Shown here: piece by piece, positions 1 through 64,000 of the stretch
Numbering within the stretch: position 1 is the stretch's first letter
Layout: every line of letters starts with the position of its first letter
Assembly (NCBI GenBank): GCA_016209105.1
Contig: JACQWR010000025.1
Location: forward strand, 41,314-105,313
From: Deltaproteobacteria bacterium
GTDB taxonomy: Bacteria; Desulfobacterota; Syntrophia; Syntrophales; JACQWR01
Direction: 5' to 3'
Length of the DNA stretch: 64,000 bases
The notes under the pieces: generated by a model
What the model was told of the DNA's origin: nothing
The model's input: only the letters and a program-made list of their open reading frames with translations
Database searches by the model: none
Made by a program: the position numbers and the translations under genes

Positions 1-1067
1 ACAAGGTGATGCGTTTTCCCGACCGGGAGCGGCACCCGGTCGTTCTTGAATTCGAGGGGCTGGAAACGGAAGAGGTGTATGCCAAAGGACTGGGGAACAG
101 CCTGCCCCCGGAACTCCAGGAATCAATCGTTCACAGCGTGCCCGGCCTGGGACAGGCGGAGATCATGCGCGCGGCCTACGCCATAGAATATGATTTCGTC
201 CAGCCGACGCAACTGCGGCGGACCTTGGAGACAAAATCCGTCGCCGGCCTCTATCTTGCCGGCCAGATCAACGGCACATCGGGCTACGAAGAAGCGGCCG
301 CCCAGGGAATCCTGGCCGGCATCAATGCCGCTGCGGCCGTCCAGGGGAGGGAGCCGTTTCTCTTGGATCGCGCCGACGCTTACCTGGGCGTCATGGTTGA
401 TGACCTCGTAACCCGCGGCGTAGACGAGCCGTACCGCATGTTTACCTCCCGCGCCGAGTATCGCCTGATCTTGAGGGAGGACAATGCGGGGTTCCGCCTC
501 ATGGGAAAGGGCCATAAACTGGGGCTCGTTTCCCGCGAACAGTATGAGCGCATGGAGGAACAGGCGCGCCTGATCGGGGAGGGAATCAGGAAACTGTCTT
601 CCGTGAAGGTTTATCCTGTTCCGGAGGCGAACAGCAAACTCGCGGAAATGGGAACCGCTCCGATCAAGAATCCGGCGACTCTGTACCAGCTCTTGAAGCG
701 CAGCGGCATCAGGCATGATGATCTGAAGGTTTTCGCGGGCTGGGAGGCCGTCCCGGACCGCTCCGTCAGGAGACAGATCGAGATCGAGGCCAAGTACGAA
801 GGGTATATCCAGCGTCAGCGGGACGCCGTCCGCAAAATGAAGGAACTGGAGGGAAAGAAAATTCCCCCGGGGATGGATTATGCCGCCATCCCGAGCCTTT
901 CCAATGAACTGAAGACAAAGCTCATCCGTGTGGAGCCGGCCACCATCGGGCAGGCGGAACGGATACCGGGTATGACCCAGGCCGCAATTACGGCCCTCCT
1001 TATCATGATGAAGAAGATGGAAATGGAGGCGGCCGCCTGTAGGAGAAACGGCGTAACGGGCCCGTAG
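1..1067 (+). CDS. mnmG: tRNA uridine 5-carboxymethylaminomethyl modification enzyme MnmG/GidA, C-terminal part (5' end outside window)
   Basis: The ORF is open from the window edge to the stop at 1067. It contains the motifs AIEYDFV, GLYLAGQINGTSGYEEAAAQG and GQAERIPGMT typical of the MnmG C-terminal half. Confidence 0.9.
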   Translation, partial: KVMRFPDRERHPVVLEFEGLETEEVYAKGLGNSLPPELQESIVHSVPGLGQAEIMRAAYAIEYDFVQPTQLRRTLETKSVAGLYLAGQINGTSGYEEAAAQGILAGINAAAAVQGREPFLLDRADAYLGVMVDDLVTRGVDEPYRMFTSRAEYRLILREDNAGFRLMGKGHKLGLVSREQYERMEEQARLIGEGIRKLSSVKVYPVPEANSKLAEMGTAPIKNPATLYQLLKRSGIRHDDLKVFAGWEAVPDRSVRRQIEIEAKYEGYIQRQRDAVRKMKELEGKKIPPGMDYAAIPSLSNELKTKLIRVEPATIGQAERIPGMTQAAITALLIMMKKMEMEAAACRRNGVTGP

Positions 1068-1124
1068 CGGACCCGTTACGCCTCATCCAAAATCGTCAAG
1101 TTCTTTTTCCCGTATACACCCGGT

Positions 1125-2309
1125 TTATTTTTTGATGACGTATTCCGCCGCGGCTTCTACCCTCCGGTTCTTCTGACGTCCTTCCTTGGTCGCGTTGGAT
1201 GCAACGGGCTTTGTCAGGCCGTAGCCTTTTGCGCTCAGCCGCGATGCCTCGATACCGAACTTCTCCACGAGGTACTTTTTAACGGCGTTGGCCCGGCGCT
1301 CGGAAAGTTTCTGGTTATACGTTGCCCCACCGATATTGTCGGTATGCCCTTCAATCGTGATCTTGAGATCCTGGTATTTCTTCATCACCGCCGCGAGATT
1401 GCCGATCGTTTCGTCGTACTGCTTTTTGATGAGCGCCTTGTTAAAGTCGAATTCGACATTCAGCGTTACCCGGCCCTTTTCCAGGATTGCCGTCTCTACG
1501 GCGGCAGCCGCCGCCCGCGTCTCCATCGCCATCGCCAGGGGGCATCCGTCTGCGTCCACGGCCGTGCCCTTGGGGGTATCGGGGCACTTGTCCAAGTAAT
1601 TGAGAACGCCGTCACGGTCGGAATCGAGCGGGCAGCCGTCCTTATCAACTTTCACCCCCGCAGGTGTTCCGGGGCACTTATCCAGGGTGTCGGGAACGCC
1701 ATCACCGTCGGAATCCCGGACAACTTCGATCGGAGCGGCCGGCTCGGCGGCCCGCGAGGCGACAACTGATTTCTTTTCACCGCCGAAGGAGAACGTTAGA
1801 CCGACCGTGTAAAGCAGATTGTGGTACCGGTCGTTGAAGGGGAGGACGTGGCGAACATCCGCCCGAAGGGCCAGATTCTCCGTAAGGAAAAACTTGAGTC
1901 CGGCGCCGTAATCTACAGCGAGTTTATTTCGGTCCTCGACCCCGTCGGAACCGTCGTAACGCATCCCCCCGACACCCACGGCCAGAAAGGGTACGAGACG
2001 GCTTTCCGGCAGGAAGTGATAAAGGCCTTCGATCCCGTAACCGTAAACATCCACATCGGGCTTCCCGGCCAGGGATTCGTTTTCTGTCGGGATATAGTTG
2101 AGGAAGCCTTCAACCCCCCAGTTTTTCGTGAACTGGTAGCCTCCCCGAAGACCGTAAACCAGCGAATTTTTGAGATCCTCGTTGCCTTCGAAGGTGTATC
2201 CTCCGATGAAGGGGCTGAGCGAGTAGGCGCCCGCCTTTACTCCTGCATGACCCCCGGTGGCGGTGGCCAGTGTCAGGATTATGGCATAGACCCAAATGCA
2301 TCTTTTCAT
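1125..2309 (-). CDS. OmpA-family outer membrane protein (N-terminal beta-barrel, thrombospondin type-3 Asp-rich repeats, C-terminal OmpA domain)
   Basis: Signal peptide MKRCIWVYAIILTLATATGGHA. Repeated DSDGDGVPD/DKDGCP/DSDRDGV/DADGCP motifs. C-terminal IEGHTDNIGGATYNQKLSERRANAV peptidoglycan-binding motif. Confidence 0.9.
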   Translation of the reverse strand: MKRCIWVYAIILTLATATGGHAGVKAGAYSLSPFIGGYTFEGNEDLKNSLVYGLRGGYQFTKNWGVEGFLNYIPTENESLAGKPDVDVYGYGIEGLYHFLPESRLVPFLAVGVGGMRYDGSDGVEDRNKLAVDYGAGLKFFLTENLALRADVRHVLPFNDRYHNLLYTVGLTFSFGGEKKSVVASRAAEPAAPIEVVRDSDGDGVPDTLDKCPGTPAGVKVDKDGCPLDSDRDGVLNYLDKCPDTPKGTAVDADGCPLAMAMETRAAAAAVETAILEKGRVTLNVEFDFNKALIKKQYDETIGNLAAVMKKYQDLKITIEGHTDNIGGATYNQKLSERRANAVKKYLVEKFGIEASRLSAKGYGLTKPVASNATKEGRQKNRRVEAAAEYVIKK

Positions 2310-2533
2310 GGTTTCTCCCTCCTTCTTTCGCTTGTGGGTATAATGATCCGGTCTCTCCGTCTGGAGAGCGGCTTCCCTGTCTGACAGTTATCATACCTCC
2401 GATCACGAGCAAATGCTATGAATTTTCACTGATTCCGTGTATCTTAGGAGACACCGTTATTACGGTTGCTGCAAGGGCATTCTGTTAGGAGAGAAAGCGA
2501 TTTTTCTATTAACCCAAGAAGAGGAGGTGACAT

Positions 2534-2971
2534 ATGATCAAGGAATTCAAGGAATTCGTCATGAAAGGAAACGTGCTGGACATGGCGGTCGGTATCATCA
2601 TCGGCGCATCGTTCGGCAAAGTGGTTACCTCGTTTGTTAACGACGTGATGATGCCTCCCATCGGCCTCCTGCTCGGGAAGGTGGATTTCGGCAATCTCTT
2701 CATCAACCTGTCGGGCAAATCTTTTGAATCGCTGGCTGACGCTAAAAAAGTAGGCGCCGCAACACTCAACTACGGGCTTTTTCTCAACACGACGGTTGAC
2801 TTTTTGATTGTTGGATTTGCCATATTCCTTCTGGTCCGGCAGGTCAACCGCCTGAAACGGCAAGCCCCCCCCGCCGTCCCCGTGACTCGCGAGTGTCCTT
2901 TCTGTTTCACGGACATCCCCGTCAAGGCCACCCGTTGCCCGCACTGCACCTCTGCGCTTGCTCAGGTGTAA
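2534..2971 (+). CDS. mscL: Large-conductance mechanosensitive channel MscL with C-terminal CPFC...CPHC zinc-ribbon extension
   Basis: [31 protein letters not shown] is the canonical MscL N-terminus and TM1. RBS gaggagg lies upstream. The C-terminal tail is [21 protein letters not shown]. Confidence 0.9.
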
Positions 2972-3252
2972 ACCACAGGCGCAGCGGAAAAAAGAAGAAA
3001 GACCGGGGCTTGAAGGCACATATTGATATGAACGTGCTTTTGTGACGAGGATGTTTGCGATGGGGGCTCATGTGTCAATAATAATTATGATATGGATATT
3101 CTTAGGTATAGTGCCGTTAACCATTCGCTCGATTACCCAGAGCAAGCTGCGGGAAAGGAATCTGCAATTGCATTTGCGGGCGGAATAATGGTAGTTACAT
3201 TTTTGTTACGATTTTAGGATCGTCTGCGGACGGTTCTCCCGGAGACAGGAAC

Positions 3253-4803
3253 GTGAGTATCCACAGTTTCGAAGAACTGGCCGCACTGCATGCCATCGCC
3301 AAGATCCTGGCTCAGCCGCAGGAATTGCGGGATCAACTGGAGCTGGTCCTCAAGGAGATGAGTTCGCGGCTCGGCATGCAGCGCGGGATGATTTCCCTGC
3401 TGGATCGGGAGACGGGACAGGCCTGGCTTGATGTGGCCCATGACGTGAATATTGAGGGCATGGACGTGACCTATCAGCCTGGCGAGGGCATTACGGGAAA
3501 GGTGGCCCAGACGGGGCGTCCCATGGCCATCGCCAATTTGGACCTGGAAGCGCATTTCCTGGACCGAACCGGCGCCCGGCGCTTTCTGAACAGATCGGAA
3601 CTGGCCTTTCTCTGCGTGCCCATCATCTACGATGCCCGCGTGGTTGGGGTATTGTCGGCGGACAAGGTGGCCCACAAGGTGGATAACCTGGACCGCGAGA
3701 TGGCCATGCTTTCTTCCGTTGCGGAACTGATTGCCAAGGCTGTCCATTTCCGCGCTCTGGAGGAGGAAAACCGGCGCTTGCGTCAGATTATCGGCCGTTC
3801 TCAGACCCCTTCCGTTGATATCGTCGGCCGTTCCAAGGCCATGCAGGAGGTCTTCGGTCTGATTGCCCAGGTGGCCGATTCCGGCACCACCGTCCTGATT
3901 TATGGCGAGACGGGCACCGGGAAAGAGCTGGTAGCGCGGTCAATACACCTGAACAGCCCACGCAAGGCGGGCCCGCTTGTCCAGGTGAATTGCGCCGCCA
4001 TGCCGGATACCCTTATTGAGAGCGAGCTCTTCGGCCATGAAAAAGGCGCATTTACCGGCGCAACGCATCGGCAGCGCGGACGTTTCGAAGAGGCCCACGG
4101 AGGCACCATTTTTCTCGACGAGGTGGACGAGCTGTCTGCGGCGGCACAGGCGAAACTCCTGCGTGTCCTGCAGGAAAAGCAGTTTCAACTCCTGGGCTCG
4201 TCGAAAATTGTGACCGTGAACGTCCGCATCATCGCCGCCACCAACCGCACACTGGAACAGGACGTAGCATCGGGGCGATTCCGCGCGGACCTGTATTACC
4301 GCCTCAACGTCTTTCCCATTTTTCTGCCTCCTCTCCGGGAACGGGGAAACGACATTATCCTCCTTGCCGATTATTTCATTTTAAAGTACAGCACGATCGT
4401 GGAAAAACCGGTAAAGCGGATTACCACGGCGGCCATGGATGCCCTCCTTTCCTATCATTGGCCGGGAAACGTGCGGGAGTTGGAAAATTGCATCGAGCGC
4501 GCGGTCCTTCTGGCGGCAGGCGATTCCATTGACAGCATTCACCTGCCCCCGTCCCTGCAGATGAAGACGAAGGAAGGAGGAAAGAAAGAACAGAGCAAGT
4601 TAAATACCGTTATTGAGGCACAGGAGCGGGCGCTGATCACCGATGCCCTGAAGGAGGCGCAAGGCAACCAGACCCGTGCGGCCAAAATGCTAGGTACCAC
4701 AAAACGTATTATCCAGTATAAAATCCGCAAGCTGGCGATTAACCCGGTGCGGTTTCGCCCGAAACAGGGAGGGATGCCGCCGAGCCCGCCGAAAAACACA
4801 TAA
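3253..4803 (+). CDS. Sigma-54-dependent transcriptional activator, NifA-like (GAF - AAA+ - Fis-type HTH, no receiver domain)
   Basis: GTG start. N-terminal GAF-like region, Walker A GETGTGKE, the GAFTGA motif ([15 protein letters not shown]), [10 protein letters not shown], and C-terminal [21 protein letters not shown]. Confidence 0.85.
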
Positions 4804-4859
4804 GCAGCAGAGAAGTTTAAAAGAGGGGCCGCTAAACACAGGGGGAAAGGATACGTTTT

Positions 4860-4875
4860 TGTTCCTTATGGAACA
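4860..4875 (+). promoter_or_regulatory. Candidate enhancer (UAS), perfect TGT-N10-ACA palindrome TGTTCCttatGGAACA
   Basis: The sequence tgttccttatggaaca fits the NifA-type TGT-N10-ACA consensus. It lies about 200 bp upstream of the sigma-54 promoter at 5073. The adjacent direct repeat atacgtttttgttc occurs twice (4851-4864, 4881-4894). Confidence 0.5.
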
Positions 4876-5072
4876 GAAAAATACGTTTTTGTTCTTTTTT
4901 CTTCGTAAGCAGTCCGACCTGACTTGTTTGAGTCACCGTTCCTGATGCAATTTGTCTCTTTCACAGAGATATCACGGATGGCCATTACCTGTAATGATTA
5001 TAGGATGATAGAATAACTTTATCCCGGGCGAAACAACCGGTTCACTGATTGAGGAGGAGGAGAAACCGGCGC

Positions 5073-5088
5073 TGGCATAATTCTGGCT
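5073..5088 (+). promoter_or_regulatory. Sigma-54 (-24/-12) promoter TGGCATaattcTGGCT
   Basis: GG and GC are spaced as in TGGCAC-N5-TTGC, with one mismatch in the -12 box. It lies about 70 bp upstream of the ATG at 5157 and downstream of a NifA-like activator gene. Confidence 0.55.
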
Positions 5089-5156
5089 ATTCTAAAGGTC
5101 ATAGCTTGAAATCGTTAATATCTTTTCAGGCATGATTCAGGAAAGGAGACAGAATT

Positions 5157-6407
5157 ATGTGCCGCTTGTTTGCCGTTACCAGTAATGAGGCCCTTTCTCC
5201 CATGGTGGCCATAAGCGCCCTCGATGTCATGAAGGAAGGTCATGACGGGTCCGGCGTGGGACTATTCCTGACCGATCTGGGTGGTGATTTTGAGCGCTTC
5301 AAAGGCAAGCCCATCCTGTCCGGCATCTTTTCCCACGAGGGACTCAAGACGCTGGACCGGTATATGATGGGTCTTGATTTCATGGTGAAGTACGAGCTTC
5401 TGATCCGTCCCACCCATGAACCTCCCGCGGGAACGCCTGAGCGCGATAACTACGTGATACGCGTTTACGATTATCCGCCCCGTTGGGAGGAACTAAGCGC
5501 CGACGAGCGCGAATACCGTCTGATGATGTGCCAGCTTACGTTGAGAACGATGGGAGAGGCGGACAGTTCAACAAAGGTGTTCAGCTTCTGGCCGGACGTG
5601 ATCATGATCAAGGAAGTGGGTGATCCTATGGCCATTGCGGAGTATCTGGGGCTTGAGCGTTCCGATCTCCGGGCGCGCACCATGCTTTCCCAGGGACGGC
5701 AGAACACCAACTATGCCATAGACATCTATGCGTGCCATCCCTTCTTTATCCAGGGGATTGCCACGATGACGAACGGGGAAAACACGGCTTTTGTGCCCAT
5801 CCGCGAGTTTCTCACGTCGCGCAAGAACCCCGGCTATACGGGTTACCAGTCCGACTCGGAGGTGTTTACCCATATCCTCCACTATACATGCCGCACCTTG
5901 GGCCTGGGGCTGGAAATGTACAAACATATCATCACACCGCTCACGGATGATGAGCTGGAACGTCATCCCGACGGCAGGCAACTGCGGCTCATCAAGCAGA
6001 GCTGCCGGCCGCTGATTATAGACGGTCCCAACTGCGTAATCGGGTGTCTTCCCGACAAAACGCTCTTTATGGTGCAGGACAGCAAGAAGCTGCGCCCCGG
6101 CGTGGCGGGCGGTACGGCCGGTATTTTTGCCTTCTCTTCGGAGATGTGCGGCCTGGACGCGGCCATTCCCGGACGGGACAAAAGCCGGGACTTCCAGCCG
6201 ATGAAATACGACACCGTTTTTGTGGGACCGGAGCGTCAGGAGATAGAAAAATGGAATCAATGGGAAAACTTGCCCCATCTACATTATCCACCAAAGATCT
6301 GCCCTGGCAGCTTCTCTGGAGCAAGGAAAAGTGCACCCTCTGCGGTCGCTGTACGGCGGTCTGTCCCGTGCAGGCCATTGAACTCGGTGTGCACCGGAAG
6401 CGCGTAG
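5157..6407 (+). CDS. Glutamate synthase, glutamine amidotransferase (class II, Ntn) domain protein (archaeal-type split GOGAT, GltB1-like)
   Basis: N-terminal MCRLFAV (Cys2 nucleophile). The last ~52 codons run out of frame over the start of the next gene, and there is no earlier stop. Confidence 0.75.
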   Translation: MCRLFAVTSNEALSPMVAISALDVMKEGHDGSGVGLFLTDLGGDFERFKGKPILSGIFSHEGLKTLDRYMMGLDFMVKYELLIRPTHEPPAGTPERDNYVIRVYDYPPRWEELSADEREYRLMMCQLTLRTMGEADSSTKVFSFWPDVIMIKEVGDPMAIAEYLGLERSDLRARTMLSQGRQNTNYAIDIYACHPFFIQGIATMTNGENTAFVPIREFLTSRKNPGYTGYQSDSEVFTHILHYTCRTLGLGLEMYKHIITPLTDDELERHPDGRQLRLIKQSCRPLIIDGPNCVIGCLPDKTLFMVQDSKKLRPGVAGGTAGIFAFSSEMCGLDAAIPGRDKSRDFQPMKYDTVFVGPERQEIEKWNQWENLPHLHYPPKICPGSFSGARKSAPSAVAVRRSVPCRPLNSVCTGSA

Positions 6408-7885
6408 TCCAGGTCGGCATGGGACTTACGGAAAAACCGGGCAACGTCTTCGGCGTCTATCACGGCATTCGCCAGCGCACCGAGCCGGCCTACGCCTGCA
6501 TCGGCTGCGGGATGTGCGACCTCGTCTGTCCCAATCACGCCATCATGCCCGCCCACAATGACGAACGGGACAAGCTGCGGATGCATATCAACTTGGGCGG
6601 TGAACCGCGGCGCCGTGGGGGACGACGCAACGACCCGCGGAGTTTACTGGACGAGATCAAGTTCGTGCGCATTTCCATGCTTACCGATCCGGCGCTCGAC
6701 GCGGGCCGCCACGAATTTGAGCTGAGGACCCTGCTGGGACGGATCCTGCCGCCCGAGGCGATCGTGAAGGTTGCCCGGGAAAACGGCTGGATCCCGCCGG
6801 TGCGTGAAATCTATCCGCTCATTGTGGGCAGCATGTCCTTTGGCGCCCTTTCCCCCAACATGTGGGAGGGTTTGCAGATGGGCGTGGCTTACCTGAACGA
6901 GGAAAAGGGGATGCCGGTGCGCATCTGTACCGGAGAGGGGGGATGCCCGCCGAGGCTTTTGCGTTCCCGTTTTCTGAAGTATGTGATACTGCAGATTGCC
7001 AGCGGCTATTTCGGCTGGGACGAGATCATTCACGCCCTTCCCGACATGAAGGAAGACCCCTGCGCCATCGAGATAAAATACGGCCAGGGGGCGAAGCCGG
7101 GGGACGGCGGCCTGCTCATGTGGTACAAGGTGAACAAACTGATTGCGGCGATCCGGGGCGTACCGCCCGGGGTCAGTTTGCCCAGCCCGCCCACCCACCA
7201 GACCAAGTATTCCATCGAGGAAGCAATCGCCAAGATGATCCAGTCCATGTCCATGGCATGGGGGTTCCGCGTGCCGGTATATCCTAAAATATCGGCGACG
7301 AGCACCGCCTTAGCCGTGTTGAATAACCTGGCACGCAATCCCTATGCCGCGGCGCTGGCCATGGATGGAGAGGACGGGGGGACGGGCGCCGCCTACAATG
7401 TCTCTATGAACCACATGGGGTATCCTATTGCCAGCAATATCCGCGACGCCTATCTCAATCTGGTCAAGGTGGGGAAGCAGAACGAGATACCGCTGTTTGC
7501 GGGCGGCGGCATTGGCAAGAACGGCAACCTGGCGGCAAATGGAGCGGCGTTGATCATGCTGGGAGCGAGCGGCATTCAGGTCGGGAAATATCTGATGCAG
7601 GCCGCGGCCGGATGTCTCGGCTCCGAGACGGACCGCTGCAATATCTGCAATATCGGGCTTTGCCCCAAAGGGATTACCTCTCAGGATCCGCGCCTGTACC
7701 GCCGCCTGGATCCGGAAAAGGTGGCGGAGCGCCTGGTGGATGTCTATATGAGTTTCGACACCGAACTGAAAAAGATCGTCGCCCCCCTGGGGCGCTCCAC
7801 GTCGCTGCCCATCGGCATGTCCGACGCCCTCGGCATTGCCGACCGCAACGCGGCCGAGCGGCTGAAGATACAGTATGCAGTCTAA
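6251..7885 (+). CDS. Glutamate synthase FMN-binding domain protein with N-terminal 2x[4Fe-4S] ferredoxin domain (GltB2-like)
   Basis: ATG at 6251 preceded by GGAG. CTLCGRCTAVCP and CIGCGMCDLVCP cluster motifs. GltS FMN-domain motifs SMSFGALS, IEIKYGQGAKPGDGG and DGEDGGTGAA. Confidence 0.85.
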   Translation: MESMGKLAPSTLSTKDLPWQLLWSKEKCTLCGRCTAVCPVQAIELGVHRKRVVQVGMGLTEKPGNVFGVYHGIRQRTEPAYACIGCGMCDLVCPNHAIMPAHNDERDKLRMHINLGGEPRRRGGRRNDPRSLLDEIKFVRISMLTDPALDAGRHEFELRTLLGRILPPEAIVKVARENGWIPPVREIYPLIVGSMSFGALSPNMWEGLQMGVAYLNEEKGMPVRICTGEGGCPPRLLRSRFLKYVILQIASGYFGWDEIIHALPDMKEDPCAIEIKYGQGAKPGDGGLLMWYKVNKLIAAIRGVPPGVSLPSPPTHQTKYSIEEAIAKMIQSMSMAWGFRVPVYPKISATSTALAVLNNLARNPYAAALAMDGEDGGTGAAYNVSMNHMGYPIASNIRDAYLNLVKVGKQNEIPLFAGGGIGKNGNLAANGAALIMLGASGIQVGKYLMQAAAGCLGSETDRCNICNIGLCPKGITSQDPRLYRRLDPEKVAERLVDVYMSFDTELKKIVAPLGRSTSLPIGMSDALGIADRNAAERLKIQYAV

Positions 7886-7949
7886 CAAAGGCATCCCGTG
7901 GAACGTTTGCCGGGAATCAGGGATGGACACCAACAAGAGGTGAGGAATC

Positions 7950-9176
7950 ATGGGTAATCCGGTCAATACGGGTGATACGGCTTGGATACTGGTCTGCTGT
8001 TCTTTGGTATTGCTGATGACGCCGGCGCTCGGACTCTTCTATGGGGGCATGGTCCGCCGGAAGAATGTTCTTTCCACGCTGACCATGAGCTACACGTTCA
8101 TGGCCCTGATCGGGGTGCAGTGGGTGCTCTACGGATATTCCCTGGCCTTCGGCAAGGATATCCAGGGGATCATCGGCGGCCTGAACTTTGTGGGATTCAA
8201 CGACGTCGGTGCCGTCCCGAACGGCGACTACGCCAAGACAATCCCCCACGGGCTCTTTGCGGCTTTTCAGATGATGTTTGCGGTCATCACGCCGGCCCTG
8301 ATTACCGGCGCCTTCGTGGAGCGTGTGAAATTCAAGAGTTTCCTCCTGTTCAGTCTGCTCTGGGCCACGTTGGTCTACGATCCCCTGTGCCACTGGGTTT
8401 GGGGAGCAGGGGGGTGGCTGAAAAATCTCGGCACACTCGATTTTGCCGGCGGGACGGTGGTGCACATCGCGGCCGGTTTTTCCGCTCTTGCCTTTGCCTT
8501 GGTCATCGGGCCGCGCAAGGGCTTCGGCAAGTCTCCCCTGGAACCCCATAGCATCCCCCTGACGGTTCTGGGCGCCGGGTTATTGTGGGTTGGTTGGTTC
8601 GGATTTAATGCCGGCAGTGCGCTGGCGGCAAACGGTGTCGCCGTAAATGCACTCCTGACCACCAACACCTCGGCGGCGACGGCGGGACTGGTCTGGATGC
8701 TGCTGTCATGGCTGGATGGCCGGCCGAGCACGTTGGGAATCGCGACCGGCATGGTCGTGGGGCTTGCGGCGGTGACACCGGCGTCGGGCTACGTCACACC
8801 CCTGGCGTCCATGGTTATCGGAGCCGTGGCTGCTCCTCTTTCCTATTATGCCATGCGCTTTCGTGATCGTCGCGGGCTGGATGAATCCCTGGATGTGTGG
8901 GCCTGCCATGGCGTGGCCAGCTGCTGGGGTATGCTCGCGACCGGTCTGTTTGCCACCGTGGCCGTGAACAGCGACGGCGGCAATGGCCTCTTTTTCGGAA
9001 ATCCCGCACAGCTCAGCATTCAGCTTCTGGCCATACTGGTCACCGTGGTGTTCAGTTTCGGGGTTACCTATGTACTGGCCAAATTGCTTCATGAGAGCAT
9101 CGGACTCAGGGTAAGCGCCATGGAGGAAGAAGTAGGCCTGGATATCAGCTCCCACGGGGAGCGGTCATACTCGTAA
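7950..9176 (+). CDS. amt: Ammonium transporter (Amt family), copy 1
   Basis: NTGDTAWILV, LGLFYGGMVRRKN, DFAGGTVVHI and WFGFNAGSA signatures. 408 aa. Confidence 0.92.
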   Translation: MGNPVNTGDTAWILVCCSLVLLMTPALGLFYGGMVRRKNVLSTLTMSYTFMALIGVQWVLYGYSLAFGKDIQGIIGGLNFVGFNDVGAVPNGDYAKTIPHGLFAAFQMMFAVITPALITGAFVERVKFKSFLLFSLLWATLVYDPLCHWVWGAGGWLKNLGTLDFAGGTVVHIAAGFSALAFALVIGPRKGFGKSPLEPHSIPLTVLGAGLLWVGWFGFNAGSALAANGVAVNALLTTNTSAATAGLVWMLLSWLDGRPSTLGIATGMVVGLAAVTPASGYVTPLASMVIGAVAAPLSYYAMRFRDRRGLDESLDVWACHGVASCWGMLATGLFATVAVNSDGGNGLFFGNPAQLSIQLLAILVTVVFSFGVTYVLAKLLHESIGLRVSAMEEEVGLDISSHGERSYS

Positions 9177-9237
9177 ACATGCTTTTGCCGCTGACAGCCA
9201 GCCGGAAGAGCGGGATCCCGGCGAGGGGAGAAGGTGC

Positions 9238-9627
9238 ATGCTGAAAAAAATCGAAGCCATTATCCGTGAAGATAAGGTCAACGATGTAAAAGAGGCCTTG
9301 AGTGAAATCGGCATCGTGGGGATGAACATGTTTGAGATCCGGGGGCATGGTCGCCAGGGCGGTATCCGGCTTGCGGGCCGTTCGGGGACCTACCAGGTCG
9401 ACATGTTGCCGAAGATACAGATCAACATCGTTTTGAGCGAGCGCAATCTGGAGGAGACAATCGCCGCCATCCTGAAATCAGCCTACACGGGTGAACCGGG
9501 AGACGGATTGATCTTCGTCTACCCGGTGGAGGAAGTGATTCGTGTCCGTACGCGGGAACGCAGCCAGGATGCCGTCATGTATCCCGGTGACATTGATGAA
9601 CGAAAAGGCAGGGTTAAAGGAAAGTAA
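9238..9627 (+). CDS. PII-family nitrogen signalling protein, divergent (extended T-loop, C-terminal extension)
   Basis: MLKKIEAIIREDKVNDVKEAL and GDGLIFVYPVEEVIRVRT show the PII fold. The T-loop RGHGRQGGIRLAGRSGTYQVDMLPK is longer than the canonical GlnB/K loop. A 17-aa tail follows. Confidence 0.8.
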   Translation: MLKKIEAIIREDKVNDVKEALSEIGIVGMNMFEIRGHGRQGGIRLAGRSGTYQVDMLPKIQINIVLSERNLEETIAAILKSAYTGEPGDGLIFVYPVEEVIRVRTRERSQDAVMYPGDIDERKGRVKGK

Positions 9628-9635
9628 GGGGTCGC

Positions 9636-11969
9636 ATGTCAAACAAACCGACGATAACCATTCTCGGCATGGAAAAGGGGGTTCGTGTCGAGTCGAGGAT
9701 CCTGGAAGAACGTGTCCAGCAGGCCGTTGCCAAAGGACACCGGTTTATCGAGATTGTTGCCCACGGTCAGCACGGTATCGGCGGCCGGCTGTGGAAAGCC
9801 GGGGATGAACCTGTCGAGATACAAGTCCAGGGCACTACGGGGCAGCGCCTCGGCTCCATGGGCTTCCCGAACACGCTCATACGCATGGAGGGACCAGCCT
9901 CCGACGACGTGGGATGGTTGAACGCCGGCGCCCGCATCATTGTTCGCGGCAACGCCACGAACGGCGTCGGGAACGCCATGGCCCAGGGGAGGATTTGCGT
10001 TGCCGGGGACATCGGCGCACGGGGCATGACCATGACGAAGCAAAACCCCCGCTTTGAACCGCCGGAACTCTGGGTGCTGGGAGGCGTGGGCGATTCCTTT
10101 GCCGAGTTCATGGCCGGCGGGATTGCCGTTATCTGCGGCTGCGGCAAGGAAAAGGAAACGAACGTTTTGGGCTATCGTCCCTGCGTCGGGATGGTGGGCG
10201 GAAAGATATTCTTCCACGGTGCCTATCAGGGCTACAGTGAGAAGGATGCCAAACTCACGGATATCTCCGACGAGGAGTGGCGCTGGCTTACGAACAACAT
10301 CAGGGGATTCCTTGACAGCATAGACCGGATCAATCTGCTTGCCCCGCTTACGGCGAACCGTGGGGAGTGGCGGCTGCTGACTGCGCGCAAACCCCACGAG
10401 AAGTATGGCAAGCCATCGCGCAAAATGACCGCCTTCCGGCGGGAGGTCTGGGATGGGGAGTTGGGCAAGGGCGGCCTCATTGGCGACCTTTATGATCAGG
10501 ATCAGAGTCCCGTGGAAGTCATTACGACGGGCGGTCTCCGGCGCTACGTTCCGCTCTGGGAAAACGAGAAGTATCTGCCTCCCTGTCAGGCAAACTGCCC
10601 CACGGGCATCCCCGTGCAGAAACGGTGGGAGCTTATCCGCGAGGGGCGGATGGATGAGGCCGTGGACCTGGCGCTTAAGTATACGCCGTTTCCCGCCACG
10701 GTCTGCGGGCATCTCTGCCCCAACCTCTGCATGCTGAACTGCACCCGGCAGACGGTCCGTCTCCCCGCCGTGGACATCAGGCTCCTCGGCAAGGCGAGCC
10801 TGAACGCCAAAGCGCCGGAACCGGCTCCGTCCACGGGAAAGAAGATCGCCGTGATCGGTGGCGGCGCCGCGGGTCTTTCCGTCGCCTGGCAGCTCTGGAT
10901 GAAGGGGCATGAACCGGTGATTTACGACGTCCGCAAGCGCCTGGGAGGGAAAATCTCCGAAACGATTCCCCGGAGCCGGATCCCCGACGATGTCCTGGAA
11001 CATGAGCTTAAGCGCGCGTCAAAAAAGATTGCCCATAAACACCTGAAGCATTCCCTTACCCGCGAAGGATTTTTGAAGCTTGCGAACGGGTACGATTTCG
11101 TCGTGATTGCCGTGGGCGCCCAGAAACCGCGCATGATACCAGTTCCCGGCAACGAGCGAGCAATTGCAGCGCTCGAATTTCTTCGCTTAAGCAAGGCGGA
11201 CAAGGCCCAGGTCGGCCAGCGGGTCGTGATTATTGGCGCGGGCAACGTGGGATGCGACGCGGCGAGCGAGGCCTATCGCCTCGGGGCCCGCGATATCACA
11301 CTCATTGATATCCAGGAACCGGCCTCCTCCGGTGTGGAACGGCAGCATGCCGAGGCGGCGGGCGCGAAGTTCCTTTGGCCGCGGTTTACGAAAGCCATCA
11401 CGGAGAAGGGAGTGGAACTGACGAGCGGCGAACTGCTGCCGGCGGACACGGTCATTGTTTCCATCGGCGATCAGCCGGATTTGGCGTTCCTTCCCGAAAC
11501 GATTGCGACTGAGAGGGGGTTCATCACCGTAAACGAATCCTATCAGACGAGCGATCCGAGGGTGTTTGCCGTCGGCGACGCCGTCCGGCTGGGGCTTCTG
11601 ACGGAGGCCATCGGCATGGGACGGAAAGCGGCGGCCTCTATTGACGATCTGCTCCGGGGCAGAAAGGAAACGTACGACCAGCTGCCCGCCATTGACCCGG
11701 CACGGGTCAAGCTGGAATACTATGACCCGCGGGTGCTGGCTTTCGATGATCCTGTCTCTTGCGCGGGACAGTGTGCTTCCTGCGGCGCATGCAGGGATTG
11801 CGGCATGTGCGAAACGATATGCCCGCAGAGCGCTATTATCCGGCGTGATCTGGGGGACGGCAACTACGAGTATGCCGTTGAGGCCGACCGCTGCATCGGA
11901 TGCGGTTTCTGCGCCGGGGCATGTCCATGCGGTATCTGGCGGCTTACGGAGAACGAACCGCTGGAATAA
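9636..11969 (+). CDS. Fusion protein: GOGAT GXGXG-motif domain (GltB3-like) + GltD-like NAD(P)H flavoprotein + C-terminal 2x[4Fe-4S] ferredoxin
   Basis: N-terminal GXGXG region (HGQHGIGGRLW...VRGNATNGVGNAMAQGRICVAGDIGARG). GltD-like CQANCP...CGHLCPNLC and dinucleotide folds KKIAVIGGGAAG and VVIIGAGNVG. C-terminal CASCGACRDCGMCETICP and CIGCGFCAGACP. Confidence 0.85.
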   Translation: MSNKPTITILGMEKGVRVESRILEERVQQAVAKGHRFIEIVAHGQHGIGGRLWKAGDEPVEIQVQGTTGQRLGSMGFPNTLIRMEGPASDDVGWLNAGARIIVRGNATNGVGNAMAQGRICVAGDIGARGMTMTKQNPRFEPPELWVLGGVGDSFAEFMAGGIAVICGCGKEKETNVLGYRPCVGMVGGKIFFHGAYQGYSEKDAKLTDISDEEWRWLTNNIRGFLDSIDRINLLAPLTANRGEWRLLTARKPHEKYGKPSRKMTAFRREVWDGELGKGGLIGDLYDQDQSPVEVITTGGLRRYVPLWENEKYLPPCQANCPTGIPVQKRWELIREGRMDEAVDLALKYTPFPATVCGHLCPNLCMLNCTRQTVRLPAVDIRLLGKASLNAKAPEPAPSTGKKIAVIGGGAAGLSVAWQLWMKGHEPVIYDVRKRLGGKISETIPRSRIPDDVLEHELKRASKKIAHKHLKHSLTREGFLKLANGYDFVVIAVGAQKPRMIPVPGNERAIAALEFLRLSKADKAQVGQRVVIIGAGNVGCDAASEAYRLGARDITLIDIQEPASSGVERQHAEAAGAKFLWPRFTKAITEKGVELTSGELLPADTVIVSIGDQPDLAFLPETIATERGFITVNESYQTSDPRVFAVGDAVRLGLLTEAIGMGRKAAASIDDLLRGRKETYDQLPAIDPARVKLEYYDPRVLAFDDPVSCAGQCASCGACRDCGMCETICPQSAIIRRDLGDGNYEYAVEADRCIGCGFCAGACPCGIWRLTENEPLE

Positions 11970-12015
11970 TAGATTTATGTGCATCCAACAACAACCTTTA
12001 AGAAAGGAGTGTATT

Positions 12016-13347
12016 ATGTTTTCCTGTAAAACAAAAGCCGACGTCCTGAAAGTGGTGAAAGAACAGAAGGTAAGCTTTGTCCAGTTCTGGTTTACCGACG
12101 TGCTGGGGGTGCAGAAAATCTTCAGCATCACCCCTTCGGAGCTGGAAGAGGGTATGGGGGAGGGTATGGGGTTTGACGGTTCCTCCATCCAGGGGTTTTG
12201 CCGGATCGAGGAGAGCGACATGATTGCCATGCCCGATCCCGCCACCTTTCAACTTCTGCCCTACCGGCCTTCGGAGCGGCCGGTGGCCCGCATGATCTGC
12301 GATATCCAGAATCCGGACGGCACCCCCTATGAGGGAGACCCGCGCTACGTCCTGAAACGCATGCTGAAAAAGACTGCTAAAATGGGGTATACCTACTATG
12401 TGGGGCCCGAACTGGAATTTTTCTATTTTGCCAATGACAGAACGCCGGAGATCATTGACCGGGGCGGCTACTTCGACGGTCTGCCCGTGGACCGGGCCAC
12501 CGATCTTCGCCGCGAGACGATCTTTGCCCTCCAGGACATGGGCATCCGCGTGGAATATTCGCACCACGAGGTGGCCCCCAGCCAGCATGAGATAGACCTC
12601 CGCTATGACGAGGCCCTGAAGATGGCCGACCAGGTGATGACCTACCGGACCCTGGTAAAGGAGGTCGCCCGGCAGAACGGCGTGTACGCCACCTTCATGC
12701 CCAAGCCCATCTTCGGCGAAAACGGCAGCGGCATGCATACCCACCAGTCCCTCTTCAAAGGGACGAAGAATGCCTTTTTCGACGGCAGTGACAAGTACCA
12801 CCTGTCGAAGACCGCCAAGCACTATATCGCCGGGCTGATGACGCACGCGCCGGAGTTTACGGCGATCTGCAACCAGTGGGTCAATTCCTACAAGCGGCTG
12901 GTGCCCGGTTACGAAGCCCCGGTCTATGTCTCCTGGGCGCGCCGCAACCGCTCCGCCATGATCCGCGTTCCCATGTACAAACCGGGCAAGGAGAAGGCAA
13001 CGCGCATTGAATACCGCTCCCCCGATCCCGCCTGCAACCCCTACCTGGCTTTTGCCGTGATGCTGGCGGCGGGCCTGCAGGGAATGGAAAAGAAGTACGT
13101 CCTGCCGGAACCCGTGGAGGAGGATATCTTTGAAATGGATGAGAAGGCCCGCGCCAAGGCGGGGATAACCTCGCTGCCGGGCAGCCTCTATGAGGCGTTG
13201 CAGCTTGTATCCAAGAGCAAGCTGGTTCGGGAAACGCTGGGTGAGCATATTTTCAATAAATTTGTGGAAAATAAGAAGGTCGAATGGGATCGCTTCCGTA
13301 CCCATGTGAGCCAGTTCGAGATAGATCGCTATCTGCCCATGTTGTAA
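12016..13347 (+). CDS. glnA: Glutamine synthetase, type I
   Basis: ATG at 12016 with RBS aaaggag. FVQFWFTDVLG, GFDGSSI, GPELEFF, NGSGMHTHQS and SWARRNRSAMIRVP motifs. Confidence 0.93.
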   Translation: MFSCKTKADVLKVVKEQKVSFVQFWFTDVLGVQKIFSITPSELEEGMGEGMGFDGSSIQGFCRIEESDMIAMPDPATFQLLPYRPSERPVARMICDIQNPDGTPYEGDPRYVLKRMLKKTAKMGYTYYVGPELEFFYFANDRTPEIIDRGGYFDGLPVDRATDLRRETIFALQDMGIRVEYSHHEVAPSQHEIDLRYDEALKMADQVMTYRTLVKEVARQNGVYATFMPKPIFGENGSGMHTHQSLFKGTKNAFFDGSDKYHLSKTAKHYIAGLMTHAPEFTAICNQWVNSYKRLVPGYEAPVYVSWARRNRSAMIRVPMYKPGKEKATRIEYRSPDPACNPYLAFAVMLAAGLQGMEKKYVLPEPVEEDIFEMDEKARAKAGITSLPGSLYEALQLVSKSKLVRETLGEHIFNKFVENKKVEWDRFRTHVSQFEIDRYLPML

Positions 13348-13377
13348 GTGAAGTGTTTTTCCCTTTCCGGAGAGGAT

Positions 13378-13485
13378 GTGAAGCTCCCCGCCCACAGGGC
13401 GGGGCTTCCCGGTAAGGAGTTTCAGTTATCATTGCGCCCCTTAACCCCGCCTGGAAGGTGGGGCTCGCGGGTGCGCCCCCGGTCA
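13378..13485 (+). repeat. Structured intergenic repeat, family C, copy C1
   Basis: About 108 bp. It matches the reverse complement of 48157-48264 along its length. It has two GC hairpins, ccccgccc-acag-gggcgggg and ccccgcc-tggaa-ggtgggg. Confidence 0.7.
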
Positions 13486-13498
13486 TAGGAGGTCATAC

Positions 13499-14650
13499 AT
13501 GTCGCTTTTGCGGCAGCAACAGCCGGCCCTGTTGGTACTGGAAGACGGAAGCGTGTACCATGGGTACGCCTTTGCCGGATCGGGGGAAGTGCTGGGTGAG
13601 GTAGTTTTCAATACCGGCATGACGGGGTATCAGGAAGTTATTACCGACCCGTCTTACAAGGGGCAGATAGTTGCCATGACCTATCCTCTGGTGGGCAGTT
13701 ACGGCATCAATCCGGAAGATAGGGAATCTGCCGGCGTCCACCTGGAAGGCTTTATCGTGAAAGAGTATCAGACCCGGCCCAGCAACTGGCGGAGCCGGCA
13801 AACCCTGAAGACCTTTCTTGAAGACCATGGCAGGATCGGCATCGAGGGGATTGATACCCGGGCTCTGACCCGCCGCATACGGCTTACCGGCGCCATGCGG
13901 GGCATCATTTCCACGGAGACCGCGGACACTGATCTTCTCCTTACGCGCGTGCGCGCTTACCCCGGCCTCGTGGGCCGGGATCTGGTTAAGACGGTTACCT
14001 GCAAAAAACCCTGCCGTTGGCGAGACGGTGCGCCCCGGCAGATCAGAACGATGGGGATGAGATCCCCGCGGGGGAAATTACGGGCCGTCGTTCTCGATTG
14101 CGGCGTCAAGTACAATATCCTGCGCCGGCTGGAGGAGCGCGGTTGCGAGATTATCATCCTGCCCGCCACCGCAACGGCGGAGGATATTTTGTCTTGCGGA
14201 GCCCACGGGCTGCTGCTTTCAAACGGGCCCGGCGATCCGGCGGCCCTTTCCTACATTGTGGACGCGGTCCGCAATGTCCTGGGCAAAATCCCCATATTCG
14301 GCATTTGCCTGGGACATCAGATTCTGGGCCAGGCCCTGGGAGGCAGGACCCTCAAGCTCAAATTCGGCCACCACGGCATTAATCAGCCGACAAAAGACGA
14401 CCGGACGAAACGCATCGAGATCACCTCGCAGAACCATGGCTTTGTCGTGTTGCCCGAATCACTGCCCGCGGACATCGAAGCAACCCATGAAAACCTCAAT
14501 GATCGCACTTCAGAAGGGATGATCTCCCCGGCGCTCAAGGCCTTTAGCGTCCAGTATCATCCGGAAGCAGCGCCCGGCCCTCATGATGCGACCTACCTGT
14601 TTGATGAATTTGTCGGACTCATGGAAAAGGAAAGGGAAAAATCACGATGA
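13499..14650 (+). CDS. carA: Carbamoyl-phosphate synthase small (glutaminase) subunit
   Basis: LVLEDGSVYHGYAFG, FNTGMTGYQE, GICLGHQ and the HGFVV/YHPEA triad region. Confidence 0.93.
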   Translation: MSLLRQQQPALLVLEDGSVYHGYAFAGSGEVLGEVVFNTGMTGYQEVITDPSYKGQIVAMTYPLVGSYGINPEDRESAGVHLEGFIVKEYQTRPSNWRSRQTLKTFLEDHGRIGIEGIDTRALTRRIRLTGAMRGIISTETADTDLLLTRVRAYPGLVGRDLVKTVTCKKPCRWRDGAPRQIRTMGMRSPRGKLRAVVLDCGVKYNILRRLEERGCEIIILPATATAEDILSCGAHGLLLSNGPGDPAALSYIVDAVRNVLGKIPIFGICLGHQILGQALGGRTLKLKFGHHGINQPTKDDRTKRIEITSQNHGFVVLPESLPADIEATHENLNDRTSEGMISPALKAFSVQYHPEAAPGPHDATYLFDEFVGLMEKEREKSR

Positions 14651-16176
14651 TCCTCATCATTGATTTCGGTTCTCAGTACAACCAGCTTATTGCCCGACGC
14701 GTGCGGGAGCACAGCGTCTATTGCCAGATCGAACCTCCGGAGATTGACATTGAACGGATAAAGTCCCTGCACCCGGAGGGGATCATCCTGTCCGGGGGGC
14801 CGGCAAGCATCTACGAGAAGAAAAGTCCCCGCACCGCGAGCGGTATCTTTGAACTCGGCATCCCCATCCTGGGCATCTGCTATGGACTTCAGTATATGGT
14901 GGACGCCCTCGGCGGCGAGGTCATCCGATCCAAAAAGAGGGAGTACGGATTTGCCGAACTGACGGTCAAGCGTGATGGAGGAATATTCCACGGCGTCAGC
15001 GGGAAAACAAAGTGTTGGATGAGCCACGGCGACACCATCGGCAGACTGCCACGGGGTTTCACCATCACGGCGTCCACGCCGAACACGAAGGTGGCGGCGG
15101 CCCAGCACGCGACCAGACGCCTGTACGGCCTGCAGTTTCACCCCGAGGTGGTTCACACGGCGGAAGGGAAAAAGATGCTGGAAAATTTCCTTTTCCCGAT
15201 CTGCGGTTGTAAGAGGTCCTGGACTATGAAAGCCTTCGTCCGGGAGGCCGTGGAGGAAATCAAATCCCAAGTCGGTGACGGACGGGTGATCTTGGGACTG
15301 AGCGGCGGCGTTGACTCTTCCGTTGCCGCCCTGCTCATTCACCGGGCCGTCGGCGACCGGCTGACCTGCGTGTTTGTGGACAACGGCGTCCTGCGCGAGG
15401 GGGAAGCCGCGCGGGTACAGGAGCTCTTCAAGAAACATTTCCGGATCAACCTGCGGTTTATCCGGGCGGGGAAGCTGTTCCTGAAAAAGCTGAAGGGTGT
15501 TGCCGATCCGGAACGCAAACGGAAGATCATCGGGCGCACGTTCATCGAGGTGTTCGACCGGGAAGCCCACCGGATCAGGGACGTCCGGTACCTCGCGCAG
15601 GGGACGCTCTATCCCGACGTGATCGAGTCACAGTCGACCTTCGGCGGGCCCAGCGCGGTCATCAAGTCGCACCACAATGTGGGCGGCCTGCCCCGGAAGA
15701 TGAAGCTGAAACTCGTGGAACCGCTCCGGCACCTTTTCAAGGACGAGGTGCGCCTCGTAGGAAAGGAACTGGGGCTTCCGGATGAGCTGGTCTGGCGGCA
15801 GCCCTTCCCCGGACCGGGGCTCGCGATCCGCATCATTGGCGAGGTCACGGAGAAGCGCCTGGCCGTCCTGCGCAAGGCCGACGTCATCCTCCTCGAGGAA
15901 ATCCGGGCGGATAATCTCTACCGCAAACTCTGGCAGTCTTTCGTGGTCCTGTTGCCGCTCAAGAGCGTGGGGATCATGGGGGATCAGCGGACCTACGAAA
16001 ACATTGTCGCCATCCGGGCCGTCACCAGCGACGACGCCATGACGGCGGACTGGGCAAGACTGCCTCACGACCTTTTGGGCCGGATATCCAACCGGATCAT
16101 CAACGAAGTCCGGGGCGTCAACCGGGTGGTGTACGATATTAGTTCGAAGCCGCCCAGCACCATCGAGTGGGAATGA
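14647..16176 (+). CDS. guaA: GMP synthase (glutamine-hydrolysing)
   Basis: ATGA overlap with carA. ILIIDFGSQYNQLIARRVRE, GICYG, the SGGVDSSV PP-loop, and the C-terminal PPSTIEWE. Confidence 0.95.
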   Translation: MILIIDFGSQYNQLIARRVREHSVYCQIEPPEIDIERIKSLHPEGIILSGGPASIYEKKSPRTASGIFELGIPILGICYGLQYMVDALGGEVIRSKKREYGFAELTVKRDGGIFHGVSGKTKCWMSHGDTIGRLPRGFTITASTPNTKVAAAQHATRRLYGLQFHPEVVHTAEGKKMLENFLFPICGCKRSWTMKAFVREAVEEIKSQVGDGRVILGLSGGVDSSVAALLIHRAVGDRLTCVFVDNGVLREGEAARVQELFKKHFRINLRFIRAGKLFLKKLKGVADPERKRKIIGRTFIEVFDREAHRIRDVRYLAQGTLYPDVIESQSTFGGPSAVIKSHHNVGGLPRKMKLKLVEPLRHLFKDEVRLVGKELGLPDELVWRQPFPGPGLAIRIIGEVTEKRLAVLRKADVILLEEIRADNLYRKLWQSFVVLLPLKSVGIMGDQRTYENIVAIRAVTSDDAMTADWARLPHDLLGRISNRIINEVRGVNRVVYDISSKPPSTIEWE

Positions 16177-16182
16177 GCGGGG

Positions 16183-16309
16183 CCGGCTCCGGAAAAAGGG
16201 CCATATGCGGCGTTGCGCTTCGTCATGAGTCACCGGCGTACGCAAAAGTACGCCTCATTCCTCATAACTCGCGCGCCTTGCCTCTGGCGCTTTTTGCGAA
16301 GCCGCCTGG
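16183..16309 (+). repeat. Stop-codon-abutting inverted-repeat element, family A, diverged copy A4
   Basis: It shares the central hairpin ggcgtac-gcaaaa-gtacgcc and the flanking ccttgc...tttttgcgaagccgcctgg arm with 30596-30721. It starts 7 nt after the guaA stop. Confidence 0.55.
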
Positions 16310-16318
16310 GATCGAAAA

Positions 16319-16891
16319 ATGGATACTGGCATACAAACTTTTTGCACGATGATCCGCAATCGGTCTGATGAGAATCGCCGAGCAATGCATTGCTTTTCCA
16401 TTCCGCATGGTGTTTTGAGTCCTGCGTTCTCGATTCTTCGGCAGGAATTGGATTCAATGATTAGGGTGATTTATCTGCTACAAATCACCGATCTTGCTGA
16501 ACGCCAACGACTGATTCAATCTACCCTACGTGGCGAAAAATGGAAGGTAATGACTCCGAAGGGGAAAGGCCGTGATGTAACCGACCGCGAGATGGTTGAT
16601 CTTGCCCAACGGCTACAAGGCTGGACACAGTCTGTCTATAGGTTTGGGTGTGCCTTTGTCCATCTATCGGATTTTCACAATCATCTCACACAAAACCCGT
16701 TTCAGAGGTTGTCGGAAGCAGAGAGGCAGGATATCCTGACACACATGCGTAATTACCACGGCGGGCCGTCACACGATAATCCAGAAATGGAAGAAATATC
16801 CAGGTACCTGCCACAAGTGTTCGACAAGATCGCCGGCAATCTGAAGTGCTACCTTGAAGATCTTGAACGTGGTAAAACGGAACATACATAA
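16319..16891 (+). CDS. Hypothetical protein (no recognisable domain)
   Basis: 190-aa ORF in the same direction as its neighbours, lying between guaA and carB. No motif was recognised by eye. Confidence 0.5.
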   Translation: MDTGIQTFCTMIRNRSDENRRAMHCFSIPHGVLSPAFSILRQELDSMIRVIYLLQITDLAERQRLIQSTLRGEKWKVMTPKGKGRDVTDREMVDLAQRLQGWTQSVYRFGCAFVHLSDFHNHLTQNPFQRLSEAERQDILTHMRNYHGGPSHDNPEMEEISRYLPQVFDKIAGNLKCYLEDLERGKTEHT

Positions 16892-17086
16892 TGCCCAACA
16901 GGGACCTCGACAATAGAGAGCAGAGAAAATTGGATTCAGGAGGCGCGAATTAAATATTTTTCGGGTACCATGCCCTCGCAGCGAAGCGAGAGATGGAATG
17001 ATCGAAAAAGATTTTGAGCGCCGATGAATCCGGTTTCCCTACGGTTGGGCAAAGGTTTCAGAATGAGGGATAGAGAAAGATAGTGC

Positions 17087-20332
<3,246 letters not shown>

Positions 20333-20375
20333 GTCCGGCCGTTCAGAAACCATTCTACGTACGGAGAGAGGAAAA

Positions 20376-21791
20376 GTGTGTATCATGTCGGAGGATCAGG
20401 AGAGACCGCGGGAGGAATGCGGGGTGTTTGCCGTCTACGGCAACGAGGACGCGGCACGGATTGCCTTTTTCGGTCTTTTTGCCCTCCAGCACCGGGGACA
20501 GGAGAGCGCGGGGATTGCCACCGCCGACGGCTGCCAGATCTGGGAGCGCAAAGGCATGGGACTCGTCTCCGAGGTTTTCCGCGAAGACACCCTGACGAAA
20601 TTGCCGGGTCGTCTTGCCATCGGGCACGTACGCTATTCTACGACGGGCTCATCCGTTATTTCCAACGCCCAGCCGTTTCTGGTGCATCACGCCGACGAAT
20701 ACTATGCCCTTGCCCATAACGGCAACCTGATCAACGCCCTTGAGCTCAGGCGTGGGCTGGAGGAGCGGGGCTCCATTTTCCAGTCTACGATGGACAGCGA
20801 GGTGATTGTTCACCTCATGGCGCTCTATCTAAAGGATGGTCTGGAAGAGGCGCTGAAGAAGGCTTTTGCCCGGGTTGAGGGCGCCTACAGCATCGTGATG
20901 CTGACCCGGAAGAAGGTCATCGCCGCCCGCGATCCCCGCGGATTCCGGCCGTTGTCTCTCGGCCGTCTCAACGGGGGCTGGGTCGTCGCCTCCGAGACCT
21001 GCGCCTTCGACCTTGTGGGGGCCACGTACGAACGGGAAGTTCTGCCGGGAGAGATCATCACCATCGACGAAAACGGGCTTACCAGCAGCATGCCCTTCCA
21101 GCGGGTGAAGCCCGCACACTGCATATTCGAGCTCATCTACTTTGCCCGGCCCGACAGCCAGGTATTCGGGGAGAATGTGTACCTCTGCCGGAAGCGACTG
21201 GGGCATAATCTGGCCCGGGAATACCGGCCCGATGTGGACATCGTCATGCCGTTTCCCGATTCGGGGAACTATGCCGCCCTCGGTTATGCGGAGGAAAGCG
21301 GGATACCCTTTGAGATGGGGATGATCAGGAACCACTATGTGGGACGCACGTTCATCCAGCCCACGCAGCCCATGCGAGACTTCGGGGTGCGCGTCAAGCT
21401 GAATCCCGTGCGGCCGCTCCTGGAAGGGAAAAAGGTTTTGATCGTGGAGGATTCCATCATCCGGGGCACCACGAGCCGCAATCGCGTGAGAAACCTCCGC
21501 GACGTCGGCGCAAAGGAAATCCATATGGTCGTGAGCTGTCCGCCCACCGCTCATCCCTGCCCCTACGGGATCGATTTTTCAGACAAGGGTGAGCTTGTTG
21601 CCGCCCAGAAGCCCAACACGGCGGAGATCGCGCGCTTTATTGGCCTCGATTCGCTGCATTACCTTTCACGTGAGGGGATGGTGATGGCCACCGGCATGGA
21701 ACCGGACAACTTCTGCCTGGCTTGCTACGACGGCAACTATCCCCTTTCTCCGCCCGCGGACATGGGAAAATTTTGTTTCGAGGAGCGGTAA
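20376..21791 (+). CDS. purF: Amidophosphoribosyltransferase (glutamine PRPP amidotransferase)
   Basis: ECGVFAVYG places the N-terminal Cys after a short propeptide. The PRTase motif VLIVEDSIIRGTT and C-terminal Cys ligands are present. The start could instead be the ATG at 20385. Confidence 0.93.
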   Translation: MCIMSEDQERPREECGVFAVYGNEDAARIAFFGLFALQHRGQESAGIATADGCQIWERKGMGLVSEVFREDTLTKLPGRLAIGHVRYSTTGSSVISNAQPFLVHHADEYYALAHNGNLINALELRRGLEERGSIFQSTMDSEVIVHLMALYLKDGLEEALKKAFARVEGAYSIVMLTRKKVIAARDPRGFRPLSLGRLNGGWVVASETCAFDLVGATYEREVLPGEIITIDENGLTSSMPFQRVKPAHCIFELIYFARPDSQVFGENVYLCRKRLGHNLAREYRPDVDIVMPFPDSGNYAALGYAEESGIPFEMGMIRNHYVGRTFIQPTQPMRDFGVRVKLNPVRPLLEGKKVLIVEDSIIRGTTSRNRVRNLRDVGAKEIHMVVSCPPTAHPCPYGIDFSDKGELVAAQKPNTAEIARFIGLDSLHYLSREGMVMATGMEPDNFCLACYDGNYPLSPPADMGKFCFEER

Positions 21792-21831
21792 GGCGCCGCC
21801 GGGAAACAGAGCAAAATCCAACGATCAGATC

Positions 21832-22182
21832 CTATTTCCCGGTGAAGAACTTCCGGATATCCCTTCCCATCTTCCGGAAGGCCTCGCCGGTCTTTTTCCC
21901 GGTATCCCGGAACCACTCTCCGATGGTCTTGCCCTGCTTCTGAGCCTCCTGCTTGGTTTCCTTAATTCCCTCCTTAACCCCTTGCTTGACCTCCTTGGCT
22001 TCTTCCTTGATCTTTTGGCCAACCTCTTTGACGCCTTCCTTAATCCCCTGGCCGGCCTCCTTTGCACCCTCCTTGATCCCCTGACCGACCTCCCTTGCCC
22101 CTTGCTTAAAGCCGCTATCGGCGGCCGGGCACGGTACGGCCCACAGAAGCACCATCATCACGGCAACTACGGTCGTTCGCAT
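21832..22182 (-). CDS. Small secreted protein built from tandem 11-residue amphipathic repeats (QGIKEGxKExG)
   Basis: RBS aaggaggg. Signal peptide MRTTVVAVMMVLLWAVPCPAA. Repeats QGIKEGAKEAG, QGIKEGVKEVG, QKIKEEAKEVK and QGVKEGIKETK give 33-bp DNA periodicity at about 21919-22104. Confidence 0.75.
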   Translation of the reverse strand: MRTTVVAVMMVLLWAVPCPAADSGFKQGAREVGQGIKEGAKEAGQGIKEGVKEVGQKIKEEAKEVKQGVKEGIKETKQEAQKQGKTIGEWFRDTGKKTGEAFRKMGRDIRKFFTGK

Positions 22183-22259
22183 AAAAGCCCTCCTTCTATT
22201 GGGATGATTTCAGTCTATCATGGAAGCGTGGTCGCTAACAAGGAGCATACCGTGCACAG

Positions 22260-22445
22260 TTATACTGTTAGATGTCCCGACCAAGCGCTCGACACAGGCC
22301 GCCAGAAGCCGTAATGCCTTGAAAGATGCTCATCATAAACTTGGATGAAGGTTTCAAAATGATCCCCCACGCAACTCAATATGAAAGCGGAGAAAAGGGT
22401 GTGCCAACCTGAGCGTTTTCGAATCAACCCTTCAGACTTCACCAT
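22260..22445 (-). pseudogene. Fragment resembling the N-terminal region of an IS91-family (Y2) transposase
   Basis: The 61-aa ORF contains GDHFETFIQVYDEHLSRHYGFWRP. By recall this resembles the region just before the zinc-binding domain of IS91-type transposases. No downstream catalytic part is present. Confidence 0.35.
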
Positions 22446-22533
22446 AGATCAATATGGCTCGCAACTGTGAGATGCAACCTACCACACGCCAACGCCGGGA
22501 AGATCGGTCATCAAGCGGCCCAACAACGCGAAC

Positions 22534-22800
22534 ATGTTCACCCTGATGAATCAGTTCCAACAGAGGGGCTACGATACCAAATTTATCTACGGCGGGTTCA
22601 GCTACTTTGATAATATGAATAATTATTTCTCGGGTAATGGCTCTGAAATCGTGGACCGTCCTGCACTGACCGGCAATGAAATCACCTTTGCCAATGCCTG
22701 GGGGGTGTGCGATGAGGATTTGTACAGACGAACTCTCAAGGAATGCGAGCGTTCATTCCGGGGCGGCAAAGACCTTCCGATCGTTACTGCTTTTCGCCGC
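22534..22800 (+). pseudogene. Internal fragment of a sulfatase/LTA-synthase (phosphoglycerol transferase) family gene
   Basis: YDTKFIYGGFSYFDNMNNYFSGNGSEIVDR...FANAWGVCDEDLYRR matches the middle of sulfatase-family transferases. There is no N-terminal membrane or catalytic part, and similarity ends near 22800. Confidence 0.5.
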
Positions 22801-22939
22801 ATAGATTACGGTCCCTCCATCTGCGAGATACTGCATCCGTCCCGGGGAGAAGGATGCTCGGATGATGTAGCGAGCCAGTTTTTAATTAAAGTGGATTTAT
22901 ACTTGACAAATATTCCGAATATATGCCAAGTATGCTTCC

Positions 22940-24076
22940 ATGATATCAAGATCATTCTGGACGAATCGTATAGAAGTTGCCTGGCAGGAGGCCCCGATTG
23001 TCTGGCTTGCCGGTGTACGGCGCGTAGGAAAAACTACGCTTGCCCAGAGTCTCGGCCAGGAGCGGATATCTTATATCAATTGCGATCTTCCTGTCACTCA
23101 TGACATTGTGGCTGATCCGGAGCTTTTCTACCGTAACTGTACCCACCCGGTGGTCGTTTTTGACGAAATCCATCAGTTGCATGATCCAAGCACGGTTCTG
23201 AAAATCGGGGCAGATCTCTTCCCCCACCTGAAGATCATGGCTACCGGTTCGTCAACCATCGCAGCGAGTAAAAAATTCAGAGACACGCTGACGGGAAGGA
23301 AGCGTCGCGTCCATTTGACCCCTGTCCTCTGGGATGAACTGTCTGTCTTTGAGAATACGCCGCTTTTGAAGAGACTCTATCATGGTGGATTGCCGCAGGC
23401 ATTATTGAATGCGACCAAACAGTCCGGTTTTTATCGTGAATGGATTGATTCATTTTTTGCCCGCGATATTCAGAAGCTTTTTGCCTTTCGCAATTATGAT
23501 AAGTTTACTCTCTTCTTTGAGTACGTCATGAGGCAGAGCGGTGGTCAGTTGGAAACGAGCAAGGCAGCGTCTGCATTGTCCATTGGCAGACCAACTGTGG
23601 AAAGCCATATGCGGGCGCTGGAAATCACCCACGCCGCCACCATCGTGCGTCCCTTTTTCGGCGGTGGCCGCAAGGAGATCGTCAGGATGCCCAAAGTCTA
23701 CGGCTTCGACACGGGATTCGTGAGTTTCTGCCGTGGCTGGGAGCCCTTAAGACCGGATGATTGCGGCCTCCTGTGGGAGCATTTGGTGCTGGAGTATCTG
23801 CAGGCCCATCTTCCGGATCAGGCCGTGCAATACTGGCGCGACGCCGACGGGCGAGAGATCGATTTTATCATGATTAGAAAACGCGACGAAGTGGATGCCA
23901 TCGAATGCAAATGGAGTCCGGATCATTTCAATGCAGAGGGCCTCAAAATATTCCGGAGTTTCTACAACCGGGGGAAGAACTATCTTGTATGTCCCCTCTC
24001 GGGTCCCGGATATCGGAAACGCGTCGCAGGTATGGATATTCAGGTCTGCACTCCCGAAGGGTTATTGAAGCTATGA
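22940..24076 (+). CDS. AAA-family ATPase with DUF4143-type C-terminal domain
   Basis: Walker A GVRRVGKTT and Walker B VVVFDEIH. The C-terminal region (REIDFIMI...VDAIECKW) is typical of the AAA_14/DUF4143 family. Confidence 0.75.
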   Translation: MISRSFWTNRIEVAWQEAPIVWLAGVRRVGKTTLAQSLGQERISYINCDLPVTHDIVADPELFYRNCTHPVVVFDEIHQLHDPSTVLKIGADLFPHLKIMATGSSTIAASKKFRDTLTGRKRRVHLTPVLWDELSVFENTPLLKRLYHGGLPQALLNATKQSGFYREWIDSFFARDIQKLFAFRNYDKFTLFFEYVMRQSGGQLETSKAASALSIGRPTVESHMRALEITHAATIVRPFFGGGRKEIVRMPKVYGFDTGFVSFCRGWEPLRPDDCGLLWEHLVLEYLQAHLPDQAVQYWRDADGREIDFIMIRKRDEVDAIECKWSPDHFNAEGLKIFRSFYNRGKNYLVCPLSGPGYRKRVAGMDIQVCTPEGLLKL

Positions 24077-24165
24077 AACTCCTGAGGATTCGGCAGTTCC
24101 TCACTTTTGTCATTCTCTCTGTTTTACAAAAAAACGGAGAGGAGAGCCGAAGCACCAGGCCCGAC
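24061..24165 (-). repeat. Intergenic repeat, family B, copy B4 (reverse orientation; overlaps 3' end of ATPase gene)
   Basis: The reverse complement reads gagagaatgacaaaagtgaggaactgccgaatcctcaggagtttcatagcttcaataa. This aligns with the gagcgaatg...ttcaat core at 41962-42042 and 45668-45788. Confidence 0.45.
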
Positions 24166-24297
24166 TGGCTGAAAAAGGAGATTCCTCCCATTGCCAGCGG
24201 GCGGGCAATGTAATCGGGAACTTTCGTTCCGTTTGTCGCAGGGTGTTCGGGTGTTTTCCGCCCTCATCCCCATCGGCAGAAGACATTCGGTAAATGC

Positions 24298-24639
24298 CTA
24301 TCCTATGGCGATGCCGCCGCGTTCACCCGTGCCGATGCGCACGCATTCACCGAGGTCGAGCACAAAAATCTTGCCGTCTCCTATCTCGCCAGTGTGAGCG
24401 CCTTTGATGATTGCTTGGATAGTGGGTTCCACAAAGTCTTCGTTGACGGCGATTTCCAGTTTCACCTTCTTCAGCAGGCTTCCCACTTCCTTGGCGCCCC
24501 GGTATATCTCCGTAATCCCTTTCTGCCTGCCCTGTCCCAGGACGTTGGACACGGTCATCAGATTTACTTCCACGTCTTCAAGGGCCTGTTTCACTTCATC
24601 CAGTTTGTGGGGCTGAATGATGGCAATAACATATTTCAT
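24298..24639 (-). CDS. glnK: PII nitrogen regulatory protein (GlnK/GlnB-type)
   Basis: [21 protein letters not shown]-loop [17 protein letters not shown], and [11 protein letters not shown]. It lies 12 nt downstream of amt copy 2. Confidence 0.9.
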
Positions 24640-24651
24640 GGCTTATCCCTC

Positions 24652-25884
24652 CTATTCCAGTACCGTGTAGGCCGATTCGTTGTGCTGGGTCAGGTCCAGA
24701 CCGATGAGTTCCTCTTTTTTCCCGACCCGCATGCCGATGAGCTGATCAACGATTTTGTATATGATGGAGGCCGTGATAAGGGCATAGAGGACTGCCACGA
24801 TAACCAGGGCCAACTGGACGAAAAACAGGTGAACGCCCCCGAAGAGGAGCCCGTCCGCACCGGCGGCATTTATGGCCTTTTCAGCGAAGAGCCCTGTAGC
24901 GATGGTTCCCCATATCCCGCCGACGCCATGGACGCCGAACACGTCGAGGGCGTCGTCGTACTTGAAGTGCGCCTTAATTTTTGTCAGAGCCAGGAAGCAA
25001 AAGATGCTTGCCAAGGCGCCGATGAAGATGGCGTTTAAGGGGCTGACAAAACCGCAGGCCGGCGTGATGGCCACGAGTCCCGCCACAACCCCCGTGACGG
25101 TGCCGAGCAACGTGGGAGCGCCGTGCTGTCGCCACTCGATGATTGCCCAGGTCAAACCGGCCGCGGCCGCGGAGGTATTCGTGGTGACGAAGGCATTGGC
25201 GGCAAGTGAACCGGCGGCAAGAGCGCTGCCCGCATTAAACCCAAACCAGCCGAACCAGAGAAGGCCCGCGCCTAGGGTGGTCCAAGACATGTTGTGGGGG
25301 CGGAAAGCTTGCTGTTCAAATCCAATCCGGCGTCCCAGCATGACGGCGATGACGAGGGCCGAGACGCCGGAACTGACGTGAACGACGATGCCGCCGGCAA
25401 AGTCGAGAGCGCCCAGGTTCCGCAGCCATCCCCCCATCCCCCATACCCAATGGGCCAGGGGGTCGTAGACGAACGTCGCCCAGAGGATCGTCATGGCAAG
25501 AAAGGCGGAGAATTTTATCCTTTCCGCAAAGGCGCCGATCATGAGCGCCGGGGTGATGATGGCGAACATGGCCTGAAAGATCATAAACACCTGGTGGGGG
25601 ATGGTGGCCGCATAGTCCGCATTGGGCTGACCACCAACGCCCCTCAAGCCCGCCCAGGCGAGGCTTCCAATGATGCCGTTTCCTATGTCGGGCCCGAAGG
25701 CGAGCGAGTAGCCGTAGAGCACCCACTGAAGGCTGATGACGCACATGATGATGAAACACTGCATGATGATAGACAGGACATTTTTCCTCCGCGCCAGCCC
25801 ACCGTAAAAAAAGGCGAGTCCCACGGTCATCAGCAGAACCAACGTGCTGGAAACTAAAACCCATGCCGTATCTCCTGTATTCAT
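24652..25884 (-). CDS. amt: Ammonium transporter (Amt family), copy 2
   Basis: MNTGDTAWVLV, FFYGGLARRKN, DFAGGIVVHV and WFGFNAGSA. It is a paralogue of 7950-9176. Confidence 0.92.
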   Translation of the reverse strand: MNTGDTAWVLVSSTLVLLMTVGLAFFYGGLARRKNVLSIIMQCFIIMCVISLQWVLYGYSLAFGPDIGNGIIGSLAWAGLRGVGGQPNADYAATIPHQVFMIFQAMFAIITPALMIGAFAERIKFSAFLAMTILWATFVYDPLAHWVWGMGGWLRNLGALDFAGGIVVHVSSGVSALVIAVMLGRRIGFEQQAFRPHNMSWTTLGAGLLWFGWFGFNAGSALAAGSLAANAFVTTNTSAAAAGLTWAIIEWRQHGAPTLLGTVTGVVAGLVAITPACGFVSPLNAIFIGALASIFCFLALTKIKAHFKYDDALDVFGVHGVGGIWGTIATGLFAEKAINAAGADGLLFGGVHLFFVQLALVIVAVLYALITASIIYKIVDQLIGMRVGKKEELIGLDLTQHNESAYTVLE

Positions 25885-25930
25885 GATTTTCCTCCTGATA
25901 AAATTACTTTTTGTTTTGCATACGCAGTAA

Positions 25931-25947
25931 GAGCAATTAAGGTGCCA
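25931..25947 (-). promoter_or_regulatory. Sigma-54 promoter TGGCACcttaaTTGCTC
   Basis: A perfect TGGCAC-N5-TTGC on the minus strand. The predicted start is about 37 nt upstream of the amt copy 2 ATG. Confidence 0.75.
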
Positions 25948-26108
25948 GCCCCCTTGGTAATGCTAACTAACTAATTTTCTTACGGTGTTTATGTGACAAA
26001 ATAATTTTTCTAAAAAACATAGAACAAACTTGTATCATCTTATCTTTTGTTAAACAAAAATGTGATTATCCGGGGTACCTCCTATGTCCGAGCCGTGTCG
26101 CGGTTCTT

Positions 26109-26846
26109 TTAAAAGTCGATATCCACCTGTATGGTTGCCGTCGGTTTGTAGGCGCTCTCGTTGTAAACATCGTATCCGAAAAGAACCCCCACATTCGGCG
26201 CGAACTTCCAGGCGAATGCGGCGCTCAGGGCGCCGTAGCTGTTCTTGCCGCCCATATAGTCAACGGCAAGCCAGAGTTTATCCGAAATCTCGGAGATGGT
26301 CCGATCCCAGGAAAGCAGGATGCCCTTGTTGTCCTTCGTGCCGTCTGTTTTCGTGAGAAGCCTGTCGTTGCCCGTGTAATATCCCGCCGAAAAACGTCCC
26401 AGCGCGCCCAGCGTTTTCGCGGCGATGAGGTAGTAGATGTTGTAATCCGTCACGTCCTTCTCGGTGCCGAAATCGTATCCGCCCACCGCTATGGCGGGTG
26501 AATATTTGAACAGTGCCCCTTCTTCGGGTATGCCGACCTTTGCATTGAACAAGAGGGGATAGACATGGTTTCCGCCTGTGTCGCGATAATCAATGCCCAC
26601 TTCCATCTGCACCGTCTTAAAGGGCAGCGCTCCCGCGGTTAGGCCAAGGTTGGTTACGGTTGACTCCGTCGTGCCGTCATCCCTGCTTTCTGTTTTGATG
26701 TAGGTGTCAAAACCGAAATGGACTGTTTTAAAGGGTACGATGTCCGTGGAGGGGATCCATATCTGTGTTGAGGGCGTGGCCCAGGCCGTGCCGTAAAACA
26801 ACGTAAACGCCAAAACGCCGAATGCCAGCAATCGAAAAGTCTTCAT
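26109..26846 (-). CDS. Outer-membrane beta-barrel (porin-like) protein
   Basis: RBS aagaggag before the ATG at 26846. Signal peptide MKTFRLLAFGVLAFTLFYGTAWA. Alternating aromatic/Gly beta-strand pattern and a C-terminal ...VDIDF ending in Phe. Confidence 0.7.
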   Translation of the reverse strand: MKTFRLLAFGVLAFTLFYGTAWATPSTQIWIPSTDIVPFKTVHFGFDTYIKTESRDDGTTESTVTNLGLTAGALPFKTVQMEVGIDYRDTGGNHVYPLLFNAKVGIPEEGALFKYSPAIAVGGYDFGTEKDVTDYNIYYLIAAKTLGALGRFSAGYYTGNDRLLTKTDGTKDNKGILLSWDRTISEISDKLWLAVDYMGGKNSYGALSAAFAWKFAPNVGVLFGYDVYNESAYKPTATIQVDIDF

Positions 26847-26943
26847 GTTATTCTCCTCTTTCCGGCAGCCCAAGTACCCCTGGGGCTGTCTTGTTATCCT
26901 GTTTCCTTTGCCCGATCGTTGCCGGGTGCCATTTGCCCGTAAA

Positions 26944-26961
26944 GGAGCAATTATGGTGCCA
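26944..26961 (-). promoter_or_regulatory. Sigma-54 promoter TGGCACcataaTTGCTCC
   Basis: A perfect TGGCAC-N5-TTGC. It matches the promoter at 25931-25947 at 16 of 17 positions and lies upstream of the porin-like gene. Confidence 0.75.
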
Positions 26962-27456
26962 TTAGAATTAGAACAATATATCTATTTGTTATCTTTAATA
27001 TTTAATCTTAGTTTACTGGAATATAGCGATAGAAATAGAACAATTTTGTAATATTATGTGGAAAGTTTAACGATAATGTTACCTGGAAATGGAACATGAG
27101 CGATCTTCACTGTACCGGCAGAGCACCTTCGAAAGGCGATGTTTCAGGGACAAACCCTGTGCCCTGCCCCCAAAAAGGATTTTGTGTTTCAGCAGGAACG
27201 GGTATGGATCAGAATCCTTTTCTTATGGCATGAGGCCCGCCAACGATTATGCCGTCTTTCCCGAGAAAACGTTCGTCGTTGGAGAACATCGCGTACAACC
27301 GATCCGCTTCCCTGTGGACAGGGGGGAGTAAATTTGTTATAAGGCACTCCTTCATGAGTGGCGCAGATCGCCATTTTTAGGCCGTTTCTGATTGCCCCTG
27401 ACCGGAGAAACAGTGAACGTGCTTATTTTTATGGGAGGATAGCCGAGGTTGATTCA

Positions 27457-28278
27457 ATGATCGAATTTTTCAAGATGAGCGGGAGCGGGAACGACTTCAT
27501 CCTGATTGACAACCGGGATCAATCGCTCGCGGTGCCTGATGTGGTGGAATTTGTGAAGGCCGTCTGCGAACGGAAGGTTTCCGTGGGGGCCGACGGGCTG
27601 ATCATTATCGAGAATTCCCCCCGCGCGGACTTCCGATGGCGTTTTTTCAACGCCGACGGCAGCGAGGTGGACATGTGCGGCAACGGCGGCCGGTGTGCCG
27701 CCCGCTTTGCGTTCATCAAGGGGATTGCCGGCGAAAAGATGTCCTTTGAAACCGGGGCTGGTCTTATTGACGCTGAGGTAAAAGACGATGTGGTCAAGCT
27801 GCGCCTCACCGAGCCCTATGACCTGAAACCGGAACAGCAGATCGCCGTGGAGGGACAATCACTCGCGGTGGGCAGCATAAACACGGGGGTTCCCCACGTG
27901 GTCCATTATGTCGAGGACATTGAACCGTATGACGTCTTCCGCGTGGGCAGGGCGATACGATACCATGAGGCGTACCAGCCCGCGGGAACGAATGCGAATT
28001 TTGCGAAGGTGGACGACCGGCATGCCATTACCGTAAGAACCTACGAGCGGGGCGTGGAAGACGAGACCCTTGCCTGCGGAACGGGTTCCGTCGCCTCCGT
28101 CCTCATATCGGCGGTAAAGGGGCTGGTTGATTCGCCGGTGGATGTAAAGGTGAGAAGCGGCGAGACCCTGACGGTTCATTTCAGGAAAACCGGCGACGGA
28201 TTTGCGAATGTATACCTTGAAGGCCGGGTGCGCGTGGTTTACGAGGGCCGGCTCTGGGAAGAGGCGTACGGAGGATAG
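27457..28278 (+). CDS. dapF: Diaminopimelate epimerase
   Basis: FFKMSGSGNDFILID, MCGNGGRC and LACGTGSVAS provide both catalytic Cys motifs. The ATG at 27457 is preferred over the upstream ORF start. Confidence 0.92.
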   Translation: MIEFFKMSGSGNDFILIDNRDQSLAVPDVVEFVKAVCERKVSVGADGLIIIENSPRADFRWRFFNADGSEVDMCGNGGRCAARFAFIKGIAGEKMSFETGAGLIDAEVKDDVVKLRLTEPYDLKPEQQIAVEGQSLAVGSINTGVPHVVHYVEDIEPYDVFRVGRAIRYHEAYQPAGTNANFAKVDDRHAITVRTYERGVEDETLACGTGSVASVLISAVKGLVDSPVDVKVRSGETLTVHFRKTGDGFANVYLEGRVRVVYEGRLWEEAYGG

Positions 28279-28372
28279 ACCTGAGGGTCAGGTGTCCGGG
28301 TTACACATGCCTTCCTGTTGCACCATTTATAATCAGCAACTATAGAATATATATCTGAAGGAGGAAAATACG

Positions 28373-29539
28373 TTGCAAACAGCCGAACGATTGACGAAGA
28401 TTCCGCCGTACCTTTTTATGGAACTGAGAAAGAAGATCGCCAAGGCGAAGGCCGATGGCGTGGATGTCATCAGCCTGGCGATCGGCGATCCCGTGGAGCC
28501 CACACCCGATTCGATTATTGATGCGCTCTGCGTAAGCGCGAGAGTTCCCGAAAACCACCGCTACCCCACGGACGAAGAGAAAGGGATGTTCGCCTTTCGG
28601 CAGGAAGTCTCGCACTGGTACGGCGAACGCTACGGCGTCACCCTGGACCCCGCAAACGAGATCCTCGGGCTTATCGGCTCCAAGGAAGGCTGCCACCATT
28701 TTATCCTGGGTTGCGTCAACCCCGGCGACGTCGTGCTCATGACGGACCCCGGCTATCCCGCCTACCGTTCCAGCATCCTGATGGGGGACGGCGAGCCGTA
28801 CAATATGCCGATTCTTGCGAAGAACAATTACTTGCCCGTCTTTGAAGATGTCCCCCTACAGATCGTGAAGAGAGCGCGGGCCATGTTCCTCAACTACCCC
28901 AACAATCCCACTGGTGCCTGCGCCACCAGGGAGTTCTTCGACCGGGTCGTCGCCTTCGCCAAAACGAACAATATTGCGGTCTGCTACGACAATCCCTACA
29001 GCGAGATCCTTTTTGACGATCAGGAACGACTGAGTTTCCTGATGGCCAAGGGCGCGAAGGATGTAGGCGTGGAGCTTAATTCCCTATCCAAGCCCTACAA
29101 CATGACCGGCTGGCGGATCGGGATGGCTGTCGGCAATCCCGAACTGCTTGCCGCCATGAGCAAGGTGAAGGAAAATACCGACTCGGGCATTTTCAATGCC
29201 ATCCAGTTTGCCGGCATCCACGCCCTGAAAAATGAGACCGCCTCCATAGGAAACATGATCAGCATCTACGCCCGGCGACGGGCACTGGTCCTGAAGACCC
29301 TCGCCGCCATCGGCATCAAATTCGATCCTCCAAAAGGGACATTCTATCTCTGGGCGCCGGTGCCCGCGGGGATGACCTCCATCGAGTTCACGAACCGGCT
29401 GTTTGAAAAAACCGCCGTCGTCGTGGCATCCGGCAATGCCTATGGCCAGTACGGCGAAGGCTATATCCGCATCTCCCTTACCGTGCCCGACAAGCGGCTT
29501 GAAGAGGCGATGACGCGGATCAAGAAGGAATTCGCCTAA
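28373..29539 (+). CDS. dapL: LL-diaminopimelate aminotransferase-like class I aminotransferase
   Basis: TTG start with RBS gaaggagga. IPPYLFMELRKK...ISLAIGDP, NPNNPTG, and SLSKPYNMTGWRIG (PLP Lys). It is adjacent to dapF. Confidence 0.7.
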   Translation: MQTAERLTKIPPYLFMELRKKIAKAKADGVDVISLAIGDPVEPTPDSIIDALCVSARVPENHRYPTDEEKGMFAFRQEVSHWYGERYGVTLDPANEILGLIGSKEGCHHFILGCVNPGDVVLMTDPGYPAYRSSILMGDGEPYNMPILAKNNYLPVFEDVPLQIVKRARAMFLNYPNNPTGACATREFFDRVVAFAKTNNIAVCYDNPYSEILFDDQERLSFLMAKGAKDVGVELNSLSKPYNMTGWRIGMAVGNPELLAAMSKVKENTDSGIFNAIQFAGIHALKNETASIGNMISIYARRRALVLKTLAAIGIKFDPPKGTFYLWAPVPAGMTSIEFTNRLFEKTAVVVASGNAYGQYGEGYIRISLTVPDKRLEEAMTRIKKEFA

Positions 29540-29561
29540 TATCTGGTGAAGGAAGAGTGAA

Positions 29562-30593
29562 ATGGAAATAGGTATTCTGGGTCTCCCCCAGAGCGGTAAG
29601 AGCACGCTCTTCGAGATCATGACGGGGACAAAAAGCAGCGACGTTCACGGCGAGGTCTGTGTCCGCGGCCAGGCCACGGTTCCCGATGAACGCTTCGACC
29701 ACCTTGTGGAGGTCTTCCATCCCGCGAAGGTGTCTCCCGCCAAGGTGCCCTTTACGGATGTGAACGCCGCAGGGGAAAAGGCATGGGATGCGGTGCGCCA
29801 GAACTTAAGCGGCGCCGACGGCCTCCTGCACGTGGTGGACGGATTTTCCACCGACAACGTTCAGGAAGTGATGAACAGCTACCGGAAGCTCGAGGATGAA
29901 CTGGTTCTTTCCGATCTGCTGATCGTGGAGAACCGCCTGGAGAAAATGACCCGGCTGCCGAAGAAGGCCCTCAATCCCCAGGAAAGTGCCCACACCCGTA
30001 TTCTTCCGCGGCTCAGGGAACAACTCGATGCAGGTAGGCCGCTGCGCGAACTTGAGTTCACGGGAGAGGAGATCACGTCCCTCAGGAGTTTCTCCTTTTG
30101 GACTATCCGTCCCGAACTGGTCGTCCTGAATACGGCAGAGGATAATCTAACGCTTGCCGATACCTTTCGCGATCAGGCGGGGCTCAAGGTGCCGGTCATC
30201 GGCATCTGCTGCCAAATCGAGGCGGAGCTGGCAGGTCTGGCGCCGGAGGAGCAGGCGGAATACTTGCGTTCAATGGGCATTGAGGAGCCAGCCTTCGGAC
30301 GGATCATCCGCGCGTCCTTTTCGCTGCTCGGCCGTATCGCCTATTTTACCTGCGGCGAGGACGAGGTGAAATCGTGGGTTATCCCGGCGGGATCGAAGGC
30401 CCCGCGTGCGGCCGCCGCGATCCACAAGGATTTTGAACGGGGTTTCATCAAGGCGGAAGTGGTGAGTTACGCGGATTTCCAGTCCTGCGGAAGCACACTC
30501 GCCGGCGCCAAGGCCGCCGGGAGGCTTCGTCTGGAGGGAAAGGAGTACGTTGTTCAGGATGGCGACATAATCACCTTCCGCTTCAACGTCTGA
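29562..30593 (+). CDS. ychF: YchF-family ribosome-binding ATPase/GTPase
   Basis: P-loop GLPQSGKST. C-terminal DFERGFIKAEVV...EGKEYVVQDGDIITFRFNV (the YchF TGS-like end). Confidence 0.85.
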   Translation: MEIGILGLPQSGKSTLFEIMTGTKSSDVHGEVCVRGQATVPDERFDHLVEVFHPAKVSPAKVPFTDVNAAGEKAWDAVRQNLSGADGLLHVVDGFSTDNVQEVMNSYRKLEDELVLSDLLIVENRLEKMTRLPKKALNPQESAHTRILPRLREQLDAGRPLRELEFTGEEITSLRSFSFWTIRPELVVLNTAEDNLTLADTFRDQAGLKVPVIGICCQIEAELAGLAPEEQAEYLRSMGIEEPAFGRIIRASFSLLGRIAYFTCGEDEVKSWVIPAGSKAPRAAAAIHKDFERGFIKAEVVSYADFQSCGSTLAGAKAAGRLRLEGKEYVVQDGDIITFRFNV

Positions 30594-30595
30594 AA

Positions 30596-30721
30596 CAGGC
30601 TGTTGAAAAATGCCTATCTGCGGCGTTTCCCTCGTCCTCCGCCATTCGACGTACGGAAAAGTACGCCATCATGGCTCAGGACTTCGGGAGCCTTGCATCT
30701 GGACATTTTTTACCAGCCTGT
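30596..30721 (+). repeat. Stop-codon-abutting inverted-repeat element, family A, copy A1
   Basis: Terminal inverted repeats caggctgttgaaaaatgcc / ggacattttttaccagcctg and a central hairpin gacgtac-ggaaaa-gtacgcc. It starts 3 nt after the ychF stop. Confidence 0.75.
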
Positions 30722-30750
30722 CAGAGTGATCTTGCTTGAATTGTAATTTT

Positions 30751-30921
30751 TTACCAGAATGGATTGATCTTCACTAAAATGGCCAACAAGATCAGAATAA
30801 TTGCTAAAAGAAAAAAAGACGAAGACTTGACCGGGAACTCTTCATCATCACCAATTATAAAAGCAATAAATAAAGCACATAAGGTAGAAAGAATTGCGAA
30901 GATAGTGAGTGCGATAATCAT
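30751..30921 (-). CDS. Possible 56-aa two-TM membrane peptide (below ORF-track cutoff)
   Basis: ATG preceded by GGGGGAG. Translation is MIIALTIFAILSTLCALFIAFIIGDDEEFPVKSSSFFLLAIILILLAILVKINPFW. It sits in a visibly AT-rich patch. Confidence 0.35.
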   Translation of the reverse strand: MIIALTIFAILSTLCALFIAFIIGDDEEFPVKSSSFFLLAIILILLAILVKINPFW

Positions 30922-30985
30922 TACTCCCCCTTCGATTTAAGAACAACGAATCTTGACAAAATAGCCTTGATACATTCCCGAATGC

Positions 30986-31387
30986 TTATTTCCCTTGCAG
31001 CATTGCCCTGAGTTGGGCGACTAATGATTCATAATCGTTCGCCCCTTGGGCAATGATCTCCCCGGGACAGACGGCGCTGCGGTCGGCCGTCAGGATGTTT
31101 GCCGCGATTGTCCCGGCCTCAAGGGGGATTCCCTTGTCCTCCAGAAAATCTGCGGCTGATTCCGACGCCGTTCCCGCGACCACGCTGCTGACGACCCCCG
31201 AATAGGCGGCGAGTTTCGCAGCTGCAAGTCCGATGATTTTGTCGTGCAGGATACAGTTCGCGTAACGAGGGCGGCATTCCTCCAGGCAGGCGACGAGCGG
31301 CATGATGCCCCGTCCCCGGGAAGAATGGACGATCGTTCCTTGGTGGATCAGGGCAAGCGAATATGCGCTGAAGCTAGGCGCTAACAT
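30986..31387 (-). CDS. DUF1893 (TM1506-like) domain protein
   Basis: The ATG at 31387 overlaps the upstream stop (ATGTTAG). LALIHQGTIVHSSRGRGIMPL...ILHDKIIGLAAAKLA resembles the DUF1893 family by recall. The upstream part of the 285-aa track ORF is a frame shadow. Confidence 0.6.
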   Translation of the reverse strand: MLAPSFSAYSLALIHQGTIVHSSRGRGIMPLVACLEECRPRYANCILHDKIIGLAAAKLAAYSGVVSSVVAGTASESAADFLEDKGIPLEAGTIAANILTADRSAVCPGEIIAQGANDYESLVAQLRAMLQGK

Positions 31388-31887
31388 GAAAGGAATCTCT
31401 TTACCGGTTTCACCAGGTAGTGAACGCCGGCGGCCCAGAGGGTATTGGATAGGAACAGAGCGATCACCAATCCCCTGATAAAGGGGGCAGGGAGATGGAC
31501 AAGGTAATAATCGGTAATGATCAGCCAGGGAAGCTGGATGGCGTAGGCCAGCCAGACAGCGGGAACCGTGCGGAAACCCTTCCGGAGAAAGAGGCCGGTG
31601 CAGAAACCAAGCAGGGCGTTGCCGATCAGCAGATAGGGGTTGCCCATCACGTAGGCGCTGAGGAAAGACCCGGCGAATCCTGATGCCAAGCCGCCCCACG
31701 GGCCGTAAACGGCCGCCGCCAGGAAAATACCGGCCTGAAAAAAGTGCAGTTTGAACCCGGAAGCCACGGATACGTTTACGACGCCCAGCAGCTCCGGCAG
31801 AACAATCAGCGCCATGAGCATGCCCGTAGTTTTGTAATTCCACTTTACGTTGAACGACAGTGTATCCGACTGCATCATGGGGATCAT
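31381..31887 (-). CDS. Small multi-TM membrane protein, ECF-transporter S-component-like
   Basis: ATG at 31887 with RBS aaaggagg. About five hydrophobic segments. It is translationally coupled to the DUF1893 gene. Confidence 0.55.
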   Translation of the reverse strand: MIPMMQSDTLSFNVKWNYKTTGMLMALIVLPELLGVVNVSVASGFKLHFFQAGIFLAAAVYGPWGGLASGFAGSFLSAYVMGNPYLLIGNALLGFCTGLFLRKGFRTVPAVWLAYAIQLPWLIITDYYLVHLPAPFIRGLVIALFLSNTLWAAGVHYLVKPVKRFLSC

Positions 31888-31923
31888 GGGTATGCCTCCT
31901 TTGATCGGCAATTGTTTTTTTTC

Positions 31924-31951
31924 AGTATACCATAAATCATCCTTTTTCCAA
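31924..31951 (-). promoter_or_regulatory. Sigma-70-type promoter TTGGAA-16-TATACT
   Basis: The minus strand reads ttggaaaaaggatgatttatggtatact, about 35 nt upstream of the ATG at 31887. Confidence 0.45.
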
Positions 31952-32156
31952 ACGCGTCTTCCCACACCCATCTCGGGAAGAAATCCCGCAAGGATTTCGA
32001 TATGATTATTTTTAAAAATCTTATACAATAATTAACCATGCTCAAGAGGCGAAGGGCGCTCCGGCCGCAAGGCATTCTTTCCGCCGGCAAGGGCCTTTCT
32101 TACCGGTCCGCCAGGTCTATCTTGATCGGCCGGAACCAACGTGAGGAGGTGCGTTT

Positions 32157-33741
<1,585 letters not shown>

Positions 33742-33797
33742 GCCTGTAAAAACGACATTTTCAGCAACCGGTTAATGGAATCGTAAGGACGGTTTCC

Positions 33798-35162
33798 GTG
33801 AACATCCAGATTCTCGTGATTGATGATGATTCGGTAGCGTGCGAGTTTCTCCAGGAGGCGCTGTCGCGGGCGGGGTACAAGGTTGACACCAACACGTCCG
33901 CCGCGGATGCCCTGAATGAGAACCTATCCCGCTATGATCTTCTTATTTCCGATATCCGCATGCCCGGCATTGACGGCCTCGAGTTCCTGCGCCGCGTGCA
34001 GGGAACGTGGCCGGATCTCCCCGTGATCCTGGTGACGGCATATGGTTCCCTGGAAACGACCATGGAGGCGCTCCGTCAGGGGGCATGGGACTATATCAGC
34101 AAGCCCTTCTCCCCCGAGGCCATCCGCCAGATGGTGCAAAAAGTCCTGGAAATGAGCAAGTTGCAGAAACTGCGTGTGCAGGGCAAGCCGCGGGTGCCGG
34201 AGGAGCCGCAGTTCATCGGTTCGTCCGTGGCGATGGTGGAATTCTACAAACAGCTCGTTCGGGTGGCGGACGCATCTGCCAGCGTTCTGATCGAAGGAGA
34301 AAGCGGCACCGGCAAGGAACTCACGGCGCGCACCCTGCACCAGCAGAGCTCGCGCCGGGATCATCCGTTTGTCGTGGTTCACTGCGGCGCCATTCCCGAT
34401 ACCCTCCTTGAATCGGAACTCTTCGGTTACGAAAAAGGGGCCTTTACGGGCGCCAACCACTCGCATCCGGGCCTGCTCGAATCCGCGCAGGGCGGCACGA
34501 TCTTTCTGGATGAGATTACGGAAATGTCGCCCGCTCTCCAGGGGAAGCTCCTGCGCTTCATGCAGAACGGAGAAGTGCGGCGCCTGGGGGGGCACGAAGT
34601 CCGGCATGTGGCCGTCCGCGTTGTCGCCGCGGCCAACCGCAATATTGACGAAGAAACACAGAAGGGAAGATTCCGGTCTGATCTGCTTTATCGTTTCGTG
34701 GTGCGACTGCACGTGCCCCCCTTGCGGGAGCACGCGGAAGACCTTCCGCAACTCATCGAATCCATGTTGAAAAAATGGGGTTATTCCGCGGTGCGCGTTT
34801 CTGCCGAGGCCATGGAACTTCTTCTTGCCTATGATTGGCCGGGAAATGTGCGGGAACTGGAGAATATGCTGCAGCAGACGCTTCTGCTGTCGCCGTTTAT
34901 GGTCGTTCTTCCCGAAAATCTGCCGGAGCGATTCCATCGCCGCCGTGAAGAGAAACGTTCCCCGATGACGTCTGAAGAGGCGGACCGGGAAAATATCTTC
35001 CGGGCGTTGAACACCACCTCCTGGAATCAAAAGCGGGCGGCCCAGTTGCTCGGTATAGATCGCAAAACGCTGCGGATGAAAATTCAGCGCTATGGATTGG
35101 TCAAGGAGGATCTGTTTTCCAACCCCCGTTCTCCCGATACGGCGTCAACCAACGGAAAATAA
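33798..35162 (+). CDS. Sigma-54-dependent response regulator (REC - AAA+ - HTH; NtrC/AtoC family)
   Basis: REC domain (ILVIDDD...DLLISDIRMPGIDG), [33 protein letters not shown], and the HTH AAQLLGIDRKTLRMKIQRYG. Confidence 0.9.
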   Translation: MNIQILVIDDDSVACEFLQEALSRAGYKVDTNTSAADALNENLSRYDLLISDIRMPGIDGLEFLRRVQGTWPDLPVILVTAYGSLETTMEALRQGAWDYISKPFSPEAIRQMVQKVLEMSKLQKLRVQGKPRVPEEPQFIGSSVAMVEFYKQLVRVADASASVLIEGESGTGKELTARTLHQQSSRRDHPFVVVHCGAIPDTLLESELFGYEKGAFTGANHSHPGLLESAQGGTIFLDEITEMSPALQGKLLRFMQNGEVRRLGGHEVRHVAVRVVAAANRNIDEETQKGRFRSDLLYRFVVRLHVPPLREHAEDLPQLIESMLKKWGYSAVRVSAEAMELLLAYDWPGNVRELENMLQQTLLLSPFMVVLPENLPERFHRRREEKRSPMTSEEADRENIFRALNTTSWNQKRAAQLLGIDRKTLRMKIQRYGLVKEDLFSNPRSPDTASTNGK

Positions 35163-36676
35163 AGCGTGATCTCTGCGCCTTCCCCGGGCCTGCTCTTTAT
35201 GCCGATATGACCGCCATGTTCCTTGACGATATCCTGTACAATTGCCAGGCCGAGGCCGCGCAACCCCTCGTCCGTGTGGGTGCTGAAGAACGGTTCGCAT
35301 ACCCTTTCCATAAGTTCGGGCGGAATTCCCGAACCGTTGTCCTCGACGGTAACCGCGATGAGGTGGCGATCAGGCATGGCGCCGGCGGACACGGTAACTT
35401 CCCCCTTGCCGGCCATGGCTTCGAGCGCGTTCTGAATCAGGTTGAACAGGGCCGTTTGGATACGGTAACGATCCACATACAGTGGGGGGATATCCGGTTC
35501 CACATTCACAACCAGCCGGATGCCGTTTCTCTGTAGCAGAGGTTCAACAAGGGGCAGTGTTTCATTCAGAAGGTCGGGGACCGATATCGCTTCAAAATGA
35601 GGTCCGGGAAGTCGCGTGGCACGCCGCACGTTCTGAATGACCGTATTGAGCCGCTGCGTTTGCTGCACGATAAGCTCAAGTTTACGGCTTACATCCTGGG
35701 GAATCCCGTCTGTTTCCAGGATAAGATTTGCCAGTCCCGCTATGGAGTGAAGCGGAGTGCCCAGGTCATGGGCCAGCGTCGCCGTTAAATATCCAAGCGC
35801 CGTAAGCTGCTGGAGCTGGTTTACCTGCTGCTGCAATTGTACGACCTTGTGCGTAGCTTCCTGTACCCGGTCTTCCAACTGACGGGTAAGTTCCCGGTTC
35901 CGACTGAGGAAACGTTCTATTTCGTCAGCCATGAGATTAAAATGATCTGCCAGCTGTCCCCATTCGTCGGACCGATCCAGAGGTATGCGCTTGATCTGTT
36001 GCCCCGTCTGAAATTCATCAATGGTGTCGATGATGATCTCCAGGGGCTGCCCGATAAGCCAGCCGTAACTGAATGCCAGGATCAGGACGATGACCAGCAG
36101 CAGTCCCCCGCTGCTCAAGATGAGCAACTGTTGGGCGCGGGACAGGATTTCCGTACTGGAGCGGGAAAAAAGAATCGTTGCCACTACAACAAACCCCTGT
36201 TTTTCCACCTTTCCTGCGGGGTACAGAAGGCCGATGGCCGATCCTCCGTCGGTCACTAATCTCAAATGCCGGGGTATGGATTTCCCGACGACAGAGCTTA
36301 CCAGAGAGTCCGACCATTCGTAGGGGATGCGCCCGGCCCCGGCAACGTAGTCGACGTCGCCGCGGGAAACGGAAAAAATATCGATTCTGGCTAACCGATT
36401 GTCACTCTGCACATGATCTTTCAGGGTGCTGTCCAGAGCGGATAAACCCTTCAGAGTGGGGAAGTGCTGATAGTAGGTGCTGACGGTTTCCGATACGTCG
36501 TAAAGCTTCTTGAGCTGCTGTTCGAGGAGGATTTCATCAAGTGCCCGTAGCTGGATCCATCCCCAGATGGCCATGGTAACGGCCAGTCCCGCGATGGTGA
36601 CGATCATCAGCCGGGAACGAACGGTCATATTGAAACCCTCGAAAAAGGGTTTCTTTTTATACCGCAATTTCTTCAT
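35090..36676 (-). CDS. Sensor histidine kinase (2 TM periplasmic sensor - HAMP - HisKA - HATPase_c)
   Basis: H-box LTATLAHDLGTPLHSI, N-box NLIQNALEAM, and the G-boxes VEDNGSGIP and GLGLAIV. Start chosen at MKKLRYKK because the upstream extension runs into repeat B1. The 3' end overlaps the convergent regulator gene by 73 nt. Confidence 0.85.
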   Translation of the reverse strand: MKKLRYKKKPFFEGFNMTVRSRLMIVTIAGLAVTMAIWGWIQLRALDEILLEQQLKKLYDVSETVSTYYQHFPTLKGLSALDSTLKDHVQSDNRLARIDIFSVSRGDVDYVAGAGRIPYEWSDSLVSSVVGKSIPRHLRLVTDGGSAIGLLYPAGKVEKQGFVVVATILFSRSSTEILSRAQQLLILSSGGLLLVIVLILAFSYGWLIGQPLEIIIDTIDEFQTGQQIKRIPLDRSDEWGQLADHFNLMADEIERFLSRNRELTRQLEDRVQEATHKVVQLQQQVNQLQQLTALGYLTATLAHDLGTPLHSIAGLANLILETDGIPQDVSRKLELIVQQTQRLNTVIQNVRRATRLPGPHFEAISVPDLLNETLPLVEPLLQRNGIRLVVNVEPDIPPLYVDRYRIQTALFNLIQNALEAMAGKGEVTVSAGAMPDRHLIAVTVEDNGSGIPPELMERVCEPFFSTHTDEGLRGLGLAIVQDIVKEHGGHIGIKSRPGEGAEITLYFPLVDAVSGERGLENRSSLTNP

Positions 36677-36707
36677 AAGAATTCGTGGAAGGCTTAAGTA
36701 AGGAACG

Positions 36708-36830
36708 AATGCGGCACGCTCTCCCCGCTGCGTGCTGCAGGAAACGCGAGCGAATGTTAAAGATACCGTTCCTTGAGAATCAACGATTTTCCGCAAGGTA
36801 CTGCGGAGGGATTCCATTTATTGAAATGGC
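36708..36830 (+). repeat. Intergenic repeat, family B, copy B1
   Basis: gcgagcgaatgttaaagataccgttccttgagaatcaacgattttccgcaagg...ttattgaaatgg aligns with 41962-42042. Confidence 0.6.
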
Positions 36831-36879
36831 ACGGACTTCCCCGCGCCCGGAAAAAGGCGTGCGAACATTGCCATGACCT

Positions 36880-37281
36880 CTATCTGGCGATTGGTGCGGT
36901 TTTCGTGGTATCTTTTGCCGGCTTCGCATTTATCGTTGTTTTGGGGGTGGTTTTTTTGATGGCGGTTTTGGCAACCCTCGTGGCGATGTTCTTGCCTTCT
37001 TTTGCTACGTAGCTTACCAGCACTTTGTCTCCCACGATGATTTTTACAATCGGTTTGTCAAGAACAAATTCCATGCTCTCCATTTTGTCCTTTACGGTGC
37101 GCTCTATCTTAAGCGTGACATCGGTAATTTCCGTTACCGTTCCCGCCGCCTTCATTCTGGTTATTCTGGTATCGGCTGCCGGGACCGGCTTGCCCGCCTT
37201 CATATCAGCACCGTTGACTGCGAAAGCCTCTATTCCGAAAAATAATAGCAAACATGCAAGAAAAATCGCAGTCCTTTTCAT
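36880..37281 (-). CDS. Small secreted hypothetical protein
   Basis: RBS ggaggggg. Signal peptide MKRTAIFLACLLLFFGIEAFA. 133 aa with a Lys/Thr-rich tail. Confidence 0.65.
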   Translation of the reverse strand: MKRTAIFLACLLLFFGIEAFAVNGADMKAGKPVPAADTRITRMKAAGTVTEITDVTLKIERTVKDKMESMEFVLDKPIVKIIVGDKVLVSYVAKEGKNIATRVAKTAIKKTTPKTTINAKPAKDTTKTAPIAR

Positions 37282-37340
37282 GTTGACAACCCCCTCCCCT
37301 TAAACATCATTTCATTTTTCAATAGCAATATACATGAATT

Positions 37341-37355
37341 GCACTATCCATACCA
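37341..37355 (-). promoter_or_regulatory. Sigma-54-like promoter TGGTATggataGTGC
   Basis: GG-N10-GC spacing is correct. It shares TGGTATGGATA with the site at 37889-37903 and lies about 60 nt upstream of the ATG at 37281. Confidence 0.45.
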
Positions 37356-37551
37356 CTAAAAAAGCGCGTTTAGCACTCAGAATTGGGAAACAGGAAAATT
37401 TGCTAACTTACAGCCGTCCGTTATCCATCCGTGCGGGAAAAGCGAGGTTAAGGGACGCAACGAAAACAAGAACACCGTACCGAGAGACCTCGCCCATTAA
37501 AGTTTCATAACTGATCCGGCTCTCCAAGCGTCGGGAGGGATGCCGACAACG

Positions 37552-37586
37552 AAAAAAAACGGGGCACGAAGATAGCTCCGTGCCCC
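37552..37586 (-). terminator. Rho-independent terminator
   Basis: The minus strand reads ggggcacgg-agctatctt-cgtgcccc followed by an 8-nt T tract, 30 nt after the stop of the 37616-37846 gene. Confidence 0.75.
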
Positions 37587-37615
37587 TGAATTTGTTCCTT
37601 GAGATGCTGCAACAC

Positions 37616-37846
37616 TTATTTCGCGGGCGCGTCAGCAGGCTTCTCTTCGGCTTTCTTTGCTTTCTTGTCAGTCTTCGCTTTCTTGTCAGCCTTGGCTTTC
37701 TTCTCTGCCTTGGCAGGGGCTTTCTTGTCTTTCGCATCGGCAGCAGCCGGTTCGGCCTTTGCATCCGCCGCAGGTTTATCAGCCGCGAAAGCTGATGCAC
37801 AGAACAGGAACGCCAAGCTTACAACAAATACCATTAAACGCTTCAT
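37616..37846 (-). CDS. Small secreted Lys/Ala-rich low-complexity protein
   Basis: RBS aaggagg. Signal peptide MKRLMVFVVSLAFLFCASAFA followed by ADKPAADAKAEPAAADAKDKKAPAKAEKKAKADKKAK.... Confidence 0.7.
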   Translation of the reverse strand: MKRLMVFVVSLAFLFCASAFAADKPAADAKAEPAAADAKDKKAPAKAEKKAKADKKAKTDKKAKKAEEKPADAPAK

Positions 37847-37888
37847 CTTGATATACCTCCTTTTTGGGTTATTGTTGCATGTACAGAG

Positions 37889-37903
37889 GCAATATCCATA
37901 CCA
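37889..37903 (-). promoter_or_regulatory. Sigma-54-like promoter TGGTATggataTTGC
   Basis: GG-N10-GC with a TTGC -12 box, about 45 nt upstream of the ATG at 37846. Confidence 0.5.
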
Positions 37904-38006
37904 GGAAAGAAATGTTTATGGCAAACTTATTAACACATTGAAAACGCAGAGCAATAAATATTTTCGTACGGCAGGGGAGAAAGGATATATCCGGCTTAGT
38001 GAAGCA

Positions 38007-39038
38007 TTATGCCCCACCTGTGGGGAATTTTTCCCCACAGGCGCATCCCTTCGCTTGACCGAATTCAAGGGTAGTTTCTGAGTTCTTGCGGTCAGAATGT
38101 CCCCGGAGGGACTCTGCGATAACAAAAAGCGCATGGGGGATAATTTCGGCGCGAAGTGGCAGATAACCGGGCAGTTCCCCGTCCACTTCGAGGAGAACAG
38201 GTTTTACGGAAGAGGCCTCCACGTGTCTGCACTTCATTATGGACACCTGCTTGATGGTTCCAATATTTCCGTTATAGAGCTTGGGAACGTGAAATAAGGC
38301 CTCGACAATACGGAGATTTCTGATTACCGTGACATGCAGCAGGCCGTCGTCAATGACTGCATCCGGCGCCATGCATATGCCGCCGCCGTGATAGCGGCCG
38401 TTGGCTATGGCTATGTTCCATATATCCATCTCCTGTTCATTCCCCTCGTCTACTCGGAGGCGGACGCGCTTTTTGCCATGCCGACAAAGGGAGAGAACCG
38501 CCGACCAGAGGAATAATCCCCGCACCCCCAGCATTTTGGGGCTTCTGTTGACTTGTTTTACCGCTTCACCGCTGATTCCGAAACTAACTATGTTATGGAA
38601 GTGACGGGTGCAGGGACAATTGGTAAAATCCCGAAAGTGGAGACACCCCAGATCAATAAAAAAACCCCTGTCTCCGATGATAAGGTCGAAGAAGTCATCC
38701 AGATGCGTCGGTATACGCACCGTGCGGCAAAAATCGCAGGCCGTCCCGCCGGGCAGGAGGCCTACGCGGGCATCCTTTCGCGACGGGCCATTTTCCTCCA
38801 TGAAGCCGTTGACGACTTCGTTGAAGGTGCCGTCCCCCCCTACACAGATGATAGTCTTGCCGCCTTCCCTCAGATGCTGACGGGTGAGGCGCATGGCGTC
38901 TCCCGGCCCTGAAGTGAAAAACGCCTGAAAGGAATGGAGGCGTTGCGACGCCTTGTCCCTGATAAAAGGCCATTTTTCTCCGGTCGCACCATTCCCGGCT
39001 TGGGGATTTACGATAAAGGCGATTTTTTCCATATCCAC
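38007..39038 (-). CDS. Diacylglycerol kinase-family lipid kinase (YegS/BmrU-like)
   Basis: IAFIVNPQAGNG and ICVGGDGTFNEVVNG are the DAGK catalytic-domain signature. The start is GTG 39038 or ATG 39032. Confidence 0.85.
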   Translation of the reverse strand: MDMEKIAFIVNPQAGNGATGEKWPFIRDKASQRLHSFQAFFTSGPGDAMRLTRQHLREGGKTIICVGGDGTFNEVVNGFMEENGPSRKDARVGLLPGGTACDFCRTVRIPTHLDDFFDLIIGDRGFFIDLGCLHFRDFTNCPCTRHFHNIVSFGISGEAVKQVNRSPKMLGVRGLFLWSAVLSLCRHGKKRVRLRVDEGNEQEMDIWNIAIANGRYHGGGICMAPDAVIDDGLLHVTVIRNLRIVEALFHVPKLYNGNIGTIKQVSIMKCRHVEASSVKPVLLEVDGELPGYLPLRAEIIPHALFVIAESLRGHSDRKNSETTLEFGQAKGCACGEKFPTGGA

Positions 39039-39136
39039 GATGACAGTCCCTTTGCGTAGGCAGTGTACCCGAAAATAATCTCAAATTGTCCTTCAGAATG
39101 CTGCTCTTCCAGTTGTACCAGGTTTCGTCGTCTTTA

Positions 39137-39260
39137 CAGGCTGTTCAAAAATGCTCAGATGCAAGGCCCCCGAAATACTTCGCCGTGAGGCGTACTGATA
39201 CGTACGCCGAATGGCGAAGTATGAGGGAAACGCAGCAGATGGGCATTTTTCAACAGCCTG
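39137..39260 (-). repeat. Stop-codon-abutting inverted-repeat element, family A, copy A2 (reverse orientation)
   Basis: The reverse complement aligns end to end with 30596-30721. It directly abuts the stop codon (39261-39263) of the minus-strand gene upstream of it. Confidence 0.75.
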
Positions 39261-40349
39261 TTACGTAACCTCGCTTCGCAGTGAAGAGACCCTCATACGC
39301 CGGTATGTCCAGCAGACGATGTAGAAAAAAAAGGCGCTCCCGCCGCCCACGCGGATCATTTCCCAGGCAATTTTCTGCACGCGCTTCTGCCGGTACACCT
39401 TTTTGTCTGCCAGATACATGGCGAGGAGGCCTGCGCTCATCATCCGGTGAAATTCCGCCAGGGGGAGACGGGAAAGCTCCCCGTGAGCCCGACGGTAAAA
39501 GTGTACCAATCTTGCCGCCATGACCGCGTCCGCAGGGTAGTAAGAACAAAAATTGAGGTCCCGGCCGGCACGATCCTCCTCCTGGTCGATGAGATAATCG
39601 AGCAGGATATGCAGGCCCTGCATCCAGGGGAAATAGGCATTCTTCAGCCGTTGCACGAGCTCGTCGGTGCATTCCCCGTTCAGGGACTGCGAAACAAGAC
39701 AGAAAATGCCGAGCGTGGAACCGGTGCAGGCGGCAAACTCATACCAACTCATGGGGGGCAGTTTATCTTTGTGGAGGGCAAACCATGCCTCCAGGCGGGG
39801 AACGCGCTCTTCTGCCCGTACGTGCTTGTGCACCTGCAGGTCGCAGTAGTAACCGGACAGTTCGAGAAGGGCCGGCGCGATCCTGCCGTATGTCGGCAGC
39901 CCTTCCAGGATGGACTGACAGGTCTTCACGAGGCTTGTCAGATAGCCTCCGTCGTCTCGTTCCTTCCGCAGACGGTAATACTCGCTGCACGCCGCACCGG
40001 GGGTCAGGGCGTGCGGCATAGACTCATGGAGGGCGCGGAAGTCTTCCGGGTCGAGGGAGGTGCTGCGATCGCAAAGGTTGTCCAGATAATCACTGATGGT
40101 CTGGTAGGCAACGATGAAGCGTATCGCCTCATCGTACCGGTCGCCGGCCAGTAATCCGTAAATGGAACCCCCTTCGCAGTGAAAGGTCTTCGTTTCGATG
40201 CTGGCGAGGGCCTGTTTCCGGAGTTCCGGATCAGGAATTGCCGCTGCCTGTTGTTTCCATTCCGTGAGATACTTGTGTACGCGGGGACGGACCTGAAGAA
40301 AAATTTTTGGGGTCATCGTCCAGAGATGGGTTGGTGCTTTCACACGCAC
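39261..40349 (-). CDS. DUF2600 family protein, tetraprenyl-beta-curcumene synthase (YtpB)-like
   Basis: Blocks AYQTISDYLDNLCDRS, YYCDLQVHKHV, YEFAACTGSTLGIFCLV, GLHILLDYLIDQEED and LNFCSYY match my recollection of Bacillus YtpB-family hallmarks. No alignment was run. Confidence 0.65.
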   Translation of the reverse strand: MRVKAPTHLWTMTPKIFLQVRPRVHKYLTEWKQQAAAIPDPELRKQALASIETKTFHCEGGSIYGLLAGDRYDEAIRFIVAYQTISDYLDNLCDRSTSLDPEDFRALHESMPHALTPGAACSEYYRLRKERDDGGYLTSLVKTCQSILEGLPTYGRIAPALLELSGYYCDLQVHKHVRAEERVPRLEAWFALHKDKLPPMSWYEFAACTGSTLGIFCLVSQSLNGECTDELVQRLKNAYFPWMQGLHILLDYLIDQEEDRAGRDLNFCSYYPADAVMAARLVHFYRRAHGELSRLPLAEFHRMMSAGLLAMYLADKKVYRQKRVQKIAWEMIRVGGGSAFFFYIVCWTYRRMRVSSLRSEVT

Positions 40350-40526
40350 TCCTTGCCGTTTGGCTGTTGAGAAGGCTTTTTCTCAATAGCACAGGGCGCT
40401 TTTTTTAACAAGCGACGGGATGATGCCGCCCTCGGCATTTGCGGCGGCCACGGGAGGCTTGACCGTTTCTTTGTTTTCGTGATACTGCTCGAACGCGGAC
40501 GTAAAGGTTTTCGTCTTTACTCGTAG

Positions 40527-41906
40527 ATGAGAGGCGGGTTTCCCTTGGGCGGTATTTTAAAGCAGGATGATGCCGGCGGGACGGTGATTGTCGTGGGCGG
40601 CGGTGCGGGCGGGATGATGGCCGCGGGCAGGGCAGCTGAAAAAGGCGCCCGCGTCATTCTTCTGGAGAAGACCGAGCGCCCGGGCAAGAAGATCCTCATC
40701 AGCGGCAAGACCCGCTGTAACCTGACCAACGCCAGGGAGCTCAGCGATTTCATCAATATGTACGGCGCCAACGGCCGCTTCCTGTACCGTGCGTTCAGCA
40801 GTTTTTTTCGCGATGATCTTCTCGCGTTCCTGAAACGCTACGGCGTGGAAACGAAAGTCGAGCGGGGAGGGAGGATATTCCCCGCATCGGACAGTGCCGG
40901 GGAGGTGGTGGCGGCTTTCAGGAGTTATCTGGATGCTTGGCGCGTGGAGGTGTTTCTCCGCACCAGGGTTCGGGGAATACGGGTTCGGGATGGGCGGGCA
41001 ATGGGCGTGCAAACAGAAGCAGGATTCCGCCCGGCAGATGCCGTTGTCCTCGCTACGGGAGGCGCCACCTATCCCGGCACCGGTTCCGCCGGTGACGGCT
41101 ACGAGATTGCAAAAAAACTGGGGCATACCATCGTTCCGCTTCGCCCGGCGCTCGTACCCCTGATCGTGGATAACAAGGAAGGGGCACGGGCAATGCAGGG
41201 GGTCAGCCTTCGCAATGTGCGCCTGACCGCTTTTCAGTGTCCTGCCGCCGATATAGATCCGCCATGGGCGCCGTCCGGCGATGCGGGAGAGGGCATCAAG
41301 AGGCGGCGTTCCCGCCCGCCGGTGATTGACAGCCGCACGGGCGAGATGATGTTTACGCACTTCGGTATCGGCGGTCCCCTTACCTTGCTCATGAGCCTCT
41401 CCATTGTGAATGCCCTGGAAAAAGGGCCGGTAAGCGTTTCCATTGATCTGAAGCCGGCGCTCAATAGGGAACAGCTCCACCGCCGTATCCAGCGGGATCT
41501 GGACCGTTTCGGCAAACGAAGTTACCGTCGCATCCTTGCGGAATTGGTGCCGCGCAAAATGATCGGCCCTTTTATTGCGATGACCGGTATTCCGCCGGAA
41601 AAGCCCGCCCACCAGATTAGTGCGTCGGAGCGGGAACGCCTCACAGACCTGCTCAAATCCCTGCGCTTCAATATTGAAGCGCCTCTGCCGCTCGCCCAGG
41701 CGATCGTAACGGCGGGCGGGGTATCCCTGAGGGAAATAGACCCGCGCACCATGGAATCGAGGCTCGTCGCCGGGCTTTTCTTCTGCGGAGAGGTGATGGA
41801 TATAGACGCCGATACGGGGGGCTACAACCTTCAGGCCGCCTTTTCCACCGGCTATGTTGCCGGTGAACAGGCGGCGGCCTCTGCGGCCGCCCATAAGTGT
41901 CCATAG
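40527..41906 (+). CDS. HI0933/YhiN-family NAD(P)/FAD-dependent oxidoreductase
   Basis: VIVVGGGAGGMMAAGRAAEKG...LEKTERPGKKILISGKTRCNLTN N-terminus. C-terminal GLFFCGEVMDIDADTGGYNLQAAFSTG. Confidence 0.85.
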   Translation: MRGGFPLGGILKQDDAGGTVIVVGGGAGGMMAAGRAAEKGARVILLEKTERPGKKILISGKTRCNLTNARELSDFINMYGANGRFLYRAFSSFFRDDLLAFLKRYGVETKVERGGRIFPASDSAGEVVAAFRSYLDAWRVEVFLRTRVRGIRVRDGRAMGVQTEAGFRPADAVVLATGGATYPGTGSAGDGYEIAKKLGHTIVPLRPALVPLIVDNKEGARAMQGVSLRNVRLTAFQCPAADIDPPWAPSGDAGEGIKRRRSRPPVIDSRTGEMMFTHFGIGGPLTLLMSLSIVNALEKGPVSVSIDLKPALNREQLHRRIQRDLDRFGKRSYRRILAELVPRKMIGPFIAMTGIPPEKPAHQISASERERLTDLLKSLRFNIEAPLPLAQAIVTAGGVSLREIDPRTMESRLVAGLFFCGEVMDIDADTGGYNLQAAFSTGYVAGEQAAASAAAHKCP

Positions 41907-41924
41907 GTCCGGCATTTCAATTCG

Positions 41925-42042
41925 GCAGCGAGCGCATTCCCCGCGGCATGCCGCGGGGTAAGTGAGCGAATGTTTAACGATATGATTCCTTGAGAATCGG
42001 AGATTTTTTGCAGCGTGCTTAAGGAACGCTTCAATTGATGCG
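41925..42042 (+). repeat. Intergenic repeat, family B, copy B2
   Basis: The agcgagcgcattccccgcgg module is followed by gagcgaatgtttaacgatatgattccttgagaatcggagattttttgcag...cttcaattg. Confidence 0.6.
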
Positions 42043-42056
42043 AGGTTTACAGAGAG

Positions 42057-43259
42057 ATGACTGACTTTACCGTGCCCTTGGGGGAAATACAGGCGAGACA
42101 GACAAAGATTCAGAAGAAACTGCAGGAAAGCGCAATTGACGCCCTGCTTGTAGTGCAGCGCGTGGATATGCTCTATTTCACCGGGACGGCGCAGAACGGG
42201 TTCCTCTATATGCCGGCTGCGGGGGAGCCCGTCTTGTTCATTAAAAAATATCTGCCCCGTGCCAGGGCGGAATCGCCCCTGAAAAACATCGTGCCGATCA
42301 ATTCCGTAAAGGAGTTGCCGGGACTCATTGCCGAATATTACGGTTCCCTGCCTGCGGTGCTGGGGCTTGAATTCGATGTCTTGTCGGTAAAGACGTTCAA
42401 CTTCTACCGGGGCATCTTTCCCGTGAAGGGTTTTATGGATGCTTCCCGCCATATCCTTGAAATACGCATGATCAAATCCGGTTGGGAGATCGAACAGATG
42501 GAAAAAACGGCGGAGCTTTCGCGGGACACCTTTGCTTACGCACAAGAAACGATCCGCCCGGGCCTGACGGAAATGGAGCTCGCTGGGATGATGGAAACCT
42601 TCTCCCGGACGCATGGACATGGCGCACAGCTCAGAATGAGGGATCCCCAGGTCGAGGGATTCCCCTGGCATATCCTGAGCGGGAAAAGCGGAGGCATGGT
42701 CGGCATGATGGATTCGCCCGCGAGCGGCGAGGGCACGTCCATCGCCTTTCCCTGCGGCGCCGGCAATAAGCTGATTGCGCCCGATGAGCCGATCATGATT
42801 GACTTTGGGACCGTCATGAACGGCTACCATATTGACGAAACCAGGTTCTTTGCCATCGGTTCCATGCCGGAGCGGACGAAAAAGGCCTGTCTCACTGCCA
42901 TGGAGATACACAATCAGATACTGGAGAGGGCCCTGCCCGGCACCCCGCTCGACGAGCTGTTTCAGTTCTCCGTCGAGCGTGCCCGCGCTCTCGGATATGC
43001 CGACCAGTACCTGGGCCCCCCGGGACACAAGGTTACCTTCGTTGCCCACGGCATCGGTCTGGAACTGGTTGAACCGCCGTACATTGCCAAAGGCAAAGGG
43101 GAATTACTGGAAGCGGGCATGACCTTCGCGCTGGAGCCGAAGATGGTTTTCGAAGGTGAATTCTCCGCGGGTATCGAAAGTGTGTTCGTGGTGACGGAAA
43201 AAGGCGGCCGCCTCATCAGCAAGGTGCCCGTGGAGATCTTTATTGTGAAAAGGCCATAA
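42057..43259 (+). CDS. M24-family metallopeptidase fold protein (Xaa-Pro aminopeptidase/creatinase-like)
   Basis: An N-terminal creatinase-like domain, then DFGTVMNGYHIDETR and HGIGLELVEPP. The usual HE of HGxGxxxHE reads VE here. Confidence 0.75.
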   Translation: MTDFTVPLGEIQARQTKIQKKLQESAIDALLVVQRVDMLYFTGTAQNGFLYMPAAGEPVLFIKKYLPRARAESPLKNIVPINSVKELPGLIAEYYGSLPAVLGLEFDVLSVKTFNFYRGIFPVKGFMDASRHILEIRMIKSGWEIEQMEKTAELSRDTFAYAQETIRPGLTEMELAGMMETFSRTHGHGAQLRMRDPQVEGFPWHILSGKSGGMVGMMDSPASGEGTSIAFPCGAGNKLIAPDEPIMIDFGTVMNGYHIDETRFFAIGSMPERTKKACLTAMEIHNQILERALPGTPLDELFQFSVERARALGYADQYLGPPGHKVTFVAHGIGLELVEPPYIAKGKGELLEAGMTFALEPKMVFEGEFSAGIESVFVVTEKGGRLISKVPVEIFIVKRP

Positions 43260-43293
43260 AAAAAGGCAGGCCGCCTGTAATGCGCGACCTGCC
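43257..43293 (-). terminator. Rho-independent terminator downstream of oah
   Basis: The minus strand reads ggcagg-tcgcgcattacaggcgg-cctgcc followed by a T7-8 tract. Confidence 0.6.
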
Positions 43294-43316
43294 TGAAGAC
43301 ACAAACCTGAAAAAAA

Positions 43317-44465
43317 CTACTTCTGCTGCGGCTTTCCGAGAACTTCCTCGAACATCCCCTCGTCAACCAGTTTGCCTTCGGCAATGAGCTGACGGTTCTT
43401 AATGAAATCGATCGTGTCCTTGCTGGTGATCTTCTTTGTGTTGAAGGCGCCGAAGCCGAGGAAGGCCTCGCCCATCATGTTGGTGGCCAGCCAGTACCGG
43501 TGATCGTTCTTCATCGTATCCCAGTAGGACTTCTTCTTCTGCCTGATGCCGTCAATTGACTTCATGAGGCATCCGGGGAAGAGGTTCGCGAAGGTCCAGA
43601 CGACCTTGTCCACTTCGGCATCGAGGAGGGAGAAGTCATAGTCGTTGTTCTTCAGTTTCTCGTTTACCCATGCCCTCGCCTGTTTGGCCTCGTCGCCGCT
43701 CTTGTTTTCGCCGTAGACGATCTCCCCGTCTTTCACGTAGGTTTCGGTGATGACCTGCGGGTTCCGCACCCACTTGCCCTTGTCGTCCTTCAGAACAGGC
43801 ACACACTTCGAGATGAGGTTCTTTGCTTTCATCTTGTATGCGCTCCACATCTCACAGGAGACGCAGTTCCACATGGCATCTTCAGCGGAGAGGAACCAGG
43901 GGAGAAAATCGGAGGAGCCGCCCACCGGGGCTGAACCGTGTCTCGGACCTGCCTGGCCGTAGATTGCCAGGTCTGAGGAGATGGCGATGTCGCAGGCAAG
44001 GCCGATTTCCTGTCCGCCGGCGACCCTCATGCCGTTGACCCGGCAAATGACGGGTTTCTTGCACATAAGGATGGAGTCCACCATGTTGTTGAAAAGTTCC
44101 ATGTAGGAACCGTATTCTTCGGGCCTCATGCTGTAATATTCGGAGTACTCCTTGGTATTCCCGCCGGTGCAGAACGCGTTGGGTCCCGTGCCGGTGAAGA
44201 TCGTGGCGACAACCTCGCGGTCCGTTGAGGAGTTCTCAAAACCGGCGATAACGCCCTTCACCATCTCGGTGGTATAGGAATTGTACTGGGCCGGGTTGTT
44301 CAGACGGATCCATGACACAAAAAGCCCCGGGACTACATTGCCCTTGGGGTCTTTCAGGGGTTTCTTCTCATAAACCACGCAGGGTGCCTCTGTCCCCCAG
44401 TGATTAGACCCGTGTCTGTCGTGATTCTTTTTTCCATGTTCCCTTGGCATCCAATTTAAAGCCAT
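43317..44465 (-). CDS. oah: 6-oxocyclohex-1-ene-1-carbonyl-CoA hydrolase (ring-cleaving; BamA/Oah-type crotonase)
   Basis: About 380 aa in the crotonase superfamily, with an extended N-terminus (MALNWMPREHG...) and FTGTGPNAFCTGGN and RVNGMRVAGGQEIGLACD blocks, as I recall for BamA/Oah. It is adjacent to a had-like dehydrogenase. Confidence 0.75.
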   Translation of the reverse strand: MALNWMPREHGKKNHDRHGSNHWGTEAPCVVYEKKPLKDPKGNVVPGLFVSWIRLNNPAQYNSYTTEMVKGVIAGFENSSTDREVVATIFTGTGPNAFCTGGNTKEYSEYYSMRPEEYGSYMELFNNMVDSILMCKKPVICRVNGMRVAGGQEIGLACDIAISSDLAIYGQAGPRHGSAPVGGSSDFLPWFLSAEDAMWNCVSCEMWSAYKMKAKNLISKCVPVLKDDKGKWVRNPQVITETYVKDGEIVYGENKSGDEAKQARAWVNEKLKNNDYDFSLLDAEVDKVVWTFANLFPGCLMKSIDGIRQKKKSYWDTMKNDHRYWLATNMMGEAFLGFGAFNTKKITSKDTIDFIKNRQLIAEGKLVDEGMFEEVLGKPQQK

Positions 44466-44524
44466 AATTATTTCCTCCTAATAGTGTATTTGCTCGTTTG
44501 ACATTGTGTTGTATCCGTTACGGA

Positions 44525-45634
44525 TTAAAAATCCGGTGTAAGCACGATCCTCTTGGCAGGCGAACCGGCCTTGTGAACCTCTGCAAAGGTTTCAGCAATC
44601 GTGCTCATGGGTCTGGTTTCCACGAAGGGCGCTATGTCAATCTTCTTCGTGAGGACCATGTCGAGAACAATCGGGTAGTACTCCGGCAGACAGCCCCAGC
44701 TGCCGATGATGTCCGCGTCAAAGGCCATCAAGCGGCCGATGGCGTATTCCGTCTTTGCGAGGCCGAACCCGACCACGATCAGCTTGCCCGTAAAACCAAG
44801 CAGTGCGAGCGCGATCTCCTGCCCTCCCTTTACGCCGGTTATCTCGAAGATTTTCCAACCGAAGTTGGGCAGGTCCTTCGCCTTGGAAAGTTCCCTGAAC
44901 TCCTTGGAAATGGCGTTTGCATCTTTATCTGAGGAATTGATGACAAAGTCCGCCCCGTATTTCAGGGAGCGTTCCAGTTTCTCCTTGTTGCGGGCGATGC
45001 CGATGACGGTCTTCGCTCCCAGGGCCTTGGCAACCTGCGCCATGTACTGGCCCACGCCGCCGGTAATGCCGATGACGATCACGTTGTCGCCGGGTTCGAG
45101 ACCCGCCCTCTTCGCCGCCTGGTAAGGCGTGGTGGCTGCGTCGGCGACAACCGCCAGATTGGACAGAGGGATGCTCCCCCGGTTTTTCACTTCGCACAGA
45201 TCTACGCTGGGCACCGGGATATGGCTGGAAAAACCGCCATAGACGCCTATGCTGTTGCCGGGCATTTTCTGCGCGAGACACCTGTTGCCCCGTCCCGTTT
45301 TGCACAGCAAGCACTGGCGGCAGGGCATGACGGCGGGGATAATGACCTCCTTGCCGATCCATTTTTGATCTCCGGCCACGACCGTGCCCGATATTTCATG
45401 GCCCAGCGCCAAGGGCGGTTTGGAGACCGTCGGGACACCGTCGTAAAAGTAGCCAAGGTCCGTGTGACATACGCCGCAGCCGGCGATCTCCACAAGCACC
45501 TCCCCTGCTTTCAGTTCCGGTACGGGAATTTCCCTTTTTTCGAGTTTCCCCGGTGTGACCTCTTTTGTTTCTTTGTTGCGCGAGGTAGGTTGAACCATCT
45601 GCCAGGTCGAAATTTTATCCGGTACAGTTGCCAT
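44525..45634 (-). CDS. had: Zn-dependent alcohol dehydrogenase family, 6-hydroxycyclohex-1-ene-1-carbonyl-CoA dehydrogenase-like
   Basis: ATG at 45634 with RBS aggagg. GCGVCHTDL zinc motif, CRQCLLCKTGRGNRC structural-zinc loop, and GITGGVGQ NAD fold. The assignment rests on synteny with oah. Confidence 0.7.
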   Translation of the reverse strand: MATVPDKISTWQMVQPTSRNKETKEVTPGKLEKREIPVPELKAGEVLVEIAGCGVCHTDLGYFYDGVPTVSKPPLALGHEISGTVVAGDQKWIGKEVIIPAVMPCRQCLLCKTGRGNRCLAQKMPGNSIGVYGGFSSHIPVPSVDLCEVKNRGSIPLSNLAVVADAATTPYQAAKRAGLEPGDNVIVIGITGGVGQYMAQVAKALGAKTVIGIARNKEKLERSLKYGADFVINSSDKDANAISKEFRELSKAKDLPNFGWKIFEITGVKGGQEIALALLGFTGKLIVVGFGLAKTEYAIGRLMAFDADIIGSWGCLPEYYPIVLDMVLTKKIDIAPFVETRPMSTIAETFAEVHKAGSPAKRIVLTPDF

Positions 45635-45667
45635 TTTCTTCCTCCTTCCTTCCAAGGTTTAACAAAT

Positions 45668-45788
45668 AGTGAATGTCATTTTATTGAAGTTCTCCTTAGC
45701 GCAGACCCCGGAGAATCTTCGATTCTTCATTTTATCATTCGCTTGCTTACCCCAAAGCCAAGCCGCGGGGAATGCGCTCGCTACCGGA
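45668..45788 (-). repeat. Intergenic repeat, family B, copy B3 (reverse orientation)
   Basis: The reverse complement reads agcgagcgcattccccgcgg...aagcgaatgataaaatgaagaatcgaagattctccgg...cttcaataaaatg. Confidence 0.6.
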
Positions 45789-46166
45789 TTCAATAAGGCG
45801 GAGAGATCTTGCCTGATGAAGCGAAGCATTGCAGAGGGATTTGACTCATACACCATAAGAGTGCAGCTACACAGCCGAAGCGGAACGCACGTATTTTCCA
45901 GAGCTGATATATGGATGCATCTGCTGCAGCCACATATGGGGAAATGACTACATCCCAGCTACATCCTATAACGGTAAAGGGAGTGCTTGTCAATCATTTT
46001 TTAATCCGGCTTTCCGGGATGAAGATCTGTTCCCGATGAGAAACTTGCAAACAATAATTGCTTGAAAAAGCGTTGTATTTCATATATAGGACGAAAAAGC
46101 ATTTGCTTGTGTACCGGTGTTTTCGCAGAGAAGAATTTAAAAAAATGCAAAAGGAGGAAAACAGGC

Positions 46167-46499
46167 ATGGCAAAGGCAAAGCGGGGAGATAAATTTGGTT
46201 GTGCGGAATGCGGTCTTGTAGTTGTGGTGGATGAAGGATGCGGTTGCGCAACGACCGACATTCTGTGCTGCGGAGAACCGATGGTCAAGGGAGATATAAA
46301 GACGAGCAAGACAAAGAAAAAACCCGCGGCAAAAAAGGCGCCCAAAAAGAAGGTGGCAAAAAAGGCCAAGCCCAAAGCAAAGAAAAGCGCCGCTGCAGCG
46401 AAAAAGACCGCCGCCACCAAGAAGAAGGCGGTAAAGAAACCGGCGGCAAAGAAAGCAAAGACAAAGAAAGCGCCGGCCAAGGCCAAGAAGAAAAAATAA
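46167..46499 (+). CDS. Desulforedoxin-like Cys4 domain fused to histone-H1-like Lys/Ala-rich tail
   Basis: RBS aaaggagg. The N-terminus GDKFGCAECGLVVVV...ILCCGEPMV carries the CxxC...CC pattern of desulforedoxin. The C-terminal ~70 aa are KKPAAKKAPKKK-type repeats. Confidence 0.7.
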   Translation: MAKAKRGDKFGCAECGLVVVVDEGCGCATTDILCCGEPMVKGDIKTSKTKKKPAAKKAPKKKVAKKAKPKAKKSAAAAKKTAATKKKAVKKPAAKKAKTKKAPAKAKKKK

Positions 46500-46537
46500 A
46501 AACCCTTCCCCCGGCAGGAAGTGCACGACCGCATCAT

Positions 46538-46585
46538 GAAGCCCCGCTTCTCCCCTTTCAGAAGGGAGTGGGGCTTCCTTTGTTT
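46538..46585 (+). terminator. Rho-independent terminator
   Basis: gaagccccgcttctccc-ctttcagaa-gggagtggggcttc followed by ctttgttt. Confidence 0.6.
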
Positions 46586-46650
46586 AGGAACTGCCGGGAT
46601 TATGTCGGGGGTATGCCATTTTCCACAGACCTGCCTTGCGGGGATTCATT

Positions 46651-47313
46651 ATGAACGTATTGGTCGCAGCGCCTCACCCCGATGACGACGTTATCGGCTG
46701 CGGAGGAAGCATTGTCAGGCATGTGAGGGAGGGGCATCCCGTTACCGTTGTCTATGTGACAACCGGTGAAGCGGGAAATATTCATTCCCCCAAGGAAATC
46801 CTGGCGAGGATCAGGGAAAAGGAGGCGCGAGCGGCGGCACGGCTGCTCGGTGTGCAAGACTTGATATTTCTCGGGTATCCCGACGGCTGTCTGGAATGCG
46901 ACGGAGAAGTGTTGAGCAGGGTGGTGGGGATCATTCGAGAGAAAAAACCGGGACTCGTTTACCTGCCCCACGGCAACGAAGCCCATCGGGATCACCGAAA
47001 GACCTATGAGTTGTTCACAGAAGCGCTAAGAAGAGCCGCCGGTCCCTGGTTCGGCGAATCCGGAAAGAAACCCTGGTCGGTGGATACGATCCTCTGTTAT
47101 GAAATAGCGACTCCCCTGCCGGATGTTTCCTACGTAGAGGATATCACCGATTGCCTGCCGCTTAAATTGAAGGCGCTCCGGAAGCATGCTTCACAGCTAA
47201 AAAACATTGCCTATGATGAGGCGGCCAAGAGTTTGAACCGCTTTCGGGGCATTACGACGGGCAGGGGCAATTACTGTGAGTGTTTTGAGGTAAAGCGTAT
47301 TGGCAGGATATGA
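46651..47313 (+). CDS. PIG-L/LmbE-family N-acetylglucosaminyl deacetylase
   Basis: VLVAAPHPDDDVIGCGG and HRDHRKT motifs. Confidence 0.85.
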   Translation: MNVLVAAPHPDDDVIGCGGSIVRHVREGHPVTVVYVTTGEAGNIHSPKEILARIREKEARAAARLLGVQDLIFLGYPDGCLECDGEVLSRVVGIIREKKPGLVYLPHGNEAHRDHRKTYELFTEALRRAAGPWFGESGKKPWSVDTILCYEIATPLPDVSYVEDITDCLPLKLKALRKHASQLKNIAYDEAAKSLNRFRGITTGRGNYCECFEVKRIGRI

Positions 47314-47376
47314 CGACTTCGGAATCCCGATACACAGGATAAGTGCGTTGCCGTCGCTTGACGGGGCGGATGTTCC

Positions 47377-47955
47377 TCAATCCGGAACGCGGTTCGTGAA
47401 GAGCCGTTCAAAGAATCTCTGCTTTTTCTTCGGGAAGTACACGGAACCGTCGTCGTAATCCACGATCAGCTTCCCATCCAGGTGATCCAGTTCGTGCTGA
47501 ACCACGCGGGCGAGGTAATCCGTGTAGCGCTTGCTTATCTTGCAGCCGTTTGCATCCAGCGCCCGGACTTTTATTTCCGGGAACCTGCTCACTTCCACCT
47601 GAATGTCGGGACACGAAAGACAGCCTTCCGACATGGTGACCTTTTCCCCCCGGCGTTGAGTTATTCTCGGATTGATGAGCACGTCGTAATCACTTTCGCT
47701 TTTCGTCCAGACGCTTTTATCATCAAAGCCCTTGTTGCGGAAAACGACGATGCGGTGACTGATGCCGATTTGAGGCGCCGCGAGACCGGAGGCATCATCC
47801 CGTGCGAGAAAGGCATCCACCAGGGTCCGGATATGCTTTTTCCCCTCCGGAGAAAGCGGTGCCGGAAGTTCCCGGCACGGGGTCCGCAATATGCGGACGT
47901 CTTCCTCGTTGATTTCTTCATCGCGCCACAGCGTTAGGACTTTTTTATCAGACAT
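47377..47955 (-). CDS. def: Peptide deformylase
   Basis: GLAAPQIG, EGCLS and HELDHLDG motifs. Confidence 0.93.
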   Translation of the reverse strand: MSDKKVLTLWRDEEINEEDVRILRTPCRELPAPLSPEGKKHIRTLVDAFLARDDASGLAAPQIGISHRIVVFRNKGFDDKSVWTKSESDYDVLINPRITQRRGEKVTMSEGCLSCPDIQVEVSRFPEIKVRALDANGCKISKRYTDYLARVVQHELDHLDGKLIVDYDDGSVYFPKKKQRFFERLFTNRVPD

Positions 47956-48156
47956 GGATTCATGAACCTGCCAGTTATTTAACGTTCCCTCTATAGCACT
48001 GCCCCGCTCTTATTTCAAGAGACGGCGGTCTCTAAAAAAGCGGTTCTCAAAACGCTGCGGGGAATGCGCTCGTTGCCGGGTTCGCGAACGGGCTTGCTAA
48101 ATCAGCCCATGTTTGTTAGGGTTCGCCCCCGGAAAAGACTTGGCAGCCTGCAAAAA

Positions 48157-48264
48157 TGACCGGGGGTGCTCCTGCGAGTCCCGCCTTAAAGGCGGGGCTA
48201 AGGGGCGCAATGAAAATCAATAGTCCTTACCGGGAAGCCCCGCCCTCCGGGCGGGAAGCTTCAC
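48157..48264 (-). repeat. Structured intergenic repeat, family C, copy C2 (reverse orientation)
   Basis: It is the reverse complement of 13378-13485. It is flanked by family-A-like arms (cagcctgcaaaaatga at the left, cactttttcagcaacctg at the right). Confidence 0.7.
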
Positions 48265-48300
48265 TTTTTCAGCAACCTGTTGCTCCACCGGAGGGAAGAT

Positions 48301-49557
48301 ATGTCCTTAATTGATACCCTCATTACTCGATCAGCCCGGCAGATGTTCGGCAGAGCCATGAGGTTTGACGGCAAAAACCCGGCGCGGATACCTGCGGGCT
48401 CCAGCGCGAAACCGCGCCTCCTCTATCTGCATGTCCCCTTTTGCGAACGGCTGTGTCCCTACTGCTCTTTCAACCGGGTCGTATTTGACGCCGGCCTGTG
48501 CCGCGAGTATTTCCAGGCTCTCCGGAAAGAAATAGTCCTCTACAAGAATGAAGGCCATGAATTCAGCGGCATTTATGTGGGCGGCGGCACCCCCACGATT
48601 CTCATCAATGAACTGCAGGAAACCCTGTCCCTGGCCAGGCAGTGCTTCGGGATACGGGAAATCTCCGTGGAAACCAACCCCAACCACCTTACCGAAGAGA
48701 ACCTGGAGATTTTAAAGTCGAGCGGCGTGAGCCGGCTTTCCGTGGGGATACAGAGCTTCGACGGCGGTCTACTGAAGGATATGGACCGCTATGACAAATA
48801 CGGGAGCGGAGCGGTCATTGCCGCGCAGTTGGAACGGGCGCGCGGTTACTTCGACACCCTCAATGCGGACATGATCTTCAACTTCCCCTCCCAGACCATG
48901 GCGACGCTAAACAATGACCTGGATATCCTGACCGGGATGGGCATGGATCAGATTACCTACTACCCCCTGATGGTCTCCGATTCAACGAGGGAAAAGGTTG
49001 TGAAGACGCTGGGCCGGGTGGATTACGGCAAGGAAAAAAAACTGTACCGACGCATTGTGGAGCGGCTTGCCCCCTCCTACCGTTTTTCCTCGGCATGGTG
49101 TTTCTCCCGCAAGTCCGCCCCGATTGACGAGTACATCGTGGACTACGATGAGTATGCGGGACTGGGCAGCGGGGCGATAGGGTATATTAACGGCATCTGT
49201 TATGCGAACACCTTTGACATTCCCGAATATATCGAACGGGCGGGCAGGGGGGAGATGCCGCTCTTTGCCGCCCGCGAGTTTTCCTTTCGGGACAAGGTGC
49301 GCTATGATTTTCTGATGAAACTCTTCGGGATGAAGCTCGATCTGGAAGCCATGAAGGAAAAGTACGGTTCAGAGCTGATGGGGGTGCTCTGGCCCGATAT
49401 CCTCGTCTTTAGCCTGATACGGGCGATCCGTTACTGGCCGCCGCACTTGCATCTGACGGAAAAAGGACGCTATGTCTGGGTGATCCTGATGAGGGAATTT
49501 TTCATCGCCGTGAACAACCTGCGGGACTACTGCCGCGCTCGCATCCCCTCCGCTTAG
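48301..49557 (+). CDS. Radical SAM protein, HemN/HemW-like coproporphyrinogen III oxidase family
   Basis: LYLHVPFCERLCPYCSFN carries the CxxxCxxC motif, with GGGTPT downstream. ATG at 48301 with RBS ggaggga. Confidence 0.85.
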   Translation: MSLIDTLITRSARQMFGRAMRFDGKNPARIPAGSSAKPRLLYLHVPFCERLCPYCSFNRVVFDAGLCREYFQALRKEIVLYKNEGHEFSGIYVGGGTPTILINELQETLSLARQCFGIREISVETNPNHLTEENLEILKSSGVSRLSVGIQSFDGGLLKDMDRYDKYGSGAVIAAQLERARGYFDTLNADMIFNFPSQTMATLNNDLDILTGMGMDQITYYPLMVSDSTREKVVKTLGRVDYGKEKKLYRRIVERLAPSYRFSSAWCFSRKSAPIDEYIVDYDEYAGLGSGAIGYINGICYANTFDIPEYIERAGRGEMPLFAAREFSFRDKVRYDFLMKLFGMKLDLEAMKEKYGSELMGVLWPDILVFSLIRAIRYWPPHLHLTEKGRYVWVILMREFFIAVNNLRDYCRARIPSA

Positions 49558-49558
49558 T

Positions 49559-49788
49559 CAGGCTGCTGAAAAACGCCCGTCTGCTGCGTTTCCCTCATAC
49601 TTTGCCATTCGACGTACGTATCAGTACGCCTCATGGTCGAAGAGACCGGGGGCGCATCACCGAATCCCGCCATAAGGAGGGATGAGGTGGCGCAACAGCA
49701 GACGATTACTTCCCTGCCGGGAATCCACGCTTGGTAAGCGTGGATTCAATTCGGGGGCCTTGCAAGTTCGCTCCGCTTTCCGAAGCCG
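49559..49788 (+). repeat. Family A element copy A3 carrying a nested family C copy (C3, about 49644-49758, reverse orientation)
   Basis: The left arm caggctgctgaaaaacgcc and the hairpin gacgtac-gtatca-gtacgcc are intact. The core is interrupted after ccggggg by about 100 bp homologous to family C, then resumes cgggggccttgca. It starts 2 nt after the hemN-like stop. Confidence 0.65.
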
Positions 49789-50205
49789 TTAGCCCACGAG
49801 TTCAAGACTGTTAAAAAAATACCCTATCTCAAACGCCGCCGTCGCCGGGGCATCGGAGCCGTGCACTACATTTTTCTCAATATCCGTGGCAAAATCCCTC
49901 CGAATCGTCCCTTCCGCCGCCTCTTTGAAGTTCGTCGCCCCCATTAATTCGCGGTAGCGGGCAATGGCATTTTCTCCCTCCAGCACCATGACAATGGCCG
50001 GGCCGGAAGACATGAATTCCGTCAGCGACGTGAAGAACGGTTTCCCCCGGTGCACGGCGTAAAACCCTTCCGCCTGCGTCTTGGTCATGTGGATCATCTT
50101 CATGGCGATGATTTTCAGGTTGCTTTTTTCCAGCCTCCTGATGACCTCGCCGGCGACCCCGCGGGCGACCCCGTCGGGTTTGATGATTGAGAGCGTTCGT
50201 TCCAT
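49789..50205 (-). CDS. ndk: Nucleoside diphosphate kinase
   Basis: [12 protein letters not shown] and the NVVHGSDA active-site His motif. Confidence 0.95.
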
Positions 50206-50362
50206 AATTGTCCGCCTTTCCTTACGTTGCTTTGATTTGCCGTGTCCATACCAGAAGAGTTTCCTGAAGTCAACTCACCTGCTACAAACAACCCGAACTT
50301 GAAGCGACGGCGTATTCGACAGATAGAGTGCCGACCATACCCCCGCATTATGAGCAGGTCCT

Positions 50363-50980
50363 TTATGCTTGGATTGGTATTTTGGCCGGGATGTTTTCCT
50401 TTTTGATTCGAATTTCTACCACGGGAGGGTTAACATCAAAGTGTGTTGCTACCTCATTGGATATATACGACCAGACATCGTCCGGCATTTTTGCAAATTT
50501 TTTAAACGTTTCCTGATACTTTGCGACAACAGCGTTGCATACTTTTTCCAGTTGCACCGTCGGCACCAGTAGCTGACCCGCAAACCATTCTCCCTGGGTC
50601 TCAAACCAACTGATGTCTTCCTGCAACAGGGAAAGGCGCCATTTTACATATTCATCCGGTGTCCGGAATGGGAGGTCATCGTAACATGTTTTATGCAAAA
50701 CGTAATGTCCCAGTTCGTGAGCGAGGGTGTACCGGTATTTTTCATTAAACTGGCTGTATTGCGTTTCATCCACGTAGATCGTGGAAATGTCCCGGCTGAG
50801 AAATCCGTTGAGGCCGTGATCCTTGTATAGCCGGGGAAATGGAAAGATATCGAGCCCTAAATTCAATTCTATAATTTCTTCAACGGGTATGGGTATCTCA
50901 AATGACGGGTGGTGCTGATTAAGAAATGCCTGTACTCTGCTACCGATGTCTGCATAGCTGAGATAGGGAATATTAAACAT
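50363..50980 (-). CDS. ImmA/IrrE-family zinc metallopeptidase
   Basis: The HEXXH motif reads AHELGHYVLH. An ATGA overlap links it to the upstream XRE gene. Confidence 0.85.
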   Translation of the reverse strand: MFNIPYLSYADIGSRVQAFLNQHHPSFEIPIPVEEIIELNLGLDIFPFPRLYKDHGLNGFLSRDISTIYVDETQYSQFNEKYRYTLAHELGHYVLHKTCYDDLPFRTPDEYVKWRLSLLQEDISWFETQGEWFAGQLLVPTVQLEKVCNAVVAKYQETFKKFAKMPDDVWSYISNEVATHFDVNPPVVEIRIKKENIPAKIPIQA

Positions 50981-51360
50981 CAGCGCAATTCTTTCTTAAT
51001 AGCTTTGATAAGTTGTTGCAGGTCTTCTTCATTAAGGGTTTTATCTCTTACCGTCCTGAAGAGAACAGGGAGCGCGTTCATGACTTCTTCGTTGGACACG
51101 ATATCGGCCGGCAACTTTCCCGCGCTCGTGATTGCCAAATCGCAGAACGCCAGCCAGTCCTCCGTTCCTTCTTCAATCCCCAAGGCCAAAGCATACTTTA
51201 GGAGAAGTTCCTTCGAATGCGGCGGAGGAAACAAACCTCTCTCGATCTTGCTGATGTTTCCCGGGTCAAGCGCGTTTACACGACAAAACTCTCGTAGCGT
51301 AAGGCCTTTTGCTATTCTCTTTTCTTTGAAAAAGTTTCCAAAGGTCTTGGCAAAAACCAT
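50980..51360 (-). CDS. XRE-family helix-turn-helix transcriptional regulator
   Basis: FKEKRIAKGLTLREFCRVNALDPGNISKIERG is the HTH_3 pattern. ATG at 51360 with RBS gaaggggg. Confidence 0.85.
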   Translation of the reverse strand: MVFAKTFGNFFKEKRIAKGLTLREFCRVNALDPGNISKIERGLFPPPHSKELLLKYALALGIEEGTEDWLAFCDLAITSAGKLPADIVSNEEVMNALPVLFRTVRDKTLNEEDLQQLIKAIKKELR

Positions 51361-51513
51361 AATTTCACCCCCTTCCTGTTGTAAAAAATAATACAACAGG
51401 AGTCATCTGTCAATAGAAAATAACGGATGGATACTTGTCCCTTTTCATCATTATTTATCGGGAAATGTGTATCGGTTACCGGAGCGCGATCAGGATAGGG
51501 ATGTAATGGGGTT

Positions 51514-51861
51514 TCATTTTGTAATTACCAGGAAAGTCATTCCGCGCTTCCGGCACCAGTTCCGGGCGGCTTCATGCTTGCGTAGCGTGTCGGGATTGGT
51601 CAGATACTGCCCGCCCTTCACCTCGTGCAGTTCCACAGCGCCGTCCATCCTTTCGACAAGAAAATCGGGATGATAGCCACGCACATTCCCTGCCTCCGTG
51701 ACGTACTGGATAGCAATGCCATGATTTTTCGTCCATTTGGCAACGGTCTTGTCCTTCTCCAGGCGCTTCATGTATTGCCATTCCCAGGACGAGTCGTAAC
51801 GCTCAACGGAATATGCGCTTTTAAGGGGGTTTTCAAAATCGCCGCGCTCACTGGTCGGCAT
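51514..51861 (-). CDS. Small stand-alone PD-(D/E)xK nuclease-fold protein (TnsA-N-terminal-like)
   Basis: YHPDFLVERMDGAVELHEVKG provides PD...ExK. It overlaps the helicase gene end by 14 nt. Confidence 0.6.
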   Translation of the reverse strand: MPTSERGDFENPLKSAYSVERYDSSWEWQYMKRLEKDKTVAKWTKNHGIAIQYVTEAGNVRGYHPDFLVERMDGAVELHEVKGGQYLTNPDTLRKHEAARNWCRKRGMTFLVITK

Positions 51862-53857
51862 GTCCTGCCTCCTGCTTATAGTTTACAATGCTGGCAACCA
51901 ATCCGGGACGGTTCTTGAAGTTGGCAGCCAACCGGTGGCGACAGTTGAGGGCGTGTCGCAATTCCAAAACGCTCGCCGTGCCGACGGTTTTTTCGCCCAG
52001 CATCTTCTTGCGGACATGATCCATGAGCACGCCGTAAAGATAACCGAGTTCATGGGAGCCTATGCCTTCCTCCGCCAGGAGGTCGGCGGCTACATCTCTG
52101 ACACTGGTCTTCAAAAGCTCGGCAAGCTGGATGGGGTCGTCAATTTCACTCAGAGGCTTCCTAACGCCATAGAGCGCCGGGGCTTCACGAATCTCCCGGA
52201 AACCGGATCCGTCCAGGGTCTGCCCCACTATGCCGCTGATCTCAACGCGCGATATTTCCGTCTCCACGCCATAATCAAACTCGTCCAATATCTTTTGCCA
52301 CTTAGGATAATCGCTCGTCTCAATAGTGATATTGGCCAAATCATCGTCAAAATCGGCCTTTTCTTCTTCCAGCGGTTCGGGAAGAGGGATAAGCAGATCG
52401 GGATTGACGACGAATTGCGGCTTACGTTTGGGCGGCAGGTCTTCGTCTCCAAACAGGGTCGCCTGTCCCACGTCCTTGCGTACTTTCGCGCCGACGATAT
52501 CCCACAGCCAGTCGTGTTTGAGCTTTTCATGGTCCACGATGGCGCATATTTCCTGAAGATCCCTGTCGCGCACGTTCAGCCGGAGGCCGCGCCCCACAAC
52601 CTGCTGGCCATAAACCCGGCTGGAAAATTTGCGCAGCAGAAGGATGACCGAAACGGCAGGGACGTCCCAACCTTCGCGAAGCATGAGGACGCTGACGACG
52701 GCTTCATAAGGACTGCCGGACTTTCCCAGCTTGCGGGCGGCCTCCCGGTCTTTTTCGTCCGATTGTTCGGTGACCAGCAGGGTGCGGAGCTTGAATTGCT
52801 CTTCCAGCATGTCCCTGGCCTGCTGGGCGTCTCTGATGGTGATGGCGACGACAAAAAGGATGGGGTTATAGGCTCCTTTCGCCAAGGCGTCGGCGCGGCG
52901 TTTCTGTTCGGACAGCCGATCCAGGGCGATGCGTATCTGCTTGTGCATGGGGTCCGAGTCGGTGACCCACTGGGTTGACGACAGGCCCTTTTCGATCCGT
53001 TCAAACTCCTCGTCCATCTCGTCCACGGTGCGTTTTTCGCCCGTTTCCGGGTTGGTATAGGTGAGCTCGACGGAAGAAAGCTGGGGCTGATAAACAACGA
53101 TATTCTTGATGATCGGCGGTACTTCCGCCTGCGCGTCTGTGATGCTGTAATCGAAAATCATTTTCGTGTCCGGCACCTGTCCATCGGCGCGGTCAGGGGT
53201 GGCGGTCGTATCCAGCCGGAATTGGGAAATTTGTCTGAGGGTGAAGAGGGTGCTGTCATACTCCGCCGCCGGGGTGTTGTGCGCTTCATCGTTGAAGACG
53301 GCAATCCTCTCGTCCGCGTTCATCAGGATGGCCAGGTTGCGCTTGCCGCTGATATTGGCCTGGTACAACTGATGGATGTTGCCAAGGATGACGCCGTGAT
53401 CCCGGATGCCCTGCGGCCCTTCGCCGGGCTGCATAACGTGCAGCCCCAGGGTGTTGGCGTAATGCTCGGTGCCGGGCGGAAAGAAGCCGAAGTCGCGGAA
53501 TACCCTGGCGTCCGTAAAATCGTCTTCCAGCCGGTCGCGCACGATGGTGTTGGGGCAGAGGAGAAGGAACTTGTGAATATCGTGGCAGACCTTCAGCCAC
53601 GCCACCACCGCGCCGATAATGGCCGTCTTGCCGCCGCCCGTGACGATATTGAGCAGGAGGTCCTTCCACTGGAGCAGTTCATAGGCATAGACCGTGCGCA
53701 TGAAGGCCTCTTCCTGGTGCCGCCACAGACGGCGGGGCGCATCGGGGCGGGTGATGTGCGTCAGGAAGTCGCGGGTGAGCGGATTCACGTCCGGGAACGC
53801 CTTGGATGCCCACCAGGCACGGAAGTCCTGCTCATATGGCGCAAAAGAGTAATACAT
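51848..53857 (-). CDS. SF2 DEAH helicase, Type III restriction Res-subunit-like, without recognisable nuclease domain
   Basis: Motif I TGGGKT, motif II FNDEAHN, motif III TATP, and motif VI QQVVGRGLR. No PD-(D/E)xK motif is visible in the ~220-aa C-terminal region. Confidence 0.8.
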   Translation of the reverse strand: MYYSFAPYEQDFRAWWASKAFPDVNPLTRDFLTHITRPDAPRRLWRHQEEAFMRTVYAYELLQWKDLLLNIVTGGGKTAIIGAVVAWLKVCHDIHKFLLLCPNTIVRDRLEDDFTDARVFRDFGFFPPGTEHYANTLGLHVMQPGEGPQGIRDHGVILGNIHQLYQANISGKRNLAILMNADERIAVFNDEAHNTPAAEYDSTLFTLRQISQFRLDTTATPDRADGQVPDTKMIFDYSITDAQAEVPPIIKNIVVYQPQLSSVELTYTNPETGEKRTVDEMDEEFERIEKGLSSTQWVTDSDPMHKQIRIALDRLSEQKRRADALAKGAYNPILFVVAITIRDAQQARDMLEEQFKLRTLLVTEQSDEKDREAARKLGKSGSPYEAVVSVLMLREGWDVPAVSVILLLRKFSSRVYGQQVVGRGLRLNVRDRDLQEICAIVDHEKLKHDWLWDIVGAKVRKDVGQATLFGDEDLPPKRKPQFVVNPDLLIPLPEPLEEEKADFDDDLANITIETSDYPKWQKILDEFDYGVETEISRVEISGIVGQTLDGSGFREIREAPALYGVRKPLSEIDDPIQLAELLKTSVRDVAADLLAEEGIGSHELGYLYGVLMDHVRKKMLGEKTVGTASVLELRHALNCRHRLAANFKNRPGLVASIVNYKQEAGHADQ

Positions 53858-55503
53858 TATGTGACCTCGATGGTCTGCACGACGGTGCGTTCTCCGCCCT
53901 GGTCGTCCTGCACCGAGCAGGCAATCGTGTATTCACCGGCTTTGGGGAACGCATATTGGGCCGCCAACAGCGGCCTGCCCGTCTTTTTATCCCGTAAAAA
54001 CGAATAGCCCTGCGTGGACGTGAAACGTCCCGGCTTGTGCTTAAAATCCCACTGGACGTTGGCAATCATGCCGTCCTTGTTCAAGCTGACGGACTCCGAA
54101 ACGTCGAGCTCGTAAGTCAGGGCTTTGATGCGGCGCACCGCCACCCGCACTTCCGGCGGCTGGATAAAGCTGAGGAGGGGGGCATAGTCGCGGCTTTTGA
54201 TGACCACATGCTCGCGGAACTGGTCGTCTTCAAGACGGATCAGGTTAAGGCGCACAAAGTCTATGCGCCGGTTTTCGCGGGCGGCCAGGATTTCCGAGGC
54301 CTTGCGCGCGTCCGGGCCGAAGTTCCAGCCGAGCATGACGCCGTGATTGGCCCGGCGTTCTTCGTAAACGGCCCTGGCAAAAAGGGCAACGTCATCTCTG
54401 CCGATACGCGACCTCCGTGACGGCGCGCCGACGTAGAGCGGGACGCCGTAGCGCATGCCGTGGATGGCTTCCGTAACGCTCTCCGGCCGGCCGCCGAAGG
54501 CCTTGACGACAAACTCGCGGAACTGCTCCGCGGTGTATTGCTCCAGTTTGGGCGCTTCGTAGATCCCCCAATGCTCGATCGTAAAATCGGGAACGGGGAA
54601 CAGCATGCCGATTTTTTCTTCCACTATCTTGGCGATGCGATCGGCGGTAATGGCGACGGCAATCCGGGATTGGTCAGAGGCGACCCAGCGGCGGTTGAGG
54701 CGCTGGGCAACGGTGGTTGTGGTGCCCCCGCCGGAAAAGAAGTCGGCAACCACGTCGCCCTCGTTAGAGGAAGCCTTGATGACACGTTCAAGTAGTGGTT
54801 CTGGCTTTTGAGTCGGATAGCCGATACGCTCAAGACGATCGGAATTGTTAATCTTATCTATATCCCACACATCATCCAGAGGGCTTCCGTAGGCCATTGC
54901 TTCTTCAAGGTATCTTCTTACCCTTTGACCACCTCCGGCATCAGAAAGCACATACTCTTGTCCCTGTTCGTCTACATGCACCTTCTGTTTCCGTTTTTTA
55001 ACGTATTCGTCCTTATTCTCCCAAGGACGTTTGGGGTAGTTAAAGAGGTTCTTTTCTTGTTTTGCATAGAAAAGAAGGGAATCGTGCCTCCGTTCTAAGT
55101 GATTATCAAGTTGCTTGTTCCATCCTGAATAATGCCAGATCACTTCATTTCGGAAGTTACCGGCCCCAAAAATCTTGTCCATCTCCACCTTGACATAGTG
55201 GGCGGCGTGCCAGTCGAGATGCACATAAATGGAGCCGGTGGATTTAAGCAGGCGTTTCATCTCCCAGAGCCGCGCGTTGAGCCAGACCAGGTAGCCGGGC
55301 ATGCCGACTTCCCAGATATCGGAGAAGGAGCGCACCTCGTTCTTGTCGCCGAAGATGACGTTGTAGTTGCGGCCGGAAAAGAAGGGCGGGTCAATATAAA
55401 TCAGATCAATGCTCTCGCTCGGCAACTGGCGCAGATATGGAGGTTGTCGCCGAAAAACAGACGGTTGGCGCCCGTGGGGAAGAGTTCTTTCAGTTTGCGG
55501 CAT
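53857..55503 (-). CDS. N6-adenine/N4-cytosine DNA methyltransferase (beta-class, Mod-like) with C-terminal PKD-like domain; 5' part displaced by a frameshift
   Basis: Motif IV DLIYIDPPFF comes before motif I DFFSGGGTT. The C-terminus WDFKHKPG...YAFPKAGEYTIACSVQDDQGGERTVVQTIEV resembles a PKD/Ig fold. The TAATG junction is shared with the helicase gene. Confidence 0.8.
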   Translation of the reverse strand: MPQTERTLPHGRQPSVFRRQPPYLRQLPSESIDLIYIDPPFFSGRNYNVIFGDKNEVRSFSDIWEVGMPGYLVWLNARLWEMKRLLKSTGSIYVHLDWHAAHYVKVEMDKIFGAGNFRNEVIWHYSGWNKQLDNHLERRHDSLLFYAKQEKNLFNYPKRPWENKDEYVKKRKQKVHVDEQGQEYVLSDAGGGQRVRRYLEEAMAYGSPLDDVWDIDKINNSDRLERIGYPTQKPEPLLERVIKASSNEGDVVADFFSGGGTTTTVAQRLNRRWVASDQSRIAVAITADRIAKIVEEKIGMLFPVPDFTIEHWGIYEAPKLEQYTAEQFREFVVKAFGGRPESVTEAIHGMRYGVPLYVGAPSRRSRIGRDDVALFARAVYEERRANHGVMLGWNFGPDARKASEILAARENRRIDFVRLNLIRLEDDQFREHVVIKSRDYAPLLSFIQPPEVRVAVRRIKALTYELDVSESVSLNKDGMIANVQWDFKHKPGRFTSTQGYSFLRDKKTGRPLLAAQYAFPKAGEYTIACSVQDDQGGERTVVQTIEVT

Positions 55504-55793
55504 TGCTCGTTCTCCGCCAGGAACCGGTCATTATGCCCGAATTCCACACGCTGGACTTCCTGAAAAGGCAGGCGGATCGTGGGGTAGGCGTGCTGAAACT
55601 TGGTAACTTTTACCTCATGCCGCCGCGTCTCCACTTCCCAGCCGAGCGGAGCTTCGTCAACCGGAACCGCCCCGAATCGCGTCGGCAGTTGGAAGTGTTC
55701 TTTCTGTTCGGGGATGCTGTCTTCACCGGGCGCAGGCGGCTCGATGAAGGAGATTTCCAGTTCTTCTTCTGAGGTCGTTTTTTTGCGGGGCAT
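55401..55793 (-). pseudogene. Displaced N-terminal segment of the methyltransferase gene (different frame)
   Basis: It ends ...NRLFFGDNLHI, while the other frame continues YLRQLPSESIDLIYIDPPF. Together they form the usual xxGDNLxxLxxLPxxSIDLIYxDPPF block, which implies a 1-nt deletion near 55431-55440. Confidence 0.65.
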
Positions 55794-55934
55794 AAGCCAG
55801 TCTCTTGAAGTGGCTGGGCACAATACAACCATTACCAGTTGTCATTTTGCATATTTACTAAAGTCCGTCAACCGAATACTTCGGGAATATATCTGCCATC
55901 TCAGGCACCCTCTTTTGCCCCTCCTGTAGCCGTC

Positions 55935-55962
55935 TTGACAAGCCGGATTTTGTGACTATATT
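55935..55962 (+). promoter_or_regulatory. Sigma-70-type promoter TTGACA-16-TATATT upstream of the hsp20 cluster
   Basis: cTTGACAagccggattttgtgacTATATT. It would give a leader of about 185 nt before the ATG at 56154. Confidence 0.5.
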
Positions 55963-56153
55963 AACAGTAAAATCAGCATATAGCTAACAATATTAACAAG
56001 TTGCTTGTAAAATCTTCATCCGGTTGCGAGGGTGAATCTCTCCGGCGGAGGAAGAGAAACTCTTGGGAGAGGGGAAGCTTCGGATCTCCCAAGCCCCCTT
56101 TTCCAGAGGGGGAAATTAACGGGAGGAAAGAAAGGGAAAGGAGGTTGAGAACC

Positions 56154-56597
56154 ATGTTTAGCCCAGAAATTTGGAGGTTCGGCAGAATGATGGCGCCTAT
56201 CCCTGAGATACAGAACCTGCGCAGGGAGATGAACAGGGTTTTTTCAGGGATCAGCCAGGAGGTAAGCCAGGATTTTCCCGCGGTGAATGTGTGGGTTGGA
56301 GAGAACGATGCGATTGTAAATGCCGAGATACCCGGGGTGGAGATCGAAAAAATAGATATCTCGGTTATTGCGGATTCTCTGAGCATCAGCGGCTCCCGCG
56401 AGCCGGCGACACTGGGGGAAGGCGAGAGCTACTATCGCCAGGAAAGGGATTTCGGCCGCTTTACCCGCACCCTGCGGCTGCCGTTTAATGTTGAGGCGGA
56501 TAAGGTGGATGCCCGGTACGAGAATGGGGTTCTGTCCATAACCCTGCCGCGGGCGGAAGCGGACAAGCCGAAGAAAGTGGCGATAAAGACACAATAA
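56154..56597 (+). CDS. Hsp20/alpha-crystallin family small heat-shock protein (1 of 3)
   Basis: RBS aaaggagg. FPAVNVWVGENDAIVNAEIPGV...RTLRLPFNVEADKVDARYENGVLSITLPR. Confidence 0.9.
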   Translation: MFSPEIWRFGRMMAPIPEIQNLRREMNRVFSGISQEVSQDFPAVNVWVGENDAIVNAEIPGVEIEKIDISVIADSLSISGSREPATLGEGESYYRQERDFGRFTRTLRLPFNVEADKVDARYENGVLSITLPRAEADKPKKVAIKTQ

Positions 56598-56614
56598 GGA
56601 AAGGAGATGATGGT

Positions 56615-57016
56615 ATGGCTGAGGAAAAGAGAGAGATTCAACATCAATCCGGAACAGGTACGGCGGAAGGTGTCGTGAGGAGGATCTTTGTTCCGAAGGT
56701 AGATATATATGAAACACGCGACGCGATCGTGATCATTGCGGACATGCCGGGCGTAAGCACCGATTCCGTGGAGGTTACGTTGGAGAAAAATATCCTGACG
56801 ATCAAGGGAACGGCCCTGGCGCCGACCAGAACGGGATCATACACTGCCGTTTATGCCGAGTGTGAGCCGGGAGGAGAGTACCGGCGCAATTTCACGATTT
56901 CCAACGAAGTGGATCGCGAGAAGATTGAGGCGACGGTGAAAAATGGCGTCCTGCGCCTGACGCTGCGTAAGGCCGAGCTGCTCAAGGTCCGGAAAATAAG
57001 CGTCAAGGCTGCATAA
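56615..57016 (+). CDS. Hsp20/alpha-crystallin family small heat-shock protein (2 of 3)
   Basis: PKVDIYETRDAIVIIADMPGV...RNFTISNEVDREKIEATVKNGVLRLTLRK. Confidence 0.9.
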   Translation: MAEEKREIQHQSGTGTAEGVVRRIFVPKVDIYETRDAIVIIADMPGVSTDSVEVTLEKNILTIKGTALAPTRTGSYTAVYAECEPGGEYRRNFTISNEVDREKIEATVKNGVLRLTLRKAELLKVRKISVKAA

Positions 57017-57041
57017 CAATACAAGAAAGGAGGAAAAGAGT

Positions 57042-57548
57042 ATGGCTATCAGAAATCTTGTACCCTCGCTCTGGGGAAAAGGCAATCTCCCTGCGCGACA
57101 GGCCGGGGAATATCCTGTCTTTTCTCTCCAGCGGGAACTAAACCAGTTGTTCGATGATTTTTTCCACGGGTTCGACGTTTCGCCCTTCGGTCTTACCGAG
57201 GATCGGTTCCAGGGGTTCCTACCCTCCGTGGATGTGGATGAAAGCGAAAAAGAGGTAACCGTCCGGATCGAACTCCCCGGGATGGAAGAGAAGGATGTAG
57301 ACCTCCTGCTTACGGAGGATTCCCTTACCATCAAGGGAGAGAAAAAAAAGGAGACGCAGACCAGGGAAAAAGAGTATTATCGGATGGAGCGCACCTACGG
57401 CGCCTTTAACCGTGTAATCCCGCTTCCCGATGGAATTGATACGGGGCAGGCCGACGCGTCCTTTAAAAACGGCGTTCTTACCGTCAGGATTGCCAAGACG
57501 GCGACCGCCAAGGCAAAGGGGAAAAAGATTCCCATCAAAACGGAATAA
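57042..57548 (+). CDS. Hsp20/alpha-crystallin family small heat-shock protein (3 of 3)
   Basis: PSVDVDESEKEVTVRIELPGM...FNRVIPLPDGIDTGQADASFKNGVLTVRIAK. Confidence 0.9.
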   Translation: MAIRNLVPSLWGKGNLPARQAGEYPVFSLQRELNQLFDDFFHGFDVSPFGLTEDRFQGFLPSVDVDESEKEVTVRIELPGMEEKDVDLLLTEDSLTIKGEKKKETQTREKEYYRMERTYGAFNRVIPLPDGIDTGQADASFKNGVLTVRIAKTATAKAKGKKIPIKTE

Positions 57549-57570
57549 GCATCTTTTCGACTGTCCTAAC

Positions 57571-57607
57571 GCCCCGTTCCGGTTATGATAGATGACCGGA
57601 ACGGGGC
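57571..57607 (+). terminator. 13-bp perfect stem-loop after the hsp20 cluster (terminator/attenuator candidate, no strong U tract)
   Basis: gccccgttccggt-tatgatagatg-accggaacggggc. Confidence 0.4.
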
Positions 57608-57730
57608 AAGGATAGTGTTGGAGTATCTTTCCGGCAATGTACCTGCAATCTTCCCATATATATTTTTGCCGCTGCATCCTGAAGGGAGGAAGACGCCGTA
57701 ATATCCTTCACCCGGCGTAAAGGGGCATTT

Positions 57731-58840
57731 ATGCGTGATTATTATGAGATATTGGGAGTAAGCAGGGAAGCGAATCAGGAGGAAATCAAGAAGGCCTACC
57801 GCAAGCTCGCCTTGCAGTACCATCCCGACAGGAATCCCGATGACAAGGCCGCGGAGGAGAAGTTTAGGGAAGCGGCCGAGGCCTATGAAGTATTGTGCAA
57901 TGAAGAGAAGAGGGACATATACAATCGTTTCGGCCACGAGGGATTGAAAAACATCGGTTATCAGGGCTTCAGCGGTTATTCCGATATCTTCAGTTCGTTC
58001 AGCGATATTTTTGAAGGATTTTTCGGCTTCGGCGCCGGGGGGCGCCATGCCGAGCGTGACATTCGCGGCGCCGACATCCAGGTGGTGCTGCAGATGACGC
58101 TGAAAGAGGCGGCCCGGGGCAGGAAGACGGAGATTGAAATTCCCCGCGGGGAGCCCTGCACCCGCTGTGACGGGACGGGAGCCGAACCGGGAACGAGAGC
58201 CGCATCCTGCCCCGCCTGCGGCGGCAGCGGCCAGGTGATTCAGGGGAGTAGTTTTTTCCGCATCAGTTCCACCTGTCCCCATTGCCGCGGGACGGGAGAG
58301 TACCTGGCAACGCCCTGCAAAAACTGCGGGGGAGGCCGGAGGGTCAGGGTCATGAGGAAGATTTCCGTCAAGGTTCCTCCCGGCGTTGATACGGGTTCCC
58401 GGCTGCGTATCGCCGGCGAGGGTGAAAAAGGCGACCGCGGCGGGCCGCCCGGCGACCTTTATGTCCACATAGAACTGGAGAAGCATCCCCTGTTTGAACG
58501 GGAGGGCAGCGATATCATCTGCAGGATCCCCATCAGCATGATACAGGCGGCGCTCGGCGCGGAAACAACGGTGCCGACGCTCTGGGGGGAGGAAGAGCTG
58601 CATATTCCGCCGGGAACGCAGTACGGCGACCTGTTCCGGCTTCCTGCAAAGGGGATGCCCCATCTGAGAGGAGGCGGGCGCGGCGATCAGATCGTCCAAG
58701 TGTATGTCGTGATTCCCAGAAAACTCAGCGGCGAACAGAAGCGCCTGCTGAGGGAGTTCCAAAAACTGTCCCCCCTGAAGGAGCGGGATTTTCCCGATCT
58801 GTCTCCGGAGAGCGCGGAAAGCAATCTCCGCCACCATTGA
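57731..58840 (+). CDS. dnaJ: Molecular chaperone DnaJ
   Basis: J domain [33 protein letters not shown], a G/F region, and four CxxCxGxG zinc-finger repeats. Confidence 0.95.
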
Positions 58841-59016
58841 ACGGGAACGCACTCCCCATCGGCTTTCCTCTTTCATAAGCAGGAAGAAGCCGTCGGCTTC
58901 CATCCCGATCTACCGGAAGCATGTCTGCTTTATCAGCCGGAATTCGCTCGCTCGGCATTCCTCGCAGCTTGCTCAAGGAGTGTTTCAATTTTTTTTCTGT
59001 ACAATAAATCCGAAGG

Positions 59017-59400
59017 ATGCTAAGTAAACGCATCGTAAACTATGGCCTTAAAACTATGGGCGAGAGGAGAAAGTTTGAAAGGTTCGAAGTCAATGTTCCC
59101 GCCAGGCTTGAAATTCTGACGCAGGAGGGACAACCGGAAGTAATAGACCTTGAGGCCAGTAGTTTGTCGGCGGGAGGAACGCTCCTCATCAGTGGAAGAC
59201 CGGTGCCGGCAGGGTCTCCGGTCAGAATTGAGGTCGCTCTTAAGTTTGAAGAACTGAAAACGATCGAGGATCCTGAGGGAACTCTGGTGATAGCCGCCAC
59301 CGGCCGGGTGCTGAGGTCCGGGCCTGAGGGAATGGCGATTCGCTTCAACGAGGATTACGACATTACGAAGAATTTGAAGCTCATTCGAAAGGGAAACTAA
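59017..59400 (+). CDS. PilZ domain protein
   Basis: RRKFERFEV (RxxxR) and DLEASSLSAGG (D/NxSxxG) motifs. Confidence 0.75.
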   Translation: MLSKRIVNYGLKTMGERRKFERFEVNVPARLEILTQEGQPEVIDLEASSLSAGGTLLISGRPVPAGSPVRIEVALKFEELKTIEDPEGTLVIAATGRVLRSGPEGMAIRFNEDYDITKNLKLIRKGN

Positions 59401-59531
59401 ATACCACACCGGGAAACTCTGATAGAGAGAATATGATTGCGCCGCCGTGAACCCATGCAGCAAAGAGAAAAATAAGCCTCAACCTGTAGTATCGTAAGAA
59501 GCCGGTCTGCCCCACGCAAGGACCTGAAGAA

Positions 59532-59990
59532 ATGATGCCGGGTGCTGTGCTGATGTCAGAGATAAACGTCGCGCTGCTTCATTGTGATGTCGCCGATTCG
59601 GGGCTTTTGAAGATTGATCGCATCGGTTCGGGTGTCGGCATTATCATCTATGATAAGGCCCGCCATATAGGGGCGGGACTTCATTTTCTTGCTCCCTATT
59701 CCAGGGACAGTAAACCCCACAATCCTTTCATGTACGCCAATACGGCAATTCCCCATGCCCTTGTCGAGATCAACCGAAAAGGCGGGAGTGCCCCTTTTTC
59801 TGTGGCTGTTGCAGGCGGCGCCGCTATGCTGAAGAAGCAGACAGAGGAGGGTGCAGGAAGGCAAATCTTAGAGGCTGCCAAAGAGGCCCTGAATAACTCC
59901 GGTCTTCAGATCACGCTTGAAGAGACGGGCGGCAACAGTATCCGTTGCATGGTTTTGGATATTGACGCCGGAAAAATCAAGATCATCTGA
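59532..59990 (+). CDS. CheD-like protein lacking the catalytic cysteine
   Basis: It aligns by eye to CheD (GAGLHFLAP, YANTAI, VAGGAAML, ETGGNSIR). The GSC nucleophile position reads IGSGVG. Confidence 0.65.
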   Translation: MMPGAVLMSEINVALLHCDVADSGLLKIDRIGSGVGIIIYDKARHIGAGLHFLAPYSRDSKPHNPFMYANTAIPHALVEINRKGGSAPFSVAVAGGAAMLKKQTEEGAGRQILEAAKEALNNSGLQITLEETGGNSIRCMVLDIDAGKIKII

Positions 59991-60013
59991 AACCCCACAG
60001 AAGGGAGGCAGAA

Positions 60014-61087
60014 TTGAATATCGTATGTCCCGCTTGCCGCAAGTCGTTCAACATCCCCGAGGAGCGGCTTCCCAAGGGAGAGACCGTTCTCTTTCCTTGT
60101 CCCGCCTGCAAGGGCACAATCGGGGTTGATCTTCGATCAAGGCCTGGAACAGAGCCGCCCCTCCCGTCTCAAAAAGCGGCAAAGGGGGAAGCGGGGGCCG
60201 ACATTCGGGCTGCACTTGAAGCAGAGGGGTTGCCCAGTGGCGAGGAGTTGAAGAAAAAGATCCTCCGGACGGTCAAGGATCTTCCTCCGATGCCCCAGAC
60301 AACGTTCAAGGCCCATGAGCTTGTCAAGGACCCGAACACGAATTTTGAAGATCTGGCACGGGTGCTGGAAACAGACCAGGCCATTGCTACCCGTGTCCTC
60401 AGGATGGCAAATTCCCCTTACTACGGCATGAGCGGCACCGTCTCCTCCCTCAAGCACGCCTCGGCGGTATTGGGCGTGAAAACCCTTGAAGAGCTCATTG
60501 TCATGGCAGGGAGCTCGAAGACCTTGAGCAACCGGATGGAAGGGTATGGGCTGGAGCCGGGGGATCTCTGGCAGCATTCCCTGGGGGTGGCCTTTGGCTC
60601 CAAGATCATCGCCACCAGGAAAAATCCCAGCATAGCGAACGATGCCTTTTCCGCCGGCCTGATCCACGATGTGGGAAAGCTCGTTTTGGATCCCTATGTC
60701 CTGGAAAGGAAGCAGGCCTTTCTGACCTTCCTGTCGGGTGGAACGGAAACCTTTCTCAACGCTGAACGGCATGTCCTGGGGTTTGATCACGGAGAGATCG
60801 CCTACGAGCTTTGCACGACCTGGCATGTACCCCACACCCTTGCCACCGCCATCCGATACCACCATGATCCTTCGGCGTCAGACGGCAATCAACTCACCTG
60901 TATTGTGCACATTGCCGACGTCATTGCGATGATGAGCGGCATGGGTACCGGCATTGACGGCATGCAATATCACATGGACGAAGCGGTCGCGTCCAAACTG
61001 AGGATCGAGCCCGATGAGCTGAGCACAATCATGCTGGAGATGGTAGAGGCCGTTCAAACGATTTCCTCAGATATGCTCCGGACCTAA
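60014..61087 (+). CDS. Zinc-ribbon (MJ0042-type) + HDOD domain signalling protein
   Basis: The N-terminus is CPACRKSFNIPEERLPKGETVLFPCPACKG. The HDOD region is LPPMPQTTFKAHELV...DQAIATRVLRMANSPYYG...GLIHDVGKL. Confidence 0.8.
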   Translation: MNIVCPACRKSFNIPEERLPKGETVLFPCPACKGTIGVDLRSRPGTEPPLPSQKAAKGEAGADIRAALEAEGLPSGEELKKKILRTVKDLPPMPQTTFKAHELVKDPNTNFEDLARVLETDQAIATRVLRMANSPYYGMSGTVSSLKHASAVLGVKTLEELIVMAGSSKTLSNRMEGYGLEPGDLWQHSLGVAFGSKIIATRKNPSIANDAFSAGLIHDVGKLVLDPYVLERKQAFLTFLSGGTETFLNAERHVLGFDHGEIAYELCTTWHVPHTLATAIRYHHDPSASDGNQLTCIVHIADVIAMMSGMGTGIDGMQYHMDEAVASKLRIEPDELSTIMLEMVEAVQTISSDMLRT

Positions 61088-61210
61088 GGGGCTCTTTGCC
61101 GTCAGGAACATTGGCAATGCCCGCCAGAGAACTGATTTCCGTTTCAGATATAGTTACCGTAAAAACCGGCCCACGCCGCAGAGGATGGGCTTAAAAAAGG
61201 AGGGAAAACC

Positions 61211-62218
61211 ATGAAGCGATACGCTATAGCAATTTCTGTTGTTTTGTTTCTTGTTTCTCTGCTCTTTCATCCCCGCCAACTAATCGCAGCGCCATACTAT
61301 GAAGGCAAGGTGATCAACATTATCGTCGGGTATGGTCCCGGCGGCGGCTACGACCGCATTGCACGCCTGGTTGCAAAACACCTTCCCAAGCATATTCCCG
61401 GCAAACCGACCATCCTTGTCCAGAACATGCCCGGCGCGGATAGCATGATTGCCGCCAATTACCTCTACAATATCGCCAAACCGGACGGACTCACCATCGG
61501 CGCGTTCAATAGAGGCCTTGTTTTTGCCCAGTTGCTGAAGGCGGATGGGTGCAAGTTCGATCTGCGGAAGTACGCCTGGATAGGGTCGGCGGCGATAGAG
61601 AGCACCGTCCTGGTGCTGCGCACCGATCTTCCCTACAAGACCATAGAAGATGTTGCCAAGTCAAAAACAACAATTGTTCTCGGCAACACCGGCCCTGCCG
61701 ACAGCAGCGGCCAATTCCCGCTCTTTATGAAAGAATTTCTCGGCTACAATTTTAAATTCGTTACCTATCCTTCCGGCGCCGATATCATGCTGGCCATCGA
61801 ACGGAAAGAGGTGGACGGACGGGGGGTGACGTACAGCTCGGTAAAACCGTTTATAGATAGGGGGATCGTGCAGCCGCTCGTCCGCGGTCGGGTGGTTGAG
61901 GCGGGGATAGAGAAACTCCCGATGGATGAAGAGCTCGCGAAGGGAGTCCGGGAGAAGACGTTGATGGCCATGCGTTCCGCGCCGGACAAGGTCGGCAGGC
62001 CCTATGTTGCTCCGCCCAAAACGCCGGATGCGACCATGCGCATTCTATGGGACGCCTTCGCCAAAGTGGCAAAGGACCCGGCGCTTCAGGAAGATGCGAA
62101 AAAAAATAAACTGGCGGTGGACTATGTGCCGGCCAAAGAGGTGCAGAAGGTATTGCAGTACATCTTCAATCAGCCGCCGGAAATCGTCAGCGAATTTGGA
62201 AAGTATATAAAGTTTTAG
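61211..62218 (+). CDS. Tripartite tricarboxylate transporter substrate-binding protein (TctC/Bug family)
   Basis: Signal peptide. GPGGGYDRIARLVAKHLPKHIPGKPTILVQNMPGA is typical of the Bug family. No tctA or tctB gene is adjacent. Confidence 0.8.
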   Translation: MKRYAIAISVVLFLVSLLFHPRQLIAAPYYEGKVINIIVGYGPGGGYDRIARLVAKHLPKHIPGKPTILVQNMPGADSMIAANYLYNIAKPDGLTIGAFNRGLVFAQLLKADGCKFDLRKYAWIGSAAIESTVLVLRTDLPYKTIEDVAKSKTTIVLGNTGPADSSGQFPLFMKEFLGYNFKFVTYPSGADIMLAIERKEVDGRGVTYSSVKPFIDRGIVQPLVRGRVVEAGIEKLPMDEELAKGVREKTLMAMRSAPDKVGRPYVAPPKTPDATMRILWDAFAKVAKDPALQEDAKKNKLAVDYVPAKEVQKVLQYIFNQPPEIVSEFGKYIKF

Positions 62219-62222
62219 GCGT

Positions 62223-62312
62223 GCCGCGGGGAAGCGCGCGAATACTGAACGGTATTGCTCCTCAAGGAGCAAAGATTCTCCGCAGCTTGCTGCGGAGAGC
62301 TTCAAAGCGATT
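62223..62312 (+). repeat. Intergenic repeat, family B, copy B5
   Basis: ccgcggggaagcgcgcgaatactgaacggtattgctcctcaaggagcaaagattctccgcagcttgctgcggagagcttcaaagcg. Confidence 0.5.
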
Positions 62313-62643
62313 AGCCGTTTCCGGCGAGTTCCAACTTTTGAAAATTGCGCAGTGCTTTCTGTACTTCACAGAACATCAATCTCGACGAGGATGCAAGATT
62401 TCAATCCATAATAAACACTATTCACGCCCGACGGAGAAAATCACCATCGGTCCGCTTTTGTCTCTTTAACCACACAGTGAATTTGCCAGTGAGGGAATAA
62501 CGGTAACAGATGACTAAACGTGCCACTAAACCTCACGGTTGAGTCCTCCGCCGGTATTTGTGGTTTGGCAAAACTTCCTATACCAAATCAGGCTTCAACG
62601 TCACTTCCCCTAAAATGCTCATTTGAACGAGAGTGATAAATAA

Positions 62644-64000
62644 TATGTGGTTTTCAAAATCAATAGAAGATGTTCTTCGTGAACTTAACGTTGATCCGGC
62701 AACTGGCCTTAAGGAACAAGAAGCCAAAGCCAGATTGGAAAAATACGGCAGCAACAACCTGAAAGGGCAAAAGAAAAAGAACATTTTGCAGATGTTCGCT
62801 GCCCAGCTAAAAGACTGGCTGATATACGTTTTGTTTGCCGCGGTCATCATCGCCCTGTTCTTGGGTGAGTATATTGACGCCATCATTATTGTAAGCGTAA
62901 TCATCCTGAATGCCATTCTGGGCGTGATCCAGGAAGTTAAAGCAGGCAATGCCATTGAAGCGCTTCAGAAAATGTCGTCGCCAAAGGCACTTGTTCGGAG
63001 GGACGGAGAGGTCAGGGAAATTGATTCGGAACGAGTGGTGCCGGGCGATATCCTGATCCTTGATGCCGGAAGGTTTATTTCTGCTGATGTTCGTTTAATT
63101 GAAACGGCCAATCTTCAGGTGGAGGAATCGGCGCTGACCGGCGAATCTGTTCCATCGGAAAAAGACGCTATGCTCATTCATGATCCGAAAACCCCGCTGG
63201 GCGATCGTGAAAACTTGGCGTTCATGACATCTATTGTAACCTACGGCCGTGGTGTTGGTGTTGCAATTGGAACCGGGATTAATACCGAAGTTGGAAAAAT
63301 TGCCAACATCATTGAAGGGGAAGAAGAGAGTAAGACCCCACTGGAAATTCGGCTGAATAACCTCGGCAAAACGCTTGGTAAAATGGCCATCGGGATCTGC
63401 CTCTTTATTTTTGCCGTCTCATTGTTTCAGGGCCGTAACCTTGCCGAAATGTTCCTGGTGTCTGTTTCCCTTGCTGTGGCAGCTATTCCCGAAGGATTGG
63501 CGGCCATCGTGGCGGTGGTTCTTTCCATCGGCGTGACCAGCATGTCGAAACGAAACGCGATTATCCGTCGCTTGCCGGCCGTTGAAACGCTCGGGTCGGT
63601 CAATGTCATTTGTTCGGATAAAACGGGTACACTCACGCAAAATAAAATGACCGTGGTGAAGTATTTCACTATAAAAGGTGAATTCGCCGTTGAACGAGAT
63701 AAGAAAAATACCCCGACGGAAGATGCTCAATTGTTGGCCAAAACCATGATCCTTTGCTCCGATGCAACCTGGGAAAACGGTCAGGGAACGGGCGATCCCA
63801 CTGAAATTTCCTTGTTGTTGCTGGGCGATGATTTGGGTATCGACCGAAAGGCATTGGGTACCGGAAATAAACGTGTGGCTGAATTCGCTTTTGATTCCGA
63901 CCGTAAACTCATGTCGACGCTCACCGAAGAAAACGGAAAGTTCACGGTTAATACAAAAGGAGCCATTGATAACCTTTTAAAAATAGCTACGCATGTTTTG
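62644..64000 (+). CDS. P-type (type IIA, Ca2+-ATPase-like) cation-transporting ATPase, N-terminal 452 codons; continues beyond window; absent from ORF track
   Basis: My manual translation from ATG 62644 stays open to position 64000. It contains EESALTGESVP, AAIPEGLAAIV, the phosphorylation motif CSDKTGTLTQNKM, and GDPTE. Confidence 0.88.

Follow-up and report, generated by a model that had tools for sequence, protein, structure and literature searches.

The window, by which we mean the whole 64,000-nt stretch of DNA that was analyzed, carries four copies of a hairpin-forming repeat (c1 to c4), each lying directly behind a gene. The GMP synthase gene guaA (14647-16176) ends in a TGA stop codon, and c1 begins 4-6 nt later; ychF (29562-30593) also ends in TGA and is followed after 2 nt by c2; the gene for a DUF2600 (YtpB-like) protein (39261-40349) has its TAA stop at 39261-39263, and c3 begins 0 nt beyond it; and a radical-SAM gene (48280-49557) with a TAG stop is followed after 1 nt by c4. 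A profile HMM built from three copies found exactly four elements in the window. These are c1, at about 16182-16307 on the plus strand, placed by nhmmer, its stop distance and its right arm; c2, at about 30595-30721 on the plus strand, with a left terminal repeat, a conserved core and an inner right repeat; c3, at about 39135-39261 on the minus strand, recognized by nhmmer, terminal motif and fold; and c4, at about 49558-49788 on the plus strand, located by nhmmer and containing an insertion of ~95 nt. The nhmmer strand assignment was unambiguous for each copy (e.g. 131 bits for the assigned strand and 28 bits for the other). An earlier sequence-only reading of this DNA had listed four copies at nearly the same positions, starting 0-7 nt past stop codons. 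The search confirms these copies, and the measured distance is 0-6 nt in all four.

The terminal motif CAGGCTGTTGAAAAATGCC has five matches in the window at ≤3 mismatches, against 0.03 expected. The central GCGTAC-N6-GTACGC hairpin described in the sequence-only reading is also borne out, with four matches against 0.07 expected; the core of c2 contains it as CGTAC-N6-GTACG. Each of the four copies forms a single long imperfect hairpin (z = -3.7 to -12) with a sense-strand stability of -58 to -69 kcal/mol. Two parts of the earlier description required revision. The terminal repeats said to be shared by all copies are common to c2-c4, which are A-type, but not to c1, which is B-type with TGACGGCTTCG... 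ends. The proposed length of ~125 bp is correct for the hairpin, but most relatives are larger and also possess an outer terminal repeat and a target-site duplication.

The repeat belongs to a widely dispersed family. Scanning 185,579 species genomes with three core motifs (GCGTT..CGTAC-N6-GTACGCC..GCCTTGC) returned at least 117 loci in many phyla, and the genome loci listed contain ~136 non-redundant copies by nhmmer, mostly full length at 120-130 bp. Hosts among the matches listed include Nitrospira, NC10/Methylomirabilota, Acidobacteriota, Omnitrophota, Thermodesulfovibrio and one Hyphomicrobiales MAG, as well as the Thermodesulfobacteriota, represented by Syntrophales, Desulfobacterales, Geobacter/Desulfuromonadales and the isolate Geothermobacter hydrogeniphilus. 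The closest relatives of the window organism's proteins carry Syntrophales or Deltaproteobacteria labels. A metagenome scan with the right-arm motif of subfamily A matched at least 120 contigs, with ~100 copies in the contigs listed. The copies fall into four subfamilies, A-D, which have a common core and different arms: CAGGCTG[C/T]TGAAAAA in A (window c2-c4, of which c3 and c4 are a short form), TGACGGCTTCGTAAAAAG in B (window c1), CAGGATGCTGAAAAAGTCCGCCAG in C (Nitrospira) and GAGGCTGTCGGAAAAC in D. Element size ranges from 125 to 210 bp with no coding capacity, and the density in the window is 4-5 copies per 64 kb. A BLAST search with c3 against 72,556 plasmids and a scan of viral contigs for the terminal repeat gave no match, and a full-text literature search on MITEs, stop codons, Nitrospira/Geobacter and the exact terminal-repeat strings found no relevant paper. 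The family is not a private 3'-UTR motif of the window genome, and a multi-phylum MITE family of this kind is apparently new to description.

Comparison of the copies defined the anatomy of the element. Every copy shows pairing between its left arm and its inner right arm, and most copies have a third repeat, the outer right terminal repeat, a reverse-complement version of the left arm that lies 7-56 nt beyond the hairpin. The mean local-alignment score for this repeat downstream of the hairpin was 7.96, compared with 5.5-6.0 in three controls, and scores ≥10 were reached by 28 copies compared with 1-4 in the controls. At a score ≥9, 47 of 119 genome copies have this repeat, and at a score ≥8, 45 of 78 metagenome copies do. 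Of 45 A-type metagenome copies, 42 have the end of the outer repeat 24-27 nt past the end of the hairpin; the spacer before the outer repeat is 7-9 or ~18 nt in B-type copies and ~56 nt in Nitrospira copies. The short forms represented by c3 and c4 stop at the inner right repeat and also carry duplications. With slashes marking the junctions, the ends read (N)TAG/CAGGCTG...CAGCCTG/N. An 8-bp duplication, which would suit ISL3, was considered for subfamily B and rejected, as the mismatches are confined to the outer positions; this pattern instead indicates TG...CA ends (TGACGGC...GCCGTCA), a 4-bp duplication and the target A/NNNN/TG. The family thus displays terminal inverted repeats, a flanking duplication, small size, the lack of an ORF and many dispersed copies, the features by which MITEs are recognized.

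Within the window, a clean outer repeat or duplication is missing in three of the four copies. The right arm of c1, CTCTGGCGCTTTTTGCGAAGCCGCC, is identical to the right arm at locus L037, and a possible degenerate outer right repeat lies at 16336-16353. For c2, a weak match on the plus strand at 30744..30761, TAATTTTTTACCAGAATG, is a possible degenerate outer right repeat, around which no clean target-site duplication was found. Read in element orientation, c3 is flanked by TAA (39261-39263) and TAA (39134-39136), a 3-bp direct repeat. The 4-bp duplication at c4 consists of TTAG (49554-49557) and TTAG (49789-49792), and stop codons are present on both sides of this copy: the TAG of the radical-SAM gene on the left and the TAA of ndk (49789-50205, minus strand) on the right, where the right-hand TTA is the reverse complement of the ndk stop. 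This TTAG duplication between convergent genes indicates that the radical-SAM and ndk stops once overlapped in a single TTAG. In both GuaA and YchF the Pfam C-terminal domains are matched through the final residue. As these domains are complete, the insertions lie behind native stops and the proteins are not truncated.

Two further features of the window copies were observed. The ~95-nt insertion in the interior of c4 (about 49654-49747) lies between direct repeats of CGGGGGC and carries a perfect 12-bp stem, GGAATCCACGCT-TGG-TAAGCGTGGATTC; BLAST found no further copy of it in ~1.5 Mb of collected loci. Downstream of guaA, a 190-aa ORF (16319-16891) begins within the c1 spacer or possible outer repeat. 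Its product has no Pfam match, and its start codon, or the whole ORF, may be an insertion artefact.

Across the family, a 4-bp target-site duplication, usually TTAG, CTAG, ATAG or CTAA, flanks the whole element. The flanking 4-mers were identical in 14 of 45 A-type metagenome copies, compared with 3.35 by permutation (maximum 10 in 2000 trials). The matched A-type 4-mers were TTAG (8), CTAG (2) and ATAG, together with the non-stop sequences TTGA, GAAA and TTCT. The occurrence of non-stop sequences among the matched pairs shows that this is a true duplication with a sequence preference, as opposed to a constant segment of the element itself. Matched flanks are also seen in Nitrospira copies, as CTAA/CTAA and CTAG/CTAG. 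The relationship to stop codons extends well beyond the window: 37 of 78 A-type metagenome copies have TAG, TAA or TGA immediately before the left repeat (~47% against ~5% by chance), and an ORF of ≥100 codons terminates at the left boundary in 52 of 119 genome copies. TAG-type duplications are also present where no long ORF terminates, which indicates that the target preference belongs to the insertion reaction. At the B-type locus L082 the left junction is AAGGAC/TGACGGC... and the right flank is AGGAC TGA, with the original TGA stop retained.

Several comparisons bear on mobility. Among the closest relatives found, those with 72% protein identity keep DUF2600 and DAGK as a syntenic gene pair with no element in the intergenic region, and the relative with 84% protein identity likewise lacks it, with flanks too diverged to define an exact empty site. 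These sites without an element suggest that c3 was inserted in the window's lineage. In a distant organism (L149), an independent A-type insertion is found at the TTAA that ends ychF, and only the final ~60 nt of ychF and the element can be aligned with the window. At the same locus (reverse strand, about 1098-1290), the outer repeat is followed by TAA and a 13-nt duplicate of the left repeat, CAGGCTGATGGGG..., which suggests that insertions are nested or that an older copy served as the target. Pairs of elements were also observed head to tail, with the junction duplication CTAG in common at L027 (4075-4324) and ATAAT in common at L008 (about 3239-3390); such shared junctions indicate that elements insert beside, or into the ends of, one another.

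An autonomous partner was sought among terminal-repeat pairs 0.5-3.5 kb apart in ~1.5 Mb of loci, and those found enclose ordinary genes, e.g. radical SAM and sigma-54 activator genes. All-vs-all clustering of 1296 ORFs yielded a sole candidate, an ISL3-like transposase, which was discarded as its ends, GGCTCATGACGAATT, are unrelated. No transposase bounded by the family's repeats was found in these loci, in viral contigs or in plasmids. In L134, a complete ISL3-like insertion sequence (~425-aa transposase, ends GGCTCATGACGAATTATTG unlike those of the MITE) lies ~80 nt downstream of a MITE copy (at about 90-230), and L046 and L235 hold related transposases.

Elements with the same ends and other interiors were also found. 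A fifth related element in the window, at 48143..48279 on the plus strand, has the terminal repeats GCAGCCTGCAAAAATG ... CTTTTTCAGCAACCTG and the flanks TTGG and TTGC. Its interior differs from that of the family and holds two GC-rich hairpins, and its end coincides with the TTG start codon of the radical-SAM gene. The Nitrospira loci contain many more same-end repeat pairs, 105-190 bp apart, that were missed by the family HMM, including L009 7852-7974; L019 5141-5263 and 7323-7444; L038 3320-3470; L092 7816-7940; L100 2420-2544; and L114 548-701 and 4612-4780. Shared ends with different interiors are typical of MITE superfamilies. Judged by their ends, the Nitrospira pairs appear to be sister MITE families with other interiors, and the arrangement fits one common transposase mobilising several MITE families.

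Considering the repeats, the duplications and the multi-phylum spread together, we regard it as very likely that the family is a non-autonomous DNA transposon, a MITE, with a target that regenerates the stop codon, and that selection explains its position at stop codons. The element would be moved by a DDE-type transposase encoded elsewhere. On insertion at a stop, the duplicated TAG or TAA target (subfamilies A, C and D) would re-create the stop and leave the protein unchanged; in subfamily B the terminal repeat opens with TGA, so that an inserted copy would supply the stop itself. At c4, the clearest case, the duplication gave each of the convergent genes its own stop. Insertions in coding sequence would be removed by purifying selection and stop-abutting copies would accumulate, and we infer that purifying selection, not function, shapes the distribution of copies. 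Because an insertion that regenerates the stop is harmless, the position rule is explained. The sequence-only reading had offered a very specific insertion mechanism as one possibility, which is essentially right given the inverted repeats, the 4-bp NTAG/CTAA duplication and the B repeat that starts with TGA. Its argument that random MITE insertion would not give the pattern is wrong, since target preference combined with purifying selection yields the position rule.

The same reading had held that the orientation of the repeat relative to the upstream gene is constant. Only c1 and c3, which have co-directional neighbours, are informative on this point; c2 and c4 sit between convergent genes and are uninformative, and the chance probability of all four copies sharing one orientation is 1/8. 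All gene calls were ORF-based. A first count of 40:7 for stops at the left versus the right end of the hairpin was rejected as biased, since the stop of an antisense gene lies at the outer repeat, 25-75 nt farther out; it was replaced by symmetric 100-nt criteria and by counts of copies between co-directional genes. Between co-directional genes, 44 copies are sense and 33 antisense (p=0.25), and a constant orientation is therefore not upheld in the ~200 further copies outside the window. With both orientations present and a MITE anatomy, what the sequence-only reading had named as refuting it has largely been observed. Where a gene tail lies within 100 nt (≤100 nt) on one side only, it is on the hairpin side in 59 copies and on the other side in 33 over all subfamilies (p=0.009). 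The corresponding counts are 40 and 15 for subfamily A (p=0.001), 7 and 10 for B, and 9 and 7 for C, the last two not significant. Antisense copies, with a gene ending at the outer repeat, occur in subfamily B (L041, L072), C (L015, L031, L066) and A (L192, L214, L237). Across the copies collected, the position at stop codons stands and a fixed orientation does not, the bias being found in subfamily A alone. The constant-orientation rule is a small-sample impression, and symmetric insertion does not account for the ~2.7:1 orientation bias of subfamily A.

The matched duplications of A-type copies are themselves asymmetric in element orientation, with eight TTAG pairs and none of the complement CTAA. 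Of the eight TTAG copies, two have a gene that uses the stop only on the hairpin side and two only on the opposite side; one copy has such a gene on each side, and three have none. Sense copies behind CTAA or GTAA stops exist as well. These small numbers hint that the element orients to its non-palindromic target rather than to the gene.

We also characterized the conservation of the hairpin. When the subfamilies were aligned together, RNAalifold and a dynamic-programming search gave the central stem alone, since arms from different subfamilies do not align in register. Covariation was instead measured on a single-subfamily alignment of 70 A-type copies (A3) with 44 consensus pairs. Changes on both sides were present in 23 of the 44 pairs, interior stems included, amounting to 171 cells compared with 43 in shuffles, and none of 500 shuffles was as high. 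In this alignment 90.7% of cells were paired, compared with 32-43% when the partners were slid by 1-3 columns. The strand antisense to the sense orientation of the earlier reading folds ~10 kcal/mol better in 101 of 104 copies. Among non-Watson-Crick pairs, top-strand A.C (equivalent to bottom-strand G.U) was counted 136 times and top-strand G.U 67 times, in copies that are related, so that the counts are not independent. Two details are conserved across subfamilies: a G.G mismatch in GCTG-G-AAAAA/TTTTT-G-AGC, and an ATCTG motif that is present in both arms as a direct and not an inverted repeat. Whole-length covariation and the G.U strand asymmetry are not predicted by simple decay of a selfish element. 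Template switching, in the form of quasipalindrome correction, can restore the pairing of a DNA palindrome without function, and we therefore do not read the covariation as proof of an RNA.

These structural data are relevant to three further readings. The repeat might be a transcribed 3'-end element, either a terminator, an mRNA stabiliser or a source of small RNA, whose position and sense orientation are kept by selection and whose transposon features account for its spread alone. The great stability of the sense hairpins (-58 to -69 kcal/mol), the covariation of the interior stems, the 40:15 distribution of gene tails at the hairpin end in subfamily A (p=0.001) and the adjoining stop codon in all four window copies are all in keeping with such a role. 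However, the sequence after the hairpin is an A-rich spacer or unrelated, with no U-tract, and no intrinsic terminator (hairpin plus U-tract) was predicted at c2 or c3. An Rfam search of the whole window returned 0 matches at the gathering threshold, and at E<10 only a chance match to a plant miRNA hairpin, with 18 bits against a gathering score of 142. The bias seen in subfamily A is absent from B (7:10), from C (9:7) and from the co-directional total (44:33), the orthologous sites in relatives are empty, and quasipalindrome correction could generate the covariation. The better folding of the bottom strand, which the wobble pairs favour as well, argues against a sense-strand 3'-UTR RNA as the selected form, and we consider a 3'-end element of this type very unlikely. 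If the antisense strand is taken as the relevant one, the hairpin core could be a selected structural module, carried by the transposon, that folds antisense to the upstream gene, as RNA or single-stranded DNA, and acts at gene ends. We judge this unlikely too, but if true it would explain the 40:15 bias, covariation along the full hairpin and why the hairpin persists where the outer repeat has decayed. It could provide orientation-dependent insulation, 3'-end protection or antisense regulation, and would mean that a mobile element has been repeatedly domesticated as a 3'-end module in several phyla.

Folding of the bottom strand, together with a fixed orientation, would also arise naturally from single-strand DNA or site-specific movement, by way of a REP/REPIN-RAYT system, an IS200/IS605-type element or an integron attC-like site. 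The bottom strand is indeed the better folder, and the excess of TTAG over CTAA (8 vs 0) hints at insertion oriented to the target. Against this, both orientations occur, and the duplications vary (TTAG, CTAG, ATAG, TTGA, GAAA, TTCT), whereas HUH single-strand transposition makes none; the ends are true terminal inverted repeats and not two different subterminal hairpins; and the copies are single and dispersed beside housekeeping genes. Integron attC sites were specifically rejected, as the ends lack the R'' (RYYYAAC) and R' (GTTRRRY) cores and there are no cassette arrays. A REP/REPIN-RAYT or IS200/IS605 derivation was rejected because a duplication is present and one 125-nt hairpin spans the element. 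We give single-strand movement hardly any credence.

The MITE reading offers a simple explanation for stop-adjacent repeats: the duplication or the terminal repeat re-creates the stop, and only such insertions are cost-free. Uncultured lineages of environmental importance (Nitrospira, Syntrophales, NC10 and Acidobacteria) carry the family widely, and in them it will confuse the annotation of gene ends, the prediction of terminators, the search for small RNAs and assembly. The arrangement of three repeats and the conserved, covarying hairpin should be of note to researchers of bacterial MITEs, and do not constitute a new class of system.

Several known systems resemble the family in part. As extragenic palindromes behind genes, REP/REPIN-RAYT and attC sequences are similar, and attC sites also have a fixed orientation and fold on their bottom strand. 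However, REPs are 20-40 nt long with no duplication, and attC sites have R''/R' cores and form cassette arrays, neither of which is a feature of the present family. Insertion sequences of the IS5, IS701 and IS630 types share a TAG-containing tetranucleotide target and a 2-4-bp duplication. Elements of the IS5 group or the IS701 family typically have a 4-bp target of the YTAR or CTAG type, and IS630 uses TA within CTAG. The ends of the IS5 family (e.g. IS903), of the GGCT...AAA type, likewise resemble those of the present family. The difference is that no transposase was found for the present family in the loci searched, and its terminal repeat is not known to match any named IS. The ERIC/IRU elements of enterobacteria and Yersinia are imperfect palindromes of ~127 bp that are intergenic, transcribed and often beside stops, and orientation-dependent effects on the stability of the upstream mRNA have been reported for them. 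They differ in their TA target, sequence and taxon range. The Correia elements/NEMIS of Neisseria are MITEs of ~100-155 bp with inverted repeats and a hairpin over their whole length. Many copies lie near or overlap gene ends and are transcribed together with adjoining genes, and insertion regenerates their stop-containing termini (TATAG...). While Correia elements have a TA (2-bp) duplication and an unrelated sequence and are confined to a single genus, the present family has a 4-bp duplication, a third (outer) right repeat and a distribution that spans several phyla.

Follow-up and report, generated by a model that had tools for sequence, protein, structure and literature searches.

At positions 49644 to 49758 of the 64,000-nucleotide stretch of DNA analysed here (the window, 64 kb in all), a hairpin-bearing repeat, family C, lies inside a copy of a second, palindromic repeat, family A. 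A sequence-only reading of this stretch had noticed that both arms of one hairpin of the nested copy differ from those of its relatives while pairing is kept, and had taken this as a sign of selection on RNA or DNA secondary structure. It had also proposed that the two families are modules of one composite element. The locus thus raises the question of what kind of object family C is: a structured RNA, a signal kept by the host, or a DNA repeat that spreads.

Copies and anatomy of family C

The covariance model of family C, for which 38 relatives served as input, was run over the 64-kb window with filters off and returned exactly three copies of the family, the next match reaching 15 bits (E 0.11). 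C1 (13378-13485, plus strand; model span 13370-13490) is a full solo copy scoring 115 bits. C2 (48157-48264, minus strand; model span 48152-48272) is a full copy scoring 105 bits, and C3 (49644-49749, minus strand; model span 49638-49757) is a diverged copy at 78 bits, nested in the central loop of the family A copy A3. C1 and C2, which had been called near-identical, share only 85.5% identity. C3 is 63-65% identical to either of them, and its description as a diverged third copy inside A3 is borne out by this value and by its location in the A3 loop. The insertion point of C3 was set by alignment with family A copies that carry no C. Family C proper ends at about 49749 and positions 49750-49764 belong to A3, so that the span originally drawn, 49644-49758, contains a real copy and overruns its end.

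C1 occupies most of the 151-nt spacer between glnA (end at 13347) and carA (start at 13499), and its 3′ end lies 4 nt from the AGGAGG ribosome-binding site of carA. C2 lies between the divergent def (47377-47955, minus strand) and HemN-like radical SAM gene (48301-49557, plus strand), and C3 between the radical SAM gene and the convergent ndk. The surroundings of these copies hold other features. A motif of about 30 nt, GCYGCGGGGAATGCGCTCGYTRCCGGRTTC, recurs intergenically at 48054-48083, at 45762-45791 and, on the minus strand, at 41916-41950 and 36717-36761; the orthologous contig L082 conserves the one that lies upstream of def, and this copy may therefore be a regulatory site rather than a mobile repeat. 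Adjacent to ndk, a cluster at 50363-56000, drawn from the gene table of L001, encodes an N6/N4 DNA methyltransferase, a ResIII helicase/nuclease, a protein with a TnsA-like endonuclease domain and an M78 peptidase/XRE-type pair, and is likely a restriction-modification or defence islet.

On the strand of C1, the unit of about 105 nt begins with (G/T)TGAAGC and a 12-bp, GC-rich hairpin 1 (hp1), followed on the 3′ side by the conserved single-stranded motif CTTCCCGGYAAGGAA and a variable, T-rich linker of 13-19 nt. Its 3′ half consists of ATTGCGCCCC, TTRA, hairpin 2 (hp2), CTTGCGGG, 1-4 nt and the end motif GCGCCCCCGGTC(A). A bulged outer helix (P2) surrounds hp2, the stem of which is usually CCCCGCC/GGCGGGG, the same sequence as the hp1 stem. 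In the structure model, a 4-bp CCGG/CCGG long-range helix may close this 3′ domain.

In C1, hp1 lies at 13380-13408 on the plus strand (GAAG[CT]CCCCGCCC aca GGGCGGGGCTTC) and is part of the minimum-energy fold both as RNA and as DNA, while P2 and hp2 span 13434-13476 on the same strand, with P2 GCGCCCC / GGG-T-GCGC placed around CCCCGCC tggaa GGTGGGG. The corresponding parts of C3, on the minus strand, are hp1 at 49721-49747 (GAATCCACGCTT acc AAGCGTGGATTC), with 12 perfect pairs, and P2 with hp2 at 49652-49693 (GCGCCACC..ATCCCTCC ttat GGCGGGAT..GGTG-AT-GCGC). Relative to C1, three C:G pairs of hp1 have become A:T or T:A in C3 with all 12 pairs intact, which confirms the initial observation of changes on both arms with pairing kept. 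Asymmetric features persist in most copies, namely the 2-nt CT bulge of hp1, a T or AT bulge, and the TTAA/CTTGC internal loop of P2. An IS608-guide-like pairing of the TTGA/TTAA before hp2 with the terminal TCAA was counted in 7/9 versus 3/7 copies, a comparison that is confounded by subfamily. A reverse-strand small ORF (MTGGAPASP...) was also considered and rejected, its ATG being present in C1 and C2 only, and the indels in linker and loop not being multiples of three.

Nesting of family C with family A

Family A is a long, MITE-like palindrome of about 125 nt with terminal inverted repeats CAGGCTGYTSAAAAA (CAGGCTG...), and is common throughout the genomes that carry family C. Complete copies without C lie at 39137-39260 (plus strand), which provided the empty site for comparison with the C3 insertion, and at 30596-30720 (minus strand); family A sequence was also found at 16183-16254 of the window and in the contigs L042, L049 and L069. 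At some copies of family A, TTA or TTAG may be duplicated.

The arm of A3 on the side of the radical SAM gene (49559-49643, plus strand) begins with the terminal inverted repeat CAGGCTGCTGAAAAA. Its other arm is reduced to a remnant at 49750-49764 (plus strand), TTCGGGGGCCTTGCA, which is the conserved core of family A. About 52 nt of this second arm (tatcaggttcgctgaaaaagttattttttcaggctgctcaaaaatgtccgga, including the terminal inverted repeat) are missing in the window and present in L001-L004, Logan and JGI contigs of the same locus. The missing segment reflects either variation between strains or collapse of the MAG assembly at the repeat.

The nested copy had been described as bracketed by a direct repeat, CGGGGGC. 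The second of these heptamers stands where it was placed (49752-49758), and the first lies one base away from the position given for it, at 49647-49653. The left heptamer is the reverse complement of the conserved family C end GCGCCCCCGGTC and occurs in C1 as well (13475-13481), and the right one lies within the family A core TTCGGGGGCCTTGCA and is found also in a copy of A without C (39166-39172). Because each heptamer is native to its own element, the pair is neither a target duplication nor an insertion footprint, and at most family C landed beside sequence resembling its own end. CGGGGGC is rarer than chance in the window, with 12 occurrences against 24 expected.

The family-A-like flanks attributed to C2 were found as inverted arms, the left at 48144-48156 (plus strand; CAGCCTGCAAAAA) being an inverted repeat of the right at 48265-48279 (minus strand; TTTTTCAGCAACCTG, which the minus strand reads as CAGGTTGCTGAAAAA). 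The right arm has at most two mismatches to the terminal inverted repeat of family A. Moreover, an empty palindrome made of terminal inverted repeats only, GCTGAAAAA-gtta-TTTTTTCAGGC, adjoins A3 in L004. Given these flanks and this empty form, C2 is best read as family C in the loop of a mini-palindrome.

Most distinct copies of family C carry no A-like arms, and copies of family A without C are common both in the window and in other metagenomes, which indicates that A and C are separate families that nest. C3 and a copy in L040 occupy the same point of the family A central loop, the empty form of which reads GCAAGGCCCCCGAA-ATA-CTTCGCC. The composite of A and C3 thus recurs in L040, at a different locus of another metagenome and with shared subfamily-specific features, and it has probably moved as a unit since, using the terminal inverted repeats of A. 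The proposal of a single composite element is therefore upheld in part: this composite does recur, and C2 and its arms are absent together from L082, but C is usually solo and A exists without C, so that the two are separate modules that are sometimes nested.

Distribution and mobility

Beyond the window, a search pattern that avoids the stems (TTCCCGG...TTGCGCC...CCCCCGGTC) retrieved six true copies of family C from 185,579 species genomes, all of them from three MAGs of uncultured bacteria, which carry the labels Deltaproteobacteria, Syntrophaceae and Proteobacteria. With a slightly stricter pattern, 35 of 35 matches in metagenome contigs were true copies. The search patterns prescribe TTCCCGG, TTGCGCC and CCCCGGTC, so that the constancy of these blocks is in part an ascertainment effect; the copies obtained independently of the patterns, by a model search of the fetched loci, amount to two strong ones only (L037:1320-1442 and L037:3506-3627) and five weaker ones. 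In total there are 41 distinct copies, with flanks that are unrelated beyond GAAGC...CCCGGTC. Their density reaches three copies in 7 kb on contig L037, and five distinct loci of one metagenome carry the same hp1 variant, CCCCGCTC/GAGCGGGG.

Protein matches show that the relatives of the Deltaproteobacteria MAG that holds the window are Syntrophales, and family C is so far confined to uncultured members of this order. Plasmid, phage and IMG/VR collections gave no matches. Literature searches by organism and by sequence string found nothing relevant to the family, which is apparently undescribed and constitutes a new family in the MITE/REP/RPE-like class of small structured interspersed repeats.

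The model search of the fetched loci also brought out a sister family, D, at L041:1139-1250 (minus strand), L070:3371-3483 (plus strand) and L070:~975-1100 (plus strand). It reads TTGAAKCTCCCCGCAAC aag GTTGCGGGGAATC..GTTAAGGAA..hairpin..GCTGTTCAA and has the architecture of C, a hairpin, YAAGGAA, a linker and a second hairpin, with TTGAA...TTCAA ends and a different sequence. Only about 55-60% of positions are identical between D and C, and YAAGGAA is common to both.

Orthologous loci with and without the element were compared. The contig L082, which carries a radical SAM ortholog of 90% amino acid identity next to the same def neighbour, has neither C2 nor its two arms, and the spacer measures 255 nt there versus 345 nt in the window. 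In L083 (82% amino acid identity) the radical SAM gene and ndk are separated by 25 nt, where the window has A3 and C3. L019 and L037 share an orthologous locus with alaS, a small membrane ORF and a Na-Ca-exchanger gene, the flanks of which are about 85% identical; the copy at L037:882-1003 abuts the alaS stop codon, and L019 has no copy there. With slashes at the junctions, the empty site reads ATAT/C/TTAGCGG (L019) and the filled one ATAT/GAAGC...CCGG/TCAGCGG (L037). At a second site, after ...TGATTGT (...CCATATRTGATTGT), both contigs are filled in opposite orientations (L019:5857-5977, plus strand; L037:1320-1442, minus strand), the outcome of either a hot spot hit twice or an inversion in place. 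The genomes with empty sites are 10-18% diverged at the protein level, and the ends of the element are accordingly known no more closely than to about 3 nt. When empty sites were sought in the same strain by exact-protein look-ups, only the same filled alleles or repeat-broken contigs came back, and short-read contigs of that strain end inside C1 and at A3.

Other palindromic repeats are also entered. Seven copies (in L038, L043, L049, L060, L063, L067 and L069) sit in another palindromic shell, which has terminal repeats GGAAATCGGATCCCGGAAGCGCGCATTGGA and a CGAAAAAT motif that abuts the 5′ end of C, and a family D element lies inside the linker of one family C copy. At L063:2158-2352, about 195 nt containing a copy of C and shell remnants are read in frame within the ORF of an HrpA-type DEAH helicase. 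They add about 60 residues with no stop codon between the HA2 and OB-fold domains, where HrpA of Escherichia coli has 4 residues (between 616 and 621). Insertions of family C are thus found between genes, once in frame within a gene, and in the loops of other palindromic repeats, the last of these accounting for the position of C3 inside A3. Copies that are 5′-truncated or internally deleted were found in L045, L055 and L064.

These copies, dispersed at non-homologous loci with sharp common boundaries and present or absent at orthologous sites, show the hallmarks of a mobile repeat. The reading that we favour, and consider reasonably probable, is that family C is a non-autonomous interspersed DNA repeat of about 105 nt, spread by a trans-acting enzyme that is likely of the single-strand type. 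Only copies with intact hairpins and end motifs would be recognised and copied by such an enzyme, so that selection would act on the ability of the element to spread and would give rise to subfamilies with compensated stem changes and constant unpaired motifs.

The ends of the element bear on the type of enzyme. The terminal inverted repeat of C is TGA...TCA only, whereas a MITE of the DDE type would have one of at least about 10 nt. The flanks show no direct repeat that could be a target-site duplication and no consistent repeat following a TA or TNA target rule; the left flank shows no more than A/T-richness and a T at position -1 in 29 of 37 copies. A single-strand mechanism of the HUH type (IS200/IS605- or RAYT-like) would be the most likely, over a DDE transposase, given the lack of long terminal inverted repeats and of target duplication, the like-sequence subterminal hairpins on one strand, the fixed bulges, the variable middle and the insertions into palindrome loops. 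It is from this anatomy only that the mechanism is deduced, as no autonomous element was found, Pfam searches detected no transposase in the 34 ORFs flanking or overlapping copies, and no separated half-sites were found in the 550 kb of fetched loci.

The placement of the copies could also suggest a REP/BIME-like intergenic signal kept by the host, acting as an mRNA 3′-end stabiliser, an attenuator, or a nucleoid-protein or gyrase site. Nearly all copies are in short spacers between genes, often right at gene ends (C1, L037:882-1003, C3), and their density of up to three in 7 kb would suit such a role. We find this explanation unlikely, in view of the absence of the element at orthologous loci and its occurrence in either orientation at the same site. 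By crude ORF calls, family C runs in the direction of its upstream gene in 16 cases and against it in 18, and the corresponding numbers for the downstream gene are 19 and 13. Its orientation relative to genes is about random, and there is no U-tract for termination. The neighbouring genes have no function in common, since the 29 flanking ORFs searched with Pfam are unrelated housekeeping genes (alaS, gltX, acyl-CoA dehydrogenase, transporters, kinases).

Stem covariation, the RNA reading and known repeat classes

To follow the stems across copies, the alignment was guided by a hand-drawn structure and realigned with the covariance model, given that RNAalifold on a plain MAFFT alignment misaligned the stems and gave a poor consensus. 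In the model-guided alignment of family C, 87.8% of cells are paired and double changes occur in 20 of 33 pairs (59 cells). Column shuffles gave 8.1 pairs and 15.5 cells with double changes, and none of 500 came up to the real alignment; with the partners displaced by 1-3 columns, 6-15 double-change cells and 42-53% pairing were left. At least seven different hp1 stems occur across C and D, all of them paired. Few events, passed on within subfamilies, account for many of the double-change cells. The covariation suspected from the copies in the window is thus strong in the larger set, and the data support that the hairpins of family C are conserved as structure and not as sequence.

Compensated changes could also arise mechanically, if intrastrand template switching or slippage in quasi-palindromic DNA copied one arm from the other, and they would then have no selective meaning. 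The changes do sit in perfect local DNA palindromes, folding is equally good on either strand, a few percent of cells (A-C and G-T) are single-arm intermediates, and many double-change cells trace to few events inherited by subfamilies. Template switching should, however, erase the asymmetric bulges and the P2 internal loop, which persist in most copies. Moreover, the stems vary while the adjacent unpaired motifs are constant, and the hp1 stems, at least seven of them, are all paired across both families. We regard this explanation as very improbable.

Selection on secondary structure had been proposed for either RNA or DNA, and the conserved hairpins substantiate this for structure as such; the further step to a structured RNA is unsupported. 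The Rfam search suggested at the outset returned no family: release 15 gave no matches at gathering thresholds over the whole window, and at E ≤ 10 there was only noise, of 6-23 bits versus thresholds of 31-100. Searches for tRNA and tmRNA genes found none. G-U pairs number 36 versus 61 A-C mismatches (about 19 versus 29 when four dubious pairs are left out), and they are no commoner than A-C mismatches on either strand. The two strands of family C fold about equally well, the reverse strands as well or better. C1 has its wobble pair (G-U) on the C strand, while the mismatches of C2 are wobbles on the opposite strand only, where C2 folds better. No sigma-70-type promoter and no intrinsic terminator (a GC-rich stem followed by a U tract) was found in or beside the copies. 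The lone terminator-like consensus match, a low-GC one in the C1 linker (13401-13423), was judged unconvincing. Upstream of the copies, the only conserved feature is A-richness.

Two observations speak against reading family C as a mobile repeat: for a repeat in decay, its unpaired motifs show unusually high conservation between genomes, and the possible long-range closing helix implies folding as a single strand, which would fit an RNA as well. An alternative is that C, and D with it, is a multicopy structured noncoding RNA, for example a small regulatory RNA, a ribozyme that cleaves itself, or a mobile-element RNA of the guide or bridge type. The unpaired motifs would then be functional sites, and the copies would owe their spread to an RNA gene that is carried on a mobile unit or is itself one. 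Variable, covarying stems beside invariant unpaired CUUCCCGGYAAGGAA, AUUGCGCCCC and GCGCCCCCGGUC have the usual look of functional RNAs, the architecture including YAAGGAA is kept in D despite its low identity to C, and the predicted CCGG/CCGG closing helix is long-range. Set against this are the lack of any Rfam match, the lack of an excess of G-U pairs over A-C mismatches on either strand, the opposite strand preferences of C1 and C2, the lack of promoter, terminator and conserved upstream sequence, the random orientation to genes, the truncated copies and the copy in frame within the helicase ORF. The covariation is genuine but does not amount to evidence for an RNA gene, and we hold a noncoding RNA to be improbable, to the same degree as the host signal. 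These two explanations and the mechanical one each fit fewer observations than does a mobile repeat.

A mobile repeat of this kind has several known counterparts. Rickettsia palindromic elements (RPE) are hairpin-forming repeats of 100-150 nt that lie between genes or in frame within them and have no associated transposase. Family C resembles them as a small, scattered hairpin repeat that is mostly intergenic and once in frame (the HrpA gene of L063), and it differs in having no sequence similarity to them, a host among the Syntrophales and one coding insertion only. The REPs of Proteobacteria are single palindromes of 20-40 nt with a GTAG-type head, and the RAYT gene is flanked by REPs. With REP, BIME and REPIN sequences family C shares GC-rich intergenic hairpins, a short conserved 5′ motif, high density, mosaics with other modules, and the lack of target duplication and of long terminal inverted repeats. 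In contrast to REPs, C is 105 nt long, with two hairpins in direct order, conserved unpaired blocks and the head GTGAAGC; no RAYT gene was found in the window or in the loci examined.

The PATEs derived from IS200/IS605 likewise have like-sequence subterminal hairpins at both ends on one strand, no terminal inverted repeats or target duplication, and a variable middle where the coding region would be deleted. Unlike them, family C occurs in both orientations at one site and has only A-richness in place of a conserved 4-5-nt target at its 5′ side, and no TnpA/TnpB partner with C ends was found. Like C, classical MITEs (Correia/NEMIS, ERIC and Nezha among them) are small structured sequences without coding function that are dispersed, nest in one another and break short-read assemblies. 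Family A fits the MITE type well, being a 125-nt palindrome with CAGGCTG... terminal inverted repeats, whereas C has only TGA/TCA and no detectable target duplication.

Two further candidates were rejected. Integron attC sites carry R″/R′ core sites (RYYYAAC...GTTRRRY) and follow each cassette in one orientation; these core sites are absent from C, the genes between copies are syntenic housekeeping genes, and orientation differs between species. A CRISPR-like reading was ruled out on motif and context. Finally, C and D together could represent a new class of folded single-strand element, either a loop-homing HUH or recombinase substrate or a catalytic or guide RNA on a mobile unit, in which the invariant unpaired motifs and the closing helix would be recognised as single-stranded DNA or as RNA. 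We consider such a class quite unlikely.

Read as a mobile repeat, family C is of an ordinary kind, from a lineage that has been little studied. It explains why the assemblies of these Syntrophales genomes break at particular intergenic sites, and its covariance model and boundaries allow the masking or annotation of a repeat that would otherwise pass for a structured RNA. The simplest explanation of its compensatory stem evolution is selection on the spread of the element, not on an RNA function of the host. Should its machinery prove to be a single-strand transposase with hairpin loops as targets, the nesting of C in A would be a useful natural model. The window also holds a pair of inverted repeats 17 kb apart, 8098-8498 and 25345-25748, with segments of 141 and 55 nt that are 72-78% complementary, and these look like paralogous coding sequence rather than a repeat element.

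Follow-up and report, generated by a model that had tools for sequence, protein, structure and literature searches.

A probable defence islet between ndk and hsp20 carrying a split-Res, Type III-like RM module beside an XRE/ImmA cassette

In classical Type III RM systems (EcoP15I and EcoPI, and those with a BPTD_3080-family Res in NCBIfam), res follows mod, and the stop codon of the first gene overlaps the start codon of the second. The Mod protein belongs to the beta-class amino-methyltransferases (motifs DPPF and FxGxG) and has a central variable region, and Res joins an SF2 motor (Walker A, DEAH and motif VI) to a C-terminal PD-(D/E)xK nuclease domain. The locus described here lies in a 64-kb stretch of DNA that was analysed as a whole (the window). 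It shares this gene order and codon overlap, both sets of motifs, the variable region and a nuclease related by homology to the domain at the C-terminus of fused Res models, but departs from the classical layout in all three proteins.

Downstream of these genes lies a pair encoding an XRE-type repressor and an ImmA-type peptidase, for which several counterparts have been described. In immunity modules of the ImmR/ImmA type, the repressor gene precedes the protease gene in one operon with an autoregulatory operator. Our cassette has the order and predicted autoregulation of ImmR/ImmA of ICEBs1, related phage repressor/anti-repressor protease pairs and DdrO/IrrE, and its peptidase is likewise a HEXXH protein of COG2856. 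It also resembles the Xre-COG2856 TA-like mobile modules (Makarova, Wolf & Koonin 2009), mobile two-gene operons of Xre and a Zn-protease that occur patchily in neighbourhoods of TA and defence genes; ImmR/ImmA-type immunity modules are discussed in Makarova et al. 2009 as well. A similar pairing of an XRE-type HTH repressor with an M78 Zn-peptidase in defence-island contexts is CapH/CapP, which regulates CBASS, DISARM and further defence operons (Lau et al. 2022; Calloji et al. 2026 preprint). CapH/CapP is reported to lie always upstream of its defence operon and on the opposite strand (Lau et al. 2022). CapP senses ssDNA by means of a GAF domain. We consider the present locus to be, probably, a small defence islet in which two independently mobile modules stand side by side, rather than one system.

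An insertion between hsp20 and ndk

Six ORFs, all on the minus strand and in the same direction, lie between ndk and hsp20: mod (in two frames), ATPase, nuclease, XRE and ImmA. Their positions agree with the preliminary description, which had proposed an inserted, integrase-less island. In the closest relative (L184; Ndk 96% identical) the site is empty, hsp20 adjoining ndk with a 321-nt spacer. On alignment to L184, identity ends at 55929 and picks up again at 50275, so that the insertion in the hsp20-ndk intergenic region occupies 50276-55928. As L184 possesses hsp20-ndk without the island, this 5,653-bp segment is a true insertion; comparing ndk-hsp20 synteny, as had been suggested, thus supplied the borders, and the locus is not a routine Type III RM system found at this position in all relatives. 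Flanking direct repeats were looked for around the island and not found, no integrase was present among its called neighbour genes, neither an excisionase nor att repeats were found at the island, and a search of the whole 64-kb window revealed no tRNA.

The island is a mosaic of two nucleotide-homology blocks. The block at 51516-55892 (minus strand) matches locus L103 with 85% identity over 4,381 nt, stops at the nuclease stop codon, and corresponds to a transferable RM module with its own promoter, mod, ATPase and nuclease. The block at 50340-51425 (minus strand) holds the promoter, operator and both genes of the XRE/ImmA cassette; it matches L188-L191, where the neighbours differ, with 88% identity over 1,088 nt, and extends 65 nt upstream of XRE and 23 nt past ImmA. 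GC3 is 0.49-0.54 in the cassette, 0.60-0.73 in the RM genes and approximately 0.72 in host genes. A promoter scan predicted separate promoters for the two units.

A Type III-like module with a divided Res and a disrupted mod

The three-gene RM module (Mod, ATPase, PD-(D/E)xK nuclease) is conserved. Its genes occur together in 83 loci from several phyla, and wherever the sequence extends far enough the nuclease gene lies directly 3' of the ATPase gene. The predicted mod promoter lies at 55844-55871 on the minus strand (TTGACG, 16 nt spacer, CAAAAT; 9/12 matches), and mod meets the ATPase gene at the TAATG at 53857. The latter (51848-53857, minus strand) encodes a 669-aa Res-like SF2 protein with matches to ResIII (E=3.3e-13) and Helicase_C and the motifs GGGKT, DEAH and QxxGRxxR, and without a nuclease domain. 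More than 100 homologues of 662-672 aa (68-96% identity) are spread across phyla. Among Type III Res models it matches the motor region of the fused forms; these matches are weak, to those models only, and fall far below the curated cut-offs (27 bits against 564, and 64 against 800). EcoP15I Res is not among its PDB matches.

The 115-aa nuclease (51514-51861, minus strand; Tn7_TnsA-like_N, E=1e-12; RE_endonuc) is encoded by a gene that overlaps the ATPase gene by 14 nt (51848-51861), with AGGAGG 7 nt 5' of its ATG. It aligns with the nuclease segment at the C-terminus of fused Res models (PDLC03648, positions 738-826 of 871; NF046055, 851-940 of 970), and each of the catalytic residues E27, P65, D66, E80 and K82 (E, PD, ExK) is retained by at least 97% of its homologues (56 distinct sequences). 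In contrast to classical Type III systems, it is a separate polypeptide in 83/83 loci. The earlier reading of these genes as an RM-like methyltransferase, helicase and nuclease module stands, with the Res-like function split over two polypeptides.

The mod gene (53857-55793, minus strand) encodes a beta-class N6/N4 DNA methyltransferase (PF01555, E=2.9e-44; DPPF motif) and is disrupted. Unlike classical Mod proteins, it scores better against Type II beta-methyltransferase models than against Type III Mod models, carries about 105 additional residues at its N-terminus and may end in a PKD-like domain; its central variable region lies at approximately 54690-55130. Two minus-strand N6_N4 methyltransferase ORFs were called, 53857-55503 and 55401-55832. 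The real start is the ATG at 55793, giving an N-terminal frame at 55401-55793 and a C-terminal frame from 53857 to approximately 55433. Comparison with L001, whose homologue is intact at 654 aa, shows that 1 nt is deleted between 55434 and 55433, at about residue 120. We infer a subunit assembly in which an intact Mod of about 654 aa should use its variable target-recognition region to recognise the DNA that it methylates, the 669-aa ATPase should serve as the Res motor or switch, and the translationally coupled 115-aa protein should provide the cleavage domain that is C-terminal in classical Res.

By analogy with Type III enzymes, in which Res needs Mod to find its sites, the frameshift means that the RM system in this genome is most likely switched off and starting to decay. 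It is unlikely that the module is still active, whether because the frameshift is an assembly artefact or because it is bypassed by frameshifting or by reinitiation at a TTG to give a 522-aa Mod. Indel errors are possible in metagenome assemblies, gene callers found a 522-aa ORF beginning right after the shift, and neither the ATPase ORF nor the nuclease ORF is truncated (96% and 93% identity to relatives, respectively). However, the identical deletion recurs in at least three separately assembled samples besides the window; the deletion is present in L011, and mod is split in three Logan assemblies. Moreover, the deletion site (CATATC|TGCG) does not lie in a homopolymer or a slippery heptamer, and the break hits the conserved GDNLHI-(L/M)RQLP...DPPF segment, which aligns with the core of M.RsrI. 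Mod disruption is also common in the family: of the 58 loci that could be assessed, 11 have a broken Mod beside an intact ATPase and nuclease, as expected if the loss of Mod is harmless.

The XRE/ImmA cassette and its operator

A repressor-protease pair, as previously proposed, lies 3' of the RM genes. The XRE-family HTH repressor (50980-51360, minus strand; 126 aa from its ATG) matches HTH_19 and HTH_3 below the Pfam cut-offs, and is the conserved partner directly 5' of ImmA in 31 loci. ImmA (50363-50980, minus strand; 205 aa) is an ImmA/IrrE-type Zn metallopeptidase (Peptidase_M78, E=1.7e-6) with the motif HELGH (H88-E89-xx-H92). The two genes are joined by TGATG with a 1-nt overlap at 50980, and not by the ATGA given in the preliminary description, whose other junctions (TAATG, the 14-nt overlap and a 153-nt gap) were correct.

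The AlphaFold2 model of ImmA (pLDDT 93.9) found its best structural matches in CapP (7T5T) and IrrE (3DTI), with a TM of approximately 0.5. CapP was also the best PADLOC match, with an alignment confined to the peptidase part (positions 7-124 of 242). Unlike CapP, ImmA ends in a helical C-terminus, without a GAF domain or ssDNA-binding groove. Weak PADLOC matches over the HEXXH region linked ImmA to RmrA, the RosmerTA antitoxin, which is a fused HTH-peptidase; in the cassette the two domains are not fused, and there is no toxin gene next to it. In contrast to ImmR/ImmA of ICEBs1 and the phage pairs, the cassette has no adjacent integrase, excision or phage genes. It is a tight autonomous pair in more than 30 species-level loci (31 counted) of unrelated context, found in many phyla as two genes alone, with one homologue from an archaeal MAG.

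The cassette promoter (51385-51413, minus strand; TTGACA, 17 nt spacer, TATTTT; 10/12 matches) contains a predicted XRE operator at 51377-51398, TGTTGTA-N8-TACAACA, a perfect inverted repeat overlapping the -10 hexamer. The operator lies just 5' of XRE in 27/31 cassette loci, at XRE identities of 37-83%. Searching the 64-kb window for TGTTGTA-N7/8-TACAACA returned this single copy and none at mod. An XRE dimer would bind the operator over the -10 hexamer and repress its own bicistronic operon; the peptidase, if it acts as ImmA, IrrE and CapP do, would cleave XRE on some signal, leading to derepression. The cassette itself is the sole regulatory target that can be recognised in the window. It behaves like a self-contained TA-like or stress-switch module and not like a controller of the RM genes.

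Relationship between the two modules

The preliminary description had coupled XRE/ImmA to the RM genes as a signal-inducible locus. This was not supported. The description had named a lack of linkage elsewhere as a refuting outcome, and that is what was seen: an XRE/ImmA homologue was present at 0/83 other RM-module loci, including 44 with at least 1.2 kb downstream of the nuclease. The two units differ in homologies, promoters, GC3 and operator. The genes downstream of the RM module vary from locus to locus, and the families common to at least two loci include neither M78 nor HTH. The mod promoter is kept in L103, which is without XRE/ImmA. Other small defence or TA cargo (AbiE, NYN, PIN, Schlafen-ATPase, IS200) often occupies the mod-ATPase junction and module flanks, so another small module beside the RM genes is unremarkable.

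We nevertheless weighed several observations that count against independent modules. No terminator was predicted in the 153-nt gap between the nuclease and XRE genes (51361-51513), making read-through from the RM promoter into the cassette possible. Everted operator half-sites, ACAAC-N8-GTTGT, lie at 55825-55842 in the mod 5' UTR (+2 to +20 of its promoter) and may be candidate XRE sites; they occur once in the window against 0.22 expected, and are missing from the homologous L103 promoter. The proximity of the cassette family to methyltransferases is non-random: these are its commonest neighbours, with confirmed DNA methyltransferase genes within 2.3 kb in 8/32 loci, and a motif screen found 13/115 ORFs within 2.3 kb against 0/110 at 4.5-10 kb. 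Finally, the closest cassette relative (L188; ImmA 93% identity) lies just 3' of a Type IIG RM enzyme gene and retains a 29-nt relic of the island's nuclease gene, which implies that the nuclease-cassette junction predates this lineage.

Such observations would suit a functional coupling in which XRE/ImmA is a protease-gated controller or sensor of the adjacent RM system, in effect a cleavable counterpart of a C-protein or of CapH/CapP. XRE might repress mod, ATPase and nuclease, possibly via the everted half-sites, or restriction might create DNA breaks to which the cassette responds. Pairs of the CapH/CapP kind are known to have a range of defence operons under their control (Lau et al. 2022 preprint), and in one of the loci with a nearby methyltransferase (L014) the cassette and a canonical Type III mod-res operon point away from each other, a CapH/CapP-like layout. 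However, we regard coupling as doubtful. Besides the lack of linkage at other RM-module loci, partner RM types (I, II, IIG, III) and orientations vary, as expected from shared residence in small islands. The only canonical operator in the window is at the cassette's own promoter, unlike the CapH/CapP arrangement; everted half-sites have the opposite geometry, unsuited to a dimer binding GTTGTA-N7/8-TACAAC, and half-site counts near other partner RM promoters are at chance level. The cassette is downstream of and co-directional with its neighbour, not upstream and divergent, ImmA has no GAF domain for ssDNA sensing, and the RM partner here is frameshifted. It is most improbable that the cassette is a remnant of the immunity region of a prophage or integrative element that once brought in the RM module and has since degraded: its ImmR/ImmA-type order and operator, its AT-richness relative to the host and the BRO-N and RhuM genes near some copies would fit, but the island is just 5.65 kb with clean borders and none of the mobility features sought, and the bare, tightly delimited two-gene block recurs in more than 30 contexts with no integrase family among its recurrent neighbours.

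Thus, we conclude that the locus as a whole is a juxtaposition, with no sign that the modules form one system. Of the undescribed defence variant suggested earlier, what stands is the split-Res, Type III-like module, a variant of modest novelty. The cassette family lies near methyltransferases belonging to every RM type, which is more in keeping with residence in small defence islands than with a dedicated partnership.

Two adjoining modules between ndk and hsp20

Six open reading frames on the minus strand separate ndk from hsp20, and the positions and family assignments given for them in the preliminary description were re-found. Mod, an N6_N4 DNA methyltransferase read in two frames (55401-55832 and 53857-55503), is followed by a ResIII/DEAH SF2 ATPase of 669 aa (51848-53857), a TnsA-like/RE_endonuc PD-(D/E)xK nuclease of 115 aa (51514-51861), an XRE-type HTH protein of 126 aa counted from its ATG (50980-51360) and an ImmA/IrrE-type M78 peptidase recognised by its HELGH motif and profile matches (50363-50980). 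The TAATG overlap of mod and the ATPase gene at 53857, the 14-nt overlap at 51848-51861 and the 153-nt gap before XRE were likewise recovered; the XRE/ImmA junction, earlier read as ATGA, is in fact TGATG with an overlap of 1 nt.

The proposal that these genes form an inserted island is borne out by an empty site in the closest relative found (L184), whose Ndk is 96% identical and in which ndk adjoins hsp20 across a 321-nt spacer. Nucleotide identity with this relative stops at 55929 and restarts at 50275; the island therefore spans 50276-55928, or 5,653 bp. A contig with an identical Ndk (L183) is too short to reach the island border and was not usable for this purpose. No target duplication was found at the borders. 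As first described, there are no flanking repeats, no integrase among the called neighbours of the island and no tRNA within the 64-kb window. In two further near relatives the neighbours of ndk differ from those in the window, so the island is not fixed at this position. Three tandem hsp20 paralogues followed by dnaJ occupy 56156-57548, an arrangement identical in the island-free relative, and a strong sigma-70-like promoter directed at hsp20 (55935-55962; TTGACA, 16-nt spacer, TATATT) lies just outside the island border.

The island resolves into two blocks of homology. One (51516-55892) runs from the mod promoter to the stop codon of the nuclease gene and is 85% identical over 4,381 nt to another restriction-modification (RM) locus (L103); the other (50340-51425) begins 65 nt ahead of XRE, ends 23 nt past ImmA and is 88% identical over 1,088 nt to the closest cassette relatives (L188-L191). 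GC3 is 0.49-0.54 in XRE and ImmA, 0.60-0.73 in the RM genes and approximately 0.72 in the flanking host genes. Given two independent homology blocks of unlike GC3, we conclude that two modules of different origin are present.

A Type III-like RM module with a split Res

The ATPase aligns to the motor part of fused Res models (PADLOC REase_III and NCBIfam BPTD_3080), and the small nuclease matches the C-terminal nuclease part of the same models (positions 738-826 of 871 and 851-940 of 970, respectively). More than 100 homologues of the ATPase were found, 662-672 aa in length and 68-96% identical, in MAGs labelled Proteobacteria, Chloroflexi, KSB1, Verrucomicrobia and Elusimicrobiota. The ATPase matches ResIII (E=3.3e-13), and its GGGKT, FNDEAHN and QQxxGRGLR motifs are invariant across 13 homologues covering that range of identity. 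In the nuclease, E27, P65-D66 and E80-x-K82 are kept in at least 97% of 56 distinct sequences.

In the window, as in all related loci, the nuclease has an open reading frame to itself, provided with a separate start codon and SD sequence; in the window, AGGAGG lies ahead of the nuclease ATG. Across 83 further RM-module loci the nuclease gene lies directly 3' of the ATPase gene wherever the downstream sequence suffices, and the two usually overlap by the same 14 nt; upstream of the ATPase gene is a Mod homologue, separated from it by other genes in 18 loci. No fourth conserved gene follows the nuclease, each family being common to at most two of 93 downstream neighbours. A search of JGI metagenomes returned at least 477 confirmed matches to the module. 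Family matches and the conservation of three genes in 83 loci thus uphold the description of an RM-like methyltransferase, helicase and nuclease module. The simplest reading is that Res is natively split, rather than broken by mutation, into the motor and detachable mini-nuclease of a Type III-like system.

The short stretch that joins mod to the ATPase gene is an insertion hot spot (L006, L009, L112, L132, L140, L148, L158, L161 and other RM-module loci), with cargo that includes AbiEi/AbiEii, NYN, PIN, a Schlafen/AlbA_2 ATPase, BRO-N, a STAND-like AAA_16 ATPase, PHP-AAA_21 with DUF1828, and IS200. The flanks of the module are as varied in gene content as this junction.

Several features are shared with Type III RM systems: a beta-class N6A/N4C Mod with a variable target-recognition region, an SF2 helicase-like ATPase with Walker A and DEAH motifs, and the order mod before res in one operon, here with a single predicted promoter upstream of mod (TTGACG 55871-55866, CAAAAT 55849-55844, minus strand). 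In Type III systems, however, the nuclease domain forms the C-terminus of the Res polypeptide, whereas that of the window is encoded separately. Furthermore, the window ATPase misses the cut-offs of Type III Res families (27 against 564 bits for NF012027; 64 against 800 bits for NF046055), and PADLOC REase_III matches it at E=7e-8 over only about 100 residues. When solved structures in the PDB were searched by sequence, the ATPase matched only RadD and XPB-like motors (E ~1e-3) and not the EcoP15I Res, and the nuclease had no match. Mod (PF01555, E=2.9e-44; motifs IDPPF and FFSGGG) is nearer to Type II beta-methyltransferases such as M.RsrI, with PADLOC Type II methyltransferase models (1e-59) outscoring Type III Mod models (4e-39). 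Owing to the far sub-threshold scores, the lack of a match to EcoP15I Res and the Type II-like Mod, the module falls outside the curated Type III families. Helicases in annotated plasmid records are only 24-26% identical to the ATPase, and those records therefore provide no curated name. No account of a split Res or a TnsA-like nuclease in Type III systems was found in the literature; the third component described by Murray et al. (2021) was considered and rejected as the same architecture, being an additional ATPase encoded 5' of mod. We regard the split-Res module as a variant of modest novelty within a known kind of RM system.

The two mod frames are the product of one missing base between 55434 and 55433. 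An intact Mod homologue of 654 aa at another RM-module locus (L001) reads GDNLHIMRQLPGESIDLIYIDP without a break across the deletion point. Alignment with the start codons of the homologues in L102 and L103 puts the true start of Mod at the ATG at 55793. Comparison with L001 revealed conserved ends and a central segment of approximately 440 nt (~54690-55130) that could not be aligned and that sits between the catalytic and AdoMet motifs. It is between these motifs that the target-recognition domains of beta-class enzymes are located. The N-terminal extension of Mod, of approximately 105 aa, has no family match. At the other end, residues 464-547 of the C-terminal frame (53857-55503) weakly match a PKD domain (E=1.9e-4, short of the Pfam cut-off), which, if present, would be an uncommon feature in a DNA methyltransferase.

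Mod is split identically in three separately assembled Logan samples and, as the site is not a homopolymer, the deletion is probably genuine. Disruption of Mod was observed in 11 of 58 assessable loci (L006, L009, L104, L115, L116, L120, L130, L157, L171, L174 and the window) through frameshifts, an IS insertion (L006) or truncation to stumps, with the ATPase and nuclease intact in each case. Loss of Mod alone would be expected if restriction requires Mod, since its loss is then safe; by this reasoning, the RM system of the window has probably been inactivated by the mod frameshift. The recurrence of such losses suggests that Mod loss is the tolerated route of inactivation for the split-Res module.

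The XRE/ImmA cassette and its relation to the RM genes

Homologues of ImmA share 55-100% identity and are always approximately 205 aa long, as is the peptidase of the window. The gene immediately 5' of ImmA is a 126-aa XRE homologue in 31 species-level genomes. These cassette loci are distributed over many phyla and have unrelated flanks, with no integrase family among their recurrent neighbours; an ImmA homologue was also found in an archaeal MAG. A GTTGTA-N7(8)-TACAAC inverted repeat is present just upstream of XRE in 27 of the 31 loci, usually overlapping the -10 hexamer of a TTGACA-type promoter and in some loci present in two copies. In the window, the predicted XRE operator (51377-51398) covers the -10 hexamer of the predicted promoter (51413-51385), and no second operator with up to three mismatches was found in the island or the rest of the window save for a chance-level match at 61651. 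An operator so placed, and the sole site in 64 kb, argues that the cassette has its own autoregulated promoter. On these predictions, it is an autonomous, self-repressing module.

Makarova et al. (2009) entered the Xre-COG2856 pair as a toxin-antitoxin-like mobile module related to ImmR/ImmA. Such pairs are two-gene operons of Xre and a HEXXH protease with a patchy distribution and variable contexts, and the cassette, which is alike in these respects, is an Xre-COG2856 pair in kind. The repressor and protease of ImmR/ImmA are co-transcribed and autoregulated, as those of the cassette would be given the TGATG overlap and the operator predicted over the -10 hexamer; however, ImmR/ImmA belongs to mobile elements that carry an integrase and divergent excision or early genes, whereas the island has no att repeats and no integrase among its called neighbours, and the window has no tRNA.

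CapH/CapP is likewise a pair of HTH repressor and M78 peptidase. According to the cited CapP paper, the C-terminal GAF domain of CapP forms an ssDNA-sensing groove with a cysteine-switch loop. The AlphaFold2 model of ImmA (pLDDT 93.9) is helical from residue 108 onwards, and its likeness to CapP (7T5T) and IrrE is confined to the peptidase domain (TM ~0.5, normalised to the query). Since the PADLOC capP model matches ImmA at 7-124 of 242 only, in its first half, and the C-terminus is helical, ImmA as modelled is without the GAF domain of CapP. CapH/CapP is encoded upstream of the operon that it regulates and on the opposite strand (Lau et al.), with an operator in the promoter of that operon. 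The cassette, by contrast, is co-directional with and downstream of the RM genes, and has no operator near mod beyond an everted pair of half-sites. It also departs from C-protein RM systems, in which a small HTH controller gene lies upstream of or overlaps the REase gene with C-boxes ahead; in the window the last restriction gene ends 153 nt upstream of XRE, whose operator is found only at its own promoter.

The preliminary description had proposed that XRE/ImmA is coupled to the RM module as a signal-inducible controller. The other RM loci speak against this, as none of them (0 of 83) carries an XRE or ImmA homologue; 44 of them include at least 1.2 kb 3' of the nuclease gene and 30 at least 1.2 kb 5' of mod. 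Neither M78 nor HTH is among the families recurring in the 93 downstream neighbours.

Viewed from the cassette, DNA methyltransferases are the commonest neighbours. Of 32 loci, 8 have a confirmed methyltransferase gene no more than 2.3 kb away, and a motif screen flagged 13 of 115 open reading frames within this distance as against 0 of 110 at 4.5-10 kb. The RM partners comprise Type I HsdM, Type II C5 and N6/N4 enzymes, MmeI-like and Type IIG enzymes and one canonical Type III system, and the orientation of the cassette relative to them varies. The Type III case, in a Syntrophaceae MAG (L014:1272-6621, = L025), has a cassette with 69% ImmA identity divergent from mod (531 aa) and a fused res (862 aa; PADLOC REase_III, E=4e-117), with one operator within the 168-nt spacer between them.

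In the closest relatives (L188-L191; 93% ImmA identity) a Type IIG enzyme and a PsyrA-like gene are found on the 5' side of the cassette. Approximately 145 nt upstream of the cassette is a 29-nt relic (L188:7383-7411, also in L189-L191) that matches the 3' end of the window nuclease gene (51545-51573) at 28 of 29 positions and codes for EAARNWCRKR. The junction between nuclease and cassette is therefore older than the lineage of the window. The RM partner has been exchanged since then, and the RM associations of the window and of L188-L191 count as one historical event and not two independent ones.

The methyltransferase association might alternatively mean that the XRE/ImmA family is a protease-gated companion of RM systems of any type, whether as a cleavable controller or as a sensor of restriction damage, acting here through the everted half-sites at mod; in that case, Mod, the ATPase and the mini-nuclease would form an ATP-dependent RM subtype of their own, as yet without a name. 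The half-sites in question, ACAAC-N8-GTTGT(A) at 55825-55842, fall within the mod 5' UTR, spanning approximately +2 to +20 relative to the predicted promoter, and ACAAC-N8-GTTGT occurs once in the window against 0.22 expected. The pair was noticed post hoc, its geometry is the reverse of that of the conserved operator, and the homologous mod promoter of the cassette-free L103 does not have it. Half-sites near partner RM promoters in other cassette loci occur at chance level. The everted pair is of doubtful meaning, and we consider the companion hypothesis improbable. We read the cassette and the RM genes instead as co-residents of very small defence islets, where RM genes are most abundant, and not as dedicated partners.

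In a Saccharibacteria MAG (L047:10600-10860), a second cassette promoter with a perfect operator follows just after ImmA; approximately 190 nt without an obvious open reading frame and then a hairpin terminator come next. This second operator was considered as a sign of RM control and rejected because the terminator intervenes ahead of the methyltransferase operon. The region may specify a small RNA or peptide under XRE control.

Implications for the two families

The locus is a juxtaposition of a Type III-like split-Res RM module and an autonomous Xre/COG2856 cassette. The observations of the preliminary description were largely sound, and have been extended by exact borders, an empty site, the located frameshift and the predicted operator; its interpretation was partly right, but signal-inducible RM was not sustained. 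Of the undescribed defence variant that it envisaged, what stands is the modest novelty of the split-Res module and not the locus as a whole. The main value of the window locus is negative, as a caution against taking adjacency in a small island for a new signal-inducible defence system. The conserved TGTTGTA-N7-TACAACA site offers a directly testable handle on the role of Xre/COG2856 pairs, which make up a large family. The split-Res module is widespread in environmental bacteria, where, judging from the weak PADLOC and NCBIfam scores, defence annotation would probably show just a methyltransferase and a generic helicase. RM and defence annotation would gain from recognising it as a Type III-like system whose nuclease is detachable. 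The module provides a natural system for studying the recruitment of a nuclease to a motor, and may deserve its own name and HMM.

What the first reader, a model, noticed from the sequence alone, without database searches (positions are those of the whole stretch)
51514..53857. Res-like helicase without a nuclease domain plus a separately encoded TnsA-like PD-(D/E)xK mini-protein
Canonical Type III Res subunits carry the PD-(D/E)xK endonuclease at the C-terminus of the helicase. This helicase is only 669 aa. It has motifs I, II, III and VI, but I find no PD...ExK pattern in its ~220-aa C-terminal region. The next ORF overlaps it by 14 nt and supplies HPDFLVE...ELHEVKG. This looks like a domain fission of Res, or recruitment of a TnsA-type nuclease.
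Basis: partly seen in the sequence, partly recalled or inferred. Interest (0 to 1): 0.55.

Follow-up and report, generated by a model that had tools for sequence, protein, structure and literature searches.

The report
Type III restriction enzyme with split Res
This is a Type III-like restriction-modification operon whose DNA-cutting domain is made as a separate 115-residue protein rather than as the tail of the helicase; the split is conserved across many phyla but I found no description of it, and this copy has a broken methyltransferase gene.

Summary
A 669-aa ResIII helicase (53857..51848, minus strand) is followed by a 115-aa PD-(D/E)xK nuclease ORF (51861..51514) that overlaps it by 14 nt, with an AGGAGG ribosome-binding site 6 nt before its ATG.

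The split is not a frameshift artefact. In about 70 related loci from more than 15 bacterial phyla and two archaeal MAGs, down to 37% helicase identity, the nuclease is always a separate 113-122-aa ORF. In 58 of 62 scored loci it starts between -14 and +5 nt of the helicase stop. It is never fused.

The small protein is the Res nuclease domain. 22 of 26 long (825-1156 aa) distant relatives of the helicase carry its homolog at their C-terminus. Profile comparison places helicase and nuclease collinearly on those fused proteins. Catalytic E27, D66, E80 and K82 are at least 95% conserved. The helicase tail shows no detectable nuclease. "TnsA-like" is a Pfam labelling overlap; there is no transposon context.

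Upstream is a β-class Mod with a swappable central recognition domain. In this window mod carries a 1-nt deletion, so this copy may be inactive or mis-sequenced.

Verdict: a conserved split-Res variant of Type III restriction-modification that I did not find described. Interest is moderate.

The parts
53857..55832 (-). mod gene: a β-class N6/N4 DNA methyltransferase of about 645 aa when intact. In this window a 1-nt deletion at 55434/55433 breaks it into a 143-aa ORF (55832..55401; the likely true start is the ATG at 55793) and a 548-aa ORF (55503..53857).
   Evidence: Pfam N6_N4_Mtase E=3e-44. PDB relatives include CcrM, RsrI and the Type III Mods Mbo45V, 6k0w and EcoP15I Mod 4zcf. Homologs are single ORFs of 623-772 aa. 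The deletion of the A in ATCATG is seen against 4 close homologs.
54679..55169 (-). Hypervariable central block of mod, the presumed target-recognition domain, lying between motif IV (DPPF) and motif I (FSGGG).
   Evidence: blastn homology to L001 and L002 breaks here. Identity per 50-aa block falls to 16-50% while the flanks are 90-100%.
51848..53857 (-). Res helicase/ATPase subunit: 669 aa, an SF2 ResIII core (about 17-451) plus a C-terminal region of about 215 aa with no detectable nuclease. Its start shares one base with the mod stop codon.
   Evidence: Pfam ResIII E=3e-13. More than 120 homolog clusters of 662-672 aa. hhalign to fused Res relatives E=4.5e-54 over columns 17-451. The C-terminal 220 aa has no Pfam hit at E<=10. 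Residues 570-660 are modelled as helical.
51514..51861 (-). Res nuclease subunit: a 115-aa stand-alone PD-(D/E)xK endonuclease with E27, P65-D66 and E80-x-K82.
   Evidence: Pfam Tn7_TnsA-like_N E=1e-12 and RE_endonuc E=9e-4. NF046055 positions 851-940 of 970. PADLOC REase_III positions 738-826 of 871. hhalign to the fused Res C-terminus, probability 99.3, E=4.7e-20. Structure model and Foldseek match to TnsA. Catalytic residues at least 95% conserved in 63 sequences.
51848..51876 (-). Translational-coupling junction: AGGAGG Shine-Dalgarno (51873..51868) 6 nt upstream of the nuclease ATG (51861), inside the last helicase codons, with a 14-nt overlap running to the helicase TGA (51850..51848).
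   Evidence: Sequence read directly. The same -14 spacing occurs in 28 of 62 loci, and 58 of 62 fall between -14 and +5 nt.

Best explanation
The locus is a three-gene Type III-like restriction-modification operon, mod then res-helicase then res-nuclease. The two functional halves of the canonical Res subunit are encoded as separate, translationally coupled polypeptides.

Shown by the evidence:
- The 115-aa protein is the homolog of the C-terminal PD-(D/E)xK domain of fused Res proteins and keeps an intact catalytic set.
- The 669-aa protein is the homolog of the Res SF2 ATPase plus a linker, and has no detectable nuclease.
- The split, the tight gene spacing and the co-inheritance of the two genes are conserved across a family spanning many phyla.
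- Mod has the β-class motif order with a swappable central recognition domain.

Inferred by analogy with EcoP15I (Mod2Res1):
- A Mod dimer reads an asymmetric site and methylates it.
- On unmodified DNA the helicase subunit, bound to Mod, uses ATP as a switch for long-range movement along the DNA.
- The nuclease subunit is made in roughly equal amounts by coupled translation. It docks non-covalently where the fused domain would sit, probably on the conserved helical C-terminal region of the helicase, through its own conserved but disordered N-terminal 20 residues.
- It cuts when two complexes meet.

In this particular window mod carries a 1-nt deletion. This copy is therefore either inactive or contains a sequence error.
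For: - Domain matches of the small ORF to the C-termini of full-length Res models.
- Helicase homologs are uniformly 662-672 aa in more than 120 clusters at 68-96% identity. Nuclease homologs are uniformly 115-118 aa.
- In an exhaustive search, full-length relatives with E below 1e-59 are 655-714 aa. Proteins of 825-1156 aa appear only at E of about 1e-37 or weaker.
- 22 of 26 of those long relatives have a C-terminal homolog of the small protein. These domains score as Pfam RE_endonuc and/or TnsA-like_N.
- hhalign shows collinearity: helicase 17-451 to fused 21-494, and nuclease 8-108 to fused 696-799.
- The nuclease ORF lies immediately downstream in every locus that extends far enough and is never fused. 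58 of 62 loci have spacing between -14 and +5 nt.
- Helicase and nuclease identities to the window co-vary, r=0.96.
- E20, E27, P65, D66, E80 and K82 are at least 95% conserved.
- PD-(D/E)xK fold model and TnsA structural match.
- AGGAGG before the nuclease ATG, and a TGATG junction between mod and the helicase.
- Mod: PF01555, PDB relatives that include Type III Mods, and a hypervariable central block.
- The DNA shared with the closest loci ends exactly at the nuclease stop codon.
Against: - No biochemical data exist for any member. Complex formation, ATP dependence and cleavage are all inferred.
- The helicase model is poor (mean pLDDT 63, residues 409-570 below 50). A cryptic fold in that stretch is therefore not excluded by structure, only by the lack of conserved catalytic residues and of profile hits.
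- The roughly 200-aa linker regions of the split and fused forms do not align.
- Pfam scores the small protein higher as TnsA-like_N (48.8 bits) than as RE_endonuc (19.5 bits, below the gathering score).
- By sequence Mod is at least as close to Type IIβ methyltransferases such as CcrM and RsrI as to Type III Mods.
- mod is frameshifted in this window.
Confidence: 0.78

Rival explanations
1. Independent recruitment or ancestral separateness. On this view the family never had a fused Res. A nuclease-less ResIII helicase partnered with a pre-existing stand-alone TnsA-like mini-nuclease, and the fused Res proteins arose by fusion or acquired their domain separately.
For: - The top Pfam hit of the small protein is Tn7_TnsA-like_N (48.8 bits), against RE_endonuc at 19.5 bits.
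- Stand-alone homologs of similar size exist in phages outside any restriction-modification context.
- The linker regions of split and fused forms are not alignable.
- No rooted phylogeny was made.
Against: - The fused proteins closest to the helicase (P0320, P0322, P0332, P0299) also carry the nuclease domains most similar to the small protein. This fits co-descent of the two halves.
- The order and spacing of the two halves are collinear with fused Res.
- Fused Res is the general state in Type III systems (PMC4490356, PMC8259958).

Functionally this rival predicts the same machine. Only the history differs.
Confidence: 0.1
2. The split is a pseudogenising frameshift or a sequencing or assembly error in a normally fused res gene.
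For: The two ORFs are in different frames and overlap. The neighbouring mod gene in the same window does carry a 1-nt deletion.
Against: - The stop position and the separate ATG are conserved in about 70 loci from independent assemblies, down to 37% identity, and none is fused.
- Both ORFs keep their catalytic residues.
- A Shine-Dalgarno site precedes the ATG.
Confidence: 0.02
3. Programmed ribosomal frameshifting in the overlap produces a fused full-length Res, so the split is only apparent.
For: The overlap of -14, -11, -8 or -4 nt leaves a short stretch in which both frames are open.
Against: - There is no slippery heptamer or homopolymer in the window's overlap.
- The junction sequence is not conserved among loci.
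- The spacing varies, and in 9 loci the nuclease starts after the helicase stop codon, at +1 to +5 nt. These include L029, where the two ORFs share a frame and are separated by a stop codon.
- An ATG or GTG start is present in every locus, at the position expected from the alignment.
Confidence: 0.03
4. The small nuclease acts on its own, for example as a selfish or homing-type endonuclease, a repair nuclease or a toxin. It is merely linked to the helicase and is not a subunit of the restriction enzyme.
For: - It is a complete minimal PD-(D/E)xK fold.
- Related small nucleases occur alone in phages.
- No interaction data exist.
Against: - Strict adjacency, coupled translation and co-divergence with the helicase (r=0.96) across phyla.
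- It is the only nuclease in the operon, and it corresponds to the domain that is covalently attached in the relatives.
- A 115-aa core has no evident DNA-recognition module.
Confidence: 0.05

Closest known systems
Canonical Type III restriction-modification enzymes (EcoP15I/EcoPI, Mod2Res1; PDB 4ZCF; PMC4490356, PMC4005696)
   Same: - mod lies upstream of res in one coupled operon.
- Mod is a β-class N6/N4 methyltransferase of about 645 aa with a central variable recognition domain, and EcoP15I Mod is a detectable sequence relative.
- Res function combines an SF2 'ResIII' ATPase with a PD-(D/E)xK nuclease placed C-terminally, after a linker of about 200 aa.
   Different: - The nuclease is a separate 115-aa polypeptide.
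- Sequence similarity to EcoP15I-type Res is marginal (NF012027 E=9e-7 over 40 residues).
- Mod has a C-terminal region of about 250 aa with a weak PKD-like match.
- No biochemistry exists for this family.
BPTD_3080-family restriction endonuclease (NCBIfam NF046055, 970 aa) and the uncharacterised fused ResIII-RE_endonuc proteins of 825-1156 aa found here (such as P0332, P0350, P0320, P0299)
   Same: They are the nearest fused relatives. Both halves of the split enzyme match them collinearly (helicase to model positions 454-616, nuclease to 851-940), and the nuclease subtype is the same.
   Different: They are single polypeptides. The scores of 64 and 46 bits are far below the family cut-off of 800, so the window proteins are not members. 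The linker regions are not alignable.
TnsA, the Tn7 transposase endonuclease subunit (PDB 1F1Z, 1T0F; Pfam PF08722)
   Same: It is the best solved structural match for the small protein (Foldseek probability 1.00, TM about 0.6). The catalytic core has the same E...D...(E/Q)xK geometry; the identity of the TnsA catalytic residues is recalled from memory. Like the small protein, it is a separately encoded nuclease subunit that works within a multiprotein machine.
   Different: TnsA is about 270 aa and has a C-terminal domain that is absent here. No tnsB, tnsC or tnsD genes or transposon ends occur in the window or in related loci. The genomic partners here are a methyltransferase and a ResIII helicase.
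Heterodimeric restriction endonuclease R.BspD6I (large nicking subunit plus small catalytic subunit; PDB 2P14)
   Same: It is a precedent for a small, separately encoded PD-(D/E)xK catalytic subunit that depends on a large partner; that functional statement is from memory. It appears among the structural matches (rank 9).
   Different: It is a Type IIS system with no helicase or ATPase, and the structural match is weak (E=0.06).
Type III systems with an additional helicase-like ATPase 5' of mod (BspHIV, Eco86II; PMC8259958)
   Same: It is another documented three-gene departure from the two-gene Type III plan, and it involves a nuclease-less helicase-like protein.
   Different: There the extra ATPase is additional to a normal fused Res and lies upstream of mod. 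Here the nuclease-less helicase is the Res ATPase itself, and the nuclease is the detached piece.

Membership tests
Type III restriction-modification system | mod gene immediately upstream of res in one operon | tested here: met
   The mod stop and the helicase start share one base at 53857. The same order occurs in most of the 83 loci.
Type III restriction-modification system | Mod is a β-class N6-A/N4-C methyltransferase (motif IV before motif I) with a central target-recognition domain | tested here: met
   PF01555 E=4e-44. DPPF lies at residue 135 and FSGGG at 353 of the reconstructed Mod. The block between them is hypervariable. Type III Mods are among the PDB hits. In this window the gene is frameshifted.
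Type III restriction-modification system | Res carries SF2 helicase/ATPase motifs (ResIII) | tested here: met
   Pfam ResIII E=3e-13. Motifs I, II, III and VI are invariant.
Type III restriction-modification system | Res carries the PD-(D/E)xK endonuclease on the same polypeptide, C-terminal to the helicase | tested here: not met
   The nuclease is a separate ORF here and in all of about 70 related loci. The helicase C-terminus has no detectable nuclease.
Type III restriction-modification system | ATP-dependent cleavage that requires two inversely oriented unmodified sites; Mod2Res1 stoichiometry | not testable with these tools
   This needs biochemistry on an intact homolog.
BPTD_3080-family restriction endonuclease (NF046055) | Whole-protein score at or above the curated cut-off of 800 bits | tested here: not met
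   The helicase scores 64.3 bits and the nuclease 46.5 bits.
TnsA / Tn7-like transposition | N-terminal PD-(D/E)xK catalytic domain of TnsA type | tested here: met
   PF08722 at 48.8 bits, above the 26.5 cut-off. Foldseek matches to 1t0f and 1f1z with probability 1.00.
TnsA / Tn7-like transposition | TnsA C-terminal domain, giving a protein of about 270 aa | tested here: not met
   The protein is 115 aa and ends with the core fold. The match covers only TMt of about 0.3 of TnsA.
TnsA / Tn7-like transposition | Adjacent tnsB, tnsC and targeting genes | tested here: not met
   The neighbours are a methyltransferase, a helicase, an HTH protein and an M78 peptidase. No transposase appears in the gene tables for L081-L083.

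The most novel reading that the evidence does not exclude
The detached nuclease is not simply a Res domain held non-covalently. It may be a dissociable, regulated subunit. Its conserved, intrinsically disordered N-terminal tail would dock onto the helicase's C-terminal helical domain only after the ATP-triggered switch, or only when two complexes collide. The number of nuclease subunits per complex would then be free to differ from one. For example, a nuclease dimer could allow double-strand cleavage by a single complex. That would make this family a natural three-component system with a licensing step for cleavage that fused Type III enzymes lack.
Probability: 0.15. Interest if true: 0.6.

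Novelty: new variant of a known kind. Interest (0 to 1): 0.4.

Why it matters
How Type III enzymes bring two nuclease domains together after long-range ATP-triggered movement is still debated (PMC6158743, PMC4490356). A natural family in which the motor and the nuclease are separate proteins gives a ready-made system for several experiments: titrating, mutating or swapping the nuclease independently of the motor, asking where and when it docks, and testing the stoichiometry of cleavage.

There are practical consequences too. Current annotation names the two genes only 'DEAD/DEAH box helicase' and 'TnsA endonuclease N-terminal domain-containing protein'. Restriction-modification and defence-system finders that expect a fused Res may therefore miss or mislabel this family, and the 'TnsA' label could wrongly suggest a transposon.

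Tried and rejected
- PDB sequence search with the small protein gave only chance hits, E of 0.5 or more. With the helicase it gave only weak generic SF2 hits.
- The helicase AlphaFold model was poor (mean pLDDT 63), probably because the alignment held only homologs at 68% identity or more. Its Foldseek search returned only generic SF2 helicases.
- Literature searches found no description of a Res split into helicase and nuclease genes. One search with phrase terms returned only noise. The library is incomplete and REBASE could not be consulted, so prior notice elsewhere cannot be excluded.
- No homolog of the helicase was found in the plasmid collection. Only one viral contig carried one.
- No tRNA and no convincing flanking repeats mark the edges of the module.
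- I considered that the downstream HTH and M78-peptidase pair (CapH/CapP-like) regulates the system. I rejected it as a conserved part because it is absent from all 83 related loci and lies outside the shared DNA.
- I rejected the PD...EEK string in the helicase tail as a nuclease motif.
Full report
**What is in the sequence**

The minus strand between about 55832 and 51514 carries a tightly packed operon. It has three parts:
- a DNA methyltransferase gene (Pfam N6_N4_Mtase, E=3e-44);
- a 669-aa ResIII helicase (53857..51848);
- a 115-aa ORF (51861..51514).

The mod stop codon and the helicase start codon share one base. The helicase and the small ORF overlap by exactly 14 nt and are in different frames. 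An AGGAGG Shine-Dalgarno sequence lies 6 nt upstream of the small ORF's ATG, inside the last helicase codons. Helicase motifs I (GGGKT), II (DEAH), III (TAT) and VI (QxxGRGxR) are present and invariant among homologs.

**Is the small ORF a nuclease, and of which kind?**

Pfam assigns it to Tn7_TnsA-like_N (E=1e-12), with a weaker match to RE_endonuc, the endonuclease domain of Type III Res proteins. NCBIfam and PADLOC are more telling. The small protein aligns to positions 851-940 of the 970-aa BPTD_3080-family Res model and to positions 738-826 of an 871-aa Type III REase model. The helicase aligns to the upstream parts of the same models.

An AlphaFold model (mean pLDDT 81, core above 85) gives the α-βββββ-α-β core of PD-(D/E)xK enzymes. 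Foldseek against the PDB returns TnsA at probability 1.00, followed by VRR-NUC, NucS/EndoMS, Cas4-like proteins and the small subunit of R.BspD6I. Across 63 family members the residues E20, E27, P65-D66 and E80-x-K82 are at least 95% conserved. The protein is therefore an intact, selected PD-(D/E)xK nuclease.

**Is there a hidden nuclease in the helicase tail?**

I found none.
- Residues 452-669 give no Pfam hit even at E<=10.
- The only residues conserved at 95% or more are aromatic or structural: W452, P493, W520, Y529 and G598.
- The only confidently modelled part, 570-660, is an all-helical bundle.
- A literal PD...EEK string at 486-500 lies in a low-confidence proline-rich stretch and is not conserved. 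I treat it as chance.

One caveat applies. The helicase model is poor overall (mean pLDDT 63), and residues 409-570 are not structurally resolved.

**Artefact or architecture?**

This was the key test, and the split is the architecture of the family.
- Homologs of the helicase in more than 120 clusters at 68-96% identity are all 662-672 aa.
- Homologs of the nuclease are all 115-118 aa stand-alone proteins, and several come from contigs of the same lengths as the helicase hits.
- A scan of one genome per species found 92 relatives; the best 80 were fetched as loci. They come from Desulfobacterota/Proteobacteria, Chloroflexota, Verrucomicrobiota, Bacteroidota, Planctomycetota, Actinomycetota, Nitrospirota, Patescibacteria, KSB1, Elusimicrobiota and others. 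They include one cultured Mesorhizobium and two archaeal MAGs.
- In every locus that extends past the helicase, a homolog of the small nuclease follows immediately as a separate ORF of 113-122 aa. It is never fused.
- Of 62 loci scored in full, 28 have the same -14 overlap, 11 have -11, 8 have -4 and 6 have +1. In all, 58 lie between -14 and +5 nt.
- Helicase and nuclease identities to the window co-vary with r=0.96.

A recent frameshift or a sequencing error is therefore excluded. Programmed frameshifting is also unlikely. The junction sequence is not conserved, it has no slippery motif, and in several loci the nuclease starts after the helicase stop codon.

**Fission of Res, or a borrowed TnsA?**

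The evidence favours fission.
- An exhaustive HMMER search shows that full-length relatives with strong scores are 655-714 aa. Proteins of 825-1156 aa appear only from E of about 1e-37.
- 22 of those 26 long proteins contain, at their C-terminus, a segment homologous to the 115-aa protein.
- Pfam calls these segments RE_endonuc, in several cases also TnsA-like_N, and in P0299 TnsA-like_N above the cut-off.
- In profile-profile comparison the helicase family aligns to columns 21-494 of the fused-protein profile (E=4.5e-54). The nuclease family aligns to columns 696-799 (probability 99.3, E=4.7e-20). About 200 divergent linker residues lie between the matches on both sides.
- The fused proteins nearest to the helicase also carry the nuclease domains nearest to the small protein.

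The two genes are thus the two halves of a Res subunit, broken at the boundary between linker and nuclease. 'TnsA-like' is a labelling overlap between two related Pfam families. There is no TnsA C-terminal domain and no transposition gene nearby. I did not root a tree, so the direction of the event is inferred, not shown. It could be a fission in this lineage or a fusion in the others.

**The methyltransferase and the unit of inheritance**

DNA similarity to the closest loci runs from about 55890 to 51514, ending at the nuclease stop codon. The transferable unit is therefore mod, helicase and nuclease.

Reconstructed Mod (645 aa) has motif IV (DPPF) at residue 135 and motif I (FSGGG) at 353. 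The block between them is hypervariable, at 16-50% identity where the flanks are 90-100%. This is the behaviour expected of a swappable target-recognition domain. It explains why L001 has a helicase 96% identical to the window's but a Mod only 68% identical. Solved relatives include CcrM and RsrI, and also the Type III Mods Mbo45V, the H. pylori Mod and EcoP15I Mod.

**State of this copy**

In all homologs examined, Mod is one ORF reading '...FFGDNLHIMRQLPSESIDLIYIDPPFF...'. The window lacks one base, ATCATG becoming ATCTG at 55434/55433. This splits Mod into a 143-aa ORF and a 548-aa ORF. The site is not a simple repeat, so classical phase variation is unlikely. The lesion is either a genuine inactivating mutation or a sequence error. 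Type III restriction needs Mod for site recognition (PMC8259958), so a real lesion would silence the whole system harmlessly.

**Mechanism and comparison**

Homology, collinearity, conservation of the catalytic residues, coupled gene arrangement and co-inheritance are shown. The rest is inferred by analogy with EcoP15I (PMC4490356, PMC4005696):
- a Mod dimer binds and methylates an asymmetric site;
- the helicase subunit provides ATP-triggered long-range communication;
- the nuclease subunit docks non-covalently where the fused domain would be, and cuts when complexes converge.

The nuclease's first 20 residues are conserved (G7 and E20 at 95% or more) yet predicted to be disordered. They correspond to the conserved 'K-x-V-F-N-x-V' lead-in of the fused domains. 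This makes them a candidate docking element, but that is speculation.

The system meets the Type III criteria for gene order, Mod class and ResIII motor. It fails the criterion of a single helicase-nuclease polypeptide. I therefore file it as a split-Res variant that works like a Type III system, not as a canonical member.

I found no description of this arrangement in the searchable literature. The nearest documented departure is an extra helicase 5' of mod in some m4C Type III systems, which is a different thing.

**Verdict**

It is also less dramatic than a new system: it is a subunit-organisation variant of a well-known enzyme class, and it has no experimental data. Interest is moderate, at 0.4.

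Noticed in passing
window 55433-55434 (minus strand), within mod 55832..53857: There is a single-base deletion relative to four close homologs, ATCATG becoming ATCTG. It splits mod into a 143-aa ORF and a 548-aa ORF. All eight other loci checked have one intact ORF of 623-772 aa. It is either a real inactivation or a sequence error, and it is not in a simple repeat.
   Followed up: yes
window 50363-51396 (minus strand): An XRE-type HTH protein (138 aa) and an M78/ImmA-IrrE metallopeptidase (205 aa; PADLOC CapP E=2e-12) overlap by one base. They lie directly downstream of the restriction-modification module in a stretch of lower G+C (0.49). They have their own σ70-like promoter match at 51413..51385. 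They are absent from all 83 related loci, so they are not part of the system. Whether they regulate it here is unknown.
   Followed up: partly
window 54679-55169 (mod central region): This block is hypervariable among otherwise near-identical systems (16-50% identity against 90-100% in the flanks). That fits swapping of the target-recognition domain and multiple specificities within the family.
   Followed up: yes
window 53857-54150 (Mod C-terminus, residues about 464-547 of the 548-aa ORF): There is a weak PKD-domain match (PKD_4 E=2e-4, below the gathering score) at the end of a C-terminal extension of Mod about 250 aa long. The extension is conserved in the family, and its role is unknown.
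   Followed up: no
L030:1926-6000, L067:3096-6001, L081:4049-5992: In some relatives other defence-type genes are inserted between mod and the helicase gene. L030 has an Mrr_cat-STAND NTPase (927 aa) plus a DUF1828 protein. L067 has a PRiA4_ORF3 protein, a ThsB-like TIR protein and an AAA ATPase. L081 has a PIN protein. The operon seems to tolerate, or to attract, embedded defence cargo.
   Followed up: partly
Phage records KM236246.1 (11051-11347) and KP881232.1 (50199-50540): Stand-alone homologs of the 115-aa nuclease, at 36-41% identity, occur in Bacillus phage Moonbeam (annotated 'endonuclease') and Sinorhizobium phage phiM9 (annotated 'head completion/closure'). Neither sits in a restriction-modification context.
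   Followed up: no
L011 and L079 (helicase ORFs): In two relatives the first in-frame stop lies well inside the helicase-homologous region (L011: 2174 within the match 945-2951; L079: 6108 within 6001-8112). This suggests occasional decay of the system, like the mod lesion in the window. I did not inspect the sequences further.
   Followed up: no
window 56001-58840 (plus strand): Three consecutive small ORFs (198, 133 and 168 aa) look like Hsp20/α-crystallin proteins by eye. They are followed by a DnaJ-like ORF (369 aa) immediately upstream of the restriction-modification module. I did not check them with profiles.
   Followed up: no
window 46062-46499 (plus strand): A 145-aa ORF has a cysteine-rich N-terminal part and a long Lys/Ala-rich tail (AKKKPAAKK-type repeats), which is histone-H1-like or DNA-binding-like in composition. 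I did not examine it.
   Followed up: no
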